From Bacteroidales bacterium (lineage in GTDB: Bacteria; Bacteroidota; Bacteroidia; Bacteroidales; UBA932): 64,000 nucleotides of DNA. The notes beneath the pieces are model-generated. The model saw only the letters and a list, made by a program, of their open reading frames with translations. It was not told where the DNA came from and did not search any database. Below, piece by piece: positions 1 through 64,000 of this stretch. The translations under genes and the position numbers were made by a program. How positions within the stretch are numbered: the first letter of the stretch is position 1; each line of letters opens with the position of its first letter. The stretch lies in NCBI GenBank assembly GCA_045617505.1, contig JAZLIS010000103.1, positions 41,424 to 105,423 of the forward strand. The letters run 5' to 3'.

Positions 1-1
1 C

Positions 2-160
2 AACATTTCAGACAAGGACTGGGAGAAGCAGGAGGCTAAGTATCCTCTCGGCTTTGGAAGTCCATTGGATGTGGCATATGCCGCCATCTACCTGTTCAGT
101 GACGCCAGTCGCTGGATTACAGGAACACAAATAAAAATGGACGGAGGAAGTAATCTTTAA
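2..160 (+). CDS. C-terminal end of a short-chain dehydrogenase/reductase (FabG-like); 5' end lies outside the window
   Basis: The frame is open from the window edge to TAA at 158-160. The tail PLDVAYAAIYLFSDASRWITGTQIKMDGG is a classic SDR C-terminus. Confidence 0.7.
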   Translation, partial: NISDKDWEKQEAKYPLGFGSPLDVAYAAIYLFSDASRWITGTQIKMDGGSNL

Positions 161-175
161 TTCAAAAACGCATTT

Positions 176-1225
176 ATGGCTACAATAAAATATAAAGGAG
201 TCAGCATCAAGGCTATAAGTGCTTGTGTCCCTAAGAACGTAAGCAAGAACAAAGACCTTGGGTATCTGATTCCGGAAGAAGAGATAGAGAAGACAATCAA
301 TTCCATAGGAATTATTGAGAAGAGGTATGTAGATGAAGATACGACAGCTTCGGACCTCTGTTTCAAGGCTGCCGAGAAGCTTATTGAGGACAATAACATA
401 GACAGAAGCACAATTGATATGGTGCTCTTCCTAAGTCAACTTCCAGACTACAAGATTCCGGCAACCGCTCCTATTCTTCAGCATAGATTGGGACTGCCTA
501 CCACTACGGCTGCCCTTGACCTTTCTCTTGGTTGTTCAGGTTATGTATATGCCCTTTCTACTGCAATGGCATATGCTTCGATGGAGGGAATCAACCGAGT
601 GCTGTTGCTTGTGGGCGAGACTTTCTCGAAGTTCGTGAACAGGATGGACAAGGTGGATGCTCCTCTTTATGGGGATGCAGGAACAGCCACTTTGATAGAT
701 AAGGCGGATACCGATTTTGTTTCAGTATTCGGTCTCTATTCTGATGGAGCAGGCGAAGATGCCGTCAAAATCAAAGCCGGAGGAGGCCGTTTCAAGACTA
801 CAGTCGAAAATATGAAGGAGCATACTGAGAAGGACGGCAGTATTCTTTCGGACAATGAGGTGTTCATGAACGGAATGGATGTGTTCAATTTCGTGATGAG
901 GGTTGTGCCAAAGAGTATCAAGACTCTCTGCTCTGAGAATAACATTGTGATGGAGAATGTCGGACATCTTGTTCTACATCAGGCAAACAAATTTATGACG
1001 GACTTCATAGCCAAGAAAATCAAATACCCTCTTGGGAAAGTTCCTTATTGTCTGGACAGGTTCGGCAATACAAGTTCTCCGTCAATTCCGCTTACCATCT
1101 CATCTGAGCTGCACGGACAGCCTTTGACAGATGCCATCATTTCCGGATTCGGTGCAGGCCTCTCCTGGGGAACCGCCCATATCAGCCTTGCCGATTGCAA
1201 GGTGTCTGAACTCATAGAATATTAG
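176..1225 (+). CDS. 3-oxoacyl-ACP synthase III (FabH/KAS III-like)
   Basis: 349-aa ORF with an ATG start. KAS III triad contexts are present: GCSGYVYAL (Cys), LHQANKFM (His), FGNTSSPSIP (Asn). Confidence 0.85.
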   Translation: MATIKYKGVSIKAISACVPKNVSKNKDLGYLIPEEEIEKTINSIGIIEKRYVDEDTTASDLCFKAAEKLIEDNNIDRSTIDMVLFLSQLPDYKIPATAPILQHRLGLPTTTAALDLSLGCSGYVYALSTAMAYASMEGINRVLLLVGETFSKFVNRMDKVDAPLYGDAGTATLIDKADTDFVSVFGLYSDGAGEDAVKIKAGGGRFKTTVENMKEHTEKDGSILSDNEVFMNGMDVFNFVMRVVPKSIKTLCSENNIVMENVGHLVLHQANKFMTDFIAKKIKYPLGKVPYCLDRFGNTSSPSIPLTISSELHGQPLTDAIISGFGAGLSWGTAHISLADCKVSELIEY

Positions 1226-1226
1226 C

Positions 1227-1628
1227 ATGTTACCATATTTCAGATTCCACCACACAGGAGTTGCTGTCTTTGATATCGATGCCACAGCCAAGTTCTATCT
1301 TGATGCCGGCTATTCAAAAACCGAGACTGTGTATGATCCGCACCAGAATGTCTATATCTGCTTCCTCACCAAAGAGGGGATGCCGATGATAGAACTGCTT
1401 GCGCCAAAGGATGAGACTTCGCCTGTCACCAAGACCTTGGACAAGAGTGGTGTTACGCCATACCATTTCTGCTATGAGGTGGATGACATCAATCAGGCAA
1501 TTGCTGACCTCAGGAAATTGAAATTCGTTCCACTGATCAAGCCAGTGGAAGCTTGTGCCATCAATGACAAGAAGGTCTGTTTTCTTTTCAACAAACAAGC
1601 CGGACTAATTGAATTGGTGGAGGCATAA
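1227..1628 (+). CDS. VOC/glyoxalase-fold protein (methylmalonyl-CoA epimerase-like)
   Basis: 133-aa ORF starting 2 nt after the KAS III stop. FHHTGVAV near the N-terminus and HFCYEVDD resemble VOC-family metal-ligand motifs. Confidence 0.6.
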   Translation: MLPYFRFHHTGVAVFDIDATAKFYLDAGYSKTETVYDPHQNVYICFLTKEGMPMIELLAPKDETSPVTKTLDKSGVTPYHFCYEVDDINQAIADLRKLKFVPLIKPVEACAINDKKVCFLFNKQAGLIELVEA

Positions 1629-1631
1629 ACT

Positions 1632-3212
1632 ATGAACTACTTCGTTTTCAGAAACAATACCATCGAACGCTTTTTCCCGAAGGAGTATCAGTTCTCGGGA
1701 TATGACGACATTTCCTTTATACCATCGGATGCCGAAGGGTATGTGTGGTACTATCAGGTGCCAATCAAATATAACCAGAAGGTACTTGCAGAGGAGATTA
1801 ACGGCTATGCCCAGAAACTCTCGTTCGTTCTGAGCCAGATAGACAGCAGGAAGACGGTCATCGCCCTTACGATGGACAGCCTCTATGCCGTTCCGTTTAC
1901 GGAGGATGACTACAGCCTGCAGTCGGCTATTGCCAATTATAATCTTGCGCTTTACAACATCGAGCGTCAACACTCTAATATGAAGGTGATTGACATCACC
2001 GAGTTCACGCGCAAATATGCGGTAGCCGAACTCTTCGACTGGAAATTCTATTTCATCAGTCAAATGGGAATGAACCCGAAACTCTCACGCGACTTTGCCG
2101 CCTGGTGGGAGAAGAAACTCTCGTCAGTGGCTTTGAAGCGCAAGAAGTGTCTGATGCTGGATTTGGACAACACCCTTTGGGGTGGAGTGCTTGGTGAGGA
2201 AGGTATAAATGGTATCAAAATAGGTGGCGATTATCCCGGAAAGGCGTTCCTCTATTTTCAGGAGGCACTTCTGGAACTTTCGCGCCAAGGAGTGATTCTG
2301 ACCGTATGCTCCAAGAATAACGAGCAAGACGTGCTGGATGCGTGGGAGAAGAATCCGTTCATTGTGCTGAAGAAAGAGCAGTTTGCCGCATATCGCATCA
2401 ACTGGACAGATAAGGCTACCAATATCAAAGAGTTGGCGGAAGAGTTGAACATCGGGCTTGACAGTTTTGTGTTTGTGGATGACAATCCTACAGAAAGAGA
2501 GCTCATCAAACAGCTGCTTCCTATGGTTGCCGTTCCCGATTTTCCAGCCCAACCTTACGAACTGCCTGTATTCTTCAAGCAGTTGGTGGAGGGCTACTTC
2601 AAGGTGTATTCCATCACCGATGAGGACAAGAAGAAAACCGAGCAGTACAAGGCCAATGCCGCCAGGGTTCAGGCTCAGCACTCGTTCACCGATTTCAGCG
2701 CATTCCTTGAGTCGCTGGACATTCAGATAGGCGTTGAGGCTGCCAATGAGTTCAATATCCAGCGAATCGCTCAGATGACTCAGAAGACCAACCAGTTCAA
2801 TCTGACCACAAAGCGCTATACCGATGCTGATGTCCGTGGGTTTGTGGAAAATGGCTGGAAGATCTGGTGCATCAGTGTGGCTGATAAGTTCGGGGATAAC
2901 GGCATTACGGGATGCATAATGGTAACACCTTCGGGCGAGATAGACACCTTCCTTTTGAGTTGCCGGATTCTCGGCAAAGGCATTGAGATTGCCTTTGTGA
3001 AGAAAGTTTTTGTTTTGCTCAAAGAGGCTGGCATCTCCGTGTTGAAAGCCAAATACATTCCTACCGCCAAGAACGCACAGGTCAAGGAATTCTGGGAGAA
3101 AGTTGGATTCGCTTGTGTGGCTGAGTCCGAGGATGGAGCCAAAGATTATGAACTGATGTTGGCTGATGCCGACCTCGAAATAGAAAAGTACTATCACATA
3201 AATTTGAAGTAA
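1632..3212 (+). CDS. FkbH-like HAD-IIIC family protein
   Basis: 526 aa. HAD motifs LDLDNTLWGG (DxDxT), VCSKNN and FVDDNP are present, with a C-terminal LSCRILGKGIE segment typical of FkbH-like proteins. Confidence 0.8.
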   Translation: MNYFVFRNNTIERFFPKEYQFSGYDDISFIPSDAEGYVWYYQVPIKYNQKVLAEEINGYAQKLSFVLSQIDSRKTVIALTMDSLYAVPFTEDDYSLQSAIANYNLALYNIERQHSNMKVIDITEFTRKYAVAELFDWKFYFISQMGMNPKLSRDFAAWWEKKLSSVALKRKKCLMLDLDNTLWGGVLGEEGINGIKIGGDYPGKAFLYFQEALLELSRQGVILTVCSKNNEQDVLDAWEKNPFIVLKKEQFAAYRINWTDKATNIKELAEELNIGLDSFVFVDDNPTERELIKQLLPMVAVPDFPAQPYELPVFFKQLVEGYFKVYSITDEDKKKTEQYKANAARVQAQHSFTDFSAFLESLDIQIGVEAANEFNIQRIAQMTQKTNQFNLTTKRYTDADVRGFVENGWKIWCISVADKFGDNGITGCIMVTPSGEIDTFLLSCRILGKGIEIAFVKKVFVLLKEAGISVLKAKYIPTAKNAQVKEFWEKVGFACVAESEDGAKDYELMLADADLEIEKYYHINLK

Positions 3213-3213
3213 T

Positions 3214-3438
3214 ATGACACTTGAAGAAAGAGTATTGGATGTTTTGAAGAACACCTTCGAACTTGATACAGTAGATAACACCTGCTCCCAGAAGACCTGC
3301 GAAAAGTGGGATTCGATGGGACAGCTCAACCTTGTTGTTGAACTCGAAACCGAGTTTGACGTGTCGCTCGAACCCGAAGAAATTGGGGAGATGACCAACG
3401 TGGAATCGATAGTCCATATATTAAAAGGAAAGTATTAG
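3214..3438 (+). CDS. acyl carrier protein
   Basis: 74 aa, starting 2 nt after the FkbH-like stop. It is acidic and has a phosphopantetheine-site context DSMGQLNLV. Confidence 0.8.
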   Translation: MTLEERVLDVLKNTFELDTVDNTCSQKTCEKWDSMGQLNLVVELETEFDVSLEPEEIGEMTNVESIVHILKGKY

Positions 3439-3629
3439 AATCTGTTTTGAAATCACGCAAGGACTTACACCAAGAAAGATAAACTCTGATAATCTGACAA
3501 ATATCGTTATGATATCAAGCGTTTCTGCGATAATTGGAACTAAAGACCATACGGTATACTGCCGTGAAAGGCTCAGGTGGGAATCAATGGATTTACAAAA
3601 GTGTTGCGCACACTCGACAAATATTATAG
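3425..3629 (+). pseudogene. decayed SDR gene fragment (active-site region only, frameshifted)
   Basis: One frame reads NIVMISSVSAIIGTKDHT. After a 1-nt shift the next frame reads YTAVKGSGGNQWIYKSVAH. Together these give the SDR catalytic Ser, a 13-residue spacing and then YxxxK. There is no Rossmann N-terminus and no start codon. Confidence 0.45.
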
Positions 3630-3685
3630 AAAAGTGTTGCTTGTAAACAACATATTTTCTATATTTGCGCACTAAATGAAAACTT

Positions 3686-4930
3686 ATGGATGACTTGTTT
3701 CTGAAGCATAACAGGCTGATAGCCAATACTCCGACAAAGATTATCAGGGGTCAGATGCAGGCGGTCAACTGGGATTCGAGCTTGATTTGCATCCAAGGTG
3801 CAAAGGGCGTGGGGAAATCGACTTTGCTCAAGCAGTTTGTGAAGTTGAACTACAAGCCTGGCGACCGGGCTGTGCTGTATTGTTCGGCTGACTCGGTCTA
3901 TTTTTCATCACATTCCCTCCTTGAGCTGGCCGACAAGTTCTGCATCAACGGAGGAGAGAGGCTTATCATCGATGAGATTCATAAGTATCCGGAATGGAGC
4001 AAGGAAATAAAGGAGATATATGAGATTTATCCTGAATTGAAGGTCGTGATAAGCGGTTCTTCGCTGCTGCAGCTGCTGGAGGGTGATGCGGACTTGTCGA
4101 GGCGTTATGTCAAGCATACGATGAAGGGTCTGTCGCTCTGCGAGTTCCTGCGTTTCTACAAGGGGATTGAGCTGCCGATGTGGAGTCTGGAGGAGATTCT
4201 TGGCAATGCTCCGGCAATCTGTGCTGAGGTCAATGCCGCCTGCAAGCCTGTGAAGCATTTCAAGGAGTATCTGCAATTCGGGTATTATCCGTTCTTCTTG
4301 GAAAGCCGTGTGGACTATTATACGAAGCTGGAGCAGGTGGTGAATTATATCGTGGATACGGAACTTCCGCAAATCTGTGGGGTGGATGTGGCCAACTTGC
4401 GTAAAATCAAGGCTCTGATTTCCATTATCTGCAATGCCGTGCCTTTCGAGCTCGATGCCAAGAAGCTGGCGGGGGCGATTGAGGTGTCGAGGGATACGGT
4501 CATCGAGTATCTGCAGGATCTGGACAAGGCCGACATATTCAATCTGATTTATTCTGAGAAGAAAAGCATTGGCAAGTTGACCAAGCCGGACAAGATTTAT
4601 ATGGAGAACCCCAACCTACTGTATGCGCTTGCGCCAGCCAGTGTGGAGATAGGTACGGCCCGCGAGACGTTTGCCGTCAGCAGTCTGATGCGTGCTCACG
4701 ATGTGGAATATGGTAAGGAGCACGGTGATTTCAAGGTGGATTCGAAGTATGTGTTCGAGATTGGTGGGGCGGGCAAGGATTTCCGCCAGATAGCCGGAAT
4801 CAAGGACTCATACGTCTTTGCCGATGACCTGGAATATCCCGATGGGGCAAAGCTTCCGCTTTGGCTGCTGGGGTTTGAGAACACACCCCTGACTAAAAAT
4901 TTTCAAGCCTGGAGCACTTGCGAAACTTAA
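3686..4930 (+). CDS. AAA-type ATPase (AAA_14/DUF4143-like architecture)
   Basis: 414 aa with Walker A GAKGVGKST and Walker B LIIDEIH. A TATATTTG -7 box lies at 3660-3667. Confidence 0.75.
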   Translation: MDDLFLKHNRLIANTPTKIIRGQMQAVNWDSSLICIQGAKGVGKSTLLKQFVKLNYKPGDRAVLYCSADSVYFSSHSLLELADKFCINGGERLIIDEIHKYPEWSKEIKEIYEIYPELKVVISGSSLLQLLEGDADLSRRYVKHTMKGLSLCEFLRFYKGIELPMWSLEEILGNAPAICAEVNAACKPVKHFKEYLQFGYYPFFLESRVDYYTKLEQVVNYIVDTELPQICGVDVANLRKIKALISIICNAVPFELDAKKLAGAIEVSRDTVIEYLQDLDKADIFNLIYSEKKSIGKLTKPDKIYMENPNLLYALAPASVEIGTARETFAVSSLMRAHDVEYGKEHGDFKVDSKYVFEIGGAGKDFRQIAGIKDSYVFADDLEYPDGAKLPLWLLGFENTPLTKNFQAWSTCET

Positions 4931-4966
4931 ATTAATGACTTATTTTGCTTTTTATAGAATTTAAAA

Positions 4967-6019
4967 ATGAAAGAAGATAGCAGCTATATTAAAAAGTGCA
5001 AGGTCCTCGTCACATGTATGACCTACAATCACAGCAAGTATATTACTGATGCTTTGAATGGTTTTGCAATGCAAAAAACCGACTTCCCGTTTGTCTGTCT
5101 GGTAATGGATGATGCAAGCACTGACGGAGAGCAGGAGGTTATCCGTGATTTTCTGAACAAAGAGTGTCTGATGGACAAAGCCGAACATTATGATCACGAA
5201 TTGGCCGATATCGTAATCGCAGAACACAAAACAAATCTGAATTGCAAGTTTGCTATTTACTTCCTTAAAGTCAACTTATATAACACAAACAAGAAGGAGC
5301 CTCTTGTTAAAGAGTGGCAAGCACATTGCCCTTATATCGCTCTTTGCGAGGGAGATGATTATTGGATTGATCCATTAAAGTTGCAAAAACAGGTAGATTA
5401 TATGGATAAGCATCAGAAATGCACACTATGCTTCACAAATGGCTTATGTTATAAAGATAGCTTGTTTGAGAAACGAGTTGTACCATACGATTCAATTAAT
5501 GTCCCGTATTATAAAAAAGGAAATTCCGATTATTCTTTCGAAGAGATGCTCGGCTTAGACTATGTGCCCACAGCCAGTTTGCTATTTAGAACCAACATAA
5601 TTTCAAACATCCCAAACCTTCCGTCTGATTGCTTCTCTGGAGACACATACTATAGATTATATGCAACCAGTAAAGGCTACGCACACTTTATTGACCAAGA
5701 CACTTGTGTTTATAATATTGGCATCAATTCATCAATAACGACAAACTGGCTAAATAATATATCATTATATAGAAAATTTAAAGAATCATTTGTCAAAATG
5801 CTCGAAGCAATGAATAAAATCACAGAGTATCAATATTCTAAATGTCTCAATGCCGCCATATGCCGGGAAAAAACACGCTTTTATAAAGATGACAACGATT
5901 GGGAGAATTTATATTCCAAAACTATTAGAGAATATATGTCTACAAAATCTCTGTCTGAGAGGTTTAGATATTACGCATTCCCTATCACAAAAAGAATCAG
6001 AACTATTTTTCAGAAATAG
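4967..6019 (+). CDS. glycosyltransferase family 2
   Basis: 350 aa. The N-terminal GT-A signature reads VTCMTYNHSKYI...MDDASTDGEQ, with a DxD-like CEGDDYW. The gene is visibly AT-rich. Confidence 0.8.
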   Translation: MKEDSSYIKKCKVLVTCMTYNHSKYITDALNGFAMQKTDFPFVCLVMDDASTDGEQEVIRDFLNKECLMDKAEHYDHELADIVIAEHKTNLNCKFAIYFLKVNLYNTNKKEPLVKEWQAHCPYIALCEGDDYWIDPLKLQKQVDYMDKHQKCTLCFTNGLCYKDSLFEKRVVPYDSINVPYYKKGNSDYSFEEMLGLDYVPTASLLFRTNIISNIPNLPSDCFSGDTYYRLYATSKGYAHFIDQDTCVYNIGINSSITTNWLNNISLYRKFKESFVKMLEAMNKITEYQYSKCLNAAICREKTRFYKDDNDWENLYSKTIREYMSTKSLSERFRYYAFPITKRIRTIFQK

Positions 6020-6030
6020 TATATACTGCA

Positions 6031-7149
6031 ATGGTTGACTCAAATAGCAAGATAAAAGTACTAGAAGTTGTAAATGCTTTCACCCGTGGAGGCACGGAAA
6101 GTTTTATTATCAACAACCTCTTAAAATTAAATCAAGAAAGGTATTCTATCACAATTGCTATCCTCGCATCTAATTTTAGTCCATATGAGGAATTAGCAAG
6201 AAATAAGGGTTGGAATATCGTATTTTTGGATGCTTGTTTTGCCAAAGGAAATATAGTCAATGCTTTCAAGCGGCTATACAAGTTTATTAAATATGGCAAA
6301 TTTGATGTTGTTCATTCTCATATTGATATATACAATGCATATCCTATGCTGGCCGCATATCTTAATCGGACAGAAAAGAGGATATCACATTCCCACAGTT
6401 CATCTTTTTTTATTAATGGGAGCTTCAAAAGAAGATTTTATTACAATGTTTTTTTGAGAGAAATTATCGTACTATTTTCAACAGAGCGTTGCGCATGTAG
6501 CAAAGAGGCAGGAATACAATTATATGGGAAGAAGCGATTTAAAATTATTCACAATGGAATAGACTTATCCAGATTTTCTGGCAAGGTTTCTCTTCCCAAT
6601 GACATATTTCTACCTATTAATTGTAAAATTTATGGGAGTATTTCAAGATATGACGAGAACAAGAACCTTCCTTTTGTTGTAGATGTCTTTAATGAAATCC
6701 ATAAAATAGAACCAAATAGTTTTCTACTTCTAGGAGGTGTTGATGGAAGTACAAAAGAAATTGCCTTAAAGAAAATTAAAGACTATTCCCTATGCGAATG
6801 TGTAAGAGAAATAGGAGAACGCTGTGATGTGCCTCAAATATTACACTATATTGACTGCTTTCTTTTCCCCTCAAAAAAAGAGGGATTAGGAATTATTCTT
6901 CTCGAATGCCAGGCAAGTGGAGTTCACGTGGTAACCTCTACAGGAGTTACTGATGCCGTAGACGTTGGATTGGATCTAGTAGATTTTGTAGACTTGTCTC
7001 AGCCGATTGCACAATGGGCAACCATATCTATTAAGGCTATGAGGAAAGATCTTGGATTTGACCGTATCAAAAAAGCTTTTACTGAAAATAAATTTGACAT
7101 AGAATGTAGTGTGAAAGAACTCGAAAGAATATATTCATCCAGACGTTGA
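6031..7149 (+). CDS. glycosyltransferase family 4 (GT-B)
   Basis: 372 aa with the C-terminal EX7E-type motif PSKKEGLGIILLECQASGVHVV. Confidence 0.8.
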   Translation: MVDSNSKIKVLEVVNAFTRGGTESFIINNLLKLNQERYSITIAILASNFSPYEELARNKGWNIVFLDACFAKGNIVNAFKRLYKFIKYGKFDVVHSHIDIYNAYPMLAAYLNRTEKRISHSHSSSFFINGSFKRRFYYNVFLREIIVLFSTERCACSKEAGIQLYGKKRFKIIHNGIDLSRFSGKVSLPNDIFLPINCKIYGSISRYDENKNLPFVVDVFNEIHKIEPNSFLLLGGVDGSTKEIALKKIKDYSLCECVREIGERCDVPQILHYIDCFLFPSKKEGLGIILLECQASGVHVVTSTGVTDAVDVGLDLVDFVDLSQPIAQWATISIKAMRKDLGFDRIKKAFTENKFDIECSVKELERIYSSRR

Positions 7150-7154
7150 TTATT

Positions 7155-8345
7155 TCATGAGAAATAAGTCAAGTAACATTTAAATTTATCTCTGAAATCG
7201 TACCGAGACGCTATCATACAACAATTAAAATCACTTTTCTTAGCCTTATCAACTAATGAAAGCACAGTGCGTAACAGGTCTTCATAATTATCCTTATCAA
7301 CTACAACGCCACAAGAATTATCGATAATTTCCGGGCATCCTCCTGTTCTATAGGTAATTACAGGAGTACCACAGGCCAACGCTTCTATATTAACGAGGCC
7401 TAAAACCTCCTCACGAGTTGGATTCACGAACACATCAGCTGTAGTATATATTTCAGCAAGTTCTACTTTGTTGTTTGTGCGGTGTATTGAGATTATATTC
7501 TTCGGCAGACACTTTTCAACATTATCATCTGTCCCGACTAATACTATTCTATACGAATCGTCCAAGTCGTAGGCAAGTCTAACAAAGACGTCCAACCCCT
7601 TTCTCTGACCCCACCCAAATGCAACACCGAGCACAATTTTTGTGTCCTGCAAATCATAGTGTTGTCTGAAGTTACTTCCGCAAGGTTTAAACACTGTCAA
7701 ATCAATTCCATTATTAATCACAACTATATGATATCCTTTCAGATATGACTGTTTCACAATATCAGCAAGCCACCGTGAAGGTGTGACGATTGTCATATCC
7801 GGTACCCCAAGAAAACAGGATTTCTTGATGCGATGCATTCTTGAAGAATTGTCAATGAAACTGTCAGGATACTCCCGATGCTGAGGACATTTGGAACATT
7901 CCGTTTTCCATTTTTCGCAACCAATCATATCAAAATGAGGACAGTGCCCGGTAATAGCCCAACAATCATGCATAGTCCAAACAACCTTTATTTGGTTGTC
8001 TTTAATAAACTTGAATAGGATGGGCAAGTTTAGATACCACCCATGAATTACGTGTAGATGTATTGCTTGCACACCAAATTGACGGAGTTTCCTAACCAGT
8101 TTTTTTGTCGCATTCCGATAAAGTAAGTCATCGCATCCGAAGATTTTTGAAATAAGAATATTCAGATTTCGTACTATTCTATTTCCTATAATATACGATT
8201 CTTCAACCTTTTTGGACAGATTCTTTTTCGTTGCAGGATAGCAAATCAGAACTTGATCTCCTCTTTCTCTTAATAGATCAGCAATACCCAACATAATTGT
8301 GCCGGTACTGCCGTAATTTGAAGTATTGATTTCTGCCACTTTCAT
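7155..8345 (-). CDS. glycosyltransferase family 4 (GT-B)
   Basis: Carries the motif PTREEVLGLVNIEALACGTPVI. The track start at 8351 is GTG, so I prefer the ATG at 8345 (MKVAEINTSNYGSTG). Confidence 0.8.
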   Translation of the reverse strand: MKVAEINTSNYGSTGTIMLGIADLLRERGDQVLICYPATKKNLSKKVEESYIIGNRIVRNLNILISKIFGCDDLLYRNATKKLVRKLRQFGVQAIHLHVIHGWYLNLPILFKFIKDNQIKVVWTMHDCWAITGHCPHFDMIGCEKWKTECSKCPQHREYPDSFIDNSSRMHRIKKSCFLGVPDMTIVTPSRWLADIVKQSYLKGYHIVVINNGIDLTVFKPCGSNFRQHYDLQDTKIVLGVAFGWGQRKGLDVFVRLAYDLDDSYRIVLVGTDDNVEKCLPKNIISIHRTNNKVELAEIYTTADVFVNPTREEVLGLVNIEALACGTPVITYRTGGCPEIIDNSCGVVVDKDNYEDLLRTVLSLVDKAKKSDFNCCMIASRYDFRDKFKCYLTYFS

Positions 8346-8347
8346 AT

Positions 8348-9136
8348 TCACAGCGCCTTATAGTGTTTTGCCACAAATCTGAAGAAAGGTATCCTGATAA
8401 ATTTCGGCATACATTTCTTGACTGCTCTGACGATGGATTTCCTCAAGAGATGGGATTTTCTTTCTTTGGAAACATCAATGCCTCTGGCTTCAATAATATT
8501 AAACATTTCATTTGCAGATGCCTTATAGTGCCTGAAGGTGGCGCCATCATCCATTTCCACCTTGGCTACAAGGCGGTTGCAATAGGAAAACTTATAGTCA
8601 TTAAGATAGAAATAAGACAATTGTTCAAAGTCTGCGGCATATCTGTACTTCGTATCAAACTTATGTGCCCTCAGCAACTCAGTTTTAACAAATGAAGCCT
8701 GATGGGATATGCTCATCTTGTTGTTCAGATACGCCTGTTTGGGACGCACAATGAAAGAACCGTATTCGAAAATCTGCTCAGAATCACCGTAAACCACGTC
8801 GGCACCCGGATTTGCCTGGATAAAAGCGGCGACGTCGGTTAAAACCCGATTGTCGGCAAAAACATCTCCGGCATTCAGAAACAATACATAATCGCCTTGG
8901 GCAGCATCTATGCCTTTATTCATTCCAAAATAGATGCCCCCGTCTTTTTCACTCACGTAATGCGCAATTCCGGAACGATACTTTTCGATTATCTGTTGCG
9001 CTCCATCGGTGCTTCCTCCATCAATAATGACATACTCGATATTCTGATAGTCCTGATTGATGACGGACAGAATAGTCTTTTCAATAATGTTTCTGGTGTT
9101 AAAAGAAACAGTAACAATAGTTAGTAATGGACTCAT
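8348..9136 (-). CDS. glycosyltransferase family 2
   Basis: 262 aa with an ATG start. GT-A signature: LTIVTVSFNTRN...IIDGGSTDG...FLNAGD. Confidence 0.85.
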   Translation of the reverse strand: MSPLLTIVTVSFNTRNIIEKTILSVINQDYQNIEYVIIDGGSTDGAQQIIEKYRSGIAHYVSEKDGGIYFGMNKGIDAAQGDYVLFLNAGDVFADNRVLTDVAAFIQANPGADVVYGDSEQIFEYGSFIVRPKQAYLNNKMSISHQASFVKTELLRAHKFDTKYRYAADFEQLSYFYLNDYKFSYCNRLVAKVEMDDGATFRHYKASANEMFNIIEARGIDVSKERKSHLLRKSIVRAVKKCMPKFIRIPFFRFVAKHYKAL

Positions 9137-9166
9137 AGGTATATCTATAATGCGTACTCACAGTGA

Positions 9167-9232
9167 TTATCTCCACATAAATAATTCGTTCTTCCCCTTC
9201 GTAATCCATCTCCCGAAGAATGGGCCTTCCAG
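9167..9232 (-). pseudogene. remnant of the 3' end of an AAA ATPase gene (paralog of 10021-11094)
   Basis: The minus-strand frame reads LEGPFFGRWITKG, against LEDPFFGRWVKEG* at the C-terminus of the intact ATPase. By hand alignment, 31 of 39 nt match between 9194-9232 and 10024-10062. Confidence 0.6.
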
Positions 9233-9251
9233 TTTCTACTATACAAAAAAG

Positions 9252-9452
9252 TCATCTTACGAAAATCAATTCGTCTGCAAGTTGCTCGACTGTTTTTTCA
9301 AGATATGGAGAACCGGGACGGGTGATGTCATCAGCAATTTTTGACTGCATTACTATTGAAGCGGCATCACGAGGTGAGATGTTATGTTTCGATGCAATGT
9401 AGGCTGTCAAGTTCGAAAGAAGGCTATTGGCTTTGATAATAATATCGCTCAT
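9252..9452 (-). CDS. small helical protein (DUF3791-like from memory), partner of the upstream XRE fusion
   Basis: 66 aa with an ATG start that forms an ATGA overlap with the stop of the 162-aa gene. The sequence SKHNISPRDAASIVMQSKIADDI...EQLADEL resembles the C-terminal half of its neighbour. Confidence 0.5.
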   Translation of the reverse strand: MSDIIIKANSLLSNLTAYIASKHNISPRDAASIVMQSKIADDITRPGSPYLEKTVEQLADELIFVR

Positions 9453-9937
9453 ATTAGATTCGTATCAGTTGTGATTGTACCCTTCCATATACGCCCACCA
9501 TTATTATAGCATATAACCATAAGGTCTTTGACAACCTGAGCCCTTGGCAATGTCTGCTCAAGAAGAAAATTACTTTCCATAAAGTCAACTGCCTTATAAA
9601 GGAGCAGAAACTTAAAAGCATCAGAATTAGTCATACCATACTCTTGGGCAAACCAGAACGTTCCAATGGACAGGAACTTGGATTTCAGGTCGCGGTTTAT
9701 GGGACTCTCCTCATAGCCCGGAATCTGAATCACCATCCGCTCTCCCATCAATTCGATAAGAGCAGCTGACTCTTCTGCCGAGATTCTTTTTTGCCCGTTT
9801 TCAATCTTGCTGATTCCACTTTTGCTCATTCCCACCAGACGGCCCAACTGTTCTTGAGTCATATTTTTGGACTTGCGGACTGAAGAAATCTTGCTTCCAA
9901 GTATATTCGCCGTATCACAATCAAATTTCTGTTTCAT
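9449..9937 (-). CDS. XRE-family HTH fused to a DUF3791-like C-terminal domain
   Basis: 162 aa. The HTH reads MTQEQLGRLVGMSKSGISKIENGQKRIS. The C-terminal FWFAQEYGMTNSDAFKFLLLYKAVDFMESNFLLEQTLPRAQVVKDLM fits the DUF3791 pattern as I recall it. Confidence 0.7.
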   Translation of the reverse strand: MKQKFDCDTANILGSKISSVRKSKNMTQEQLGRLVGMSKSGISKIENGQKRISAEESAALIELMGERMVIQIPGYEESPINRDLKSKFLSIGTFWFAQEYGMTNSDAFKFLLLYKAVDFMESNFLLEQTLPRAQVVKDLMVICYNNGGRIWKGTITTDTNLI

Positions 9938-9981
9938 AATCCTACAAATCCTACAATACTACAATATGGGACAAATATAAC

Positions 9982-10009
9982 AATAAGTTTCCAAATTTGG
10001 AAACTTATT
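9982..10009. promoter_or_regulatory. perfect 28-bp palindrome AATAAGTTTCCAAATTTGGAAACTTATT (operator and/or terminator)
   Basis: Lies 12 nt after the ATPase stop and directly upstream of a minus-strand TATATTTG -7 box (9979-9972) that precedes the XRE fusion gene. Confidence 0.6.
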
Positions 10010-10020
10010 ACAGAATATAC

Positions 10021-11094
10021 CTACCCCTCCTTTACCCACCTCCCGAAGAATGGGTCCTCCAATTCGTAATGGTCTGTCTTATTGACATATCCGAGCCGGA
10101 CTAATTTCTTCAACGAGCTGAACAGCGTGCTTTGGGCCGTGGTCTTGTCTGAAACAAGTTTCTTCCCGTCAGCAAGAATGGTCAGCACACGTCTGTCCGT
10201 CCGGTTAAATGTTCCCCAGAATCGTTCGTAATCCAAAGTGTGTTCCTGAATCAGCGAAGATATTGCATATTCGACCACATCGTCATACCTGTTCTCGTAT
10301 ATCATCTTATCGTACACCACTGAGGCAAGTTGTTGAGTGTAATATGGGTGCAGCGATGTAAAAGACAATATTCCCTGAGTTATTTCTTCTTTTGAGCAGG
10401 ACTCTGATTCCGGCACGGAGGGGAGTCGTTCGACTATATATGAGTAGAAATCGTTATATGGAATCTTTTTCAGGTTCATCCTTTGACCGAAATGATAGAA
10501 CGGAGATTTCTTCTTTTCAAAGATATCTGTCATCATCGATTCCTGCGAACCCATAAAAATATAGTTGATTCCTTTTTGCCGTTGGATGATGGATCGCAAC
10601 TGCTTGGGAAGTTTCTCATCTATATCACATACTTCCTGGAATTCGTCAAACACCACTATCATCCGCTTATCTTTTCTCGAGACCTTTTCGATTAGCGACA
10701 TCGCGTCTTCCAAAGCAATGAATTTGTCTTCACCATACTGAAAGAATGAGACATCCCAACCGTCATTCACAGGATTGTATGTAAGTCTGGGGGCTATCCT
10801 GAATTGGGACAGCAATAGCCTTATCTTTTCAATGGGGAACAATGAACAGATGGATTTGACAATTTGAGAGGACAAATCATCAACACTCAACACTTTCATC
10901 ATATCAATGGTGATGGCCGGCCGATCCAGTCGGGTAATTGCTTTGTTTATCAAGCTGCTTTTGCCGAATCTCCTTGGCGAAATCAAGACAAGGTGGTTCT
11001 CACTGTCCAATTTATGCAATACCTCTTCCAATTCCTTTACACGGTCAGTAAAGAAATCTTCTTCGACAATGGTTCCGAATTTAAATGGATTCAT
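10021..11094 (-). CDS. AAA/Arch-ATPase-like ATP-binding protein
   Basis: 357 aa with an ATG start. Walker A is SPRRFGKSSL and Walker B is IVVFDEFQ. The N-terminus NPFKFGTIVEEDFFTDR is typical of ATPase_2/DUF234-type proteins. Confidence 0.75.
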   Translation of the reverse strand: MNPFKFGTIVEEDFFTDRVKELEEVLHKLDSENHLVLISPRRFGKSSLINKAITRLDRPAITIDMMKVLSVDDLSSQIVKSICSLFPIEKIRLLLSQFRIAPRLTYNPVNDGWDVSFFQYGEDKFIALEDAMSLIEKVSRKDKRMIVVFDEFQEVCDIDEKLPKQLRSIIQRQKGINYIFMGSQESMMTDIFEKKKSPFYHFGQRMNLKKIPYNDFYSYIVERLPSVPESESCSKEEITQGILSFTSLHPYYTQQLASVVYDKMIYENRYDDVVEYAISSLIQEHTLDYERFWGTFNRTDRRVLTILADGKKLVSDKTTAQSTLFSSLKKLVRLGYVNKTDHYELEDPFFGRWVKEG

Positions 11095-11112
11095 AATCAG
11101 TAATGTAGTGTA

Positions 11113-11167
11113 TTCGAAAATATTCGATACGAAATTTTTCGATTACGAAATTATGAATATTTTCGAA
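11113..11167. promoter_or_regulatory. 13-bp inverted repeat TTCGAAAATATTC / GAATATTTTCGAA upstream of the ATPase gene
   Basis: Arms lie at 11113-11125 and 11155-11167, starting 19 nt upstream of the ATG at 11094. Further CGAAA/TTTCG words occur between the arms. Confidence 0.4.
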
Positions 11168-11424
11168 CATTACAAAAAAACTGATTATTTCATCCGACCA
11201 ACTCATTTGCATCAATATGTAGTACCAAAGCTAGCCTGGTGACTGTGCTGAAATTCGCAGACTACTATTTTTGGATAACCCCATACTCAAGAATGGTGTC
11301 AGAAGCAAGATCAACTCTGTCATTCCAGAAAATACAAGTCCTGATAGAATCAAGTTGTGCGTCAAAGCAGACATAGAGCTTTTAGTCCTGTTGCTTTATC
11401 AACTCTCCTGCATTAAGAAGGATC

Positions 11425-12156
11425 TCACGGCAATTCCTTGAATTCCATTATATCCAGCATGCTGTAGAGAATGCCGTCAATGCTGGATGTCCAGGAATGA
11501 TGGAAGTGTCCGTAGAACCAATGCAACAGCGGATGACCATTCTGCTTCAGGAAGTCCAGTACTCGGTCGATTTCACATCGTTCATACTGACAGTCGACAG
11601 ACAAAGAAGGGTCTTTCTCAAGCCAATAGTCAAGACTGGCTTTTGTTACGAATTCACAAAAGGAAGGGGCTGTATGGGTGATTACCGTGTCGATGCGGCA
11701 CTCTGACGATATCTCCATCAGTTTGTCGGCATTGAAAACCGGTTTCTCGTCTTTCCAATAGCTTATTTCCGCTCTCCTGCTGCTACGGTCTACGCTAACC
11801 GCACCTCCTACGCATAGAATCTGATGGCCACAGGCTTTCAACACTGCATAATCAGGAACACAGCGGAATCTGTCGTGCTGAACCTTCTCGTCATTGAAAT
11901 AGGACGGATCATCGTGATTCCCGCGCAGCATCACCACCCAATTGTTTGAGCGGCTCAATTTGTTAAGCACACGTTTGTAGATGTGCTCATAATACCCCAG
12001 CTTCTCAAAACCGAATCCACAGTCACCCGCTACTATCAGGAGAGTATCAGTCATGCGGTATCTATCACAGAGTCTATAGACCAACTCCGTGAATTCTCCG
12101 TGAATATCGCCAGATATAACTATTGACCTGGCTTCGGCAAACTCAAATGACCTCAT
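11425..12156 (-). CDS. calcineurin-like metallophosphoesterase (lambda-phosphatase/PPP-like motif set)
   Basis: 243 aa. Motifs are SGDIHGEF, VAGDCGFG, RGNHDD, ITHTAP and YGHFHHS. The ATG at 12156 overlaps the upstream stop (ATGA). Confidence 0.8.
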   Translation of the reverse strand: MRSFEFAEARSIVISGDIHGEFTELVYRLCDRYRMTDTLLIVAGDCGFGFEKLGYYEHIYKRVLNKLSRSNNWVVMLRGNHDDPSYFNDEKVQHDRFRCVPDYAVLKACGHQILCVGGAVSVDRSSRRAEISYWKDEKPVFNADKLMEISSECRIDTVITHTAPSFCEFVTKASLDYWLEKDPSLSVDCQYERCEIDRVLDFLKQNGHPLLHWFYGHFHHSWTSSIDGILYSMLDIMEFKELP

Positions 12157-13010
12157 TGCGATCTTATGATTTCGGCCATTCTGGATAAGGCCCTTGATAT
12201 GGTTTCAAACGAACTGGTTCTTGCATAATCAGCGAGATCGTTAAGTAGATAGCTGTCTTCTTCCAGAGCGACTTCGCTGTTTATCAGTGACGAATACAGG
12301 TGTCTGTGCTCCTCGGAAAGAATTGTCTTCATCTCAGACGCGAGCCACTCTGCTCCGGCAACGGTAATATCAAAGGAATCGGCATCCAGGCTGATTTCAT
12401 TTGGAATACCATCTGACTTGAGCGCAAGAGTGATATAGGCATTTTCAAGGAAGAACTGCATGTCGGCAGCATCTTTCCGCGTCCTGAGATGACGATCGTT
12501 CCAAGCATCCAGTTTAATGAGCCACTGCCCGCTCATAGATGCTATCCTGAATGACAGAGTCACGTCAATTGTTATCTGTAATGCATGGCTCATGACATCG
12601 GAGAAACAGCGTACCGACATCACTGGATTACCATCAGGCGGCCATGCGACACGCTCATCAGAGGCAATTGCGCCGAATGGGACGACATCAACCTCGTATA
12701 CAGCGGATGAATCTGGAACCGAGTACAGGAACTTCTGTTTTTCCGGAGCTTTCTTGAACCCCTTTCTCTCAAGTATCGACGTCAGAGCATCGTACTCATC
12801 CCACTGCTCGAGGAACACGGCTACATCAAGATCCATTGTCTGCCTCGGAGCATCCTCCACTCCAAGGGCCTTCAACAATATATCGCGTGCGGCAGCGCCT
12901 ACTACATACAGAGGTGCACCCATTTCATCGTATGCCTGCTTCAATGCCTGCAACGTCCTCAGGATGGCCGGATTGCCTATCTGATTTCCACTGATTCTAT
13001 ACTCTTTCAT
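12153..13010 (-). CDS. nucleotidyltransferase, AbiEii/DUF1814-like
   Basis: 285 aa. It has a pol-beta-type head VVGAAARDILL...DLDVAV, a third acidic strand YEVDVVPFG, and KLDAWNDRHLRTRKDAADM, which resembles the AbiEii K...R...(R/K)DxxD motif. Both gene ends have ATGA overlaps. Confidence 0.6.
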   Translation of the reverse strand: MKEYRISGNQIGNPAILRTLQALKQAYDEMGAPLYVVGAAARDILLKALGVEDAPRQTMDLDVAVFLEQWDEYDALTSILERKGFKKAPEKQKFLYSVPDSSAVYEVDVVPFGAIASDERVAWPPDGNPVMSVRCFSDVMSHALQITIDVTLSFRIASMSGQWLIKLDAWNDRHLRTRKDAADMQFFLENAYITLALKSDGIPNEISLDADSFDITVAGAEWLASEMKTILSEEHRHLYSSLINSEVALEEDSYLLNDLADYARTSSFETISRALSRMAEIIRSQ

Positions 13011-13582
13011 AGCAGTTCCTTTATTCTATCCGCAGTCTCCAGGCATCTGTCCTCATTCAGGGCAAGAAGATCCGCATAGACAACCATCGGAGGGACTCCT
13101 TCACTTAACCAGAATTTTTTGTAGACATAAATCTCCCCGTTCTCGTCAGGGACCATCCTTCCGGTGGAAATGAGCGCGTCAGTCTTTTCGGGGACATAGA
13201 TGTCCCATCTCTCCGGACGGATATAATCTGTCAGCAGGTATGCAGCTGGCTCGCCTCCCCAGCAGATTCCCTGCGGAAGAGAAATGTCTTTCCACTGTTC
13301 GCGCACTGACGGGGCCAGAAAACGAAACTTGCATACCAGATATTTCTGCTTGAGGCCGTCAGCATAGCCTCGCGACCAACGCTCAATCAACTGACGGCGT
13401 TTCCGAACAGCCTTCCCCTTAGAAGTCTCAACAATGTAGCCTGCCTCTGCCAGTTCGTGAAACTTAGTCTGAACTGAGCCCAGAGACATACCTGTATTTT
13501 CAGATATTGTCCTTAACGGCTTATTTACGTTCTCCTTATCCTCCAAAAGGTAGAACAATAGTTTCATCTCAGATTTCTGCAT
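13007..13582 (-). CDS. winged-HTH protein, AbiEi-like putative antitoxin/autoregulator
   Basis: The wHTH-like segment reads LRTISENTGMSLGSVQTKFHELAEAGYIV, and the length (about 190 aa) matches AbiEi. The track start at 13597 is TTG, so I prefer the ATG at 13582 (MQKSEMKLL). Confidence 0.55.
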   Translation of the reverse strand: MQKSEMKLLFYLLEDKENVNKPLRTISENTGMSLGSVQTKFHELAEAGYIVETSKGKAVRKRRQLIERWSRGYADGLKQKYLVCKFRFLAPSVREQWKDISLPQGICWGGEPAAYLLTDYIRPERWDIYVPEKTDALISTGRMVPDENGEIYVYKKFWLSEGVPPMVVYADLLALNEDRCLETADRIKELL

Positions 13583-13603
13583 GTCCGTATAATTCAAGCA
13601 ATG

Positions 13604-13622
13604 TGTTCAAAATTTTTGAACA
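13604..13622. promoter_or_regulatory. 19-bp palindrome TGTTCAAAA-T-TTTTGAACA, candidate operator of the three-gene operon
   Basis: Perfect 9-bp arms, lying 22 nt upstream of the ATG at 13582 and downstream of the predicted promoter. Confidence 0.5.
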
Positions 13623-13648
13623 TTCAAGTAAAATTGAACGCTGATGGG

Positions 13649-13679
13649 CAAAATTAGCTAATATTTAGAATATTACAAA
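13649..13679 (-). promoter_or_regulatory. Bacteroidetes-type promoter TTTG-N19-TAATTTTG for the wHTH/NTase/phosphoesterase operon
   Basis: On the minus strand, TTTG sits at 13679-13676 and TAATTTTG at 13656-13649, with a 19-nt spacer. This matches the TTTG / TAnnTTTG consensus. Confidence 0.55.
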
Positions 13680-13716
13680 TATTTTATCAATTTCAGAATA
13701 CCTTTTCTATCTTTCA

Positions 13717-13786
13717 TACATCCGTTCAAATGTAAAAATACAACATCAGGCGACAATTAAATCCGATAGGATGTAGAAAAGATGTG
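13717..13786 (+). repeat. direct repeat copy 1 (about 70 bp), downstream of hicB
   Basis: Shares about 61 of 70 aligned positions with 14619-14685. The shared 32-bp perfect core is AACATCAGGCGACAATTAAATCCGATAGGATG (13742-13773). Confidence 0.85.
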
Positions 13787-13839
13787 CGTCAACTTTTGAT
13801 GGTTGATTCCGGTTATTGTAGATAATAAGACAGCCTGAT

Positions 13840-14241
13840 TCACAGATGGGCAGCAAGAAGGCATCGCCCGCATTCGTGAAGTGCGGATTCTATTTTTTTC
13901 AGTTGCTTGGCAGAAATATAGGTTTTCCCCTGTCTGTACTGCCTCATCAAGGACGGATTGATACCCGCTCTTGCAGCAAATTTCCCAACATTTATGAAAT
14001 CATAGCAATTGAATAGAGCCGCAAGGTCATATTTGTATTCAAATGTGAGATTCTGAAGTTCCTCGGGAAGACTTTCACCGCCCCCGCTGAATTGTTCACA
14101 CACCTCCCTATAAGTCGATTCAAAATCCTCCTTTGCAATACTTGCGGTTGTCCCCTCTCCCACAATCGTTGATTCAAGATCAGGAGCATATACACTGTAT
14201 GTTCCGTCTTTCCCTTTCTCAATCAGTGCTATCGTTTTCAT
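13840..14241 (-). CDS. hicB: HicB-family antitoxin
   Basis: N-terminal HicB-like fold (KTIALIEKGKDGTYSVYAPDL) plus a C-terminal HTH-like segment. The ATG at 14241 overlaps the hicA stop (TGATG). Confidence 0.75.
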   Translation of the reverse strand: MKTIALIEKGKDGTYSVYAPDLESTIVGEGTTASIAKEDFESTYREVCEQFSGGGESLPEELQNLTFEYKYDLAALFNCYDFINVGKFAARAGINPSLMRQYRQGKTYISAKQLKKIESALHECGRCLLAAHL

Positions 14242-14423
14242 CAAAAACCTATCTGTTTTCTTAATTTGTAATATAGTCCAGGCTTAACTTCTTCTTTATC
14301 ATGTCGTTCCAGGACAAGAACATCATTTCTGTCCGGATGCCTGAAAATGTCGTGCCGAGAACCATGACTCCATAAATACCAGCCATTAGCCATCGCTATC
14401 CTTCTTACCTCACTCCACTTCAT
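14241..14423 (-). CDS. hicA: HicA-family toxin
   Basis: 60 aa counted from the ATG at 14423. MKWSEVRRIAMANGWYLWSHGSRHDIFRHP is the typical HicA/YcfA pattern. The track start at 14435 is TTG. Confidence 0.8.
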   Translation of the reverse strand: MKWSEVRRIAMANGWYLWSHGSRHDIFRHPDRNDVLVLERHDKEEVKPGLYYKLRKQIGF

Positions 14424-14520
14424 CTTTCGCCACAAATATATAATAAAAATGTTATATATTATCCTACAAAGTTAATATTTGCAACTGATTTTGCAGTCCA
14501 AGTATAAGAATTTTCACTCG

Positions 14521-14566
14521 AAAAAAAAAACGTAAATCCTATAACCAGGAACAGATTTACGTTTTT
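14521..14566 (-). terminator. rho-independent terminator (bidirectional shape: A10-stem-T5)
   Basis: Stem CGTAAATC / GATTTACG is extended by A/T pairs. On the minus strand the hairpin is followed by T10, which would end the XRE transcript. Confidence 0.7.
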
Positions 14567-14618
14567 GTGGAAATTTCAGTGTTTCGAAAACCTGCACAAA
14601 ATTGTAACTTTGTAAAAG

Positions 14619-14685
14619 TACATTCGTCAAATGTAAATATAACATCAGGCGACAATTAAATCCGATAGGATGCAGTAAAGACGCG
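14619..14685 (+). repeat. direct repeat copy 2 (about 67 bp), upstream of hicA and inside the 3' UTR of the XRE gene
   Basis: Contains the same 32-bp perfect core at 14641-14672. Confidence 0.85.
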
Positions 14686-14720
14686 TGATATCTCAGAGCC
14701 TATTGATATAAGGAACAATA

Positions 14721-15050
14721 CTATTTCTTACCTCTGCTCTTTGAAGCCCGCTTGCGAATCTTAATTTTTGCCGCCTGCACAGCATTGAAATATTCGTTCG
14801 GGCTCAATTCCTCTTCCTCCACCAAAGGCAAAAGTATATCCATTTTCCCTAAGATCCGAAGCACCCTTACAAACGAATCGAAGGATTTGATTTCCCCCTC
14901 TTCCATTCTTACGATTGAGGATACCGATACACCGGTACTGTCTGCCAAATCTTGCCTGGAAATATTTTGCTTCAACCTGACCCCCTTTAATCTGTCTGAA
15001 ATTCTCTTCACGATTTCAGTATCAGACAGCATATAGAAATTTTCTACCAT
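14721..15050 (-). CDS. XRE-family HTH protein (HipB-like antitoxin architecture)
   Basis: 109 aa with an ATG start. The HTH reads ISRQDLADSTGVSVSSIVRMEEG, followed by a basic C-terminal tail KIRKRASKSRGKK. Confidence 0.75.
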   Translation of the reverse strand: MVENFYMLSDTEIVKRISDRLKGVRLKQNISRQDLADSTGVSVSSIVRMEEGEIKSFDSFVRVLRILGKMDILLPLVEEEELSPNEYFNAVQAAKIKIRKRASKSRGKK

Positions 15051-15104
15051 ATCAAATTTGATAAATTACACAGCAAATATAGTAATTAATTATCAAAATT
15101 GATA
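15051..15104. promoter_or_regulatory. two related palindromes, ATCAAATTTGAT (15051-15062) and TATCAAAATTGATA (15091-15104); candidate XRE operators
   Basis: Both sit directly upstream of the XRE start codon at 15050 and share TCAAA/TTTGA half-sites. Confidence 0.4.
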
Positions 15105-15129
15105 CTTTAAGACCAATAAAAAAAAATCT

Positions 15130-16146
15130 CTATCTCTTAATCAGTCTGTCTATCTTCCAGAAGAGTTTATTGTTTCTCCTCCACTTCCAGAGGGTGCTCT
15201 TGTAGACGGTTTCGGCAATTCCTCTTGGAGACATTCTATATGAATGTTCGCGAGTCCGGGCAAGATTCAGATAACGCCGCCCCCAATAGAAACGATTGTA
15301 TCGGGTGGCTTCTGATGGATTCTGGTCAAAAATATGATAGAGGAAACCGCGCAGCTTTTCAATCATTTCGTCCCGTGAAGGGGCTTCGGGCACGAACACT
15401 TGGGCATTTAAGACCTCCAGACAGGCGGCATCGTCATTGTCAAGCCCCCTTACTCGTTCCACAACTTTTTCCCAGGATTCAAAAGAGTGGCAATTGATGA
15501 ATGAATTCTCGTTGAACGTCTGGTTGATCAAAGGATCTCCCCAATAAATTGGAATAGTTTGGGCAGCAAAAGCCTCAAGTAATTTTTCTGTTGTATATCC
15601 GGGCTGAGAGCAATTCTCGAATGCTATTGCAAACTTATGTTTTTTCTGAAATTCAAGTTTGTCAGTGACAGGTCCTCCGACGTTGTTTCGATATCTTCCT
15701 CCCGATGAAATCTGTTTATATTCAGACAATTTATCAAAAATGATATCACGTTCGGGAGATGCGTTGTTGTTGGATACGACAAAGCTGCAAAAACCTGTCT
15801 TTGAAGATAAATCAACGAGTTTTTTTCTGTTTGAGATTTCCTTATACGAATCTTCATATAGAAGATAAAATGGAAATCTGAAATAACGGTCGCCAAAAAC
15901 AATATGGTCGAAACCTATGGCATAATCACAAAGATTGAAATCAGCGGATTGGTTTTCTCCGGTATAAAAGATTTTTATGCAATCATATTTCAAATGTTCC
16001 TGCCCGAATACCGAAAAGAAGATATAATCCGGCTTATCCGACAGGGTCACATCATATTTCTCATTCAGAATTTTATAGAACAAGGTCTCTTCCGGAAAAA
16101 AAATATCCCAAAAATCTACAAATCCTATTTTAATCTGATTCTTCAT
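15130..16146 (-). CDS. glycosyltransferase family 10 (alpha-1,3-fucosyltransferase-like)
   Basis: 338 aa. HKFAIAFENCSQPGYTTEKLLEAFAAQTIPIYWG matches the GT10 FucT motif. Confidence 0.8.
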   Translation of the reverse strand: MKNQIKIGFVDFWDIFFPEETLFYKILNEKYDVTLSDKPDYIFFSVFGQEHLKYDCIKIFYTGENQSADFNLCDYAIGFDHIVFGDRYFRFPFYLLYEDSYKEISNRKKLVDLSSKTGFCSFVVSNNNASPERDIIFDKLSEYKQISSGGRYRNNVGGPVTDKLEFQKKHKFAIAFENCSQPGYTTEKLLEAFAAQTIPIYWGDPLINQTFNENSFINCHSFESWEKVVERVRGLDNDDAACLEVLNAQVFVPEAPSRDEMIEKLRGFLYHIFDQNPSEATRYNRFYWGRRYLNLARTREHSYRMSPRGIAETVYKSTLWKWRRNNKLFWKIDRLIKR

Positions 16147-16147
16147 A

Positions 16148-16930
16148 CTATCCGAACAACAAATCTTTTATCGCCATTCCATAGCCCTTTTTCAGCAGAA
16201 GAAGGGTCAATGCACATCTGTACTGAGAATAGAGGCCATTACGCTTTGCGAAGTGAATTATTGACTTTATTGAGCGCACACGGACAGAGGCACGTCTGCG
16301 GTTTTTCTTTTTGCTGATAGACTCTTCGTGCAGAACATAGTGATACAGAGGCTTGTGTATTTGCGCAATCTTATCGGCAGAAAGGACGCAGCAAGTTAGA
16401 AAACAAGTGTCCTCAGCGCAAAAAGTACTAGGGAATGTAATCCCATTTCTCGTCACGAACTCTTTTTTAAATATATATGTCCAAATGTATGAAACAAAAT
16501 GTGTTAAAAAATATCGTTTACATCTATAATTCGTGTTAGTTACAACCACCTTTTCACCCCAGTATGCATCGCAGCAGGCCATATCTGCACCCGCGGCTTC
16601 TGCTGTACCATACAACTCCTGGCAATATGACGGCTCCACATAATCGTCACTATCGACAAATGCGACATACTCCCCTTTTGCCAACTCGATACCTACATTC
16701 CTTGCGGCTCCAGGGCCGCTGTTTGTCGAAGTCTCGGCACAGACAAACGATTTCCCACCGGAATATTCTGAAATAAACCGGTGCACTTTGTCCATACTGT
16801 CATCCGTCCCGTGGTCATCGACAAGAATAATCTCAATATTTTCCAAAGTCTGGCATGCTAAAGACTCCAAACAAGAAACAACATACTTGCCGGAGTTATA
16901 AATTGGGACTATGACAGACACTTCAGGCAT
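16148..16930 (-). CDS. glycosyltransferase family 2
   Basis: 260 aa with GT-A motifs VSVIVPIYNSGKYV...VDDHGTDDS...VDSDDYV. Confidence 0.85.
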   Translation of the reverse strand: MPEVSVIVPIYNSGKYVVSCLESLACQTLENIEIILVDDHGTDDSMDKVHRFISEYSGGKSFVCAETSTNSGPGAARNVGIELAKGEYVAFVDSDDYVEPSYCQELYGTAEAAGADMACCDAYWGEKVVVTNTNYRCKRYFLTHFVSYIWTYIFKKEFVTRNGITFPSTFCAEDTCFLTCCVLSADKIAQIHKPLYHYVLHEESISKKKNRRRASVRVRSIKSIIHFAKRNGLYSQYRCALTLLLLKKGYGMAIKDLLFG

Positions 16931-19373
16931 TAGCCCTCCTTCTTACGCATCTGTAAATTCCCCGGCCGATAATCGCAGCGCAGGCGAGATACATTATGAT
17001 AATACAAATAACTGCAATAGTATCGCCTTTGCGGACGCTGTCGGGATCAAAGATAAAATGTATATTGTGCTGCCCGGCAGGGACGTTGACGGCACGGAGC
17101 ATATAGTTCACCCGGTAGTGGTCGACAGGCTCCCCGTCGATGGTCGCCTTCCATCCGTATGGATAGTAAATTTCCGAGAATACGACGGTGCCGGCGGTTG
17201 AAGAGTTGCTGGTATAATCAAGTTCTTTCGGAGTGTATTTGTTCAGCACAACTGACGCACCCCCCGGGAAAGCAGGATTGAAATTGTCAACGTATGGAGC
17301 GAATTCCTTATCAAGGACAGCCTCGTGAGCAAGGTCTATCGTATTGAGCGCATCTGACTCCTCGTTGGCATTCTCAACAACGTGCAGTTTATCCACAAAC
17401 CAGGCGTTTCCAAGGGCAAACGGATTGATCTGAGAAACGGCCTGACCGTCTTCCCCGGACACTATGATGTACTTGGCGTTCAACATTCCGATAACAGGCC
17501 AGTGCATCTTGCTCAGGTGCTGGTCAATCAGATCCTGATATCTGCGAAGTTTGGCGGCAGAATAGCCTCCAAGAGATTTCAGATAATATGAAGTGCGGGC
17601 ATCACTCCAAGGATTTTCCGTCAGATTCAGCACTCTGAAATGAGAAGGATCCTTGAGAAGTTGCTCCTCGTATGGCCGCAAGGCGAAAACGTTCTTGTTC
17701 TGCTTGACGGTGACGAAGTTGTCATCATTGAAATAGCGTTTGTCAATCGGCCACATATCCGCAATAACAAGAATTCCAAGGACGGCAACCATCCAACTGT
17801 TCTTCAGTTTACCTTTGGCATAAATCCAAATCAGGCCGAAGGCCGCCGCGATGAACAGGAACGAGCGGAAGCTGTCCGAACGGAGCAAGGCGGCTCTCTC
17901 ATCCACAATCGCGGCATAAAGCCAATCCGGAAGATTGGAAGACCAGCCGGCATCATATTGGGAGGTAAAGCTGAACAACGAGCCTCCGAAGAGGGCGAAC
18001 AACAGACAGATACCGGCAGTCACTCCGCCTGATATATACAGGCTCTTGAGAAGTTTCTTCTTATCGACGGCCCCGTCCATAATCTGCTTGAGGGCCAGAA
18101 ATCCCAGCAAAGGCATAGCGATTTCTGCAACTATCAGAATTGATGAAACGGCTCTGAATTTGTTGTACAGCGGGAAATACTTAAAGAACAGCTCCGTGAG
18201 CCACAAACAATTATGCCCCCATGCAAGCGCTGTCGAGAACAGCGTTGCAGCCAGAAGAGCCCATTTGTACGGGCCTTCCACAATAAGAAGTCCCAGCAAG
18301 AACAGGAAGCACACGACAGCTCCCATATAGACATTGCCTGCCGTAAACGGCTGGTCTCCCCAATACATCGGAACACCCTGACAGAAGTTTGCAGCATCCT
18401 TTGGAGCAACACCTTTCTTGACAAGAGTCTTGTATAATTCGGAATCCTTTCCTACAGCTATACTGTTTGCACCTCCCATAAAGCCGGGAATCAGGAAACT
18501 CATCGTCTCATCGATTCCGTAACTCCACTGGGTGGCATATTCTATATCCAGACCTTTGGACTTTGCGGCATCTGCCGGTTCATCCTCCGCCACGATATCG
18601 GAATGACCTCCCCGCATCGTCTGCTCGGCATATTCACTGTTGACGAAAATATTGGACGTGCCTGTTCCCAGACCGATGCCAAGCGAAAGCACGAAAATCA
18701 CCGTACCGACAATCAAATCCTTGATTCTTTTCTCTTTTATATGTATCCACAATTCGGCGAACCACAGAAGCCCGATCATCATAAAAAGATAATAAGCCAT
18801 CTGTGGATGGGTACTGAATCCGATTGCGGCGAAAATCATCACGAATATGGCTCCCAGCTCATATTTCTTCCTGAATATCAGATAGAACCCCGCCATCACC
18901 ACCGATATGAGAGCAATAGTGGATGTCTTACCATTATGTCCGGCGGCAATGATTACTATGAAGTAGGACGAGAGAGCGATGGCAATTGCCCCCACAATAC
19001 TCAGCCACTTATCGATATCGAATGAACGCAGTAAAATGAAGAAGCAGAAAAAATAGATAATGAACACCCAGGCCGTGTTCCAATGCCCTTTATGCAGAAT
19101 CCTGTCCAGAGGTGCAAGCAACTTTGAAGACTTGTACTCTCCTCCACCGACCTGATAGTCCGGCATACCGCTGAACATATTGCCAATCCACCAGGTGTGG
19201 TCACCTGTCTCCTGAGTATATCGTACAGCCTCCTGAACAGCCGCCGTAGCAGTTATGCCATCCCCGGCATTGACAACTTTTCCACTCAACTGCGGCTTGC
19301 AGTAGATATAAGCCAAAGCGAAAAAGATGACTGCCGCCACCAGATACGCCCCGTATTTTTCAAAAATCTTCAT
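16923..19373 (-). CDS. large polytopic membrane protein, YfhO-like (putative GT-C glycosyltransferase)
   Basis: 816 aa with more than 10 hydrophobic helices and a soluble C-terminal domain. Its 3' end overlaps the downstream GT2 start by 8 nt. The family call is from memory of size and topology. Confidence 0.55.
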   Translation of the reverse strand: MKIFEKYGAYLVAAVIFFALAYIYCKPQLSGKVVNAGDGITATAAVQEAVRYTQETGDHTWWIGNMFSGMPDYQVGGGEYKSSKLLAPLDRILHKGHWNTAWVFIIYFFCFFILLRSFDIDKWLSIVGAIAIALSSYFIVIIAAGHNGKTSTIALISVVMAGFYLIFRKKYELGAIFVMIFAAIGFSTHPQMAYYLFMMIGLLWFAELWIHIKEKRIKDLIVGTVIFVLSLGIGLGTGTSNIFVNSEYAEQTMRGGHSDIVAEDEPADAAKSKGLDIEYATQWSYGIDETMSFLIPGFMGGANSIAVGKDSELYKTLVKKGVAPKDAANFCQGVPMYWGDQPFTAGNVYMGAVVCFLFLLGLLIVEGPYKWALLAATLFSTALAWGHNCLWLTELFFKYFPLYNKFRAVSSILIVAEIAMPLLGFLALKQIMDGAVDKKKLLKSLYISGGVTAGICLLFALFGGSLFSFTSQYDAGWSSNLPDWLYAAIVDERAALLRSDSFRSFLFIAAAFGLIWIYAKGKLKNSWMVAVLGILVIADMWPIDKRYFNDDNFVTVKQNKNVFALRPYEEQLLKDPSHFRVLNLTENPWSDARTSYYLKSLGGYSAAKLRRYQDLIDQHLSKMHWPVIGMLNAKYIIVSGEDGQAVSQINPFALGNAWFVDKLHVVENANEESDALNTIDLAHEAVLDKEFAPYVDNFNPAFPGGASVVLNKYTPKELDYTSNSSTAGTVVFSEIYYPYGWKATIDGEPVDHYRVNYMLRAVNVPAGQHNIHFIFDPDSVRKGDTIAVICIIIMYLACAAIIGRGIYRCVRRRANA

Positions 19374-19401
19374 ATTCGAAACGTTAATAATTCAATATTG
19401 G

Positions 19402-21612
19402 TCAGTTCCCCAGCTCCGAAAGGAACTTGATGCGGACGAGGCGGACTTCCTCCTCCTCGTAGTCGCGGCCGAGTTCCTTCATCGCGTCGGTGACGGAGTC
19501 TGACTGCGCCTCCTCCTTGAAATAGGTGAATATGTCGTCAATCTTGTCCTCATCGATGGTCTGCTTGATGTAGTAGTCGATATTGAGGCGGGTGCCGGAA
19601 TTGACTATGCTCTCGATGTCCTCGATGAGTTCGCAAAGTTCCATATCCCTTGCGCGGGCGATATCCTCGAAAGGCATCTTCCGGTCGATGCTTTGGATAA
19701 TGAAAACCTTGTTGATGACCTTGCTGGGAACAGTCCTCATTATGAAGTCATCCGGACGGGAGATTTCGTTCTCCTCGACATATCTGGCAATCACATCCAC
19801 AAACGGCTGCCCGAACTTCCGGGCCTTGCCTTCCCCGACGCCCTGACATTTCTTGAGTTCTTCAATCGTTGTGGGATAGAGGATGGCCATATCTTCTATG
19901 CTGGGGTCGGAGAAGACCACCCAGGCGGGGATTCTCTGTTTCGCTGCTACATCGCGGCGCAATCCCTTCAATATTGAAACCAAAGCCGGGTCCCCTCCCC
20001 CTTCCGGACTTGAGGCGGAATGTTTGGCGCTCCCCACAGTTTCATCGTCGTCATCCTCCCCTTCCTCAAACTCCCGGTCCTCAGTAAGCATCACGTCGTA
20101 CGGATTCTGATAGAACTCTTTTCCTGACGGGGTGACGGAAATCAACCCGTAGCGCTCAATGTCCTTATCAAGGAAATGGAGAATCAGTGCCTGCCGGATT
20201 ACGGCACTCCAGAAACGGAGGCCCTTGTCCTTACCGGCACCGAACAATTCGTGGTGGTGATGATGATAGGATTTGATTATGGAATTGCTCACCCCACACA
20301 GTATGTTGCCCAGATATTCCGCTTTGAAAGACTCCTTGAGCGACTGCACCAGTTCTATCACAGTGCAGATATACTCCTTCCCGTTGAACTGTTTCTTAGG
20401 GTAGAGGCAGTTGTCGCACTGCCCGCAGTTGCATTCAGGATAATCCTCCCCGAAATAGTTCAGGAGCACCCTTCTGCGGCACTGGTTGGACTCGGCGTAT
20501 GAGACAGTCTCCATCAACAGCTGCCGTCCTATTTCCTGCTCGGAAACAGGTTTGCCCTGCATAAACTTTTCAAGTTTCTGTATATCTTTATAGCGGTAGA
20601 AAGCTATGCATTTCCCCTCCTGCCCGTCGCGGCCCGCACGGCCTGTCTCCTGATAATATCCCTCCAGACTCTTCGGTATGTTGTAGTGTATCACAAACCT
20701 GACATCCGGCTTGTCGATTCCCATCCCGAAAGCAATGGTGGCCACAATAACGTCAACCTCCTCCATAAGGAAGGCATCCTGATTGCGTCCCCGGGTGGCG
20801 GCGTCCATTCCGGCGTGATAAGGGAGAGCCTTGATTCCGTTGATATTCAACAGTTCCGCTATCTCCTCAACCTTCTTTCTGCTCAAGCAGTAGATGATTC
20901 CGCTCTTACCCGGATTCTCCTTTATGTACTTGATGATATCCTTCTTGGGATTGGTCTTGCTGCGGATTTCATAGTAGAGATTGGGGCGGTTGAACGACGA
21001 CTTGAACACCTTTGCGTCGATCATACCGAGGTTGCGCTGAATATCGGACTGGACCTTGGGGGTAGCCGTTGCCGTGAGCGCTATTATGGGAGCCTTACCT
21101 ATATCGGCTATGATGGCACGGATACGTCTGTACTCCGGACGGAAATCGTGTCCCCATTCGGAAATGCAGTGAGCTTCGTCGATTGCATAGAAGGATATTT
21201 TGAGATTCTTCAGCAACTGGATGTTCTCCTCCTTGGTCAGGGACTCGGGAGCGACATAGAGCAACTTGGTCGCCCCACTGAGAAGGTCATCCTTAACTTC
21301 CTGAACCTGAGTCCGGCTCAACGAGGAATTGAGAAAATGCGCTATGCCTTTCCTATCGTGGACAAAGCCCATTATGGCATCCACCTGATTTTTCATCAGG
21401 GCAATCAGCGGCGATATCACAATGGCCGTTCCCTCCATACACAGGGCCGGCAACTGATAGCAGAGGGACTTGCCTCCTCCTGTAGGCATAAGCACAAAGA
21501 CGTCATTCCCTCCGACAAGGGACTTGATGACAACTTCCTGATTTCCCTTAAAGGAGTCAAAACCAAAGAATTTCTTCAGTTTGTCGTGCAATATGTCAGA
21601 TGTTATTTCCAT
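19402..21612 (-). CDS. recQ: ATP-dependent DNA helicase RecQ
   Basis: Carries FGFDSFKGNQEVV, MPTGGGKSLCYQLP, DEAHCISEWGHDFRP, a zinc-binding CRR...C..CDNC segment and a C-terminal HRDC-like region. I chose the start at ATG 21612 (MEITSD). Confidence 0.9.
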   Translation of the reverse strand: MEITSDILHDKLKKFFGFDSFKGNQEVVIKSLVGGNDVFVLMPTGGGKSLCYQLPALCMEGTAIVISPLIALMKNQVDAIMGFVHDRKGIAHFLNSSLSRTQVQEVKDDLLSGATKLLYVAPESLTKEENIQLLKNLKISFYAIDEAHCISEWGHDFRPEYRRIRAIIADIGKAPIIALTATATPKVQSDIQRNLGMIDAKVFKSSFNRPNLYYEIRSKTNPKKDIIKYIKENPGKSGIIYCLSRKKVEEIAELLNINGIKALPYHAGMDAATRGRNQDAFLMEEVDVIVATIAFGMGIDKPDVRFVIHYNIPKSLEGYYQETGRAGRDGQEGKCIAFYRYKDIQKLEKFMQGKPVSEQEIGRQLLMETVSYAESNQCRRRVLLNYFGEDYPECNCGQCDNCLYPKKQFNGKEYICTVIELVQSLKESFKAEYLGNILCGVSNSIIKSYHHHHHELFGAGKDKGLRFWSAVIRQALILHFLDKDIERYGLISVTPSGKEFYQNPYDVMLTEDREFEEGEDDDDETVGSAKHSASSPEGGGDPALVSILKGLRRDVAAKQRIPAWVVFSDPSIEDMAILYPTTIEELKKCQGVGEGKARKFGQPFVDVIARYVEENEISRPDDFIMRTVPSKVINKVFIIQSIDRKMPFEDIARARDMELCELIEDIESIVNSGTRLNIDYYIKQTIDEDKIDDIFTYFKEEAQSDSVTDAMKELGRDYEEEEVRLVRIKFLSELGN

Positions 21613-21690
21613 AAGCCCGGTCAAAAAAACCATTTTCGCACACATAAAAGTACAAATAAATAACGTCTGACGCAACTTTTTCTGATAAAA

Positions 21691-21714
21691 GAAGCCGACC
21701 CGAAGGCCGGCTTC
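21691..21714 (-). terminator. GC-rich hairpin terminator after the ROK kinase gene
   Basis: GAAGCCG...CGGCTTC stem, followed on the minus strand by TTTTAT. Confidence 0.55.
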
Positions 21715-21735
21715 CCTATCTGAAAAGGAGCTGTT

Positions 21736-22695
21736 CTACCAGGCCAGGGCGCTGGCGCCGAGGATGGCGGCATCGCTCTCCTTGAGGCTTGAGAAGATTA
21801 TCTTCACCCTGTCTCTCCAGAGTTTGAGAACATTCTCGTTCATAGCCTTGAGCATAGGCTCATAGAGGAACTCCTTGGAGCGGGCGAGACCGCCGAAGAG
21901 GACGATGGCCTCGGGAGCGCTGAAGGCGATGAAGTCCGCAAATGACCTTCCGAGCAGAGTACCTGTATATTCAAATACGGAAAGTGCAAGTTTGTCACCT
22001 TCACGGGCAGCTTCATAAACATCCTTGGAGGTGATGTTCTCCACCTCGCGCAGAAGAGAAGGCTCGTTGGAATGCTCAAGCCACTCGCGTGCGGTACGTG
22101 CCACACCGATTGCAGAGCAGTATGCCTCCAGACAGCCCTGACGGCCGCAGCCGCAGGTACGTCCGTTGTGACGCACGACTGTGGTATGTCCCAGCTCACC
22201 TGCAAAACCGTCGTGACCGTAAACGACATTGCCATCGATGACGATGCCGCTGCCCACACCTGTTCCGAGAGTTATCATAATGAAGTTCTTCATACCGCGG
22301 GCCGCGCCGTAGGTCATTTCTCCCATTGCGGCGGCATTGGCATCATTGGTAAGGGTAACGGGAATGCCGTCGAGGTTCTTGCTCAGAATCTTTGCAAACT
22401 TCACAGACTTCTTTGAGGCCCACGCCAAATTGGGAGCGTATGCAACCTCACCCGTGTAATAGTTTCCGTTGGGAGCCCCAACGCCTACGCCACGGATTTC
22501 ACCCTCCTTGCCGGAAGCCTTGATACACTCCTTGACGGCATCTGCCAGAGCGGAAAGGAAAGCCTCGGCATCGTCACCGTAAATATCCGAACGGATAACT
22601 GTCTGATAAAGAACATCTCCACGTGTATCAACCACACCAATCTTGGAGGTCTGGCCTCCTACGTCGATACCGACTACAAACTGTTTGTCTACCAT
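21736..22695 (-). CDS. ROK-family sugar kinase (glucokinase-like)
   Basis: Has the ATP site VVGIDVGGQTSK, a ROK signature and the zinc motif CGCGRQGCLEAY. The ATG at 22695 is preferred over the TTG at 22707. Confidence 0.85.
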   Translation of the reverse strand: MVDKQFVVGIDVGGQTSKIGVVDTRGDVLYQTVIRSDIYGDDAEAFLSALADAVKECIKASGKEGEIRGVGVGAPNGNYYTGEVAYAPNLAWASKKSVKFAKILSKNLDGIPVTLTNDANAAAMGEMTYGAARGMKNFIMITLGTGVGSGIVIDGNVVYGHDGFAGELGHTTVVRHNGRTCGCGRQGCLEAYCSAIGVARTAREWLEHSNEPSLLREVENITSKDVYEAAREGDKLALSVFEYTGTLLGRSFADFIAFSAPEAIVLFGGLARSKEFLYEPMLKAMNENVLKLWRDRVKIIFSSLKESDAAILGASALAW

Positions 22696-22699
22696 AACG

Positions 22700-23992
22700 T
22701 CAGTCAACTTTTATATCCTTGTTTACATTCTTGCTGCCGGCAACTGCATAGTAGAGAAGGTATGCCAGCATTGCAACCACCAGCCAGTAGCTGTTCATAT
22801 AACCGGCATCGCTCTTTGCGATGAACTCCTGAATCAGAGGCATGATACCGCCGCCGACCACGAGAGTCATAAAGATACCGGAAGCCTGTTCGGTATATTT
22901 GCCGAGACCCTCGACTGCAAGATTGAAGATTGCGCCCCACATAAGGGATGTGCAAAGACCGCAGAGGACAAGGAACAGGCAGCTTACGGGAACCTGAAAC
23001 ATTGAGAAACCGTCAGCGGCACTGTAGCCGGGCATACTGACTGTAACAGCCTTAGGAGTGAAGATGGCCGCAATTACGAGAACCAGCGCCACGGAGCATA
23101 CTGTAACCATCTGGGCGCGTGTACTGATCTTGCCGGAAATGGCGGAAGAGCAGGCGCGTCCGACCATCATAAGCAGCCAGTAGATAGCCGCGATGGCACC
23201 TCCGATGGCAGCACCGCCCGCAAAACCTGAAGGGAATGCACCATGACCGGTGGCATCAGCAAGGTAGAAGTTGACCTGTGAAGGGATACCGATTTCGATA
23301 CCTACATAGAAGAAAATCGCAAATGCACCGAGAACAAAGTGGCGGAAATGCCATGCACTGCTCTCGAACTTCTCAACCTTGCGCTCCTGAGCGGGCTCGG
23401 GAATATTGACGAACTTGATGATTACAAAGGCAATTGCGAAGACTGCCATTGCGATGAAGAGCAGAGGGGAAACATCCGACATTGCAGTCGAGTCACTTAC
23501 CGTTCCGATGAGAACGCCCACCAGAAGAGGAGTGAGAGTACCGGTCAGGGAGTTCAGAGTACCGCCAATCTGGATGTACTGGTTACCCTTGTTTCCGCCG
23601 CCGCCGAGGATGTTGAGCATCGGGTTGACTACGGTGTTGAGCATACATACGCAGAAACCGCAGATGAAAGCGCCAAGCAGATAGACGTAGATTGCACTGT
23701 CGGCAAGAGCGCTGAAACTTGAAACATACTGTACGCAGATTCCGATGAAACCTACCGCCAGAGCGATGAGAGTTGTCTTCTTGTAACCCACTTTGACAAG
23801 CATCTTGCCTGCAGGGATACCCATAAAGAGGTATGCGGCGAAGTTCATCATGTTACCCATCATTCCGGCCCAGCTGTACTGGTGGCCCCAGATGTTTCCG
23901 AAAGGTGCAGCCATATTGGTGACGAACGAAATCATCGCGAAGATGAAGCACATTGTCACGATAGCTACGATGTTGGTTTTTTGTTTAGTCAT
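22700..23992 (-). CDS. MFS sugar transporter (glucose/galactose or fucose permease-like)
   Basis: About 12 TM helices with a GluP/FucP-like N-terminus. The ATG at 23992 is preferred over the TTG at 24034. Confidence 0.75.
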   Translation of the reverse strand: MTKQKTNIVAIVTMCFIFAMISFVTNMAAPFGNIWGHQYSWAGMMGNMMNFAAYLFMGIPAGKMLVKVGYKKTTLIALAVGFIGICVQYVSSFSALADSAIYVYLLGAFICGFCVCMLNTVVNPMLNILGGGGNKGNQYIQIGGTLNSLTGTLTPLLVGVLIGTVSDSTAMSDVSPLLFIAMAVFAIAFVIIKFVNIPEPAQERKVEKFESSAWHFRHFVLGAFAIFFYVGIEIGIPSQVNFYLADATGHGAFPSGFAGGAAIGGAIAAIYWLLMMVGRACSSAISGKISTRAQMVTVCSVALVLVIAAIFTPKAVTVSMPGYSAADGFSMFQVPVSCLFLVLCGLCTSLMWGAIFNLAVEGLGKYTEQASGIFMTLVVGGGIMPLIQEFIAKSDAGYMNSYWLVVAMLAYLLYYAVAGSKNVNKDIKVD

Positions 23993-24014
23993 AATATTTG
24001 AATTAAAAGATGTT

Positions 24015-25253
24015 TCAGAAGGTGTGGATTGCAAGTCCGCTGCGGAGCTTGGGCTCGAACCATGTTGTCTTGGGAGGCATTATCGCCCCGCTGTCGGCTA
24101 TGTTGACAAGCTGTTCCATCGACACGGGGTAAAGAGCGAAGGCTACGGCCATCTCGCCGCTGTCAACTCTGCGCTTGAGTTCTCCCAGACCACGGATTCC
24201 TCCAACGAAATCAATCCTCTCACTTGTCCGGAGGTTACCGAGATGCAGAATTCTGTCGAATACTAGATTCGAGCAGATGGTCACGTCCAGCACGCCAATG
24301 GGGTCAGTGTCATCGTAAGTTCCGAGCTTTGCAGTCAGACTGTACCACTCCCCACCCAGATACATCGAGAAGTTGTGAAGAGCGCAGGGACGATAAATCT
24401 CCTTCCCCTTCGGGCTTACCTCGAAACTTTCAGACAGCCGGCAGATGAACTCCTCCGCGGAAAGCCCCGCCAAATCCTTTATCACACGATTGTAATCTAT
24501 GATTTTCAACTGGTTGTCCGGGAAGCAGACAGCCATGAACCAGTTGTACTCTTCAGTTCCGTCGTGAGATGGATTCGCCTCGCGGCGTTTCTGCCCCACG
24601 CGGGCGGCAGCTGCCGTACGATGGTGCCCGTCAGCAACATAAAAGGCCTTTACACCGGAGAATATCTCAGTTATCCTCGCGATGTCGGCATCCTTGTCAA
24701 TGACCCAGAACTTGTGACCGAAACCGTCCTCATCGGCAATGAAGTCATACTCCGGCACTCCCGATATGTAGCGGAACATAATCGCGTCAAGTTCCGGATT
24801 GTCGGGATAAGCGAAGAAGACGGGCTCGATATTGGCACTCTGGATATCCACGTGCACCATACGGTCATCCTCCTTCTCCTTGCGGGTGAGTTCGTGTTTC
24901 TTGATTGCGCCGCTGGCATAATCATCAGTGTGGGCACAGAGAATGATTCCGTACTGGGTACGGCCCGCCATAGTCTGAGCATATATGTAATAGCACTCCT
25001 TCGGGTCGCGGACAAGCCATCCTCGGCTTTGCCACAGTTTGAAATTTTCGACGGCCTTGCCGTAAGTGCGCTGCTCGTTCTCCCTCGCTATGGGTTCGAA
25101 GTCAATCTCCGGTTTCGTTATGTGGAGCAGCGATTTCTCACCGGCCTCCGCCCTGGCCTCAACGGAATTCATCACGTCGTATGGTCGGGATGAAACCTCC
25201 TTGCCCATTTCCTTCGGAGGACGAAGCGCCGCAAAAGGTTTTACTTTTACCAT
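24015..25253 (-). CDS. DUF1015 family protein
   Basis: 412 aa. The N-terminus VKVKPFAALRPPKEMGKEVSSRPYDVM is the characteristic DUF1015 start. Confidence 0.75.
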   Translation of the reverse strand: MVKVKPFAALRPPKEMGKEVSSRPYDVMNSVEARAEAGEKSLLHITKPEIDFEPIARENEQRTYGKAVENFKLWQSRGWLVRDPKECYYIYAQTMAGRTQYGIILCAHTDDYASGAIKKHELTRKEKEDDRMVHVDIQSANIEPVFFAYPDNPELDAIMFRYISGVPEYDFIADEDGFGHKFWVIDKDADIARITEIFSGVKAFYVADGHHRTAAAARVGQKRREANPSHDGTEEYNWFMAVCFPDNQLKIIDYNRVIKDLAGLSAEEFICRLSESFEVSPKGKEIYRPCALHNFSMYLGGEWYSLTAKLGTYDDTDPIGVLDVTICSNLVFDRILHLGNLRTSERIDFVGGIRGLGELKRRVDSGEMAVAFALYPVSMEQLVNIADSGAIMPPKTTWFEPKLRSGLAIHTF

Positions 25254-25256
25254 AGC

Positions 25257-26177
25257 CTATTTGTTTAACTGGAATGTGCGGTCACCGGCGGCGAAGAATC
25301 TGCATATCTGGGATGCGGCTGCAAGGCCTGCATTGACGTTGGCCTCAGCCGTCTCGGCACCCATCTTCTTGGGAGTGGCAAAGTATCGGTTGCCGAATTT
25401 TCCGGCAAACTCCTCAGCCCTTTCGGGAGCCACGTCAGCCACATATCTCAAGTCCTCCCTCTCGGAAAGGATTTTCATAAGGCCTTCCTCGTCAATCACT
25501 TCCTTGCGGGCAGTATTGATCAGGCAGCCACCCTTGGGCATCCGCGAAACCAAATCATATCCTATCGAGCCTTTTGTCTGTTCCGTTGCGGGAATATGGA
25601 GGGAGACGAAATCAGAGCCGGAATAGAGTTCCTCAAGGCTTGAAGCCACCTTTGCACCGGTAGATTCGATTTTATCGGCACTGAGGAACGGATCGAAGGC
25701 AAGGACTTTCATCCCGAACCCCTGTGCAAGGGCACCCACCAGACGGCCGACATTGCCGTAGGCCTGAATACCTATGGTCTTGCCCTTCAGTTCACGGCCT
25801 GTTCCGGGAGTGAACTGATTCCTGTTCATATATATCATAAGGCCGATGGCCAGTTCCGCAACAGCATTGGAGTTCTGGCCGGGGGTATTCATCGCCACCA
25901 CTCCGTGAGCAGTGCAGGCAGCAAGGTCAAGATTGTCGAAGCCGGCTCCGGCACGTACGACTATCTTCAGTTTCGGGGCGGCCGCAACCACCGCGGCGGT
26001 GACCTTGTCCGAACGGACTATCAACGCATCCGCATCGGCTACAGCCTTGACAAGTTCCCCCTCTCCTTCATATTTTTCAAGCAGTACGACGGTGTGCCCG
26101 TTTTCCTGAGCTATCTTCCTGATTCCGTCAGTCGCAGCCTTGGCGAAAGGCTTCTGGGTCGCTACCAATATCTTCAT
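25257..26177 (-). CDS. serA: D-3-phosphoglycerate dehydrogenase (short form)
   Basis: 306 aa. It is a 2-hydroxyacid dehydrogenase with the NAD site GIQAYGNVGRLV, and it lies directly after serC. Confidence 0.8.
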   Translation of the reverse strand: MKILVATQKPFAKAATDGIRKIAQENGHTVVLLEKYEGEGELVKAVADADALIVRSDKVTAAVVAAAPKLKIVVRAGAGFDNLDLAACTAHGVVAMNTPGQNSNAVAELAIGLMIYMNRNQFTPGTGRELKGKTIGIQAYGNVGRLVGALAQGFGMKVLAFDPFLSADKIESTGAKVASSLEELYSGSDFVSLHIPATEQTKGSIGYDLVSRMPKGGCLINTARKEVIDEEGLMKILSEREDLRYVADVAPERAEEFAGKFGNRYFATPKKMGAETAEANVNAGLAAASQICRFFAAGDRTFQLNK

Positions 26178-26180
26178 AAC

Positions 26181-27254
26181 CTACTGTTTGTGAAGTTTCT
26201 CAAATTCCTGCATGCAGGCCACCAGAGCATTGACAGCCTCCACGGGGCAGGCGTTGTAAAGGGATGCCCTGAAGCCTCCCACGCTGCGGTGCCCCTTGAT
26301 ACCCACCATACCGCGTTCCTTGGCAAAAGCGAAGAACTCGTCCTGAAGAGCCTCCTTGCCGGGAACCATCACGAAGCAGACGTTCATTATGGAGCGGTCC
26401 TCAACGGCTGCCGTACCGACGAACATAGAGTTCCTGTCTATCTCATCATAGAGTATCTTCGCCTTTTCGACGTCAATCTTGTGGATAGCCTCGACACCTC
26501 CGATGCTCTTGAGCCATTTGAGAGTCTCGTTCATTATGAATATGGAGAACACCGGCGGAGTATTGAACATACTCGCTCCGTCAATATGGGTGCGGTAGTC
26601 GAGCATTGTGGGGATGTAACGGGTAACCTTGCCCAGAACATCCTTGCGGACAATGGCGAAAGCCACTCCCGCAGGGCCCACGTTCTTCTGCGCGCCACCG
26701 TAAATCAGGGCATATTTCGACACATCGACCGGACGGCTCATTATGTCGGACGACATGTCCGCCACAAGATTAACAGGACAATCCATATCATATTTGATTT
26801 CAGTCCCGTAGATGGTGTTGTTGGTGGTGATGTGGAAATAGTCCAAATCGGAAGGGATTTCATATCCCTTGGGTATATATGAATAAGTCTTGTCCGCTGA
26901 GGATGCGATTGCGTATGCATTTCCCAGCCCCTTGGCCTCCTTGAGAGCCTTCTTCGCCCATACTCCCGTCTCCAGATAGGCAGCCTTGTTTTCCAGAAGA
27001 TTCATTGCCACATAAAGAAACTGCAGTGAAGCACCTCCACCGAGGAACAGCACTTCGTGTGTATCCGGAATATGAAGAAGTTCGCGCCAAAGCGACCTGC
27101 ACTCATCCATAACGGCCTCCCACTCCTTTGTCCTGTGGGAAACGCTGATTACCGGAATACCGGTGTTCTTGAAATCCTTAAGAGCTTCTATCGCAGCATC
27201 TATCGCTGATTGCGGAAGTACGCACGGACCCGCATTGAAATTGTACGCTTTCAT
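26181..27254 (-). CDS. serC: phosphoserine aminotransferase
   Basis: 357 aa with the N-terminus [23 protein letters not shown] and a C-terminal [10 protein letters not shown]. Confidence 0.9.
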
Positions 27255-27272
27255 ATTTTAATCAATAGATTT

Positions 27273-27875
27273 TCAAATATAGTGAATTATTTGGCAAAAT
27301 TTCAACTGCTCCTCAAAATCTTTCACAAGAGAGAGACGGACTTTCACGTCCAGCTCACATTCCAGATCGAACGACTGTTTTTCGGGGACCAGCCCCATCT
27401 CCTTGAGAGCTTTCATCACATCGTTCATCCGTTCATATCCGAACTTGACGGTAAGTTGCTCCCGGGCCAGCTTCTCCACAATCTTTGCCCCCGCAATCGC
27501 ATCCTGCGCCGCGCTCCTGTATGCCTTGATAAGTCCCGGTACTCCGAGTTTGGTGCCGCCGAAATACCGGACCACAACTATAAGTATATCGCTCAGTCCC
27601 GCAGAAAGAATCTGTCCGTAAATCGGGCGGCCGGCCGTAGAAGAAGGCTCTCCGTCATCATTGACACGCCAATTTCCCCCTTCCAGTCCTATCCGGTATG
27701 CAAAACAATGATGACGGGCATCGAAATATTCCTTTCTCACAGAGGCAATTATCTCCTTCGCCTGAACTTCCGTCTCCACAGGATAGGCAAACGCAAGGAA
27801 TTTGCTTCCCAAATCCTTATAAAGACCTTCGGATTTCCCCCCGATACTTTTGTAGCAATCTGATGCCGAATTCAT
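27273..27875 (-). CDS. yigZ: YigZ/IMPACT family protein
   Basis: Carries SKFLAFAYP, HHCFAYRIG, NDDGEPSSTAGRPI and VVVRYFGGTKLG. Confidence 0.8.
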   Translation of the reverse strand: MNSASDCYKSIGGKSEGLYKDLGSKFLAFAYPVETEVQAKEIIASVRKEYFDARHHCFAYRIGLEGGNWRVNDDGEPSSTAGRPIYGQILSAGLSDILIVVVRYFGGTKLGVPGLIKAYRSAAQDAIAGAKIVEKLAREQLTVKFGYERMNDVMKALKEMGLVPEKQSFDLECELDVKVRLSLVKDFEEQLKFCQIIHYI

Positions 27876-27926
27876 ATTGTAAATGTACGCAAAAAACGTA
27901 AATTTGCATTACAAATCGGTTTAAAG

Positions 27927-28457
27927 ATGATTTTAAGATTCAGAGCCACGATACCCCAGAGCAAGATCTTCTATAAGGTCTATGCTGTAGATGGAGGTAT
28001 GGACCTCTTCGACTTCAACACCTTCATTCTCGGAGACCTCGGCTTCGCACCCGATCAGATGGTGCTTTTTGAAGGATACGACGGAGGCGGTAAACTTTGC
28101 GGAGAATACGGACTGTTCGATATGGGTGACGGGTCGATGGACAAGATTACCTTCGAGAAACTGGCAAGGAAAGGACAGACCGAACTGCATTATATATATG
28201 ATATGCGGAACGACCGCTACATCAGGCTGGTGATGGAAGGAGAGGAGACGCTCCCTCCCACCACCCTTCTTCCCTGCCTTCTTGAGGAGAAGGGCCACGC
28301 TCCGGAGCAGTTCTCAGTGGCGTATGAAGATTATGAGGCCGTCCAGACAATCATCCCGAAGGCTTCCGCTTCAGTCGAAGACGAAGATTTCGATGATGAG
28401 GATGACGAAGAGGATGGCGATGAGGAGGGTGAGGAGATTTACGATGAGAATGAATAG
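27927..28457 (+). CDS. hypothetical protein with a highly acidic C-terminal tail (possibly pRiA4b-ORF3/MM3350-like fold)
   Basis: 176 aa with an ATG start. The tail reads EDEDFDDEDDEEDGDEEGEE. The fold guess is weak. Confidence 0.45.
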   Translation: MILRFRATIPQSKIFYKVYAVDGGMDLFDFNTFILGDLGFAPDQMVLFEGYDGGGKLCGEYGLFDMGDGSMDKITFEKLARKGQTELHYIYDMRNDRYIRLVMEGEETLPPTTLLPCLLEEKGHAPEQFSVAYEDYEAVQTIIPKASASVEDEDFDDEDDEEDGDEEGEEIYDENE

Positions 28458-28466
28458 TTCTCGCCG

Positions 28467-29339
28467 ATGCCCACTCTCAAGGTAATCCTAGGCCCCACCG
28501 CAGTCGGCAAGACAGATTACAGCATTGATCTGGCGCTGAGGTTGCGATGTCCGATAATTTCCTGCGATTCAAGGCAGATTTTCCGGGGGATGGCGATAGG
28601 GACCGCCCAGCCCTCAAAGGAACAGTTGGAAAAAGTCAGGCACTATTTCATAGCCTGCAAGAACCCCGACGAACACTATACCGCCGGGCTCTTCGAAATT
28701 GAGGCCCTGAACCTTCTGGAAAAGTTATTCAAGGAGTACGACACCATCGTAATGGCCGGAGGCAGCGGCCTGTATGTGGACGCCCTGTGCAACGGACTGG
28801 ACAATTTCCCCGCCGCAGACCTCGAACTTCGCGAAAGACTCACTGCAAGAGTGAAGGAGGAAGGTCTCTCCACGCTCCGCAGGGAGTTGCAGATTCTGGA
28901 CCCCGAATCATACGCGACTATCGACATCGCCAATCCGCAGAGAGTGGTCCGCGCATTGGAAGTGACCCTGGCCACAGGCCGCAAGTTCTCCGAATTCAAA
29001 ACCAATACCGTGAGAAAAAGATGGTTCGACATTGAAAAACACTGTCTTACAAGGCCACGGGAAGAACTCTATGAGCGGATTGACGCCAGAGTGGATGCAA
29101 TGTTCGAAGCCGGGCTCGTGGAGGAAGTCAGGAGCCTGACCCCATACCGGAATATGCTCGCCCTGAACACAGTGGGGTACAGGGAGGTCTTTTCATATCT
29201 TGATGGAGAGACGGACATAAAAGAAGTGTTGCGCCTGATAAAGCGCAACACCCGTCACTATGCCAAGCGCCAGATTACCTACTGGGCGCGTGATCCTCAA
29301 ATTGAATACGTTACTTTGCCAACTCGGTCTTCTCTATGA
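28467..29339 (+). CDS. miaA: tRNA dimethylallyltransferase
   Basis: P-loop ILGPTAVGKTD, followed by SCDSRQIFRGMAIGTAQP. Confidence 0.9.
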   Translation: MPTLKVILGPTAVGKTDYSIDLALRLRCPIISCDSRQIFRGMAIGTAQPSKEQLEKVRHYFIACKNPDEHYTAGLFEIEALNLLEKLFKEYDTIVMAGGSGLYVDALCNGLDNFPAADLELRERLTARVKEEGLSTLRRELQILDPESYATIDIANPQRVVRALEVTLATGRKFSEFKTNTVRKRWFDIEKHCLTRPREELYERIDARVDAMFEAGLVEEVRSLTPYRNMLALNTVGYREVFSYLDGETDIKEVLRLIKRNTRHYAKRQITYWARDPQIEYVTLPTRSSL

Positions 29340-30033
29340 AGGGATGAACCTTGATTACCTCAACCTTGAACTTGAGAGCTTCGTTGGGGCCGATCTTGTC
29401 ACCCTGAGGGCGCTCGCCGTAAGCGAGGTTCGCGGGAATCCAGAGAGTGATTTCGCCACCCTCACCGACAAGCTGCATCCCTTCAGTCCAACCTTTGATA
29501 ACCCTGTTGAGAGGGAAGGTGACTGATTCTCCTCTTTCGTATGAAGAGTCAAAGACAACGCCTTCGAGAGTTGTACCCTCGTAATTCACCTCGACTGTAT
29601 CCTTCTCGCTTGCAGCCTTCACTTCGCCTTCGCGGACAATCTGATACTGGAGGCCGCTTTCAGTGGTCTGAACGCCTTCCTTGGAACCATTCTCAGCGAA
29701 GAATTTCTCAGCCTTTGCCAGATTGGATTCACCTACAAGTTCCATCCTCTTCTGGATAAATCCGTTGACTGTAGCATAGAACTCCTCCTGAGAAACCTCA
29801 ACCCCGTTTCCGGCAGCCTTTATTCCCGCGACAATCTTATTGATGTTGAGAGCTCCCATTTTGGAGTAAGTGATTGAACGGCCGAGGTTATAGCCGAGCA
29901 TGTAACTTACGGAATCCACCTGAGCCTTGGATATTCCGGTGGGCTGTTTTTCAGATGATGTCTTGGAGGAGCAGGATGAAATTGCAATTGCTCCGAGTGC
30001 GCATACAGCGACAATCAAAAGTGTTTTTTTCAT
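29311..30033 (-). CDS. FKBP-type peptidyl-prolyl isomerase, lipoprotein
   Basis: Signal peptide plus lipobox (AISSCS). The C-terminal FKBP domain reads VIKGWTEGMQLVGEGGEITLWIPANLAYG. Confidence 0.85.
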   Translation of the reverse strand: MKKTLLIVAVCALGAIAISSCSSKTSSEKQPTGISKAQVDSVSYMLGYNLGRSITYSKMGALNINKIVAGIKAAGNGVEVSQEEFYATVNGFIQKRMELVGESNLAKAEKFFAENGSKEGVQTTESGLQYQIVREGEVKAASEKDTVEVNYEGTTLEGVVFDSSYERGESVTFPLNRVIKGWTEGMQLVGEGGEITLWIPANLAYGERPQGDKIGPNEALKFKVEVIKVHPFIEKTELAK

Positions 30034-30163
30034 TATAGTAGATATTTATGAAATTGTCTATGTTACAGGTTTTTTCCAAACAGCCGGCAAATATAGTAAA
30101 TTTTGAAAATGTCAACAAAATTATTAGATTTGCAGGGATTGAACGATAGAAAAACACTATACG

Positions 30164-31255
30164 ATGAAGAAGATTCTGATTGTTCTGGCATTATGGGCGA
30201 CAATAGCCCCGGCCTGCAGTCCCAGGGGCAGTTTTGTCCTCAAGGGAACCGTGAAGGATTCGCTGGCCTCCCTTCCCGGCGCGGCGATAGTCATCACCGA
30301 TATGACAAGCGGCGAAAAAGACACCGTTGCAATTGAGAAGGGCTTTTTCACCCTGACCGGCGACGCCGACATAACAAGTTGCAAGCAGGTGATGCTCGCC
30401 TTCATAGACGCCCCTGCCGTCAAGCACAAGCTCTACGCATCCTTCATTCCCGAGGAGGGAGTAATCAGACTGAATCTTGACAACCAGACAGTCAAGGGCG
30501 GAGCTGCCAACAGGTCGATGCAGGAATTCACGGCCATCTCGACAACGATGGCGGACTCTCTGGTGGTGAAATACAACCTGTTCAAAGCAGGAACAATTTC
30601 CGAGGACGAATTTGATGCCGCTGAAGAATCATTCAACAGGGCCATCACCGATCTGGCCACAAAAACCATAAAGGGCAACGGGGACAACTATCTGGGCCTT
30701 GCGGCATTGAAAGAAATTATCTATGACATTGACCTGAAACAGCTTGACGAGCTACTCTCCGATTGCTCCGAGTTCATCAGGAACAACAGCGCAGTCACCC
30801 GCATCCGCAACCTCAAAGTTGCGGAAAGCGCCTCCTGCGAGGGGAAGATGTTCATCGATTTCAACGGAGCCGCTCCTGACGGGAAATTCACCAGACTCTC
30901 CGACTTCGTAGGCAAAGGAAAGTATGTCCTGGTCGATTTCTGGGCCTCCTGGTGCGGTCCGTGCCGTCAGGAGATTCCCAACATCAGGGAAGCATACGAC
31001 AGATTCACAAAAAAAGGCCTCACCGTTGTGGGAGTTGCCGTGTGGGATGGCGACAACAGCGCATCAAAGAGAGCAATGAAAGAGCTAAATATGAAGTGGA
31101 GCCAGATTTTTGTGGGAAACGACCGCACAGCCACAGACTCCTACGGAATTTCAGGCATTCCCCACATAATCCTCTTCGCCCCCGACGGGACTATCTACAA
31201 AAGAAACCTGCGTGGGGATGACATTTGCAAAACAATAGCAGAAGTACTCAAATAA
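30164..31255 (+). CDS. TlpA-family thiol:disulfide oxidoreductase, lipoprotein
   Basis: Lipobox APACS, thioredoxin motif DFWASWCGPCRQEIP, and a C-terminal GIPHIILFAPDG. Confidence 0.8.
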   Translation: MKKILIVLALWATIAPACSPRGSFVLKGTVKDSLASLPGAAIVITDMTSGEKDTVAIEKGFFTLTGDADITSCKQVMLAFIDAPAVKHKLYASFIPEEGVIRLNLDNQTVKGGAANRSMQEFTAISTTMADSLVVKYNLFKAGTISEDEFDAAEESFNRAITDLATKTIKGNGDNYLGLAALKEIIYDIDLKQLDELLSDCSEFIRNNSAVTRIRNLKVAESASCEGKMFIDFNGAAPDGKFTRLSDFVGKGKYVLVDFWASWCGPCRQEIPNIREAYDRFTKKGLTVVGVAVWDGDNSASKRAMKELNMKWSQIFVGNDRTATDSYGISGIPHIILFAPDGTIYKRNLRGDDICKTIAEVLK

Positions 31256-31458
31256 TATTTTTAAGTTTCGCATTTATGCGAAACAACCTATTTAGAGGCC
31301 GTTAGGCCGTAGATAAATCCCTCTCCCGGGGAGAGGGATTTAGGGCGAGGGTATCGTAATAGAGATTGTGCGGTGGGAAAAAGTTTCGCAAGTACTGCAC
31401 AACTCTTTGAATATTAATCAAATAATCACTTGCGAAACTTGAGTAATATTGTCAAAGT

Positions 31459-32493
31459 ATGAAAAGAGTTGCACTGACCGCCGTTCTGCTGGCTTTCGCG
31501 GCTGCTATGCCGGCACAGACCGTTCCCAACGGAGCCGTAATCTATGCCCTGCCCAGAACAACCATAACACTTACGGTAGAAGCCAGATACAGCGTATTCA
31601 CGGCAGGCCCCTACGCACAGTACGCACAGAAATATCTCGGATATGATGCAAGACGCTCCTCCTTCACGGATTGCACCATCACAGACATAACGGTCCATCC
31701 ATACGTGGAGGCAGACCCGGCCGGAAGATATGCCATCAACCTTTCCGAAAAAATACCCTCCAACTTCCTGCAATTCTGCAGCCAGGGGTTGATTGTAATG
31801 TCCGACAGTTATACCGGAAAGGCTACTGATTTCAGATTCCCCAGTCAGGCCGGCGTCGAAGCTTTCATAGGCAAGGCTCCCGAAGGGAATCTTGCCGACG
31901 AGACCACAACCCTCTACAGAATGGTAAAAAAGGCGACAGGTTTTGAGAAAGTTGCTGTATCCCAGAGTCAGGTGGTGGAAAAATCCCTTGAAAAGAAAGC
32001 CGAAGAGGCCGCAAGGCATATATTCAATATCCGCGAAAGGAAGACTCAGATTATTACAGGAGACACGGACGCCACATTCAGCGGAGAAGCACTCGGAGCC
32101 GCAGTCGCGGAGCTCAACAGAATGGAGGACGAATATCTGAGCCTTTTCTATGGAATCACCGAGACCTCCACTCAGAAAATGTCATTCGACGTCACACCCA
32201 AAACAGGAGTAAACAAATATACGGCATTCAAGATTGTTGACGGACAGGGACTTGCCAGCGCCTCCGCACCTCAGGGACGTGCAATCTCCATTGAACTCAC
32301 CGCTGACAGCGAGGCCCCCGTCAATGCTGCCGGAGCCAAATCCAGCAGCGGCCCTGCGGTGAACTACCGAATCCCCACCGTAGTCTCCTGCAAGATAGTC
32401 GATTCCGGCAAAACTCTGCTTGAAACCAGAATTCCCGTCTATCAGCTGGGCCAGACCTGCTCATTCCCGATCAACACTCTACTGAACAAATAA
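31459..32493 (+). CDS. secreted hypothetical protein (possibly DUF4831-like)
   Basis: 344 aa with signal peptide MKRVALTAVLLAFAAAMPAQ. I recognised no catalytic motif. Confidence 0.5.
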   Translation: MKRVALTAVLLAFAAAMPAQTVPNGAVIYALPRTTITLTVEARYSVFTAGPYAQYAQKYLGYDARRSSFTDCTITDITVHPYVEADPAGRYAINLSEKIPSNFLQFCSQGLIVMSDSYTGKATDFRFPSQAGVEAFIGKAPEGNLADETTTLYRMVKKATGFEKVAVSQSQVVEKSLEKKAEEAARHIFNIRERKTQIITGDTDATFSGEALGAAVAELNRMEDEYLSLFYGITETSTQKMSFDVTPKTGVNKYTAFKIVDGQGLASASAPQGRAISIELTADSEAPVNAAGAKSSSGPAVNYRIPTVVSCKIVDSGKTLLETRIPVYQLGQTCSFPINTLLNK

Positions 32494-32504
32494 TTACAGA
32501 AGTT

Positions 32505-33968
32505 ATGCCTATAAGGAATCTCGAACCGAAGAGTGTGTGGACGAATTTCCACTCACTCACACAGATACCCCGCCCCAGCGGGCACACGCAGAAAGTGGCG
32601 GATTTCCTCGTGAAATTCGGAAAAGACCTCGGCCTTGAATCGTTCAGGGACGAATGTGGCAACGTAATAATAAGAAAGCCGGCCACACCCGGAATGGAAG
32701 GCCGCAAAGGCATCATCCTTCAGGCCCACATGGATATGGTACCCCAGAAAAACAACGACAAGGTGCACGACTTCACCAAGGACCCGATATCCACACGCAT
32801 AGTGAAGGAAGAGGACGGAGAGTGGGTATATGCCTGCGGCACAACGCTCGGCGCGGATGACGGACTTGGCATTGCAGCCGCAATGAGTGTGTTGGAATCC
32901 AGGACCATCAAGCACGGACCCATCGAAGCGCTCTTCACAGTCGATGAGGAGACAAGGATGGTCGGAGCAAAGGCTCTCAAACCGGACGTACTCAAAGGTG
33001 ACATTCTTCTGAACCTCGACTCCGAGACGGAAGGTGAACTCTATGTGGGATGCGCCGGCGGGCTTGATGCAAACATAGAATTCAAGTACAGGACTGAAGA
33101 TATTCCCGCCGGATACAAAGCCCTGAAGATAATCGTCACCGGACTTCGCGGAGGCCACTCCGGGATGGAAATCAACGAAGGCCGCGGCAACGCCAACAAA
33201 ACTATGGCAAGAGTCCTACTCCCGCTGATTCGCAATTTCAAGGGCCGTATGGCCAGTTTTGACGGAGGAAATATGCGCAACGCCATTCCCCGCGAGGCCG
33301 AGGCCATAATAGCAGTCCCCGCGGAGAAAGTTCCCGCAGCTACCGAACTGGTTTCAAAAACCCTTGAAACAATCAAATCAGAACTGCACCGCATCGATCC
33401 GGGTCTTGTCATAACCGTCGAACCGTCACGGGTCCGCAAAGTGATTGCCGGGACAACCGGAAAGAAACTTGTCCAGGCCATCTATGCCTGCCACAACAAC
33501 GTGGATCGTATGAGCCTTGAGATTGAAGGTCTTGTGGAAACGTCCAACAACCTGGCAATCGTCAAGACAGGCAAGGATATAATCACCGTAAACACCCTGC
33601 TCCGAGGCGCCACTGACTCCCTGAAGGAAGATCTCGCCGAATCCGTTCGCGCAGCATTCGAACTGGCGGGCGCAAAAGTCCGGTTCGACGGAGGCTACAG
33701 CGGATGGAGCCCCAACCTTGAATCCCCCATCCTCAAGACTATGAAGGCCCAGTACCGGAAACTCTACGGGACGGACCCTGCAGTAATGGCCATTCACGCA
33801 GGCCTTGAGTGCGGAATCTTCGGGGAGGCATATCCCGATTGGGATATGATCTCCTGCGGGCCCACCCTGAAATCACCCCACTCCCCCGCTGAGAGATGCT
33901 TCGTACCTTCAGTCGGGAAATGGTGGAATTTCCTCAAGGCCGTGCTGGAGGATGCTCCTTCAAAATAG
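32505..33968 (+). CDS. pepD: aminoacyl-histidine (Xaa-His) dipeptidase, M20 family
   Basis: 487 aa with LEPKSVWTNFHSLTQIPRPSGH, LQAHMDMV, GADDGLGIAAA and TVDEE. Confidence 0.85.
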   Translation: MPIRNLEPKSVWTNFHSLTQIPRPSGHTQKVADFLVKFGKDLGLESFRDECGNVIIRKPATPGMEGRKGIILQAHMDMVPQKNNDKVHDFTKDPISTRIVKEEDGEWVYACGTTLGADDGLGIAAAMSVLESRTIKHGPIEALFTVDEETRMVGAKALKPDVLKGDILLNLDSETEGELYVGCAGGLDANIEFKYRTEDIPAGYKALKIIVTGLRGGHSGMEINEGRGNANKTMARVLLPLIRNFKGRMASFDGGNMRNAIPREAEAIIAVPAEKVPAATELVSKTLETIKSELHRIDPGLVITVEPSRVRKVIAGTTGKKLVQAIYACHNNVDRMSLEIEGLVETSNNLAIVKTGKDIITVNTLLRGATDSLKEDLAESVRAAFELAGAKVRFDGGYSGWSPNLESPILKTMKAQYRKLYGTDPAVMAIHAGLECGIFGEAYPDWDMISCGPTLKSPHSPAERCFVPSVGKWWNFLKAVLEDAPSK

Positions 33969-33999
33969 TTTGCACATTCAATTATTATTCTTATATTTG
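33969..33999 (+). promoter_or_regulatory. Bacteroidetes-type promoter TTTG-N19-TATATTTG for rpsF-rpsR-rplI
   Basis: TTTG at 33969-33972 and TATATTTG at 33992-33999. Confidence 0.55.
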
Positions 34000-34026
34000 C
34001 AGCCCTTTCGGATTCCGAAGGGGCTG
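34000..34026 (+). promoter_or_regulatory. 5' leader hairpin of the rpsF operon
   Basis: CAGCCCTTTCGGA-T-TCCGAAGGGGCTG, with about 13-bp arms and one mismatch. It sits between the predicted -7 box and the rpsF ATG. Confidence 0.45.
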
Positions 34027-34050
34027 ATTTATTAATTAAACTTTTAAAAA

Positions 34051-34422
34051 ATGATCAAACAGTACGAAACCGTTTTCATTGCAACTCCCGTTTTGTCTGA
34101 CGTTCAGATGAAGGAAGCGGTTGCCAAGTACACAGGCCTCATTGCCGAGAACGGAGGCAAGGTAGTGTACGAAGAGGACTGGGGTCTGCGCAAGCTCGCC
34201 TACCCTATCCAGAAGAAGACCACTGGATTCTATCACCTTATCGAATTCCAGGCAGAGCCCGCACTCATTGCGAATCTCGAAACCCAGTACAAACGTGATG
34301 AACGCATCATCCGTTTCCAGACAGTATCAATGGACAAGCACGCCATCGCATACGCCGAGCGTCGCCGCGCCAAAATCAACGGAACCAAGGCCGAAGCTCC
34401 CGCAGAGCAGAGCGCTGAATAA
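34051..34422 (+). CDS. rpsF: 30S ribosomal protein S6
   Basis: Starts [10 protein letters not shown]...; gene order S6-S18-L9. Confidence 0.95.
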
Positions 34423-34439
34423 TTAAGGAGGATATACAA

Positions 34440-34706
34440 ATGGCACAGCACGATGACATCCGCTATCTGAATCCTGTAAACGTAGAGGTAAAGAAGAAAA
34501 AATACTGCCGCTTCAAGAAAGCCGGCATCAAATACATCGACTACAAGGACGCCGAGTTCCTGAAGAAGTTCCTCAACGAGCAAGGCAAGATTCTCCCCCG
34601 CCGTCTTACCGGCACATCACTCAAATTCCAGAAGAAGGTTTCTCAGGCAATCAAGAGAGCAAGGCATCTTGCACTTCTTCCTTACGTAACTGATATGCTC
34701 AAATAA
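34440..34706 (+). CDS. rpsR: 30S ribosomal protein S18
   Basis: Carries [19 protein letters not shown]...ILPRRLTG...[13 protein letters not shown]. Confidence 0.95.
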
Positions 34707-34717
34707 AGGAGGGTATT

Positions 34718-35173
34718 ATGGAAGTTATTCTTAAACAAGACGTTCAGAACCTTGGTAACAAGGACGATATCGTAACCGTAAAGAACGGCTACGGCGCAAA
34801 CTGGCTGATTCCTCAGGGTCTGGCAATTATGGCCACCCCCACCGCCAAGAAGATTCACGCAGAGAATATGAAGCAGCGCGCTCACAAGGAGGCTGCTCTC
34901 CGCGCTTCCGCTGAAGCCCTCGCTTCAAAGATGGAAGGCACTACTGTCAAGCTCGCCACCAAGGTCAGCGAGAAAGGCAAAGTTTTCGGAAGTGTCAACA
35001 ACATTCAGGTAGCCGAGGCTCTTGTAGCCGCCGGTTTTGAATGCGACCGCAAGAACATCACTCTCACAGGTGAGCCTCTCATCAAGCAGGTCGGCACATA
35101 TCAGGCTGTAGTGAAGATTTACAAGGACATCAAAGCCACTGTAAACGTAGAAGTTGTTGGAGAAGAGGAATAA
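34718..35173 (+). CDS. rplI: 50S ribosomal protein L9
   Basis: Starts MEVILKQDVQNLGNKDDIVTVKNGYGANWLIPQGLA. Confidence 0.95.
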   Translation: MEVILKQDVQNLGNKDDIVTVKNGYGANWLIPQGLAIMATPTAKKIHAENMKQRAHKEAALRASAEALASKMEGTTVKLATKVSEKGKVFGSVNNIQVAEALVAAGFECDRKNITLTGEPLIKQVGTYQAVVKIYKDIKATVNVEVVGEEE

Positions 35174-35193
35174 TTCTTCGGACAATTGGACAG

Positions 35194-35229
35194 AAAAAAA
35201 GGAATCAGATTATTCTGATTCCTTTTTTT
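35194..35229. terminator. bidirectional rho-independent terminator
   Basis: A7-GGAATCAGA-TTAT-TCTGATTCC-T7, between the convergent rplI gene and the lipoprotein gene. It overlaps the last codons of the lipoprotein gene. Confidence 0.75.
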
Positions 35230-35632
35230 CTGCCTCTGCTTCAGCCTCTTTATAGATCAAATATGCCCCGACAATTCTATATGCATTGTCTGCCGTCTCA
35301 ACAAGATCCACACGGATCTGCTCTCCACCGCTGAGAAAGCTTTTGGCCATAACGGTGTCTATTTTATCACATGCTACAGTGAAATCCATCCATGCAGCCG
35401 TATCGGCATCGAATGAGAGTCCGAAATAGGAGTGATTCTGCCCGAAATAGCTTGGATCTATGGAAGTGATGTAACTGCATACCATCTCATAGCGGGCCTT
35501 GCCTTCGTCAGTGTTCTCCATCAGCCCCTCATACCTTGTAGTGAAAATGTGATTCGCCTCCTTTTCCACACAGGAAGAGAGAAGCGCAAGTGCGACAAAT
35601 GTCACAAAAAAAAGTTTGATGTTTTTTTTCAT
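35210..35632 (-). CDS. hypothetical lipoprotein
   Basis: 140 aa with a signal peptide and lipobox LLSSCV. No family recognised. Confidence 0.5.
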   Translation of the reverse strand: MKKNIKLFFVTFVALALLSSCVEKEANHIFTTRYEGLMENTDEGKARYEMVCSYITSIDPSYFGQNHSYFGLSFDADTAAWMDFTVACDKIDTVMAKSFLSGGEQIRVDLVETADNAYRIVGAYLIYKEAEAEAEKKESE

Positions 35633-35653
35633 TTTATTTTGAATATTTGATTT

Positions 35654-36661
35654 CTAAAACCTCAAATCAGTGAACTTCAGCCTTTTACCGGATAGAAAAA
35701 ACTGAAGGACAATACTGTGGGGATAATATCCGACATTGTTCCTCTCATCTTCTACAGGAGAAGGCTCGATTTCTCTCTTCATCCTGCGGTAATCCCGATG
35801 AGCCCTTACTACAGCCTTGAAAAACGACCATCTGAAGGTGAAAAGATATACTGCGGCGGAAGCACCGTCAAGAGACATCCTGAAGAAAATCCTGAATCTG
35901 CGGATACTCTCGGGAAGATTCTTGTAGAGCATCAGCAGATTGTTCCGATAATTCAGGTAAAGTTTATGGGGAGAATTGTTCGGAAGGGTCCCCCCACCGA
36001 CGTGGAAAACCTTCGACTGAGGCACACACCACACCTGATATCCCAGCAACTTGGCTCTCCAGCAGAAGTCAATCTCCTCCATATGTGCGAAGAAACATTC
36101 ATCCAACCCTCCCAGATGATGGTACAGAGAACTGCGGACCATCATACAGGCACCGGTAGCCCAGAAGCACTCCTTCGGAGTATCATACTGTCCCCCATCT
36201 TTTTCCAACGAGGAGAGAATCCTGCCCCTGCAGAAAGGATAGCCGAAACGGTCGATAAACCCTCCGGCAGCCCCTGCATACTCGAAAGATTCGGGATTCA
36301 AGGCCGAAAGAATTTTAGGCTGGCAGATTCCAACCTGCGGATTAGTCTCCATAAAATCCACCAGAGGCTCAAGCCACCCCTGAGGGACATCGATGTCGCT
36401 GTTCAACAACACATAATAATCCGCATCAACCTCACGTAGCGCTCTGTTGTATCCTCCGGTAAAACCGTAGTTCCTGTCAAACCGGATTATCCTAATCTCG
36501 GGAAAACTCTCCTCCACATATTTCAGGGAGCCGTCGAATGAGCCGTTGTCGGCAACAACTATGAAAGATTCCGGGTTAGGAGTATTGGACACAAGAGTTG
36601 GAAGATACTTTCTGAGCATCTTCTCCCCGTTCCAGTTCAATATCACTATTGCCGTATCCAT
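35654..36661 (-). CDS. glycosyltransferase family 2
   Basis: Carries AIVILNWNGEKML...VADNGSFDGS...LLNSDIDV. The ATG at 36661 is preferred over the TTG at 36670. Confidence 0.8.
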   Translation of the reverse strand: MDTAIVILNWNGEKMLRKYLPTLVSNTPNPESFIVVADNGSFDGSLKYVEESFPEIRIIRFDRNYGFTGGYNRALREVDADYYVLLNSDIDVPQGWLEPLVDFMETNPQVGICQPKILSALNPESFEYAGAAGGFIDRFGYPFCRGRILSSLEKDGGQYDTPKECFWATGACMMVRSSLYHHLGGLDECFFAHMEEIDFCWRAKLLGYQVWCVPQSKVFHVGGGTLPNNSPHKLYLNYRNNLLMLYKNLPESIRRFRIFFRMSLDGASAAVYLFTFRWSFFKAVVRAHRDYRRMKREIEPSPVEDERNNVGYYPHSIVLQFFLSGKRLKFTDLRF

Positions 36662-36714
36662 CAGAGGCAAATATAAGAATTATTGTGTAAATTTGGAAAA
36701 GAGAAAAAAAGGCT

Positions 36715-37662
36715 ATGGCTCAGACAATAATGTTCTACAATCTGGAGGACCTGTACGATACCGTCAATGACCCCACGAAGGATGATTTCGAATTCACCCC
36801 TATGGGAGACAAGCGATGGACACAGGAGAAGTATCTGCTCAAACTTCAGAACCTGAGCGCCGTCTTCGGAGCGGTGGCATCGTCATACGGAGGTTTCCCA
36901 AGCGTTGTAGGTGTCTCGGAAGTCGAGAACATCGGAGTAATGCGGGACCTTGCCGCACAGAAACGTATGGCCGGCGCGCACTACAAGGTGATTCATTTCG
37001 AGTCCAATGACGCCCGTGGCGTCGATGTCGGGATGTTTTATCGCCCTGACAAATACAAACCTATAGGCAGCGAACCGGTAAAGCTGGTCCTGCGCAGCGG
37101 GCGGGAATACATCGGCCGGGACATCCTTGCCTCCTGGGGGTTGCTCGACGGCGAGATGTTCGCGTTTTATGTCTGCCACTTTCTCTCCCGGCGTGCCGGC
37201 GTGGCCGCTTCGGCAGGCTTCAGAAGAGCCGGAGCGGAAACTGTCCGCGACCACGCTTCAGCACTCAGAAAGCAGTACCCTGATATCAAGGTGGTGATTA
37301 TGGGCGATATGAACGACTGCCCGTCCGATGAATCCCTTTCAAAGCTGCTGAAAGCCCACAAAACCATATACAACATACCGGTCGGGGAATATTTCAATCC
37401 TTTCTGGGTTCTTGAGGAGGAAGGCAAGGGTACAAGCCTACACAACCACAGATGGGTGCTCTACGACAATATCATCGTCTCCCACAACCTGATTCCCCCG
37501 TCAGAGGGCCTCAACCTATGCAGAATTGACAAAAGGCACTACTGCGAAATCTTCAGGAAGAACTTTATGATGAGCCACGGCACCCCCAAGCGAAGCTATT
37601 ACGGCAACAGCTTCGAGAACGGATTCAGTGACCACCTCCCCGTTATCATCAAAATTGCATAG
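36715..37662 (+). CDS. endonuclease/exonuclease/phosphatase (EEP) family protein
   Basis: 315 aa. Carries GVSEVEN, MGDMNDCP and a C-terminal SDHLPVIIKI typical of EEP enzymes. Confidence 0.7.
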   Translation: MAQTIMFYNLEDLYDTVNDPTKDDFEFTPMGDKRWTQEKYLLKLQNLSAVFGAVASSYGGFPSVVGVSEVENIGVMRDLAAQKRMAGAHYKVIHFESNDARGVDVGMFYRPDKYKPIGSEPVKLVLRSGREYIGRDILASWGLLDGEMFAFYVCHFLSRRAGVAASAGFRRAGAETVRDHASALRKQYPDIKVVIMGDMNDCPSDESLSKLLKAHKTIYNIPVGEYFNPFWVLEEEGKGTSLHNHRWVLYDNIIVSHNLIPPSEGLNLCRIDKRHYCEIFRKNFMMSHGTPKRSYYGNSFENGFSDHLPVIIKIA

Positions 37663-37676
37663 AAGACAACAGCTTC

Positions 37677-39269
37677 TTATTTCTTCAGGTCTGTGATATT
37701 GAAGGGGAACATCGGACCGCCGTCCAATCCCCAGGAGAGATTTACGCTCTGACCTTCACAATCCTCGAAGTATTCGAGTTTGATGATATGTTCTCCCTCG
37801 GAAAGGTCAGCAACGCCCATCTTCTCCATATATGTATGGGAGCCGTCGTTGTCAATGACTTTCTTTCCGTCGATAAGCAGGCGTGAACCATCATCGGACC
37901 CGAGAAGGAAACGGTATTTGCCGCTCTTCTTGACAATCATTTTTGAAGAGAAGATTACTGCGAAATCATCCTCTTCCGGCCTCACCGGAATCCCGTCCAG
38001 AGTAAAATTGGAAACATATCCGACGGCATCGGCGCGCCCGAACTTGGTGAAGTCGGGAAGAGATTCGCCCATATAATGTCTGTAGAGTTTGTATTCGATG
38101 GGTGCTTCCCCGACAGGAGCCTCGGCATAGAGAAGATTTTCCGCCACGGCACTGTACTGTCCGTTCCTGTAAGTGACTGACTTGACAATCGTGTTCCCGT
38201 CAATCTTGAAGGGGCCCGTGTAACGGAGGGACTCTTTGGTAGGGACACTGCCGTCAAGAGAATAGTAAATCTCGGCATCCTGAGCATCAGCCGTTATGGT
38301 CACCTCAGAGGCAACTCCGCGGAAAGGACGCACGAAAGGCAGGGGGACATAATTCAGGTCTCCCTTGGGCTCGAACGCCTCGGTGAGGAACTGACCGCGG
38401 CATTCACGGGGCATCTCGACACCGAGAAGACCGGCGACAGTCACGGCATTATCATATATCATATTGGTGTGCTCCATAACTTTACCCTTGGTCACACCCT
38501 TTCCGTACATAATGACAGGCACTTCAAGTTCACTCTCGTTGTCACCGCCGTGTCCGAAACGGATTCCGCCGTGGTCACCGGTAATCATTATCACTATATC
38601 CTTCATCAGGCCTCTCTTCTCCAACTCGGTGACAAATTCTCCAATAACTCTGTCGCACATTGCGATGGCATCCAGATAGCCCTGGTCCTCGTGTCCATAC
38701 TTGTGTCCGGCGTGGTCAGTTTCATCGACTGAGACGAAAAGGAATTCGGGCTGCTCCTCAAGATATGTATCGAAAGCCTTCCTGAGAGTGGTTTCTCCGT
38801 TTTCACAATTTTCGGAGTAGTCGAAGGAATCCATATCGTACATACGGATCTGTCCCCGCCACTCGTAAAAGCCATATACCCTGGCATCCGGACGCTGCTG
38901 TTTCACCACGTCGAATATCGTGGGGAAGCGGCCTTTGGCATTGTGAACTGCAGGTTCAATCATTCTTGTCTCATATTCCCAGTCATTGCCGGTGACACCG
39001 TGCATCTCAATCGGGGCACCGCTGAGCATACACATCCAATTCTGGGACGAAGAAGTTTCACGAGCAACACGGGTGTGCAGTGAAACCGCACCGTTCTCAA
39101 TCATATAATTGAAATTGGGGGTTTCAGCTCTCTGCAGACCCACGGCACTCAAGGCGTCAAGTCCGATGAAAATCACGTGTTTTGCTCTGGGGGTCTTCTG
39201 CTGCTGGCAGCAGGAAGCGGCCACCAATGCCATACAGAGGCAGGCGACGGCGATAGTTTTCAATTTCAT
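37677..39269 (-). CDS. secreted nucleotide pyrophosphatase/phosphodiesterase (alkaline-phosphatase superfamily) with a C-terminal PA14 domain
   Basis: Signal peptide plus lipobox. NPP motifs are FIGLDALS, DETDHAGHKYGH and TGDHGG. The C-terminal SGKYRFLLGSDDGSRLLIDGKKVIDNDG is PA14-like. Confidence 0.7.
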   Translation of the reverse strand: MKLKTIAVACLCMALVAASCCQQQKTPRAKHVIFIGLDALSAVGLQRAETPNFNYMIENGAVSLHTRVARETSSSQNWMCMLSGAPIEMHGVTGNDWEYETRMIEPAVHNAKGRFPTIFDVVKQQRPDARVYGFYEWRGQIRMYDMDSFDYSENCENGETTLRKAFDTYLEEQPEFLFVSVDETDHAGHKYGHEDQGYLDAIAMCDRVIGEFVTELEKRGLMKDIVIMITGDHGGIRFGHGGDNESELEVPVIMYGKGVTKGKVMEHTNMIYDNAVTVAGLLGVEMPRECRGQFLTEAFEPKGDLNYVPLPFVRPFRGVASEVTITADAQDAEIYYSLDGSVPTKESLRYTGPFKIDGNTIVKSVTYRNGQYSAVAENLLYAEAPVGEAPIEYKLYRHYMGESLPDFTKFGRADAVGYVSNFTLDGIPVRPEEDDFAVIFSSKMIVKKSGKYRFLLGSDDGSRLLIDGKKVIDNDGSHTYMEKMGVADLSEGEHIIKLEYFEDCEGQSVNLSWGLDGGPMFPFNITDLKK

Positions 39270-39287
39270 AGTGTATCTTTGATTTTA

Positions 39288-41048
39288 TTAGAATAATTCC
39301 TTATCCTTGATATCCTTGACCCTGAGTTGGATATTGGCAATGCCCCTGTAATAGTTCTCCGCGATGGAATAACAGATATCGACGGGATTGCCGGCGTGCA
39401 TATGGTCAAAGTGCTCGGCAAGATTGAAAGCGATTGCCGACACGTGGTGATACGGTTCGTCCTCCTGAATCAGCTCAAGTTTGAGATGCTTGGGCTCCGG
39501 CCTTCTGGAGCCGTCGTCAGCATCAGTCATCCCGACTTTGCGTCCGTTACCGTTGTCATACACGTTCTCGGTGATGAAGACAGGGGACTGATTGCCGGGG
39601 CCGAACGGCTGGAACTGTTTCAGCAGCCGGAAGAATTTGGGAGTAATCTGATTGAAGTCCAGATAGGAATCTATCGTGACTATAGGGGTAAGATCGACTT
39701 TTGATATTTTAGCGGCCACGTCTTCCTCGAAACGACGGCAGAACTCATCGAAATTCTCCTCCTTGATTGTCAGGCCAGCAGCATACATGTGCCCCCCGAA
39801 ATTCTCCAGAAGGTCCGCACAGGATTCGATTGAAGCATACAGGTCGAAACCGGCTACGGACCGGGCCGAACCGGTGATGAAACCGTTGGATTTGGTCATC
39901 ACTATGGTGGGCTTGTAATATGCTTCCACCAGACGGGAAGCCACAATGCCAAGCACACCCTTGTGCCAATTGGGATTATAGAGGATTGTGGATTTCCTTC
40001 CGGCGTATAGGGGATGCTCCCTGACCATTTCTATCGCCTCTCTGGTTATCTCCCTGTCAATCTTCTTTCTGTCATTGTTATGCTCGTTGATTGCAGCTCC
40101 TATCTCACGGGCATCCTCCTCATCCCGGGCAGTGAGCATATCCACAGCTGTCCTGCCGGATTCCATTCGACCGGCGGCGTTGATTCGCGGACCGATTTTG
40201 AAAACAATCTCGTCGATTGTTATCCTGTGCTTCTCTAACCCGGAGAGTTTTATTATGCTCATCAGTCCCTTGCGGGGATTCTCATTCAACTGTTTCAAAC
40301 CGTAATAGGCAAGCACTCTGTTCTCCCCCGTCACTGATACCAGGTCGGACGCAATGCTCACGACAAGAAGATCCAGAAGGCTGGCGATATCCTCGAAAGG
40401 AATCCCGTGACTTGCGGCGTATGCCTGAACAAGTTTGAATCCTACGCCACAGCCGGAAAGGTCATCGAACGGATAGGTGTCATCCTCCCTCTTGGGGTCA
40501 AGCACCGCTACAGCAGGGGGAAGTTCGGAGTCCGGAAGATGGTGGTCGCAGATTATGACGTCTATTCCGAGTGACGCGGCGTACCGTACTTTCTCTATGG
40601 CCTTGATTCCGCAGTCAAGAGTGATTATCAGGCTGCAACCGTGTTCTTTCGCACAGTCAATCCCCTTGTAGGAGACTCCGTATCCTTCATCATATCTGTC
40701 AGGAATATAGTATTCTATCTCTTTTGTAAGAGAACGGAAGAAAGAATATACCAGAGAGACCGCCGTTGTCCCGTCAACGTCATAATCTCCGTAGATGAAC
40801 AGTTTCTCCTTATTCTTAACCGCCTTGTCAAGCCGTTGTACGGCCTTCTCCATATCTTTCATAAGGAAAGGGTCGTGAAGCATCGACAGGTCGGGCCGGA
40901 AGAATGCGCGCGCTTTGGCAAAGGTATCAATCCCCCTCTGCACCAGCAGATTTGCAAGAATCTGGTCTATCCCGAGCTCTTGCGCAAGCTGGCGGACAAC
41001 GGCAGGATTGCCCTGTTCCTTAACGTTCCATTTCTTCTCTATGCCCAT
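39288..41048 (-). CDS. recJ: single-stranded-DNA-specific exonuclease RecJ
   Basis: DHH motifs IYGDYDVDGTTA and ICDHHLP, plus the DHHA1 segment GGHMYAAG. Confidence 0.9.
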   Translation of the reverse strand: MGIEKKWNVKEQGNPAVVRQLAQELGIDQILANLLVQRGIDTFAKARAFFRPDLSMLHDPFLMKDMEKAVQRLDKAVKNKEKLFIYGDYDVDGTTAVSLVYSFFRSLTKEIEYYIPDRYDEGYGVSYKGIDCAKEHGCSLIITLDCGIKAIEKVRYAASLGIDVIICDHHLPDSELPPAVAVLDPKREDDTYPFDDLSGCGVGFKLVQAYAASHGIPFEDIASLLDLLVVSIASDLVSVTGENRVLAYYGLKQLNENPRKGLMSIIKLSGLEKHRITIDEIVFKIGPRINAAGRMESGRTAVDMLTARDEEDAREIGAAINEHNNDRKKIDREITREAIEMVREHPLYAGRKSTILYNPNWHKGVLGIVASRLVEAYYKPTIVMTKSNGFITGSARSVAGFDLYASIESCADLLENFGGHMYAAGLTIKEENFDEFCRRFEEDVAAKISKVDLTPIVTIDSYLDFNQITPKFFRLLKQFQPFGPGNQSPVFITENVYDNGNGRKVGMTDADDGSRRPEPKHLKLELIQEDEPYHHVSAIAFNLAEHFDHMHAGNPVDICYSIAENYYRGIANIQLRVKDIKDKELF

Positions 41049-41055
41049 AATTTAC

Positions 41056-41514
41056 TTAGAACGGAAGGTCATCTGTTCCTTCGTCAGACAGATCGGAAGA
41101 GGAGACTATCGGTGTGGACTGGACCGGTGCGGATGGCGCAGGGGCCGGTGAATAACTGCGTTCTGCCGGTGCCGCACCTTCGCTGCGGCGGCTTCCCAGA
41201 AGTTGGATTGAGTTCGCTCTGATTTCTGTGGCATAATGCTTCACGCCGGACTGGTCATCCCAGGTGCGGGTACGGATGGAGCCTTCCACGAAAATCTGTG
41301 TCCCTTTACGGATATAATTCTTGGACAAATCAGCCAACTGCCCCCAGGCAACCACCGTATGCCATTCAGTCACTTCTCTGACTTCCCCGTTACGGTCCTT
41401 GAATCTCTCATTTGTGGCAAGAGTGAGAGTGGCGACAGATGAGCCGCCTTCCAGGTGCCGAATGTCAGGGTCTTTCCCCACATTTCCAATCAATAAAACT
41501 TTATTAAGACTCAT
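41056..41514 (-). CDS. ssb: single-stranded DNA-binding protein
   Basis: Starts MSLNKVLLIGNVGKDPDIR, has an OB fold, and ends in the acidic tip DDLPF. Confidence 0.9.
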   Translation of the reverse strand: MSLNKVLLIGNVGKDPDIRHLEGGSSVATLTLATNERFKDRNGEVREVTEWHTVVAWGQLADLSKNYIRKGTQIFVEGSIRTRTWDDQSGVKHYATEIRANSIQLLGSRRSEGAAPAERSYSPAPAPSAPVQSTPIVSSSDLSDEGTDDLPF

Positions 41515-41652
41515 AATGCATAAATTTCGCTAAAATTACTAAATTTTAGTTTGTTTTAGAAATCTTTTTCTCAAATCCTGACAAGAGAAAAAAAGCGTGT
41601 CGCTTTAAATGATTAATAGATAATTATTTGCGATTGGTAAAAAAATTCGTGT

Positions 41653-42268
41653 CTATAATCCGAACTTCTTCAGGACCGGTTCGAGAGATCTGGTCTCAAT
41701 CCCCTTCCTGACTGCTTCTTTCTGTCCGGTTTCAAGCTGGCTGGTCAGATCCTTCAGAAATGTCTCCAAATCGACCTCCTGAGGGACATTCATCTTTCTT
41801 CTGATTTTGTACCGTCTGTTGTAAAACGTTACCGGATGGTCATATCCGCAAGCGAAATCAATATCCGCAGCGGAAAGCCCCATCGCCAGCAGACTGCAGA
41901 AGTCAAGATCAAGCCGGGTGAGAAGAGGATAACGTTTTTGGAGATAGTCGCCCAGCCCGTAACAGAAACGGTTGGACAGGGCGGGCAGGACCGTTATCAT
42001 TGCCTGAGATTTTGAAATCTTGATGGAAAAGCTCTTCCTCAGACGTTTCATCAGCAAAGCAGGATTCTCGCCACTTATGGACAACGTGGCCATAACGTCA
42101 GATACTATCTCGACGGCGGCATCGATTGCCCGCCTCTCTCCGTACTCCAGTTCATATAGGAAAACAAGTATTTTCCGTATCCGGTTACGCTGACGGATAT
42201 CCCTTGCTATAAGGAATGCAACAAGACCCGAAAGAATAAGGTCAATTGAAAAAAAATAAGATACTCAT
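41653..42268 (-). pseudogene. membrane-anchored LuxR-type HTH protein whose 5' end is out of frame at a T8 homopolymer (A8 on the plus strand, 42249-42256)
   Basis: The annotated ORF (41653-42093) has 58 further stop-free in-frame codons upstream, with no ATG, GTG or TTG among them. An ATG at 42268 is 1 nt out of frame, and removing one T gives MSILFFSIDLILSGLVAFLIARD... The C-terminus LTRLDLDFCSLLAMGLSAADI...RRYKIRRKMNV is LuxR-HTH-like. Confidence 0.45.
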
Positions 42269-42272
42269 AAAA

Positions 42273-43037
42273 TTATTTGATGCGGAACTTGCTTAATTTC
42301 TGCAAGTCAGGATGTTTCCCAGTCATAACAGTGAAACCCGCATCAGCTTGTTCCACAAGCCATTCCGTGCCGTGAACATATCGGCATCCGTACTTTTCAC
42401 ACAAATCCCTCAACCCCGGATTACGGTAGTTGGCCTCAATGACGATACGGTCCGTAAGGTCAATGTTCCGCACACACTCCGGCACGAGCGGAAGCGTGTG
42501 GATAAGTATGTCGAACCTGCATGCGGACAAGGAATCAGCATCCAGATGGACAGCCTCCATATTTTCCACGGAATCACAGAATGTCCGTGCCTTGAAGAAA
42601 TCCCTGTTGGCGACTATTGTCGGGAAACCGGACATCGCCGAAGCAAGCGCAGCCGCCTTTCCCGCGCCGCCACACCCTGTGACCAGGACTTCGGGGCAGC
42701 CGTCCGAAGATGCCGCCAGATTATTGAGGATAGACCGAACAGCAGTGAAATCCGTATTATACGCCTTGATTCCGACTTTCTCCTTGACAAGAAGATTGGT
42801 GGCTCTCAGAAGGGCCGCGGCTTCATCCGACGTATCGGCACGGAGGAATGCCTCTTCCTTGAAAGGGGCCGTCACGTTGATTGCGTCATATTTCTGAAGG
42901 AAAAGAGAGAAGGCCTCTTCAAAGGAATCCTTTTCAATCAGGTCGTACGTATCGTCCGGGTAGGAATATCCCGCGCGGAACAGCTCAGGGCTCAGACTGT
43001 GCCCTATCGGATGTCCTATGAGGCCGAAACGTCTCAT
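42273..43037 (-). CDS. aroE: shikimate dehydrogenase
   Basis: Carries FGLIGHPIGHSLSPELF, NVTAPFKE and GCGGAGKAAA. Confidence 0.85.
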   Translation of the reverse strand: MRRFGLIGHPIGHSLSPELFRAGYSYPDDTYDLIEKDSFEEAFSLFLQKYDAINVTAPFKEEAFLRADTSDEAAALLRATNLLVKEKVGIKAYNTDFTAVRSILNNLAASSDGCPEVLVTGCGGAGKAAALASAMSGFPTIVANRDFFKARTFCDSVENMEAVHLDADSLSACRFDILIHTLPLVPECVRNIDLTDRIVIEANYRNPGLRDLCEKYGCRYVHGTEWLVEQADAGFTVMTGKHPDLQKLSKFRIK

Positions 43038-43807
43038 CTTTTCAGAGATTTCCTCTGGCGGACAGCCTCGAAGCAGAGTATGGCCGCCGACACCGAAACA
43101 TTCAAGGAATCCATCAGGCCTGCCATCGGAATCCTGATTCTGGCATCCGAACGTTCTCTCCAGTAATCCGTCAAGCCTTTGTCTTCAGTACCGAATACAA
43201 GCGCCGTTCCGCAGGTCATATCGGTGTCGTAGTACAGTTCGGAATCCTGCAACTGCGCCGTCAGGATTCTGAGCCCGGCCGATTTAATGACGGAAAATGC
43301 TTCCTGCGACGTGCAGCAGACGGTCGGTACACTGAAGATTGCTCCGAGACTCGCCCGTATCAGATTGGGATTGTACAGGTCCGTCAGGGGGTCACAGATG
43401 AAGACCGCATCCACTCCTGCCGCATCGGCGCTGCGAAGGACTGCTCCGAGATTGCCGGGCTTCTCCACGCTCTCCAGTACCAGTACCAGGGAATTTGCGG
43501 GCAACTCTTCGGGGGGCGTATTTTTCTCTCTCATCACGGCGATGATGCCTTCCGTTCCTTCCCGATAAGCTATCTTGCCATACACTTTATCAGTCACTAC
43601 ATATACAGGACAGTCCGTGTTCCGGGGGACGGTGCTTTCGTCTGTGCAGAATATCTCGACGGTCTGAAAGCCGCAGGCCAGAGCACGTTCAATCTCACGG
43701 CGGCCTTCAACTGCAAAAATCCCGCGCTTACGACGTTCGCGGGATTTTGTCTCAAGGGTCACCAGATCCTTGATTTTCTGATTCTGTAAAGATGAGATGA
43801 ATTCCAT
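43034..43807 (-). CDS. TrmH/SpoU-family RNA 2'-O-methyltransferase
   Basis: Carries LESVEKPGNLGAVLRSADAAGVDAV and a C-terminal IPMAGLMDSLNVSVSAAI. Confidence 0.8.
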   Translation of the reverse strand: MEFISSLQNQKIKDLVTLETKSRERRKRGIFAVEGRREIERALACGFQTVEIFCTDESTVPRNTDCPVYVVTDKVYGKIAYREGTEGIIAVMREKNTPPEELPANSLVLVLESVEKPGNLGAVLRSADAAGVDAVFICDPLTDLYNPNLIRASLGAIFSVPTVCCTSQEAFSVIKSAGLRILTAQLQDSELYYDTDMTCGTALVFGTEDKGLTDYWRERSDARIRIPMAGLMDSLNVSVSAAILCFEAVRQRKSLKR

Positions 43808-45349
43808 CTACTCCTGTGATTCGTTCCGGTCCGTTTTTGTCACCTGGGGACGCATCTGGGGGAAGAAGAGGACATCCTGAATGGTCGTGGCTCCCGTCAT
43901 CATCATCGTCAGACGGTCGATGCCCATTCCGAGACCGGATGTGGGAGGCATACCGTATTCAAGCGCACGGACAAAGTCCATATCTATATACATCGCCTCG
44001 TCGTCTCCTGCGTTCTTCAGGCGGGCCTGCTCGTTGAATCTTTCAAGCTGGTCGATAGGGTCATTGAGCTCGCTGTAGGCATTGGCAAGTTCCTTCCCGT
44101 TCACGAACAGTTCGAATCTTTCGGTCAGGGCCGGATTCTCGCGGTGACGTTTTGTCAGCGGACTCATCTCGACCGGATAGTCGGTGATGAAGGTGGGCTG
44201 TATCAGGTTCTTCTCGCAATACTCTCCGAAGATTGCATCAATCAGCTTGCCCACTCCCATCTCCTTTGACACGGGAACGTTGAGCTCTGCACAGACCTTG
44301 CGGAGAGCGACTTCATCCATTCCTGCGACGTCGACTCCAGCGTATTCCTTGATTGCCTCAAGCATAGGAAGTCTGCGGTAAGGAGCCTTGAATTCAATCT
44401 CGTTGCCCCAGACGTCAAATTTGGTTTTGCCGTTGATGGTCAGGGCTATCTTCTCAAGCATCTTCTCCACGAATTCCATCATCCACTTGTAGTCCTTGTA
44501 GGCCACGTAAATCTCCATACAGGTGAATTCCGGGTTGTGGGTGCGGTCCATTCCCTCGTTGCGGAAATCCTTCGCGAATTCATAGACTCCGCTGAAGCCT
44601 CCGACTATCAGCCTCTTGAGATACAACTCGTTGGCGATTCTCAGATAGAGTGGGATGTCGAGAGTGTTGTGGTGGGTTATGAAAGGGCGGGCGGTGGCTC
44701 CGCCGGGGATTGACTGAAGGATGGGGGTTTCGACTTCAAGGCATCCGTTCTCGTTGAAGTATTCCCTCATTGTGGAGATTATCTTCGCCCTCTTGACGAA
44801 AGTCTCCTTAACCTGCGGGTTGACGATAAGGTCCACGTATCTCATACGGTACCTCAGTTCGGGGTCGGAGAAGGCGTCGTACACTTCACCCTCCTTTTCC
44901 TTGACGATGGGAAGAACCCTGAGGGATTTGCTCAGGACGGTGAGATTTTTGGCGTGTATCGAGAGCTGGCCTGTCTGGGTGATGAAGGCGAATCCTTCGA
45001 TGCCGATAATGTCACCGATGTCGAGCAACTTCTTGAAGACGGTGTTATAGAGCGTCTTGTCCTCTTCAGGGCAGATTTCGTCGCGTTTCACATAGACCTG
45101 GATACGGCCTGTGCTGTCCTGCAGTTCGATGAAGGAGGCCGCTCCCATAATGCGACGGCTCATCATACGGCCCGCAATCACAACTTGGGGGAAATTGTTC
45201 TTTTCAGGGTCATAACCGTCCTTGATTTCCTGCGCGGTTGCGTTGACTTTATATTGTGCAGCCGGATAAGGCTCGATACCCAGTTCCCTGAGTTTTGCAA
45301 GCGATTCTCTTCTGCCTATTTCCTGTTCGTTGAGATCTGTGAATTCCAT
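43808..45349 (-). CDS. lysS: lysine--tRNA ligase (class II)
   Basis: Carries [36 protein letters not shown] and GLGMGIDRL. The ATG at 45349 ([10 protein letters not shown]) is preferred over the TTG at 45397. Confidence 0.9.
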
Positions 45350-45356
45350 TTGTACA

Positions 45357-46124
45357 TTAATTGATTCCGGATGCGAAAATAAACATTTTTGGGTCAAATT
45401 TCAAATCCCCGCGGCTGAAAAAGGCTTCAATGGTTCCGTCCAAAATCAACTTTTCCGGAGTCCCGCGGACAATCCCCCCACCTTTCCCCATAAGCCACAG
45501 AGTATGAGCGGTCCGAAGCGCACTGTCAAGGTCGTGCGTGGATACTATGATTGACTTTTTCTCCTCATCTGCCAGATGTCGCAGCAGAAGCATCATCTCA
45601 ACTCTGCTGGTGATGTCAAGAAAAGCTGTGGGCTCGTCAAGGATTATGACGGGACATTCCTGAGCCAGAGCCTTGGCTATGAAGGCTTTCTGTCTCTCTC
45701 CATCGCTGAGCTCCGAAATCCGTTTGTCCGCCAGAGCCGTTATTCCGGTGAGATTCAGAGCATTGTCAACAGCTTCCCGGTCCTTCCCGCTCAATCTTCC
45801 AAAAAAACCGGTATAGGGAAGGCGGCCGGTCGAGACCAATTCACGGACAGTACCCCCCCCCGGACAGACTTTCTCCGTGAGCACGATTCCCATCACTCTC
45901 GAGAAATGTTCCGGACTAAGCCGCCCCATCTCCCGACCCATAATCTCCAGACTCCCTTCAAGAGGTTTGACAAATCCGCACAATGTCTTGAGCAGAGTCG
46001 ATTTGCCCGCTCCATTGAGCCCGAGCAGACAGACCAGTTCCCCTTCGGCCAGACTCAGTTCCAGTCCCATGTAAAGTGGGAAATCATAGCCAATTGACAG
46101 ATTGTTCGCTTTTATTGCCACCAT
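45357..46124 (-). CDS. ABC transporter ATP-binding protein (BtuD/FecE type)
   Basis: Walker [10 protein letters not shown], signature LSDGERQ, Walker B IILDEPT. Confidence 0.85.
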
Positions 46125-46125
46125 T

Positions 46126-47139
46126 TCAAAACAGATTCTGATTATGCCTGCGGCTGACGATCACATAGATTATGACCGGAGCGCATATTATCGGCGTTAT
46201 TGCATTCAGGGGAAGGGGCTGACCGCCTCCCGGCAGGACCGTCAGCAGGTTGCACAGCAGAGCGATTCCCGCTCCCGTCAGGATGGTTGCAGGCACCAGC
46301 CGGATATGGTTCGAGGTCCCCAGCGTCAGGCGGGCCATATGGGGTACCGCAAGACCTATGAATGAGACGGGTCCGCAGAATGCCGTGACAACTGCCGTGA
46401 GAAGGCCGGTGCAGAGCAGTATCAGTACTCTCGCCCTTTCGATTCTGATTCCCAGGTTGGCCGCATACGCCTCACCGAGGAGCAGTGCGTTCAGAGGTTT
46501 TATCAGGAGAATGGAGAGCAGCAGCCCGGTGGTGGACACAGCCGTAAAGACCGGAAGTTTCTCCACAGACACGCTCCCGAAATCCCCCATCCCCCACATC
46601 ACGTACTGATGGACGGTATCCGCAGCGGCCCTGTAGTTCAATATGGATATGACGGATGAAGCCAGATATCCCACCATTATCCCGATTATCAGAAGCATCA
46701 CGTTACTTCTCACTTTCCGGGAGAACCGGATTATGAGCGCCAGAATCGCGGCTGCGCCGATAAAAGCGGAAATTATAATGGAAAAATAGCTGCTTGTCCC
46801 AAGATAAATCATCACGACTGCCACCCCAAGATTGGCTCCGTCGCTGATTCCGAGGATTGAGGGGCCCGCCAGGGGATTTCTGAAAAGTGTCTGGAGCATT
46901 AGGCCGCTCACCGCTAGGCCGGCTCCCGCAACAGCGGCAGTGACAGTCTGAGGAAGCCTGCTCTGGAGTATGATGTCTCGCCAGGTAGATTTCCCCGTAT
47001 AATTGCCCACAAGGATATCGAGCACGTCTCCGACGGGAATGTGAACGGCTCCGTAAATCAGGCTTGTCAGGAACAGCAGAACCACAGCAAGGGAAGGGAG
47101 CAGAATTCTCAATGTACCTTTTGTGTCAATTCTATTCAT
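46126..47139 (-). CDS. ABC transporter permease (BtuC/FecCD type)
   Basis: 337 aa with about 9-10 TM helices, in a FecCD-like pattern. Confidence 0.85.
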   Translation of the reverse strand: MNRIDTKGTLRILLPSLAVVLLFLTSLIYGAVHIPVGDVLDILVGNYTGKSTWRDIILQSRLPQTVTAAVAGAGLAVSGLMLQTLFRNPLAGPSILGISDGANLGVAVVMIYLGTSSYFSIIISAFIGAAAILALIIRFSRKVRSNVMLLIIGIMVGYLASSVISILNYRAAADTVHQYVMWGMGDFGSVSVEKLPVFTAVSTTGLLLSILLIKPLNALLLGEAYAANLGIRIERARVLILLCTGLLTAVVTAFCGPVSFIGLAVPHMARLTLGTSNHIRLVPATILTGAGIALLCNLLTVLPGGGQPLPLNAITPIICAPVIIYVIVSRRHNQNLF

Positions 47140-48277
47140 CGGTTTTCAACGGAAAGTAGTATAGAGGCTTGTGGTCAGGCAGCAGTTCCGGGTGATAAAT
47201 ATGGATAAAATCCGCCAGAATCGAGTCCGGATGGAGCGAAATGTCATCGTAATATGTGGTGGAGCCGGTATTGCAGGCATAGACTGAACGGGTTTGAAAT
47301 GCCTTGAAAGATTTATAAGGAGGATAATCCGCCCCCAGGCCTCCGTATGTCAGGGGCGAAATGGAATTGTACTTGACAAGCCAGAAATCCGCATCCGCCG
47401 CCCTTTCAAGCACTGTCTCAAACGGCAGGGGTACGCTGCCGCCTCCCCGCAGTTCACTGAACAGATAATCAGCCCCCGCATCCCTGTGCAACATTCCGAC
47501 ATAGTTGTCACCGGAAGGCATCGGCCACTGCCCTCCATATCTTCTTTCAAGCATCACCGTCGGCCTCTCCACAGCCGTGGCGGCAAGTTGTCTCAACTCG
47601 TTGTAACGTCTCTCAGTCAGGCTGAAAAGCGAATCCCCCTCAGCCTCCTTGCCGAACAGACGGCTGAAGAACCGTATCCATTCGGCCCGACCGAGAGGAT
47701 GCCTCTCCATATAATCCGCCGCCTCTATTATGGGAATCCCTGTCTTTTCCGCCGTTCCGTAGCCGCTGTTCTCAAAGGGAGAGGCGATTATGGCCTCCGC
47801 CTCCATCTCCAGGATTTTCTCGACGTTCGGGGAGGTTGACTGTCCCAAATCCGCTATGACACCGCTTTCCACCAGACTGCGGGTCTCCTTCGAGGTGACA
47901 TATTCCTTCTCGCAGATTCCGCAGACATTTCTTAGGCATCCCATCTGCTCCAGCAGCGAGGCCACAGTCGTCGTGTAGATTGCCGCCTTCTGTACCGGTG
48001 TCCTGACAAGGATTCCTTCGGGGAGATTGTCGGGCAACGCCGCTTCACGGTCAACCAGGATATACAGGCGTCTGATCCGAAGAGTGTCCCAGGGATCCCG
48101 CAGGAAGACCGCAGTATATCCTTCACACTCCGTTATCCGGAAACCGGCGGCATAGTGCAGAGGAACTTCCGTACCGGGCACTTCTCCATAACCAGGCCCC
48201 CCACCACGACAGCCGCATAGAGCGGCTGTCAGAAGCAGGGCCACAATCAATCTTCTGGTATATGGCAATCCGTTCAT
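47132..48277 (-). CDS. periplasmic-binding-protein-type substrate-binding lipoprotein (BtuF/FecB-like)
   Basis: I chose the start at ATG 48277 (MNGLPYTRRLIVALLLTAALCGC, which has a lipobox). The track's 5' extension overlaps the TonB-receptor gene. Confidence 0.8.
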   Translation of the reverse strand: MNGLPYTRRLIVALLLTAALCGCRGGGPGYGEVPGTEVPLHYAAGFRITECEGYTAVFLRDPWDTLRIRRLYILVDREAALPDNLPEGILVRTPVQKAAIYTTTVASLLEQMGCLRNVCGICEKEYVTSKETRSLVESGVIADLGQSTSPNVEKILEMEAEAIIASPFENSGYGTAEKTGIPIIEAADYMERHPLGRAEWIRFFSRLFGKEAEGDSLFSLTERRYNELRQLAATAVERPTVMLERRYGGQWPMPSGDNYVGMLHRDAGADYLFSELRGGGSVPLPFETVLERAADADFWLVKYNSISPLTYGGLGADYPPYKSFKAFQTRSVYACNTGSTTYYDDISLHPDSILADFIHIYHPELLPDHKPLYYFPLKTDE

Positions 48278-48279
48278 AG

Positions 48280-50118
48280 TCAGAATCTGTATTCCACCCC
48301 GCCAATTATGCTTGCACCGGGCATCGGATATCCTGATACCATCTCGTATCTGCAATTGAAAATATTCTTTCCCATAATGCTGAAAGTGAAGTACTTCAGC
48401 GACTTGCTCAAGGTGGCATCGACAGTGGTCCAGGCCGGAATGTCCACTCCATAGGCGTCGGTTGACAGGGAATGGGCGTTCACCATTGCCGCAAAGCGCC
48501 ATCCCCGGAATCCGGCCGTCACATTCACGACCGTCCTGTGCTTCGAGTGATACGGAATCTTAGTCCCGGCTTCCAGAGTATAACGCACGTTCAATCCGCA
48601 GTTCCAATCACCTTTTTTGAAGCCGGAACCGGCACTTGCATCCAGACCGTAGATTTTCGCCGTTTCGAGATTATACATCATCCAGATGAACGGATCTTCG
48701 GTCGGGGCAGATATAATCTTGTCCTTCAAATAGTTGAAATATCCGTCCACGCTTGCTTCGAACGACCATCCCCCTTCCGCGACGGTTTTGGCAGAAATCC
48801 CCGCCTCTGTCATCCAGGCATCTTCGGGCTTCAGGTCAGGATTGCCGATTCCCGCGTAATAGAGTTCGTTGAAATCGGGGACCCGGTATGCGCGCCGCCC
48901 GGAGGCGGTGACACTCAGCCATTTCGTCGGCAGGAACCGCAAAGCCAGAAGCGGAGTGAAGCAATTGTACCTTGCAGCCCCCTTGTCGAAGGCACCTATA
49001 TAGTTTGCCGAGGCTTCGGCCTTGAATTTTTCGAGATTGACCACCGCGGCGGCTCTTGTTTCAGCGCTCGCCCTGTAAGCGTTGTAATTGTCGGAATCAA
49101 GTCCCGTCCAGCCGAAATGAGCGTCGGCATCGAATGACAACGCCTTCGTCACCTTGAAATTATTGTCGGCATTGATCTGGATGTCCTTCTGACGATAGTC
49201 ATTCTCATATCGGTCAGTGCCATACCAGCCCTTGTAAACCAGCCTGTCGAAAGCGACCTTTGCAGTCAGTTTTGTGGAATACCAGTCGTTGACGTTTCTT
49301 CTGAAGGAGCCCTGTACAAAAGTGTTCAGGTCTTTCTGCCTGTCCTCCGACAGATAGGTCACCGCGCCGGGACAACCCCGTTCAGCCGCATTGAAATAGG
49401 CCTTCACCCGCCAGTCACCGCTTCCGTCCTTCAAATCCCCGAAAACATCAATTCCGGCCTTGCCCTGTTTCATATCATTGTTGTCCCGCCTGACATCCCC
49501 CGACTCGGACAACGGGTCTGCATATTTGAAATCACCTTTGTAGAATGTTCCCCTTCCATAGGCGGACATCACAACCCTCTCCCCGACCCTCCAGTTGAAC
49601 CTGGCAGCCGGGACGTATGTCCCGAACGAGCCTCCGCTGAAGGATACCTTCCCGCTGAAATCCTTTCCGAACTCGAACATCGGCTTTGCCGTCACCAGGT
49701 TCACCCGGCCCCGGACATAATCCACGTTCACGGCATCGACACCCTCCATACCGAGCAGCCCGAGGTCAATCTGTCCAGACTTTGTCTCATTCACCTTCAC
49801 CCCGTCTATTCTGATATCCGCATAGCCCGGACTCATACCCCTTATTATTATGGTCTTCTGGCTGGAAAGACCGCCATAGTCATTGAGATGGATTCCCGGA
49901 ATCTGCTGAATCATCTCCCCCATTCCGCCCGGGACGGAAATCCTGACAGTGTCCACACGTGACACCGGCACATACCTGTCCGCAGCGACCACCGTGGCTG
50001 CAAGAGTGTCTGTTACATCATAATAATCGATTGACAGAGAATCCCTTGTATTCTCTGAAGAGAAAGCGGAGACGGCACAAAGACACATCATCCCCGCAAC
50101 AGTAAGATTTTTGAACAT
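48280..50118 (-). CDS. btuB: TonB-dependent receptor, BtuB-like
   Basis: 612 aa with a signal peptide, plug domain, beta-barrel and terminal GGVEYRF. A cobalamin riboswitch lies directly upstream. Confidence 0.8.
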   Translation of the reverse strand: MFKNLTVAGMMCLCAVSAFSSENTRDSLSIDYYDVTDTLAATVVAADRYVPVSRVDTVRISVPGGMGEMIQQIPGIHLNDYGGLSSQKTIIIRGMSPGYADIRIDGVKVNETKSGQIDLGLLGMEGVDAVNVDYVRGRVNLVTAKPMFEFGKDFSGKVSFSGGSFGTYVPAARFNWRVGERVVMSAYGRGTFYKGDFKYADPLSESGDVRRDNNDMKQGKAGIDVFGDLKDGSGDWRVKAYFNAAERGCPGAVTYLSEDRQKDLNTFVQGSFRRNVNDWYSTKLTAKVAFDRLVYKGWYGTDRYENDYRQKDIQINADNNFKVTKALSFDADAHFGWTGLDSDNYNAYRASAETRAAAVVNLEKFKAEASANYIGAFDKGAARYNCFTPLLALRFLPTKWLSVTASGRRAYRVPDFNELYYAGIGNPDLKPEDAWMTEAGISAKTVAEGGWSFEASVDGYFNYLKDKIISAPTEDPFIWMMYNLETAKIYGLDASAGSGFKKGDWNCGLNVRYTLEAGTKIPYHSKHRTVVNVTAGFRGWRFAAMVNAHSLSTDAYGVDIPAWTTVDATLSKSLKYFTFSIMGKNIFNCRYEMVSGYPMPGASIIGGVEYRF

Positions 50119-50129
50119 AAAAACGTCTT

Positions 50130-50315
50130 TACGAGTGCCTGCCCCCGGGCCCTCTTCGTTTGACTTTGCTATGCCAGGTCTTCTGACTCGTCCTTCACAC
50201 GCGCCTTCCCATCGAAATGACAGTGGCTAAGAGTGCGTATGTATCCATAGGACTTACAGCTGCGGGCACAGTTCAGGTCTTGCACCTGATTCCCTTGACC
50301 ATAACCTGCCGCAAA
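50130..50315 (-). promoter_or_regulatory. cobalamin (B12) riboswitch
   Basis: The minus strand reads ...AAGGGAATCAGGTGCAAGACCTGAACTGTGCCCGCAGCTGTAAG...GCCACTG...GGGAAGGCG...AGTCAGAAGACCTGGCA (B12 box), directly 5' of btuB. Confidence 0.85.
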
Positions 50316-50342
50316 GATACAAAACATTCTTTTTTGCTCAAA
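50312..50342 (-). promoter_or_regulatory. promoter TTTG-N19-TATCTTTG for the riboswitch/btuB operon
   Basis: The minus-strand TATCTTTG box is at 50319-50312 and TTTG at 50342-50339. Confidence 0.5.
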
Positions 50343-50391
50343 AAAATCTTGGAAGAATAGAAAAATAATACATATATTTGCACTCCCGAAA

Positions 50392-50476
50392 GGAGAGATG
50401 GTAGAGTGGTCTATTACGGCAGTCTTGAAAACTGTTGAGGTGAGAGCCTCCGGGGGTTCGAATCCCTCTCTCTCCG
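50392..50476 (+). tRNA. tRNA-Ser (anticodon UGA)
   Basis: Acceptor stem GGAGAGA/TCTCTCC, anticodon loop CTTGAAA, long variable arm and T-loop GGTTCGAAT. No CCA is encoded. A TATATTTG -7 box lies at 50373-50380. Confidence 0.9.
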
Positions 50477-50517
50477 CAAGAATGGTTGAAAATCAATGAT
50501 TTACACCATTTACGCAT

Positions 50518-50555
50518 AAAAATACGCATACGTTTTACGATGTATGCGTATTTTT
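50518..50555 (+). terminator. rho-independent terminator after tRNA-Ser
   Basis: AAAAATACGCATA - 12-nt loop - TATGCGTATTTTT. Confidence 0.7.
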
Positions 50556-50629
50556 ATTGTTTTTACCTCACTTGTCGAATGTCATAGCTTGTTGCTTATG
50601 GCTGGGGTACCTGAGCAGTTACACGTCAT

Positions 50630-51412
50630 CTATTTCGGTAGGTGGAACGCCTCTGACATCTCCTTCATCTGAGCATCGGTCATTCCTTCGGGCTCGAAGC
50701 CCATATTGCGGGAGGCGATGTAAATCAGGGCCGACTTGTTGAGCACGTCGATCTGGTCGAAAGCACTCATTATATCGACATCGACGGCGAACACACCGTG
50801 CTTCTCCCACATCACCACGTCATAATCCTCGTCAAGAGCCTTCAGGGTGGCATTGCCCAGTGCCACGCTGCCCGGAAGCTTGTAAGGCACCACACCAAGT
50901 CCTCTGGGGCAGAAAGCCTTGGTCTCGGGAATCATTGACCAGAGCATCCTTGTGGCGGCGTCCTTCTCGAGCCACTTCCTGCAGTGGGTCAGAGCCACCA
51001 GTTCAATGGGATGCGTATGGAGGGATGCCTTGTACGGAGAGCCCTTGGCAATCAGATGGGCGTGGACCGCAAGGTGGGAAGGAAGCTCGGAAGTCGGCAT
51101 AACAGGCTTGTCGGCAACTATCTCATAATGCGCGCAGTCGTCCGTTATCCTAATTATCGAGCCGTTGTCCATCGGGGCGTGGGCAAGGTCACGCATACGC
51201 CTGCCAGTGCCCTTGCAGTAGAAATAACACCCTTTTATTTCAGGGAGAGTCAGACCGATTTCAAAGGGGCCGGCAATGGCCGCGGCTTTTCTGATGTCCG
51301 GACCCACGGAATCCGTTATATTGACCGTTATGTTCCCGCCGTTGCGTTCGGCCCAACCTTTCTGCCAGAGGTAGCCCGCCACCTCTGCAACTTGTTCTAT
51401 CTCTTTCAGCAT
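50630..51412 (-). CDS. rhaD: rhamnulose-1-phosphate aldolase
   Basis: 260 aa, class II aldolase. The N-terminus LWQKGWAERNGGNITV and its position after rhaA support the call. Confidence 0.8.
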   Translation of the reverse strand: MLKEIEQVAEVAGYLWQKGWAERNGGNITVNITDSVGPDIRKAAAIAGPFEIGLTLPEIKGCYFYCKGTGRRMRDLAHAPMDNGSIIRITDDCAHYEIVADKPVMPTSELPSHLAVHAHLIAKGSPYKASLHTHPIELVALTHCRKWLEKDAATRMLWSMIPETKAFCPRGLGVVPYKLPGSVALGNATLKALDEDYDVVMWEKHGVFAVDVDIMSAFDQIDVLNKSALIYIASRNMGFEPEGMTDAQMKEMSEAFHLPK

Positions 51413-52644
51413 CTCTTTGAAGTAACTTCCTCAGTGTATTTGTCAATCTCTTTCATATATGCGGCTCCGACGGGAACGGACGAACGCTCGCAGAACTCGT
51501 CATAAACGTCACCCCAGGGCATCGCCTTGAATTCCTCAAGAAGAGTGAGAACCTTGTAGGTCTCACCTTGAAGCTCGTACTGCCGGATGAGTTCCACAGG
51601 CTCCAGAAGAGCGCAGAGCATACATTTCTGAGCGGTGCGGCTCCCGATTACGTAGGCTCCCACACGGTTGATGGCTCCGTCAAAATAGTCGAGGCCGTAA
51701 TGTACGCGTTCCAAAGCACCGGCACGGGCGATTTCAGAGAAGAGTTCCTGAGTTGCATCATCCTTGATGGTAACGTGGTCCGAATCCCAACGGACAGGAC
51801 GGCTGACGTGCAGCATTATTTCAGGGACGAAATTCAACAGCGCCGAAACCTTGTCCGCAGGACTCTCCGTAGGGTGATAGTGCCCCGTGTCAATCGTGGG
51901 AATCTTGCCGTTGGCCGCAGCGTATGCCGTGTAGAAATCGTGGCTGCCGACAGTGAAACTCTCAAGCCCGATTCCGAAGACCTTGCCTTCGATGCAGTCT
52001 TTCATATTGGCCTTGTGTTCGATGAATATCTTGTCGAGAGAATCCTTCAGCAGATAACGGTAGAGATAGTGATTCACGCTCTGGTCCTTGCACCCGTCGT
52101 GAACCCACACGTTCATAATGCAGGGATCATTCTGAGCGGCACCGATGGCGTCCGCTATGTCGCGGCACCGGCGGGTGTGCTCAATCCAGAAATCCCGGAT
52201 GGCCTTGTCGGGGTTGGCCAGAGAAAGATTGCCGCTCTTCGGATGAGAGAACGACGTTGAATTGAAATCAAGTTTGGTGTCGTTTTCGCGACCCCATTCA
52301 ATCCAACCCTTGAAATGCTCCACTCCCACCTCATTCCTGTCGATTTTCTGACCTCCGAACTCCCCATAGATTTCGTGGAGATTGAGGCGATGCGTACCGG
52401 GGATGAGACTTTTCGCCTTCAGTATATCATCCCGCAGTTCGTCGATATTGCGGGCCTTGCCCGGATAATTGCCGGTGGCCTGGATTCCTCCGGTCAGTTC
52501 TCCCGCACTTTCAAAGCCGGCAACGTCATCCGCCTGCCAGCAGTGCATCGAGAGGTGAAAGTCATTCATCTGTCCGAGGACCGCTTCGGTATTGATGCCG
52601 AAAGCGGTGTAGCGCTCACGCGCGATGTCGTATGCTTTGCTCAT
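51406..52644 (-). CDS. rhaA: L-rhamnose isomerase
   Basis: 412 aa with the typical RhaA size and pattern (HCWQADDV...TGNYPG). ATGA overlap with rhaB. Confidence 0.8.
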   Translation of the reverse strand: MSKAYDIARERYTAFGINTEAVLGQMNDFHLSMHCWQADDVAGFESAGELTGGIQATGNYPGKARNIDELRDDILKAKSLIPGTHRLNLHEIYGEFGGQKIDRNEVGVEHFKGWIEWGRENDTKLDFNSTSFSHPKSGNLSLANPDKAIRDFWIEHTRRCRDIADAIGAAQNDPCIMNVWVHDGCKDQSVNHYLYRYLLKDSLDKIFIEHKANMKDCIEGKVFGIGLESFTVGSHDFYTAYAAANGKIPTIDTGHYHPTESPADKVSALLNFVPEIMLHVSRPVRWDSDHVTIKDDATQELFSEIARAGALERVHYGLDYFDGAINRVGAYVIGSRTAQKCMLCALLEPVELIRQYELQGETYKVLTLLEEFKAMPWGDVYDEFCERSSVPVGAAYMKEIDKYTEEVTSKRC

Positions 52645-54026
52645 TTTGGTATATATGTTTTTATATCAATATTCTCTGCAATCTGCTCCCTCGTCAGTCC
52701 GGCCTGGACCATTACGTTGCCCAGAGCGGTTCCTTCTGCGGGGCCGGCAATCACCTTCACTCCGCAGGCGTCGGCGGTCATCTGATTGAGAAGAGTGTTC
52801 TGCGAGCCGCCTCCGATGATATGAAGCACCTCTATCGGGTGTCCCGCAATCTTCTCAAGAGCCCTGAACACCTCCGCATACTTCGAGGCGAGGGAATCGT
52901 AGATGAGCCTCACCAGAGAAGCGTCGTCGGCCGGGGTGGAATAGCCGTGAGAAATGCACCATCCGCGGATTGCTTCCGGCATATCCGTCGGGGATGCGAA
53001 TTCCTTGGCATCGGGATCGATGACGAACCCCGACGGGGCTGATGAGCCGGCCATCTCCCTGATTTCGTCGTATGAATAGGCGCGCCCATCCCCCTTCCAT
53101 TTTGCCAGACACTGTTCGAGGAGCCACATCCCGGTAATATTCTTCAGAAGGGTAATGGTTCCCCCTACCCCGCCTTCGTTGGTATAGTTCATCTCGAACA
53201 TCTGCTGACTGATTACGGGTTTATCCACCTCTATTCCCATAAGTGACCAGGTACCGCTGCTCAAATAGGCGAAATTCTTCTCCCGGGCAGGCACGGCGGC
53301 CACCGCGGAAGCGGTGTCGTGACCGGCAACGGCCTTCACGGGAACGCAGCCCAGACCTGTGGATTCCGCAAAGCCCGGCTTGAGTGTGCCTATCACATCT
53401 CCGGGGAATACCAACTCCGCGAAACGGGATGCATCCAGACCGCACAGCGCAAGAATGGAGCCGTCCAGTTCCTTGGTTCGGGGATTCATCAACGCAGATG
53501 TACTTAGAATCGTATATTCACAAGCCATTTTTCCCGTAAGCATATAGGAGAGCAGGTCTGGCATAAAGAGTATCTTGTCAGCGTTGTCCAGCCCCCCGTC
53601 AAGAGACTGGGCATAGAGCTGGAAGACGGAATTGAAATTCATTATCTGGATACCGGTGCGGCCGTAGAGGTCCGCCCGGCTCATCTTCTCGAGAAAAGCC
53701 TCTTGCGCCGCAAACGAGTACGGGTCGCGGTACGCTCGCGGCAGTCCTGCCAGATTGCCATTCCTGTCTATTCCGGCAAAATCGACACCCCAGGTATCGA
53801 TACCGATGGATTCGACTTTGACTTTTCTCTCTCCGGCAATCCTCAACCCCTTGAGAATATTGTCGAAGATATTGTTGACATCCCAATGGTAGCGCCCCTC
53901 CCTTTCAACGAGAGGAGTCGGAAAACGATGTAGTGTCTCCATTTCAACGTGACCTCCCTCCGAAGTCCCGGATAGAATGACGCGGCCGCTCGTGGCACCC
54001 AAATCAATGGCTATGTAGTATTTCAT
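52641..54026 (-). CDS. rhaB: rhamnulokinase (FGGY family)
   Basis: 461 aa with the N-terminus YIAIDLGATSGRV and FGGY C-terminal motifs. Confidence 0.8.
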   Translation of the reverse strand: MKYYIAIDLGATSGRVILSGTSEGGHVEMETLHRFPTPLVEREGRYHWDVNNIFDNILKGLRIAGERKVKVESIGIDTWGVDFAGIDRNGNLAGLPRAYRDPYSFAAQEAFLEKMSRADLYGRTGIQIMNFNSVFQLYAQSLDGGLDNADKILFMPDLLSYMLTGKMACEYTILSTSALMNPRTKELDGSILALCGLDASRFAELVFPGDVIGTLKPGFAESTGLGCVPVKAVAGHDTASAVAAVPAREKNFAYLSSGTWSLMGIEVDKPVISQQMFEMNYTNEGGVGGTITLLKNITGMWLLEQCLAKWKGDGRAYSYDEIREMAGSSAPSGFVIDPDAKEFASPTDMPEAIRGWCISHGYSTPADDASLVRLIYDSLASKYAEVFRALEKIAGHPIEVLHIIGGGSQNTLLNQMTADACGVKVIAGPAEGTALGNVMVQAGLTREQIAENIDIKTYIPK

Positions 54027-54087
54027 ACCTCAAATTTACATTTTTATTTGAAAAATTGTATATTTGTAAGCTATAAAACTGACAACC

Positions 54088-55833
54088 ATGAGTGAAGACC
54101 TTAACCCCATTGCTCCTGCCGGGCAATCTGTAGAATCTGTAGAACAGGAAGAAATCATCGATTATTCAAACAAAGGACTGAAGGAGATAATCGACATTTT
54201 CCAGAACCTTCTGGAAACGGCCGACAATCAGCAGCAGTACAAACACGCGGAAGCGCTCAAGGCGGCCTTCTACAAGACTCTTCGCAAAGAGAAAATCGCC
54301 GCCGGTCTGGAACAGCCCGAGGAAGGGGCGCCCAGCCCGTTCGATGAAGTGGAGAGAGGCTTTAAGGAACTCTACGGAAAATACAAGGAGCGCAGGAGCG
54401 AATACCTTCGGGAACAGGACATTCACAAGGAGGAGAACCTCAAGGAGAAGCTCTCTATAATCGAGGATCTCAAAGCCCTTTTGGACAAACAGGAGGACAT
54501 AAGCCAGACTTTTCCCCTTTTCAGGGAGATTCAGAACAGGTGGAGAGCCGTGGGTCCCGTCGCCCAGAACAAGGTGAAAGACCTCTACGACACCTACCAG
54601 CACTATGTGGAGATGTTCTATGACTACCTGAAGATCAACCGCGAGATGCGTGACCTGGACTTCAGGAAGAATATGGAAATAAAGGAAGAACTCTGCCGTC
54701 AGGCCGAAGCCTTGGCGGAAATGGAGAACGTGGTGGAGGCATTCAGGGAACTGCAGAAACTCCACGAGCAGTGGAAGGAAATCGGCCCCGTCGATGCCGC
54801 CAACAGGGAGTCCATCTGGGAGAGGTTCAAAGCCGCAACTTCCGTCATCAACAAGAAGCATCAGGAATACTTTGAGGGGCAGAAGGTCAAGGAGAAGGAG
54901 AATCTTGAGGCCAAGAGCCTGCTCTGCGAAAAGGTGGAGGTCATTGCCGCCACCGAGGTCAAGGATTCCAATATGTGGAACGACCTGTCCAAGCAGATAG
55001 AGGATATCCAAAAAGAGTGGAAGAGCATAGGCTTTGCCACAAGAAAGGAGAACCAGAAGATATATGACCGCTTCCGCGCCGCCTGCGACGATTTCTTTGC
55101 ACGCAAGCGGGAGTTCTACGCCGAATTCAAGGACAAAATGCAGGAGAATGTGGCAAAGAAGATGGCACTGATTGAAAAAGCCGAGGCACTGAAAGACAGT
55201 GATGATTGGAAAGCCACCAGCGACGCTCTCATCGAACTTCAGCGGCAGTGGAAGGAGATCGGCCCCGTTACACGCAAGAAATCGGAACAGATCTGGAAGC
55301 GTTTCCGCGCCGCCTGCGATGAGTTCTACAACAGGCGTGACGCTCAGAGAGGCGCATCTTCTTCCGATCAGGCCGAGAACCTTGAGAAGAAGAAGGCATT
55401 GATTGCAGAAATCAATGAGTTCGTTGTGGAGGGAAGCGATGCGGCAAGAGCGGCTTTCAAAGAGTTCCGCGAGAGATGGAACAGCATAGGTTTCGTTCCC
55501 CTCAAGGAGAAGGAAAATATTCAGAACGAATTCCGCAACGCACTGAACGAAAAGTTTGCACAGTTCCGCGAAGGAGCCGGACGTCTGGCATACAAGGCGG
55601 AGAGAGCCGTAAAGAGCGAAAGGGACAGGCTCGTCCAGAAATATCTGAAGAAAGAGCAGGACATAGCCACATGGGAGAACAATATCGGATTCTTCGCAAA
55701 GAGCAAGAATGCCGAAGCCCTTCTCAAGAACTTGCGCAAGGAAATCGACAGAGCAAAGAAGGATCTGGCCGAACTTGAGGCCCAGATTAAAGAATTCGAC
55801 AAACAGGAACAAGACGGACAGCAGCAGAGATGA
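54088..55833 (+). CDS. DUF349 repeat protein
   Basis: 581 aa, very rich in E, K and Q. At least five copies of the W(K/R/N)xIG(P/F)(V/A) repeat are present (RWRAVGPV, QWKEIGPV, EWKSIGFA, QWKEIGPV, RWNSIGFV). Confidence 0.75.
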   Translation: MSEDLNPIAPAGQSVESVEQEEIIDYSNKGLKEIIDIFQNLLETADNQQQYKHAEALKAAFYKTLRKEKIAAGLEQPEEGAPSPFDEVERGFKELYGKYKERRSEYLREQDIHKEENLKEKLSIIEDLKALLDKQEDISQTFPLFREIQNRWRAVGPVAQNKVKDLYDTYQHYVEMFYDYLKINREMRDLDFRKNMEIKEELCRQAEALAEMENVVEAFRELQKLHEQWKEIGPVDAANRESIWERFKAATSVINKKHQEYFEGQKVKEKENLEAKSLLCEKVEVIAATEVKDSNMWNDLSKQIEDIQKEWKSIGFATRKENQKIYDRFRAACDDFFARKREFYAEFKDKMQENVAKKMALIEKAEALKDSDDWKATSDALIELQRQWKEIGPVTRKKSEQIWKRFRAACDEFYNRRDAQRGASSSDQAENLEKKKALIAEINEFVVEGSDAARAAFKEFRERWNSIGFVPLKEKENIQNEFRNALNEKFAQFREGAGRLAYKAERAVKSERDRLVQKYLKKEQDIATWENNIGFFAKSKNAEALLKNLRKEIDRAKKDLAELEAQIKEFDKQEQDGQQQR

Positions 55834-57695
55834 GCAGCGAGAAAAGCAGCAGTATCATAGGATTCGCGCTGATAGGCGTAATTCTTCTTCTATTCAGTTG
55901 GTATAATTCGAAACAATACGAAAAGCAGACACGGGAGAACCTCCTCATCCAGGATTCTCTTGCGGTCGCGGCATTTGCCAGCGAGGCTTCCTCCGAAGAG
56001 ATGCAGGCCGCTGCGGACAGCATCGTACTTGCGGAATCTCCCCTGTATCAGAACAATCTCCTCAACGAGGCAAGTGCCGCTGAAGAGGAATTCGTCACAA
56101 TTGAAAACGACAAGCTGAGCCTGACAATCTCAACCAGAGGAGCCCAGCCTCACAGTGTACTGATAAAGGACTATTTCCGCTATGACAGCACAGCTCTCTA
56201 TCTGATTCGTCCCGAAAGGAGCAATTTCGACCTTGAGCTCAACACCGACCAGTGGCTGAACACGGCAGACCTCAATTTCAAGGTATCCAGCAGCAGTGCC
56301 AGTTCTCTCGGGATGAGGCTGAATTTCAGCGATACCTCCTATATTGAAGCTGTTTATGCACTCAAGGAAGGCAGTTACCTTGTCGATTATACACTGAACT
56401 TCGTCGGGATGGACAAGGTCCTCGACCGACGCACCAACCACGTAACGATGGACTGGACAGTCGATCTTCCCCGTCTGGAGAAAGGATACACCAACGAGAA
56501 GAACTACTCCGCCGTGGCATACCGCTATGCCTCGAACAGTGACGTGAAGACCGTCGGCCAGAGGAAAGAGTCCATCAAGGAGACCTTCAGTTCAAACCTG
56601 CGCTGGTTCGGTTTCCAGCAACAGTTCTTCTCCGCCATTATGGTCGCTCCCGAGGATTTCACCGGAGGTACCCTTGTCAACAAATTCTATGAAGAGGGTG
56701 ACACATCGGGCAACCTGATGCAGTCAGGAGCCGAAATGACTTTTGAAATAGACCCGAGAAACCCCGATTTCTCCGTTCCCTTCAATTTCTATTTCGGCCC
56801 GAACCACTATTACACCCTGAAGAGCTTCAATCAGGGTTTCGAGAAGATCATCCCTCTGGGAGGCAAGGTAATAGGCACCATCAGCCGATACGTCATCATC
56901 CCAATATTCAACTGGTTGAGCAAGTACATCGCAAGTTACGGCCTTATTATCCTGATTCTGACCATCATAATAAAGACTGTGATTTCACCGCTGACAATAC
57001 GTTCATACAAGTCCTCCGCAAAGATGAAGGTCCTGCAGCCCGAGATTCAGAAAATCAACGAGCGATACCCCAAGCAGGAGGATGCGATGAAGAAACAGCA
57101 GGCCACGATGGACCTCTACAACCGCGCAGGTGTAAGTATGTGGGGAGGATGTCTTCCCGTACTGCTCCAATTTCCCATCCTGTGGGCGATGTTCCGGTTC
57201 TTCCCAGCATCATTTGAGTTGCGCCAACAGAGTTTTCTCTGGGCGGATGACCTCAGCGGATACGATTCAATCCTCGACTTCGGTTTCAACATACCATTCT
57301 ACGGTGACCATATCTCCCTCTTCGCGCTGCTGATGGGCGTGTCAATGTGGGGCTACTCAAAGATGACGCTATCTCAGGTACAGGCGACTTCGATGCCTGG
57401 AATGAAATTTATGCAGCTATGGTTCATGCCCATTTTTATGGTAATCCTCTGCAACAATTTCTCCGCCGGTCTGTCATACTACTACTTCCTGAGCAACCTG
57501 ATTACCATCGGCCAGAACTGGGCCATCAGAAAATGGTTCGTGGATGAGGAAAAAATCTATGCAGCCCTCAAGCAGAAGGCTTCTTCCGGCAAACCCGTGA
57601 AGAAATCCAAATGGCGCCAGCGCCTTGATGAAGCTTACAAGATTCAGCAGGAGCAGATGAAAGCCCAGCAGAAAGGAAAAGGGGGACGCAGATAA
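55830..57695 (+). CDS. yidC: membrane protein insertase YidC
   Basis: 621 aa: N-terminal TM helix, large periplasmic domain, C-terminal 60-kDa IMP core and basic tail. ATGA overlap with the DUF349 gene. Confidence 0.85.
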   Translation: MSSEKSSSIIGFALIGVILLLFSWYNSKQYEKQTRENLLIQDSLAVAAFASEASSEEMQAAADSIVLAESPLYQNNLLNEASAAEEEFVTIENDKLSLTISTRGAQPHSVLIKDYFRYDSTALYLIRPERSNFDLELNTDQWLNTADLNFKVSSSSASSLGMRLNFSDTSYIEAVYALKEGSYLVDYTLNFVGMDKVLDRRTNHVTMDWTVDLPRLEKGYTNEKNYSAVAYRYASNSDVKTVGQRKESIKETFSSNLRWFGFQQQFFSAIMVAPEDFTGGTLVNKFYEEGDTSGNLMQSGAEMTFEIDPRNPDFSVPFNFYFGPNHYYTLKSFNQGFEKIIPLGGKVIGTISRYVIIPIFNWLSKYIASYGLIILILTIIIKTVISPLTIRSYKSSAKMKVLQPEIQKINERYPKQEDAMKKQQATMDLYNRAGVSMWGGCLPVLLQFPILWAMFRFFPASFELRQQSFLWADDLSGYDSILDFGFNIPFYGDHISLFALLMGVSMWGYSKMTLSQVQATSMPGMKFMQLWFMPIFMVILCNNFSAGLSYYYFLSNLITIGQNWAIRKWFVDEEKIYAALKQKASSGKPVKKSKWRQRLDEAYKIQQEQMKAQQKGKGGRR

Positions 57696-57710
57696 TTCGA
57701 CAAACAGGAG

Positions 57711-58346
57711 ATGATTTCCGAGCGCATCATTGAACTGAAGTCGGAGTTGCCCGCCGGTGTCAAGCTGGTGGCGGTATCCAAATACAGGAGTACAGATGAA
57801 ATTCTGCAGGCATATTACGCCGGTCAGCGCTCATTTGCGGAAAGCCGTCCTCAGGAACTTGCGCAGAAAGCCGCTTCACTTCCCCGGGATATAGAGTGGC
57901 ATTTCATCGGCCATCTCCAGACAAACAAGATCAAGCTGATACTCCCTTATGTATCTCTCATCCAGTCCGTGGATTCCCTCCATCTGCTCAAGGAAATCGA
58001 CAGGCAGGCGGCCACAGCCGGCAAAAAGGCGGAGTGCCTGCTGGAAGTCCATATCTCCAAGGAAGAGAGCAAACAGGGGTTCCTCCCCGAAGAGGTTGGC
58101 GGAATAATAAAAAACCGCTCTGAATTTCCGAACATCATACTTCGCGGGGTAATGGGAATGGCTTCACTCACTGACGACGGGAATATCGTCAGAAGTGAAT
58201 TCAGGATGTTGAAAAGCATTTCCGACAGCATTTCCGACAAAGGTTCTGACATAGTCTCAATGGGAATGTCATCGGACTACAAGCTTGCCGTGCAGGAAGG
58301 CACGAATCTTGTCAGAATCGGAACGTCAATTTTCGGAGAAAGATAA
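57711..58346 (+). CDS. yggS: YggS-family pyridoxal-phosphate homeostasis protein
   Basis: Carries KLVAVSKYRS (PLP lysine), WHFIGHLQTNK and LSMGMSSDY. Confidence 0.85.
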   Translation: MISERIIELKSELPAGVKLVAVSKYRSTDEILQAYYAGQRSFAESRPQELAQKAASLPRDIEWHFIGHLQTNKIKLILPYVSLIQSVDSLHLLKEIDRQAATAGKKAECLLEVHISKEESKQGFLPEEVGGIIKNRSEFPNIILRGVMGMASLTDDGNIVRSEFRMLKSISDSISDKGSDIVSMGMSSDYKLAVQEGTNLVRIGTSIFGER

Positions 58347-58348
58347 AA

Positions 58349-59041
58349 ATGAAAATCAAAAGAGCATCAATGATGGCCATAGTCGTCTTTCTTGCATCCT
58401 GCAAGGAAGTGCCTATGGAAGAACAGATTTCGAGACTTTATGAAAGTTCCTCTCCCCAGGATGAAACCACTGCCAGAATCGAAAAGGCCGAAAGCCTTGA
58501 TCAAAGTGATCTTTGGGATTATTACTCATATCTTCTGGCGAAGGAGGCGGGAGTCAAACTTGGAGAAATATATGATGAAGAGGATGGTCTTCTGACTGCC
58601 CGATATTTCGGGAGAAATAAAAAGGATATCTCTTCAGTTACAATGACTGCCAGACTGGACGAATATTCTGCCTGCATTACGGCCATCGAGGTGCTGAAAT
58701 TGTACAAAAATTCCAAGATACGGCCCAATCACAACATCAGGCTGGTCATCTATGCGGACAGTACCGCTGTACCGGTAAGTATGAAATCCAACAACCTGCT
58801 GCTGATGAATCTCCACTGCTCCGACACTCTTGAAAAACATACCTTCATCATCAGGGAAGCGGAGCCCATTTATCAGAAAATAATGGAAGTAATCCCTCCA
58901 TATTTCCAGCCCTACGGGTCCTACACTTTCAAAAATGAAGCCCGTACCAAAATGGATGCCATCTACGACTATAACGTCAGCAAAGAAGATTTGGGAAAGG
59001 AAACGGCAACAGTGGCAAGCCTTATACACATCCTGAACTAG
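58349..59041 (+). CDS. hypothetical lipoprotein
   Basis: 230 aa with lipobox FLASCK. No family recognised. Confidence 0.45.
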   Translation: MKIKRASMMAIVVFLASCKEVPMEEQISRLYESSSPQDETTARIEKAESLDQSDLWDYYSYLLAKEAGVKLGEIYDEEDGLLTARYFGRNKKDISSVTMTARLDEYSACITAIEVLKLYKNSKIRPNHNIRLVIYADSTAVPVSMKSNNLLLMNLHCSDTLEKHTFIIREAEPIYQKIMEVIPPYFQPYGSYTFKNEARTKMDAIYDYNVSKEDLGKETATVASLIHILN

Positions 59042-61197
59042 AAAGGATATCCGATTCCGAAATGCAGTGAATAGCCGTCATTGCGGAACCACTCTCCCGG
59101 ACCTCTCCATCGCATTGTCACAGGGTCATACTCTTTCAGACCCATATCAAGCCTGACAAGGATAAGTCCGAAATCCATCCTCAGCCCCACACCCCAGCTG
59201 AATGCTGTCGATTTGAGGAAGTTTGCATCAAAGAAACTGCGGTCATCCTCTACCACTTCCATCCCCTTTTTCTTCATCAGCCACACGTTTCCCGCATCCG
59301 CGAATGCAGCCCCCTCGAACTTCCAGAACATAGGGAACCTGAACTCGAGATTAGCCTCAAGACGCATATCTCCGCTCTGGCTGAAAATCTTGAAGGTAGT
59401 GTCAACCGGTGCACCGCCGGGACCCACTGAACGGGCCTGCCATCCGCGCAGGCTGTTCGACCCTCCGGAATAGAAAAGTTGTTCAAAAGGCAGGGACTTG
59501 GAATTACCGTAAGCGAAGCCCATACCCACAAGAAACCTTCCGGCCAGAGAAAGCCGGTCATCACGGCCGAACCGCAAAGTCTCCACAAGTGAAAGTTCAC
59601 TCCTTACGTATTGGGAGTAAGGCACATCCCATATCACCCTTTCACCATCCTCATTCTGCTTCATGACTTTGTTGAGAAGGGAAAGCACATTGCCGGCATA
59701 GTTGTTCTGAAGTCTCAGATAGAAATAGCTGTGTTCCGGCTTTGTCGAAGGGTCCGTGGTATAATAGAGAGCCGCACTTCCACCGATATCGAAGTGGTTG
59801 CTGTAGGCGTTCCTCATATAGGGATCCGTCAGGGAGCGGGAGAATTCCTCACTGATGTTGAAAAGCCGGACGATATTGGCGCGCAAAGGATAAATCTGGA
59901 AATAGAGATTCCTGTTGGCGGTCCAGCTGTATCCATAGACAACGGAGAATATGTTTCTGGTATATTCCGGACGGTTCTGGTAGTTATAGGAGAAACTCAT
60001 GTCCGTCCAGGGGATTTCCTTCCTGAAGAGTTTGCTCGGGAGCAGGAGAAAACGTGGGAATCTCAGGCTGGCGTTCACCGAAAACTCGGTGGATTTCGCG
60101 GTATTTTTCGGTTTGAACTGGAAATCGCCCTTGATACCCGCATTGAATATCTCTCCGGACCCGAAGATATTCTTATGTCCGTATGAAATTGACGGCGCGA
60201 TACTGAAGAACGAGTTGGAGTTGTACGAAGCCTCAAAATTGAGCTTGACGGACTGCAGTTTCGAAGGCGAAACGATAATGTTGCAGTCAACAGTAGTCGA
60301 ATCGGACTCCTTCATATTCAGGTTCACCGTATTGAATACGGGAATACCGGAAAACCTGTCGTATGTGGTCTTGACCTCCTTCTCGGAATAGAGGTCACCT
60401 GTCTTGAGCAGATTGAGGCTCTGAAGAAAACTCTCCTTGACCTTGAACCCTTTCTTAGGCATTATCGTGACATCTCCAACAGTATATTTCCTGTGGGGAC
60501 GGGCAGTTGAAGTGTCCTGATTGCGGGTATAATTTTCCATCCTGACCGTCAAGTCGCAATGTCCTGGGACTGTGGCGGTATCCGCATAAAAGAAGAAATG
60601 GTTTTTTGAGAAACCGTAATATCCGTTGTCACGGTAAAGACTCTCAAGCCTTTCACTTTCCCTTTCCAATGCCTCCTGCGAGAGAATATCTCCCTTGGAG
60701 AGAGTAAAATTGGCCGAATCGGACGCGAAGATGGCGGCCATCTCAGCATCCGGTATGTGATAGAAAACGCTGTCAATGACATACCCGTCACCAAGGTGCA
60801 CCCTATAGCGCACTCTGGCCTGTTTTCCATTTATCACCACCGACGGCTCGATGGTGGAATTGTATCTCCCGATATAGTCGAGATGATTGAGCATGCTGCT
60901 CACGGAAGGCTCCACCAGTGTGGAATCAAAAATAACCGGCGCATCACCGATTTTCTCGACCATCCTGTCCCAGCCGGTGCCCTTTCCGCTGCTCCAGTTA
61001 TAGACATACATCCCCGGAGTCCAGCCGGCCGGCCTCTGCTTGGCATACGTGACAAGATTGCTGCCCTTGAATTTGTCATCATTGAGAATATCCACCTTGA
61101 CCTCCGCAAGACGGGCTCGACCATCCGGCAGACGTCTCGTTGTCGAGCAAGCTGCCGCAAGCAACAGTATCAGCGCGTATATTACAAGTCTTTTCAT
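59038..61197 (-). CDS. BamA/TamA-family outer-membrane protein (surface antigen D15 barrel)
   Basis: 719 aa with an N-terminal signal peptide and lipobox. C-terminal barrel motifs include YSGGSNSLRGW and a terminal aromatic residue (GIGYPF). Confidence 0.7.
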   Translation of the reverse strand: MKRLVIYALILLLAAACSTTRRLPDGRARLAEVKVDILNDDKFKGSNLVTYAKQRPAGWTPGMYVYNWSSGKGTGWDRMVEKIGDAPVIFDSTLVEPSVSSMLNHLDYIGRYNSTIEPSVVINGKQARVRYRVHLGDGYVIDSVFYHIPDAEMAAIFASDSANFTLSKGDILSQEALERESERLESLYRDNGYYGFSKNHFFFYADTATVPGHCDLTVRMENYTRNQDTSTARPHRKYTVGDVTIMPKKGFKVKESFLQSLNLLKTGDLYSEKEVKTTYDRFSGIPVFNTVNLNMKESDSTTVDCNIIVSPSKLQSVKLNFEASYNSNSFFSIAPSISYGHKNIFGSGEIFNAGIKGDFQFKPKNTAKSTEFSVNASLRFPRFLLLPSKLFRKEIPWTDMSFSYNYQNRPEYTRNIFSVVYGYSWTANRNLYFQIYPLRANIVRLFNISEEFSRSLTDPYMRNAYSNHFDIGGSAALYYTTDPSTKPEHSYFYLRLQNNYAGNVLSLLNKVMKQNEDGERVIWDVPYSQYVRSELSLVETLRFGRDDRLSLAGRFLVGMGFAYGNSKSLPFEQLFYSGGSNSLRGWQARSVGPGGAPVDTTFKIFSQSGDMRLEANLEFRFPMFWKFEGAAFADAGNVWLMKKKGMEVVEDDRSFFDANFLKSTAFSWGVGLRMDFGLILVRLDMGLKEYDPVTMRWRGPGEWFRNDGYSLHFGIGYPF

Positions 61198-61895
61198 CTT
61201 CTGCGGAATTCACTGCAGACGACGGCGGCGGCCATCGCCACGTTCAAGGATTCACAGACAGTCCTGCCTGTCGAGAAGGATGGGATTGTCAACTTTCGCG
61301 TCACACACTTCCCAACTGCCGCAGAAATGCCGTCAGACTCTGACCCCATCACAATGACTCCCCTGTCAGGTAGTTCGGCCCCGTATATGTTCTCTCCTTC
61401 AAGATATGTCCCGAAGACCGGGCATCCTGCTCCCGACAGGGTTTCAGCAAGATTGCAATATGAGAATCTGACGCGGAAGAGAGCGCCCATAGTTGCCTGA
61501 ACAACTTTGGGATTGTATATTTCAACGGTATCGGGGGATGCTATTATATTCCTGATTCCGAACCAGTCCGCAAGCCGTATGATAGTACCGACATTGCCCG
61601 GATCACGAAGGCCGTCGAGAGCGATGGTAAGAGAGTCTGCATCTATGTTGCATCCGACCGGGGAATCAGGCATCTTCACCACTGCCAGCACAGGAGACGG
61701 CGAAGAGAGAAGGGAAATCCTGGACATAGTCTCGTAGCCTATTTCTTCGGTCCGAAGAACCCTGACCACCTCGAAATCAGAAGCGGCGGCCTCGGCCACA
61801 AGCTTCTCCCCTTCCACTATGAAAAGTCTCCGTTCATCGCGGAATTTCTTTTGGGAAAGTGCCCTGATATCCTTTATCTCATTTTTTGACAACAT
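61194..61895 (-). CDS. TrmH/SpoU-family RNA methyltransferase
   Basis: Carries LDGLRDPGNVGTIIRLADWFG and ESLNVAMAAAV. The ATG at 61895 is preferred over the TTG at 61904. Confidence 0.8.
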   Translation of the reverse strand: MLSKNEIKDIRALSQKKFRDERRLFIVEGEKLVAEAAASDFEVVRVLRTEEIGYETMSRISLLSSPSPVLAVVKMPDSPVGCNIDADSLTIALDGLRDPGNVGTIIRLADWFGIRNIIASPDTVEIYNPKVVQATMGALFRVRFSYCNLAETLSGAGCPVFGTYLEGENIYGAELPDRGVIVMGSESDGISAAVGKCVTRKLTIPSFSTGRTVCESLNVAMAAAVVCSEFRRR

Positions 61896-63405
61896 ATTCC
61901 ACAAAATCAGAATTCCGGTTGAAAACAGAGAGAGAATAGCCGTACGGTACTATTGAAAGATTTACGACAGACGGGCCCTGCGGGACCTTGAAATAAAAAT
62001 ATGCCTCCGGTGGTATATTGACGGTAACGTCCACCTCCCGCCCGCTGAAATTTGCGGCAAGAAGGAACACCCTTCCTCCAAAGCCGCGCATCCAGACGAA
62101 GGTTGTGTCGGAATTGAATGACAGAGAAGCCGTGTTCACATACATAAGGTCGTATGAGCCTCCTTTGGCAAAAGCAGGCTCCTCAACGGCAAGTTTCAGG
62201 AGTTTTGCATATTCCTCATAGACCCTCCTTTCAGATGCGCAGAGTTGCCCATCAATGGCACGTTTCACTGAGGGGACAGTGCAGTAATCGAAAATGGAGG
62301 TCCTTCCGTCAATCCCGCTGAAGCCCTCGGACTCCATACCTCTCTCCCCGTACTCCTGCCCGAAATAAAGCATGAAGGGGGCCGTGTTGAAGAGCAGCGA
62401 AACGGCAAGTGCAGCATACGAACGTGAGGCATCCCCGGCGAAGAAATCGGAGGCAATTCTCTGTTCATCGTGATTTTCAAGGAAATTGAGCATACGTGAT
62501 TGCAGATCTCCCAGAAACTGCCACTCTGCGGTGAGGTCCGAAGCGTTTCCGGAGCCGGTGACTATCCTGCGGAGACAGTCATAGAAACCGGACTTGTCAT
62601 AAAGAAGGTCAAATCCGACATCAGCGTAGCGCCTGTAATTCTCCTTGCCATATACCTCGGCCACAAAAAACAGGTCAGGATATTTCCTCCGGACTCCGGA
62701 AAAGGCGTATGCAAAGAAATCCGGAGTCACGAGTTCCACCATATCGCAGCGGAAACCGTCAACCCCCTTGTCTGCCCAGAATTCGAGTATTCGGACCATC
62801 TTCTCCCATGTACCCCTGTTGTCGTAATTCAGTTTGACGGTATCGTACCAGTCATTGACCGAAGGAGTTGTATTGAACACATCGTTTCCGGTCGCCCTTG
62901 CCGGGGATTCAACGTACGGCATCCCTTCGCATCCGCAGGGCAGACAGAGATCTCCGTAAAGGGTGTAGAAATTGTCATCCGTGAAATAACCGTTGTGCTG
63001 ACGCGCCACGTGGTTCGGCACAAAGTCGATTATTACTTTCATCCCGGCACGATGAGTTCTCTCCACAAGAGCCAGAAATTCATCCATACGTTTTTCCGTC
63101 TCCACGGCAAGTGCCGGGTCAAGGTCGAAATAGTCGCGGATGGCGTATGGGGAACCCGCCTCACCTTTGACAAGCGACGGATGACTCGCCGGGATTCCAG
63201 TGAATGATGTCAATGTTGCGTGGGAGAGCACGCCCGAATACCATATAGCTCCCACTGACATCTCCCGGAGCGATGCGAGATACCCGTCGGTGACATCGTT
63301 GAACTTTCCGCTCCCGTTTGTGTCAAAGGAGCCTCCGGGAACACATTCCCGATTCCCGAAGGCTCTTAAAAGCAATTGATATATGACGAACTTGCCGCCT
63401 ACCAA
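61879..63405 (-). CDS. GH13 alpha-amylase-family glycoside hydrolase
   Basis: Carries VIYQLLLRAFGN, DFVPNHV, GFRCDMV and FLENHDE. The only available start is TTG at 63405. Confidence 0.8.
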   Translation of the reverse strand: MVGGKFVIYQLLLRAFGNRECVPGGSFDTNGSGKFNDVTDGYLASLREMSVGAIWYSGVLSHATLTSFTGIPASHPSLVKGEAGSPYAIRDYFDLDPALAVETEKRMDEFLALVERTHRAGMKVIIDFVPNHVARQHNGYFTDDNFYTLYGDLCLPCGCEGMPYVESPARATGNDVFNTTPSVNDWYDTVKLNYDNRGTWEKMVRILEFWADKGVDGFRCDMVELVTPDFFAYAFSGVRRKYPDLFFVAEVYGKENYRRYADVGFDLLYDKSGFYDCLRRIVTGSGNASDLTAEWQFLGDLQSRMLNFLENHDEQRIASDFFAGDASRSYAALAVSLLFNTAPFMLYFGQEYGERGMESEGFSGIDGRTSIFDYCTVPSVKRAIDGQLCASERRVYEEYAKLLKLAVEEPAFAKGGSYDLMYVNTASLSFNSDTTFVWMRGFGGRVFLLAANFSGREVDVTVNIPPEAYFYFKVPQGPSVVNLSIVPYGYSLSVFNRNSDFVEYVVKK

Positions 63406-64000
63406 TTCAATATCTTCTTGAAATCATACTCGGAAGGATCGGATACAAACTTCTTTGCAGCCTGATAGTCATCCGGAGTGATAAAATGGCAGATGTTATT
63501 GAAATAGTTCTGCGCGGTGCCACCGTCGATGTTAACCCTGCGTGGCGGAATCTTGCCCTCGGCATTCTGCAGGTCGTGCAGATAGAGAGGATGGGCGGTA
63601 CCTTCGGAATCGACATAAACCATACATCCGGTCTCACCCTTCTTGAAGAGTTCGTATGCTCCCATTGCAAGTTCCGAGCAATAAGTCAGGTCGAAAGCGA
63701 TAGGATCCTGACAACGCACGTCGTACCCGATTTCGATGGGACGGGTCTTGACCTTCATACCCAGTTTCTTGAACTCTTTTTCAAGAATATCGTTGAAGAG
63801 GACAGCCTTAGAAATTTTGCCCAATTCGGGATGTCCGTGCTCGTCGTATGTCATATTCACCCCCGTACCCTTGAGGTCTTCGGGGTCAAGGTCGTGGAAA
63901 ACGCCTTCAGCCACAACCACAGTACCGTAGGGGATGCCGAGAATGGAACGTTTCACAATCGCCGAAATCGTCAGCTTTATAATCTTGTCGATGGTGATTT
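63399..64000 (-). CDS. phosphofructokinase family protein (probably PPi-dependent), C-terminal part; 5' end lies outside the window
   Basis: The frame stays open to the window edge (...ITIDKIIKLTISAIVKRSILGIPYGTVVVAEG), so the track's 'M' at 63956 is an internal GTG. Confidence 0.7.
   Translation of the reverse strand, partial: ITIDKIIKLTISAIVKRSILGIPYGTVVVAEGVFHDLDPEDLKGTGVNMTYDEHGHPELGKISKAVLFNDILEKEFKKLGMKVKTRPIEIGYDVRCQDPIAFDLTYCSELAMGAYELFKKGETGCMVYVDSEGTAHPLYLHDLQNAEGKIPPRRVNIDGGTAQNYFNNICHFITPDDYQAAKKFVSDPSEYDFKKILNW

Follow-up and report, generated by a model that had tools for sequence, protein, structure and literature searches.

We propose that three overlapping genes of a Bacteroidales genome (g1, g2 and g3) constitute a three-component version of the AbiE/MenAT-type module, in which g3 would encode a dedicated phosphatase that reactivates the toxin encoded by g2; we put the probability of this reading at about 0.5. 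That the phosphatase switches the silenced toxin back on is suggested by the observation that three phosphatase families fill the same slot in relatives of the operon. The genes are located in a stretch of 64,000 nucleotides (the window), and the features of the operon are listed in Table 1. An initial annotation, made from the letters of the DNA alone, had described an AbiE-type pair with an added phosphoesterase as a candidate three-component module, and this description is supported by the families of g1 and g2 and by their synteny with the third gene.

Table 1. Coordinates of the genes and regulatory features of the operon in the window.
Feature	Position	Strand	Description
Promoter, Bacteroides-type	13649..13679	-	-33 TTTG (13676-13679), 19-nt spacer, -7 TAATTTTG (13649-13656)
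Candidate AbiEi operator TGTTCAAAA-N-TTTTGAACA	13604..13622		Perfect 9-bp-arm palindrome between the promoter and the g1 start
g1, AbiEi_2-family antitoxin/transcriptional regulator	13007..13597	-	196 aa from TTG; PF09952
g2, divergent AbiEii/MenT-like nucleotidyltransferase, predicted toxin ('NTase-A')	12153..13010	-	285 aa; from fold and family
T58-M-D60-L-D62 of g2	12825..12839	-	Predicted phospho-acceptor Thr at -2 from the first catalytic Asp
g3, calcineurin-like metallophosphoesterase ('T1')	11425..12156	-	243 aa; PF00149; translationally coupled to g2

Organization of the operon

The three genes are all on the minus strand and are coupled by ATGA stop/start overlaps at 13007-13010 and 12153-12156, an arrangement given in the initial annotation on which the list of open reading frames and the minus-strand sequence agree. 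The promoter proposed there also holds, as its pattern TTTG-N19-TAATTTTG has four matches in the window where 0.2 would be expected by chance. Its spacer contains an extra inverted repeat (TAATATT-N3-AATATTA at 13659-13675), and most homologous loci have an equivalent of the form TTTG-N18-21-TAnnTTTG in the corresponding position. A scan for sigma-70 promoters, uninformative for Bacteroidales, gave counts at chance level, and the promoter was assigned with the Bacteroides-type pattern.

The palindrome TGTTCAAAA-N-TTTTGAACA, likewise noticed earlier, is the sole match to its pattern in the window (0.03 expected). Its core, TGTTCAA-N5-TTGAACA, recurs ∼22-49 nt 5' of the g1 start in ∼40 homologous loci whose proteins are ∼50% identical, and phylogenetic footprinting of this kind argues that the palindrome is more than chance. 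AbiEi autoregulation acts through inverted repeats, from which we infer that g1 may bind the palindrome as its operator. The order of antitoxin then toxin, with an inverted repeat (the candidate operator) between promoter and start, is that of AbiE/MenAT operons. The setting is one of toxin-antitoxin and defence islands: HicAB is a neighbour within the window, and EcoRII/Mrr/Dcm, a PIN toxin and HipA are further neighbours.

The antitoxin and the nucleotidyltransferase

The g1 product matches PF09952 (AbiEi_2) in Pfam at 7.2e-24 over residues 65-194 (85 bits against a cut-off of 21), and its N-terminus is a winged HTH (residues ∼5-65) with matches to HTH_36, TrmB and HTH_24. It thereby combines the N-terminal winged HTH and the C-terminal AbiEi-family domain of AbiE/MenAT antitoxins, and the earlier description of g1 as AbiEi-like with an N-terminal wHTH is borne out by a match above the Pfam cut-off. 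Since homologs align from residue 4-6, the in-frame ATG at 13582 is the likelier start of g1. The gene is directly upstream of g2 in 56/56 species-representative loci.

The g2 product itself has no Pfam match, including PF08843 at E<=1, and PF08843 is matched by 14 of 33 g2 homologs (best 9.8e-6). The family is large, with 1,481 clusters at 50% identity (E<=1e-10). PDB sequence searches with g2, both as a single sequence and as a family profile, returned no useful relative, and the link to MenT needed a structure model. For the AF2 model (pLDDT 89), the top Foldseek matches in the PDB were MenT1 (8an5/8an4), JHP933, ANT(2'')-Ia and TglT (6j7p), with probabilities of 0.97-1.0 and TM-scores of only 0.35-0.42; a weak likeness to CCA-adding enzymes was also found. 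The protein is a distant DUF1814/PF08843 relative rather than a Pfam-level member, which agrees with the DUF1814-like nucleotidyltransferase (NTase) of the initial annotation, the nearest solved folds being MenT1 and TglT/MenT3.

The motifs of g2 are VVGAAARD, T58-M-D60-L-D62, EVD108VVPFG and K166LDAWNDR173...K179D180AAD183, in which V37-G38-A39, D60/D62, D108, K166, D168, R173, K179-D180 and D183 are either invariant or conserved in 90% or more of 33 sequences. Together they make up the motif set of AbiE/MenAT NTases (hG[GS/A], [DE]x[DE], a third acidic residue and K...R...KD..D). All motifs that had been quoted for g2 and g3 are present in the translations.

None of 33 members of the g2 family departs from T58 or D62, and 90% or more of them have D60. 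In the AF2 model, T58 is part of the loop that connects helix 38-48 to strand 61-67, and T58/D60 corresponds in position to T39/D41 of MenT1 (PMC11375011). Like the acceptor of the phosphorylated toxins, the predicted one is a Ser/Thr at -2 from the first catalytic Asp, in the alpha3-beta2 loop, and hhalign places T58 opposite the Thr of PRATHDID in the second NTase family described below. The acceptor Thr belongs to the active site and is conserved generally, so the invariance of T58 is no proof of its phosphorylation.

The metallophosphoesterase

The g3 product matches PF00149 in Pfam at 1.4e-10 (42.4 bits against a cut-off of 21.5) and PHROG 1649 at 1.9e-20. The full binuclear phosphoesterase motif set reported by the initial annotation is there (GDIHG at 12097-12111, GDCG, GNHDD and GHFH), and the metal ligands D17, H19, D45, N80, H81, H161, H217 and H219 show no variation among 35 homologs. 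A score above the Pfam gathering cut-off and the binuclear metal ligands place g3 in the calcineurin-like superfamily.

For the AF2 model of g3 (pLDDT 88), Dbr1 (E 1.5e-7), Rv0805, GpdQ and LpxH were the top-ranking group in Foldseek, with calcineurin at rank 28; it is also near uncharacterised phage metallophosphoesterase (MPP) proteins (TM 0.71-0.73). As the TM-scores to Dbr1 and Rv0805 are only 0.56-0.59, the fold match means a generic MPP and no specific enzyme. The best NCBIfam match is the SbcD subfamily, below family level. The initial annotation had called g3 lambda-phosphatase-like (PPP), and this assignment was rejected: its second motif is GDCGFG, which lacks the Arg of GDxVDRG, and its fold is nearest to Dbr1/Rv0805/GpdQ. 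In a test for the PPP signature, PDB sequence matches to PP2A reached only E 0.19-0.6, and g3 scored 14-17 bits against the PrpA/PrpB models of NCBIfam, whose cut-offs are ∼330. As modelled, the fold of g3 is closest to phosphodiesterases and phage MPPs, not to PPP protein phosphatases, and this counts against its being the reactivator of g2.

Phosphatase families in related loci

The census covered 56 species-representative loci, 51 of the Bacteroidales type and 5 outside Bacteroidota. A coupled third gene or its remnant is found in 33/51 Bacteroidales-type loci, and three families recur in this +1 slot: T1, the type of g3 (5 intact, 3 remnants); T2, a second Metallophos family (18 intact, 3 truncated and 1 interrupted by the end of a contig); and PP2C (PF13672/PF00481; 2 intact and 1 cut by an IS element, i.e. 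3/51). Pairwise similarity between T2 and g3 was not detectable, with phmmer searches with g3 retrieving no T2 at E<=10. The start codon of the third gene overlaps the stop of g2, and the overlap measures 4 bp at T1 and T2 loci and 14 bp at PP2C loci. This survey of homologous loci, in which the phosphoesterase is coupled to the pair in many other genomes, bears out the synteny that the initial annotation had proposed as a check. One of the PP2C versions is carried by the cultured Bacteroides finegoldii JCM 13345 (complete genome AP027244.1).

The third gene is facultative: about half of the loci, the closest relative among them, lack it or keep it in decayed form. It is missing from ∼18 Bacteroidales loci and from 5/5 loci outside Bacteroidota, so that the phosphatase is not intrinsic to the NTase-A family. 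In a near-identical strain, a clean ∼637-bp deletion has removed part of g3 and left g1 and g2 intact, and other loci retain remnants of the third gene. Since g3 can be lost while g1 and g2 are kept, it is dispensable for toxin neutralisation, which fits an activator and not an antidote.

The phosphatase families are also linked to NTases of other lineages. Among 78 metagenome loci, T2 comes after an NTase in at least 55, of which 8 are NTase-A and 47 are NTase-B, a second family with a PR-x-T-x-D-x-D head as in NTase-A. The ∼320-aa first gene of NTase-B operons has no Pfam match. That T2 is exclusive to the g2 family was considered and rejected, as only 8/78 loci fit and most others follow a different NTase. 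T1 is found behind AbiEi_4-like genes as well, in one case with a decayed PF08843 toxin in between, and at loci without any AbiE gene nearby. As it is far commoner than NTase-A (1,802 versus 329 matches) and present without nearby AbiE, T1 must have an autonomous activity. The idea that the g3 family is a dedicated AbiE partner was likewise rejected, several close homologs being stand-alone; among six 'stand-alone' T1 contexts that were sampled, four have an AbiEi_4-like gene upstream.

Discussion

PP2C enzymes are protein Ser/Thr phosphatases, and the activity common to the three families would therefore be the removal of phosphate from protein. Of the roles that the initial annotation had considered for g3, that of a protein phosphatase is for this reason favoured, and that of a phosphodiesterase disfavoured.

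The published biochemistry is in line with this reading. MenT1 is silenced by antitoxin-induced auto-phosphorylation at T39 (PMC11375011), and AbiEii is silenced in the same way at T65 (bioRxiv 10.64898/2026.01.19.700257). The latter study names S78 of MenT3 as the equivalent acceptor, S78 and T65 being structurally equivalent on the same alpha3-beta2 loop, and reports that AbiEii-p regains its activity in vitro when SaSTP, a PP2C, removes the phosphate. For the dephosphorylation of phospho-MenT3 by PstP in vitro it refers to Yu et al. 2020, and it describes the in-vivo role of the phosphatases as unexplored. The MenT/AbiEii work of 2024-2026 has explained how these toxins are turned off via a covalent phosphate, and left unanswered how they are re-activated in the cell.

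We argue that g1 would repress the operon via the conserved TGTTCAA-N5-TTGAACA candidate operator and, by analogy with AbiEi and MenA1/MenA3, would bind g2 and make it phosphorylate its own T58. The phosphate could silence g2, a predicted toxin presumably modifying tRNA 3' ends, and g3, made in a fixed ratio with the toxin, would take it off. The module may in this way keep a stock of covalently silenced toxin, with phosphorylation and dephosphorylation in dynamic balance, and active toxin could be regenerated quickly and with no new protein synthesis when antitoxin activity falls. Phage infection, element loss or a shift in NTP or metal supply might cause such a fall.

Several further points count against reactivation by g3. 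The PP2C variant is rare (3/51 loci), and AbiEi_2 differs from the AbiEi and MenA families proven to induce phosphorylation. An inducer of phosphorylation and a phosphatase in one operon imply a futile cycle. T1 is abundant and occurs free of AbiE, and a third gene is missing from ∼18 Bacteroidales loci and from the 5 loci outside Bacteroidota.

It is conceivable, though rather unlikely in our judgement, that g3 works as a phosphodiesterase on the product of the toxin, reversing or editing it, for example by trimming NTase-added nucleotides from tRNA 3' ends. In that case it would be a second, enzymatic antidote, much as DarG reverses DarT. The structural neighbours of g3 fit such a role, namely the RNA 2'-5' phosphodiesterase Dbr1, the cyclic-nucleotide phosphodiesterase Rv0805, GpdQ and Mre11/SbcD, as do its best NCBIfam match (SbcD) and the equally generic Metallophos nature of T2; MenT/AbiEii toxins extend tRNA 3' ends (PMC11541572; bioRxiv 10.64898/2026.01.19.700257), which gives a phosphodiester product. 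However, the low TM-scores to Dbr1 and Rv0805 say no more than generic MPP, and the same slot can hold a PP2C, whose fold is known to remove phosphate from proteins and is not known to cut nucleic acids. The repeated deletion of g3 beside intact g1 and g2 also speaks against an antidote, although a redundant second antidote would be equally dispensable.

We consider it improbable that g3 is an independent effector or accessory enzyme that merely shares an AbiEi-regulated promoter and acts on neither the toxin nor its product, be it a toxic or signal-depleting nuclease or nucleotide phosphodiesterase, or a general cellular phosphatase or phosphodiesterase. The abundance of T1/T2 homologs, sometimes without an NTase, would agree with this, and relatives of g3 are found in phages (PHROG 1649 and phage MPP folds); the retention of T1 beside AbiEi_4-like genes whose toxin is missing or decayed suggests that it has a value of its own. 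Yet an overlap of 4-14 bp with the NTase stop was acquired independently by three phosphatase families, and the coupling of T2 to an NTase in at least 55/78 loci is hard to explain without a shared function. Arbitrary effector domains would moreover be expected in the slot, where phosphoesterases alone are seen.

An RNA-repair module, the alternative named in the initial annotation, in which a Pnkp-like phosphoesterase heals RNA ends and the NTase re-adds nucleotides and which would be no toxin-antitoxin system, is very improbable. In its favour are a weak likeness of the NTase to CCA-adding enzymes and of g3 to the RNA-ligase-associated phrog_8238 (E 0.008). Against it, g3 is a single-domain protein of 243 aa with no kinase, ligase, methyltransferase or Hen1 component in the operon or its flanks, g1 is an AbiEi_2 antitoxin/repressor, the NTase has its nearest structural neighbours in the toxins MenT1 and TglT, the neighbouring genes are toxin-antitoxin and restriction genes, and a slot shared by three phosphatase families, one of them PP2C, misfits RNA end-healing.

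If g3 does reactivate g2, the operon may be one of a class of three-component NTase toxin modules of Bacteroidales that has so far gone unrecognised. This class would take in three phosphatase families, with two or more NTase lineages and two or more antitoxin families; its antitoxin would drive toxin auto-phosphorylation and its operon phosphatase would be a built-in reactivator. We hold this wider view tentatively, at somewhat less than even odds. Such a class, if real, would represent covalently silenced ('type VII') toxins capable of rapid abortive infection or post-segregational killing, whose trigger would be sensed at the phosphatase step. Our literature search found no prior description of a three-gene module bearing a phosphatase, and a large unannotated set of NTase/phosphatase trios is hereby flagged in gut and rumen Bacteroidales. 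A natural operon with its own phosphatase makes toxin re-activation directly testable in a defined three-gene cassette, the more so as interchangeable MPP and PP2C versions and near-isogenic strains differing only by the phosphatase deletion are at hand.

Comparison with known systems

Searches of PADLOC-DB 2.0 with the trio proteins gave no match or weak, partial matches only, and PADLOC and NCBIfam made no family-level assignment for g1, g2 or g3. The nearest entry is the candidate system PDC-M21: g2 weakly matches PDC-M21B (E 1.8e-4, 65 residues, NTase head only), of the PP2C third genes one has a weak match to PDC-M21C (E 1.2e-4) and a second variant has none, and g1 has no match to PDC-M21A. 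With T2, PP2C, NTase-B and extended AbiEi_2 proteins, PADLOC returned only weak matches to PDC-M21B/C and PDC-S10. The matches of g2 and of the PP2C to PDC-M21 hint that this candidate defence system may combine an NTase and a PP2C. As they are partial and far below family level for the A, B and C models, and as a literature search for PDC-M21 found no description, membership cannot be claimed.

In the partner-switching modules SpoIIE/SpoIIAA/SpoIIAB and RsbU/RsbV/RsbW, operon-encoded opposing phosphorylation and PP2C activities set the state of one small protein, which gives a fast switch without new synthesis. The proposed module would have this logic in common with them, a resemblance in logic only and not in homology; unlike in partner switching, the phosphorylated protein would be a self-phosphorylating enzyme toxin, and the module includes neither an anti-sigma nor an anti-anti-sigma factor.

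The closest solved folds to g2 are those of Mycobacterium tuberculosis MenA1-MenT1 and MenA3-MenT3 (TakA-TglT; 8an5/8an4 and 6j7p). MenT1 T39 and MenT3 S78 share the acceptor position with the predicted T58 of g2, and the silencing of MenT is an auto-phosphorylation (PMC11375011). The MenT toxins are only 13-18% identical to g2 (TM 0.35-0.42), the MenA antitoxins are unrelated to AbiEi_2, and in the MenT literature examined no phosphatase gene is reported for menAT operons.

AbiEi-AbiEii of Streptococcus agalactiae, formerly type IV and now a proposed type VII system, is like g1-g2 in having a wHTH antitoxin/repressor followed by an overlapping NTase, an inverted-repeat operator (a candidate here) and a Thr at -2 from the catalytic Asp, namely T65 in AbiEii and T58 in g2. 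The antitoxin differs, being of the AbiEi type there and AbiEi_2 (PF09952) here, and unlike S. agalactiae AbiEii the present toxin itself falls below PF08843. Whereas the S. agalactiae phosphatase is a single housekeeping PP2C acting in trans (SaSTP), the one described here is encoded within the operon and coupled to the toxin gene, as a metallophosphoesterase here and as a PP2C in some relatives only.

Results

The initial annotation had described the trio as three overlapping minus-strand ORFs with a promoter of their own and a perfect palindrome, and ORF extraction and the sequence itself bear out each of these features. The gene of the AbiEi_2 antitoxin (g1) is joined to that of the predicted nucleotidyltransferase (NTase) toxin (g2) by an ATGA overlap at 13007-13010, and g2 to the metallophosphoesterase gene (g3) by another at 12153-12156. 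The start of g1 is more likely the in-frame ATG at 13582, since homologs align from residue 4-6. The predicted promoter matches the -33/-7 type known for Bacteroides, and its pattern, TTTG-N19-TAnnTTTG, has four matches in the window, where 0.2 would be expected; the other three exact matches lie at 30102-30132 (+), 33969-33999 (+) and 50312-50342 (-). The palindrome occurs only once in the window. Its core, TGTTCAA-N5-TTGAACA, is shared by ~40 related loci with protein identities of just ~50% and has an equivalent position in them, ~22-49 nt ahead of the start of the antitoxin gene and directly past a promoter-like site; this is strong comparative evidence for the palindrome as a candidate operator. 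A second perfect inverted repeat, TAATATT-N3-AATATTA (13659-13675), sits within the spacer that separates the -33 and -7 promoter elements, and may be a product of chance because the sequence is AT-rich.

Features of the trio and its surroundings in the window
Feature	Position	Strand	Remarks
g1	13007-13597	-	Start as listed, TTG
g2	12153-13010	-	
g3	11425-12156	-	
Promoter TTTG-N19-TAATTTTG	13679-13649	-	Predicted; upstream of g1
Palindrome TGTTCAAAA-N-TTTTGAACA	13604-13622		Perfect; upstream of g1
HicA toxin	14241-14435	-	PF07927, 4.6e-11
HicB-like ORF, 134 aa	13840-14244	-	Overlaps HicA; no Pfam match
XRE-HTH+DUF3791 gene	9449-9937	-	Downstream of trio
Small ORF	9252-9452	-	Overlaps XRE-DUF3791 gene
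ATPase_2/PF01637 gene	10021-11094	-	Downstream of trio
Another XRE-HTH gene	14721-15050	-	Within islet
GT2	8348-9136	-	Islet flank
GT10 fucosyltransferase	15130-16146	-	Islet flank
Second GT2	16148-16930	-	Islet flank

The trio lies within a small toxin-antitoxin (TA)/defence islet set among glycosyltransferase genes of a polysaccharide locus; islet and flanking glycosyltransferases span 8348-16930, all on the minus strand. The HicA/HicB pair (13840-14435) is immediately upstream, so that two TA modules adjoin. Homologous trios elsewhere adjoin EcoRII/Mrr/Dcm or a PIN toxin.

The three proteins had been labelled AbiEi-like with a winged HTH, AbiEii-like and lambda-phosphatase-like. The first label holds: g1 matches PF09952 (AbiEi_2) at 7.2e-24, well over the cut-off, has an N-terminal winged HTH in Pfam, and is predicted to be an AbiEi_2 antitoxin/regulator. 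For g2, Pfam, NCBIfam and PHROG gave no assignment. Its family (NTase-A; 1,481 clusters at 50% identity, E<=1e-10) keeps the NTase motifs in the family alignment, 14 of 33 members have weak PF08843 (AbiEii) matches, and the solved structures nearest to the g2 model (pLDDT 89) are MenT1, JHP933, ANT(2'')-Ia and TglT/MenT3, at low TM-scores. The kept motifs, the weak PF08843 matches and the nearest folds MenT1 and TglT suggest that g2 is a distant relative of DUF1814 toxins; to that extent only does the second label stand. In the model, T58-M-D60-L-D62 of g2 is on the loop preceding the DxD strand, and T58 is invariant in the family. g3 matches the calcineurin-like metallophosphoesterases (PF00149) with every metal ligand invariant among homologs, and its model (pLDDT 88) is closest to Dbr1, Rv0805, GpdQ and LpxH and also close to uncharacterised phage MPP proteins (TM 0.71-0.73). 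The third label was rejected, as g3 lacks the GDxVDRG arginine and these folds are closer.

Scanning one genome per species (GTDB) with an NTase-A profile yielded 56 loci, the closest in a 'Candidatus Cacconaster equifaecalis' MAG (95% identity), which traces the window to a Bacteroidales relative of the horse gut. The AbiEi_2 gene is directly upstream of NTase-A in all 56. The gene immediately downstream was sorted by ORF extraction, tblastn and Pfam. It is of the g3 family (T1) in five intact and three remnant or truncated cases, and of a second Metallophos family (T2; ~260 aa, MKIQFVSDLHLEF...GNHDFY...THHVP...GHSHRN) in 18 intact cases, one cut by the contig end and three remnant or truncated. 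PP2C (PF13672/PF00481) takes the same slot intact in a Parabacteroides MAG and B. finegoldii JCM 13345, and cut by an IS element in a third locus. No third gene was detected in 18 Bacteroidales loci and all five loci outside Bacteroidota. T2 and g3 are not detectably similar: a phmmer search with g3 returned none of the T2 proteins at E<=10. The overlap of the third gene with the 3' end of the NTase gene is 4 bp for T1 and T2 and 14 bp for PP2C. The initial annotation had proposed to look for synteny of the phosphoesterase with the pair in other genomes; a translationally coupled phosphatase gene of one of the three families is present, or was recently, at 33 of the 51 Bacteroidales-type loci, and metagenome contigs independently gave the same arrangements.

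In the interrupted PP2C locus (L062), from a UBA1680 Bacteroidales, the 518-aa ORF of an IS-type transposase (L062:5422-6978) severs the 3' end of the gene. In this locus and in L065, the AbiEi_2 protein is 297-318 aa long, extended at its N-terminus by an additional domain of ~120-130 aa. Typical Bacteroidales trios also lie on contigs L021, L024 and L037, binned in Lachnospiraceae, Eggerthellaceae and Clostridium MAGs, which is likely mis-binning and less probably horizontal transfer.

When metagenomes were scanned with T2, the sequence upstream could be read at 78 loci; the gene before T2 is NTase-A in eight of them and a second NTase family, NTase-B, in 47. NTase-B (261 aa, ...IIGGTACD...PRATHDIDMIV...) has no Pfam match; its head aligns with that of NTase-A at 86% hhalign probability, with T58 opposite the Thr of PRATHDID. 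It is preceded by an overlapping gene of ~320 aa, also without a Pfam match, and the ~320-aa gene, NTase-B and T2, all overlapping, make up a second three-gene family of gut and rumen Bacteroidales (L091-L153, e.g. L102:1760-4253). In six loci (L082:1542-2856, L087:2978-4316, L075, L076, L085, L089) the NTase upstream of T2 is replaced by 'HTH-B' (181-187 aa; generic wHTH Pfam matches only), which directly overlaps the T2 start in two; the ~700-nt gap in the others may hold a decayed gene.

The T1 family is far larger than NTase-A (1,802 vs 329 matches), and some members truly stand alone. An AbiEi_4-like gene lies just upstream of T1 in four of six sampled 'stand-alone' contexts, ~60-165 nt away (L010:3317-4768, L156:2817-4268, L073:428-2314, L154:3072-4277). 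These genes encode 185-189 aa (123 aa, truncated, in L154) with the motif ...ELIQVRRGVYAT.... The toxin gene between is absent or, in L073, decayed to PF08843 fragments fused to T1 (gene call P0196). From T2 behind NTase-A and NTase-B and T1 behind AbiEi_4-like genes, we conclude that Bacteroidales NTase toxin-antitoxin operons recruited phosphoesterase genes repeatedly.

Decay runs both ways: some loci have lost the phosphatase and kept an intact pair, others have lost the toxin and kept an intact phosphatase. JAGHVE010000156.1 (L017:4855-4950, Ca. Cacconaster equifaecalis MAG) has near-identical DNA with a clean ~637-bp internal g3 deletion relative to 11425-12156; ~10 codons of the g3 N-terminus and 24 of its C-terminus remain, out of frame, and g1 and g2 are intact. 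This allele is a natural near-isogenic 'pair only' version. Since the third gene is repeatedly lost with g1 and g2 intact, it is not needed to keep the toxin harmless.

Discussion

MenA1 makes MenT1 auto-phosphorylate on T39, two residues before the catalytic D41, which abolishes its NTase activity (Arrowsmith et al., PMC11375011). A January 2026 preprint (bioRxiv 10.64898/2026.01.19.700257) shows the same mechanism in AbiEii of S. agalactiae, where T65 is the residue phosphorylated, and proposes that AbiE be moved to type VII. It also shows that in vitro SaSTP, a cellular PP2C, strips the phosphate from AbiEii and brings back its activity. For the dephosphorylation of phospho-MenT3 by PstP it refers to Yu et al. 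2020, and it describes the role of phosphatases in reactivation in vivo as unexplored.

We favour, at roughly even odds (about 0.5), the reading that g3 is a dedicated toxin-reactivating phosphatase. The key argument is the swap of one phosphatase family for another: T1, T2 (mutually dissimilar) and PP2C share phosphate-ester hydrolysis, and PP2C narrows the substrate to a phosphoprotein, which in such an operon would obviously be the toxin itself. The phosphatase would hold the silenced toxin in dynamic equilibrium with the antitoxin, and when antitoxin activity falls, active toxin would return without new synthesis. If this is true, it would give a covalently inactivated toxin a property that it otherwise lacks, and we infer that abortive infection or post-segregational killing would require such reactivation.

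The PP2C variants also contradict the main rival, in which g3 would act as a phosphodiesterase and undo the toxin's modification of tRNA; the Dbr1/Rv0805-like fold of g3 speaks for it, and we consider it unlikely. An independent effector or hitch-hiking enzyme fits the data more poorly and is a little less likely still, and an RNA-repair module, a poorer fit too, is very improbable. The initial reading of the trio as a candidate three-component AbiE-like Abi/TA system is supported in its essentials and sharpened, with activities that are predicted.

In g2, as in MenT1 (T39/D41), a Thr stands two residues before the Asp (T58-M-D60), and T58 compares with T65 of AbiEii. Literature searches on AbiEii, DUF1814 or type VII TA systems in combination with a phosphatase, and on Bacteroides AbiEi with a metallophosphoesterase, yielded no description of an operon-encoded phosphatase. 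Judged by its sequences, the pair in the window belongs to a known kind, the AbiE/MenAT-type NTase TA systems, with a distantly related toxin, and it is the coupled, interchangeable phosphatase that appears to be new.
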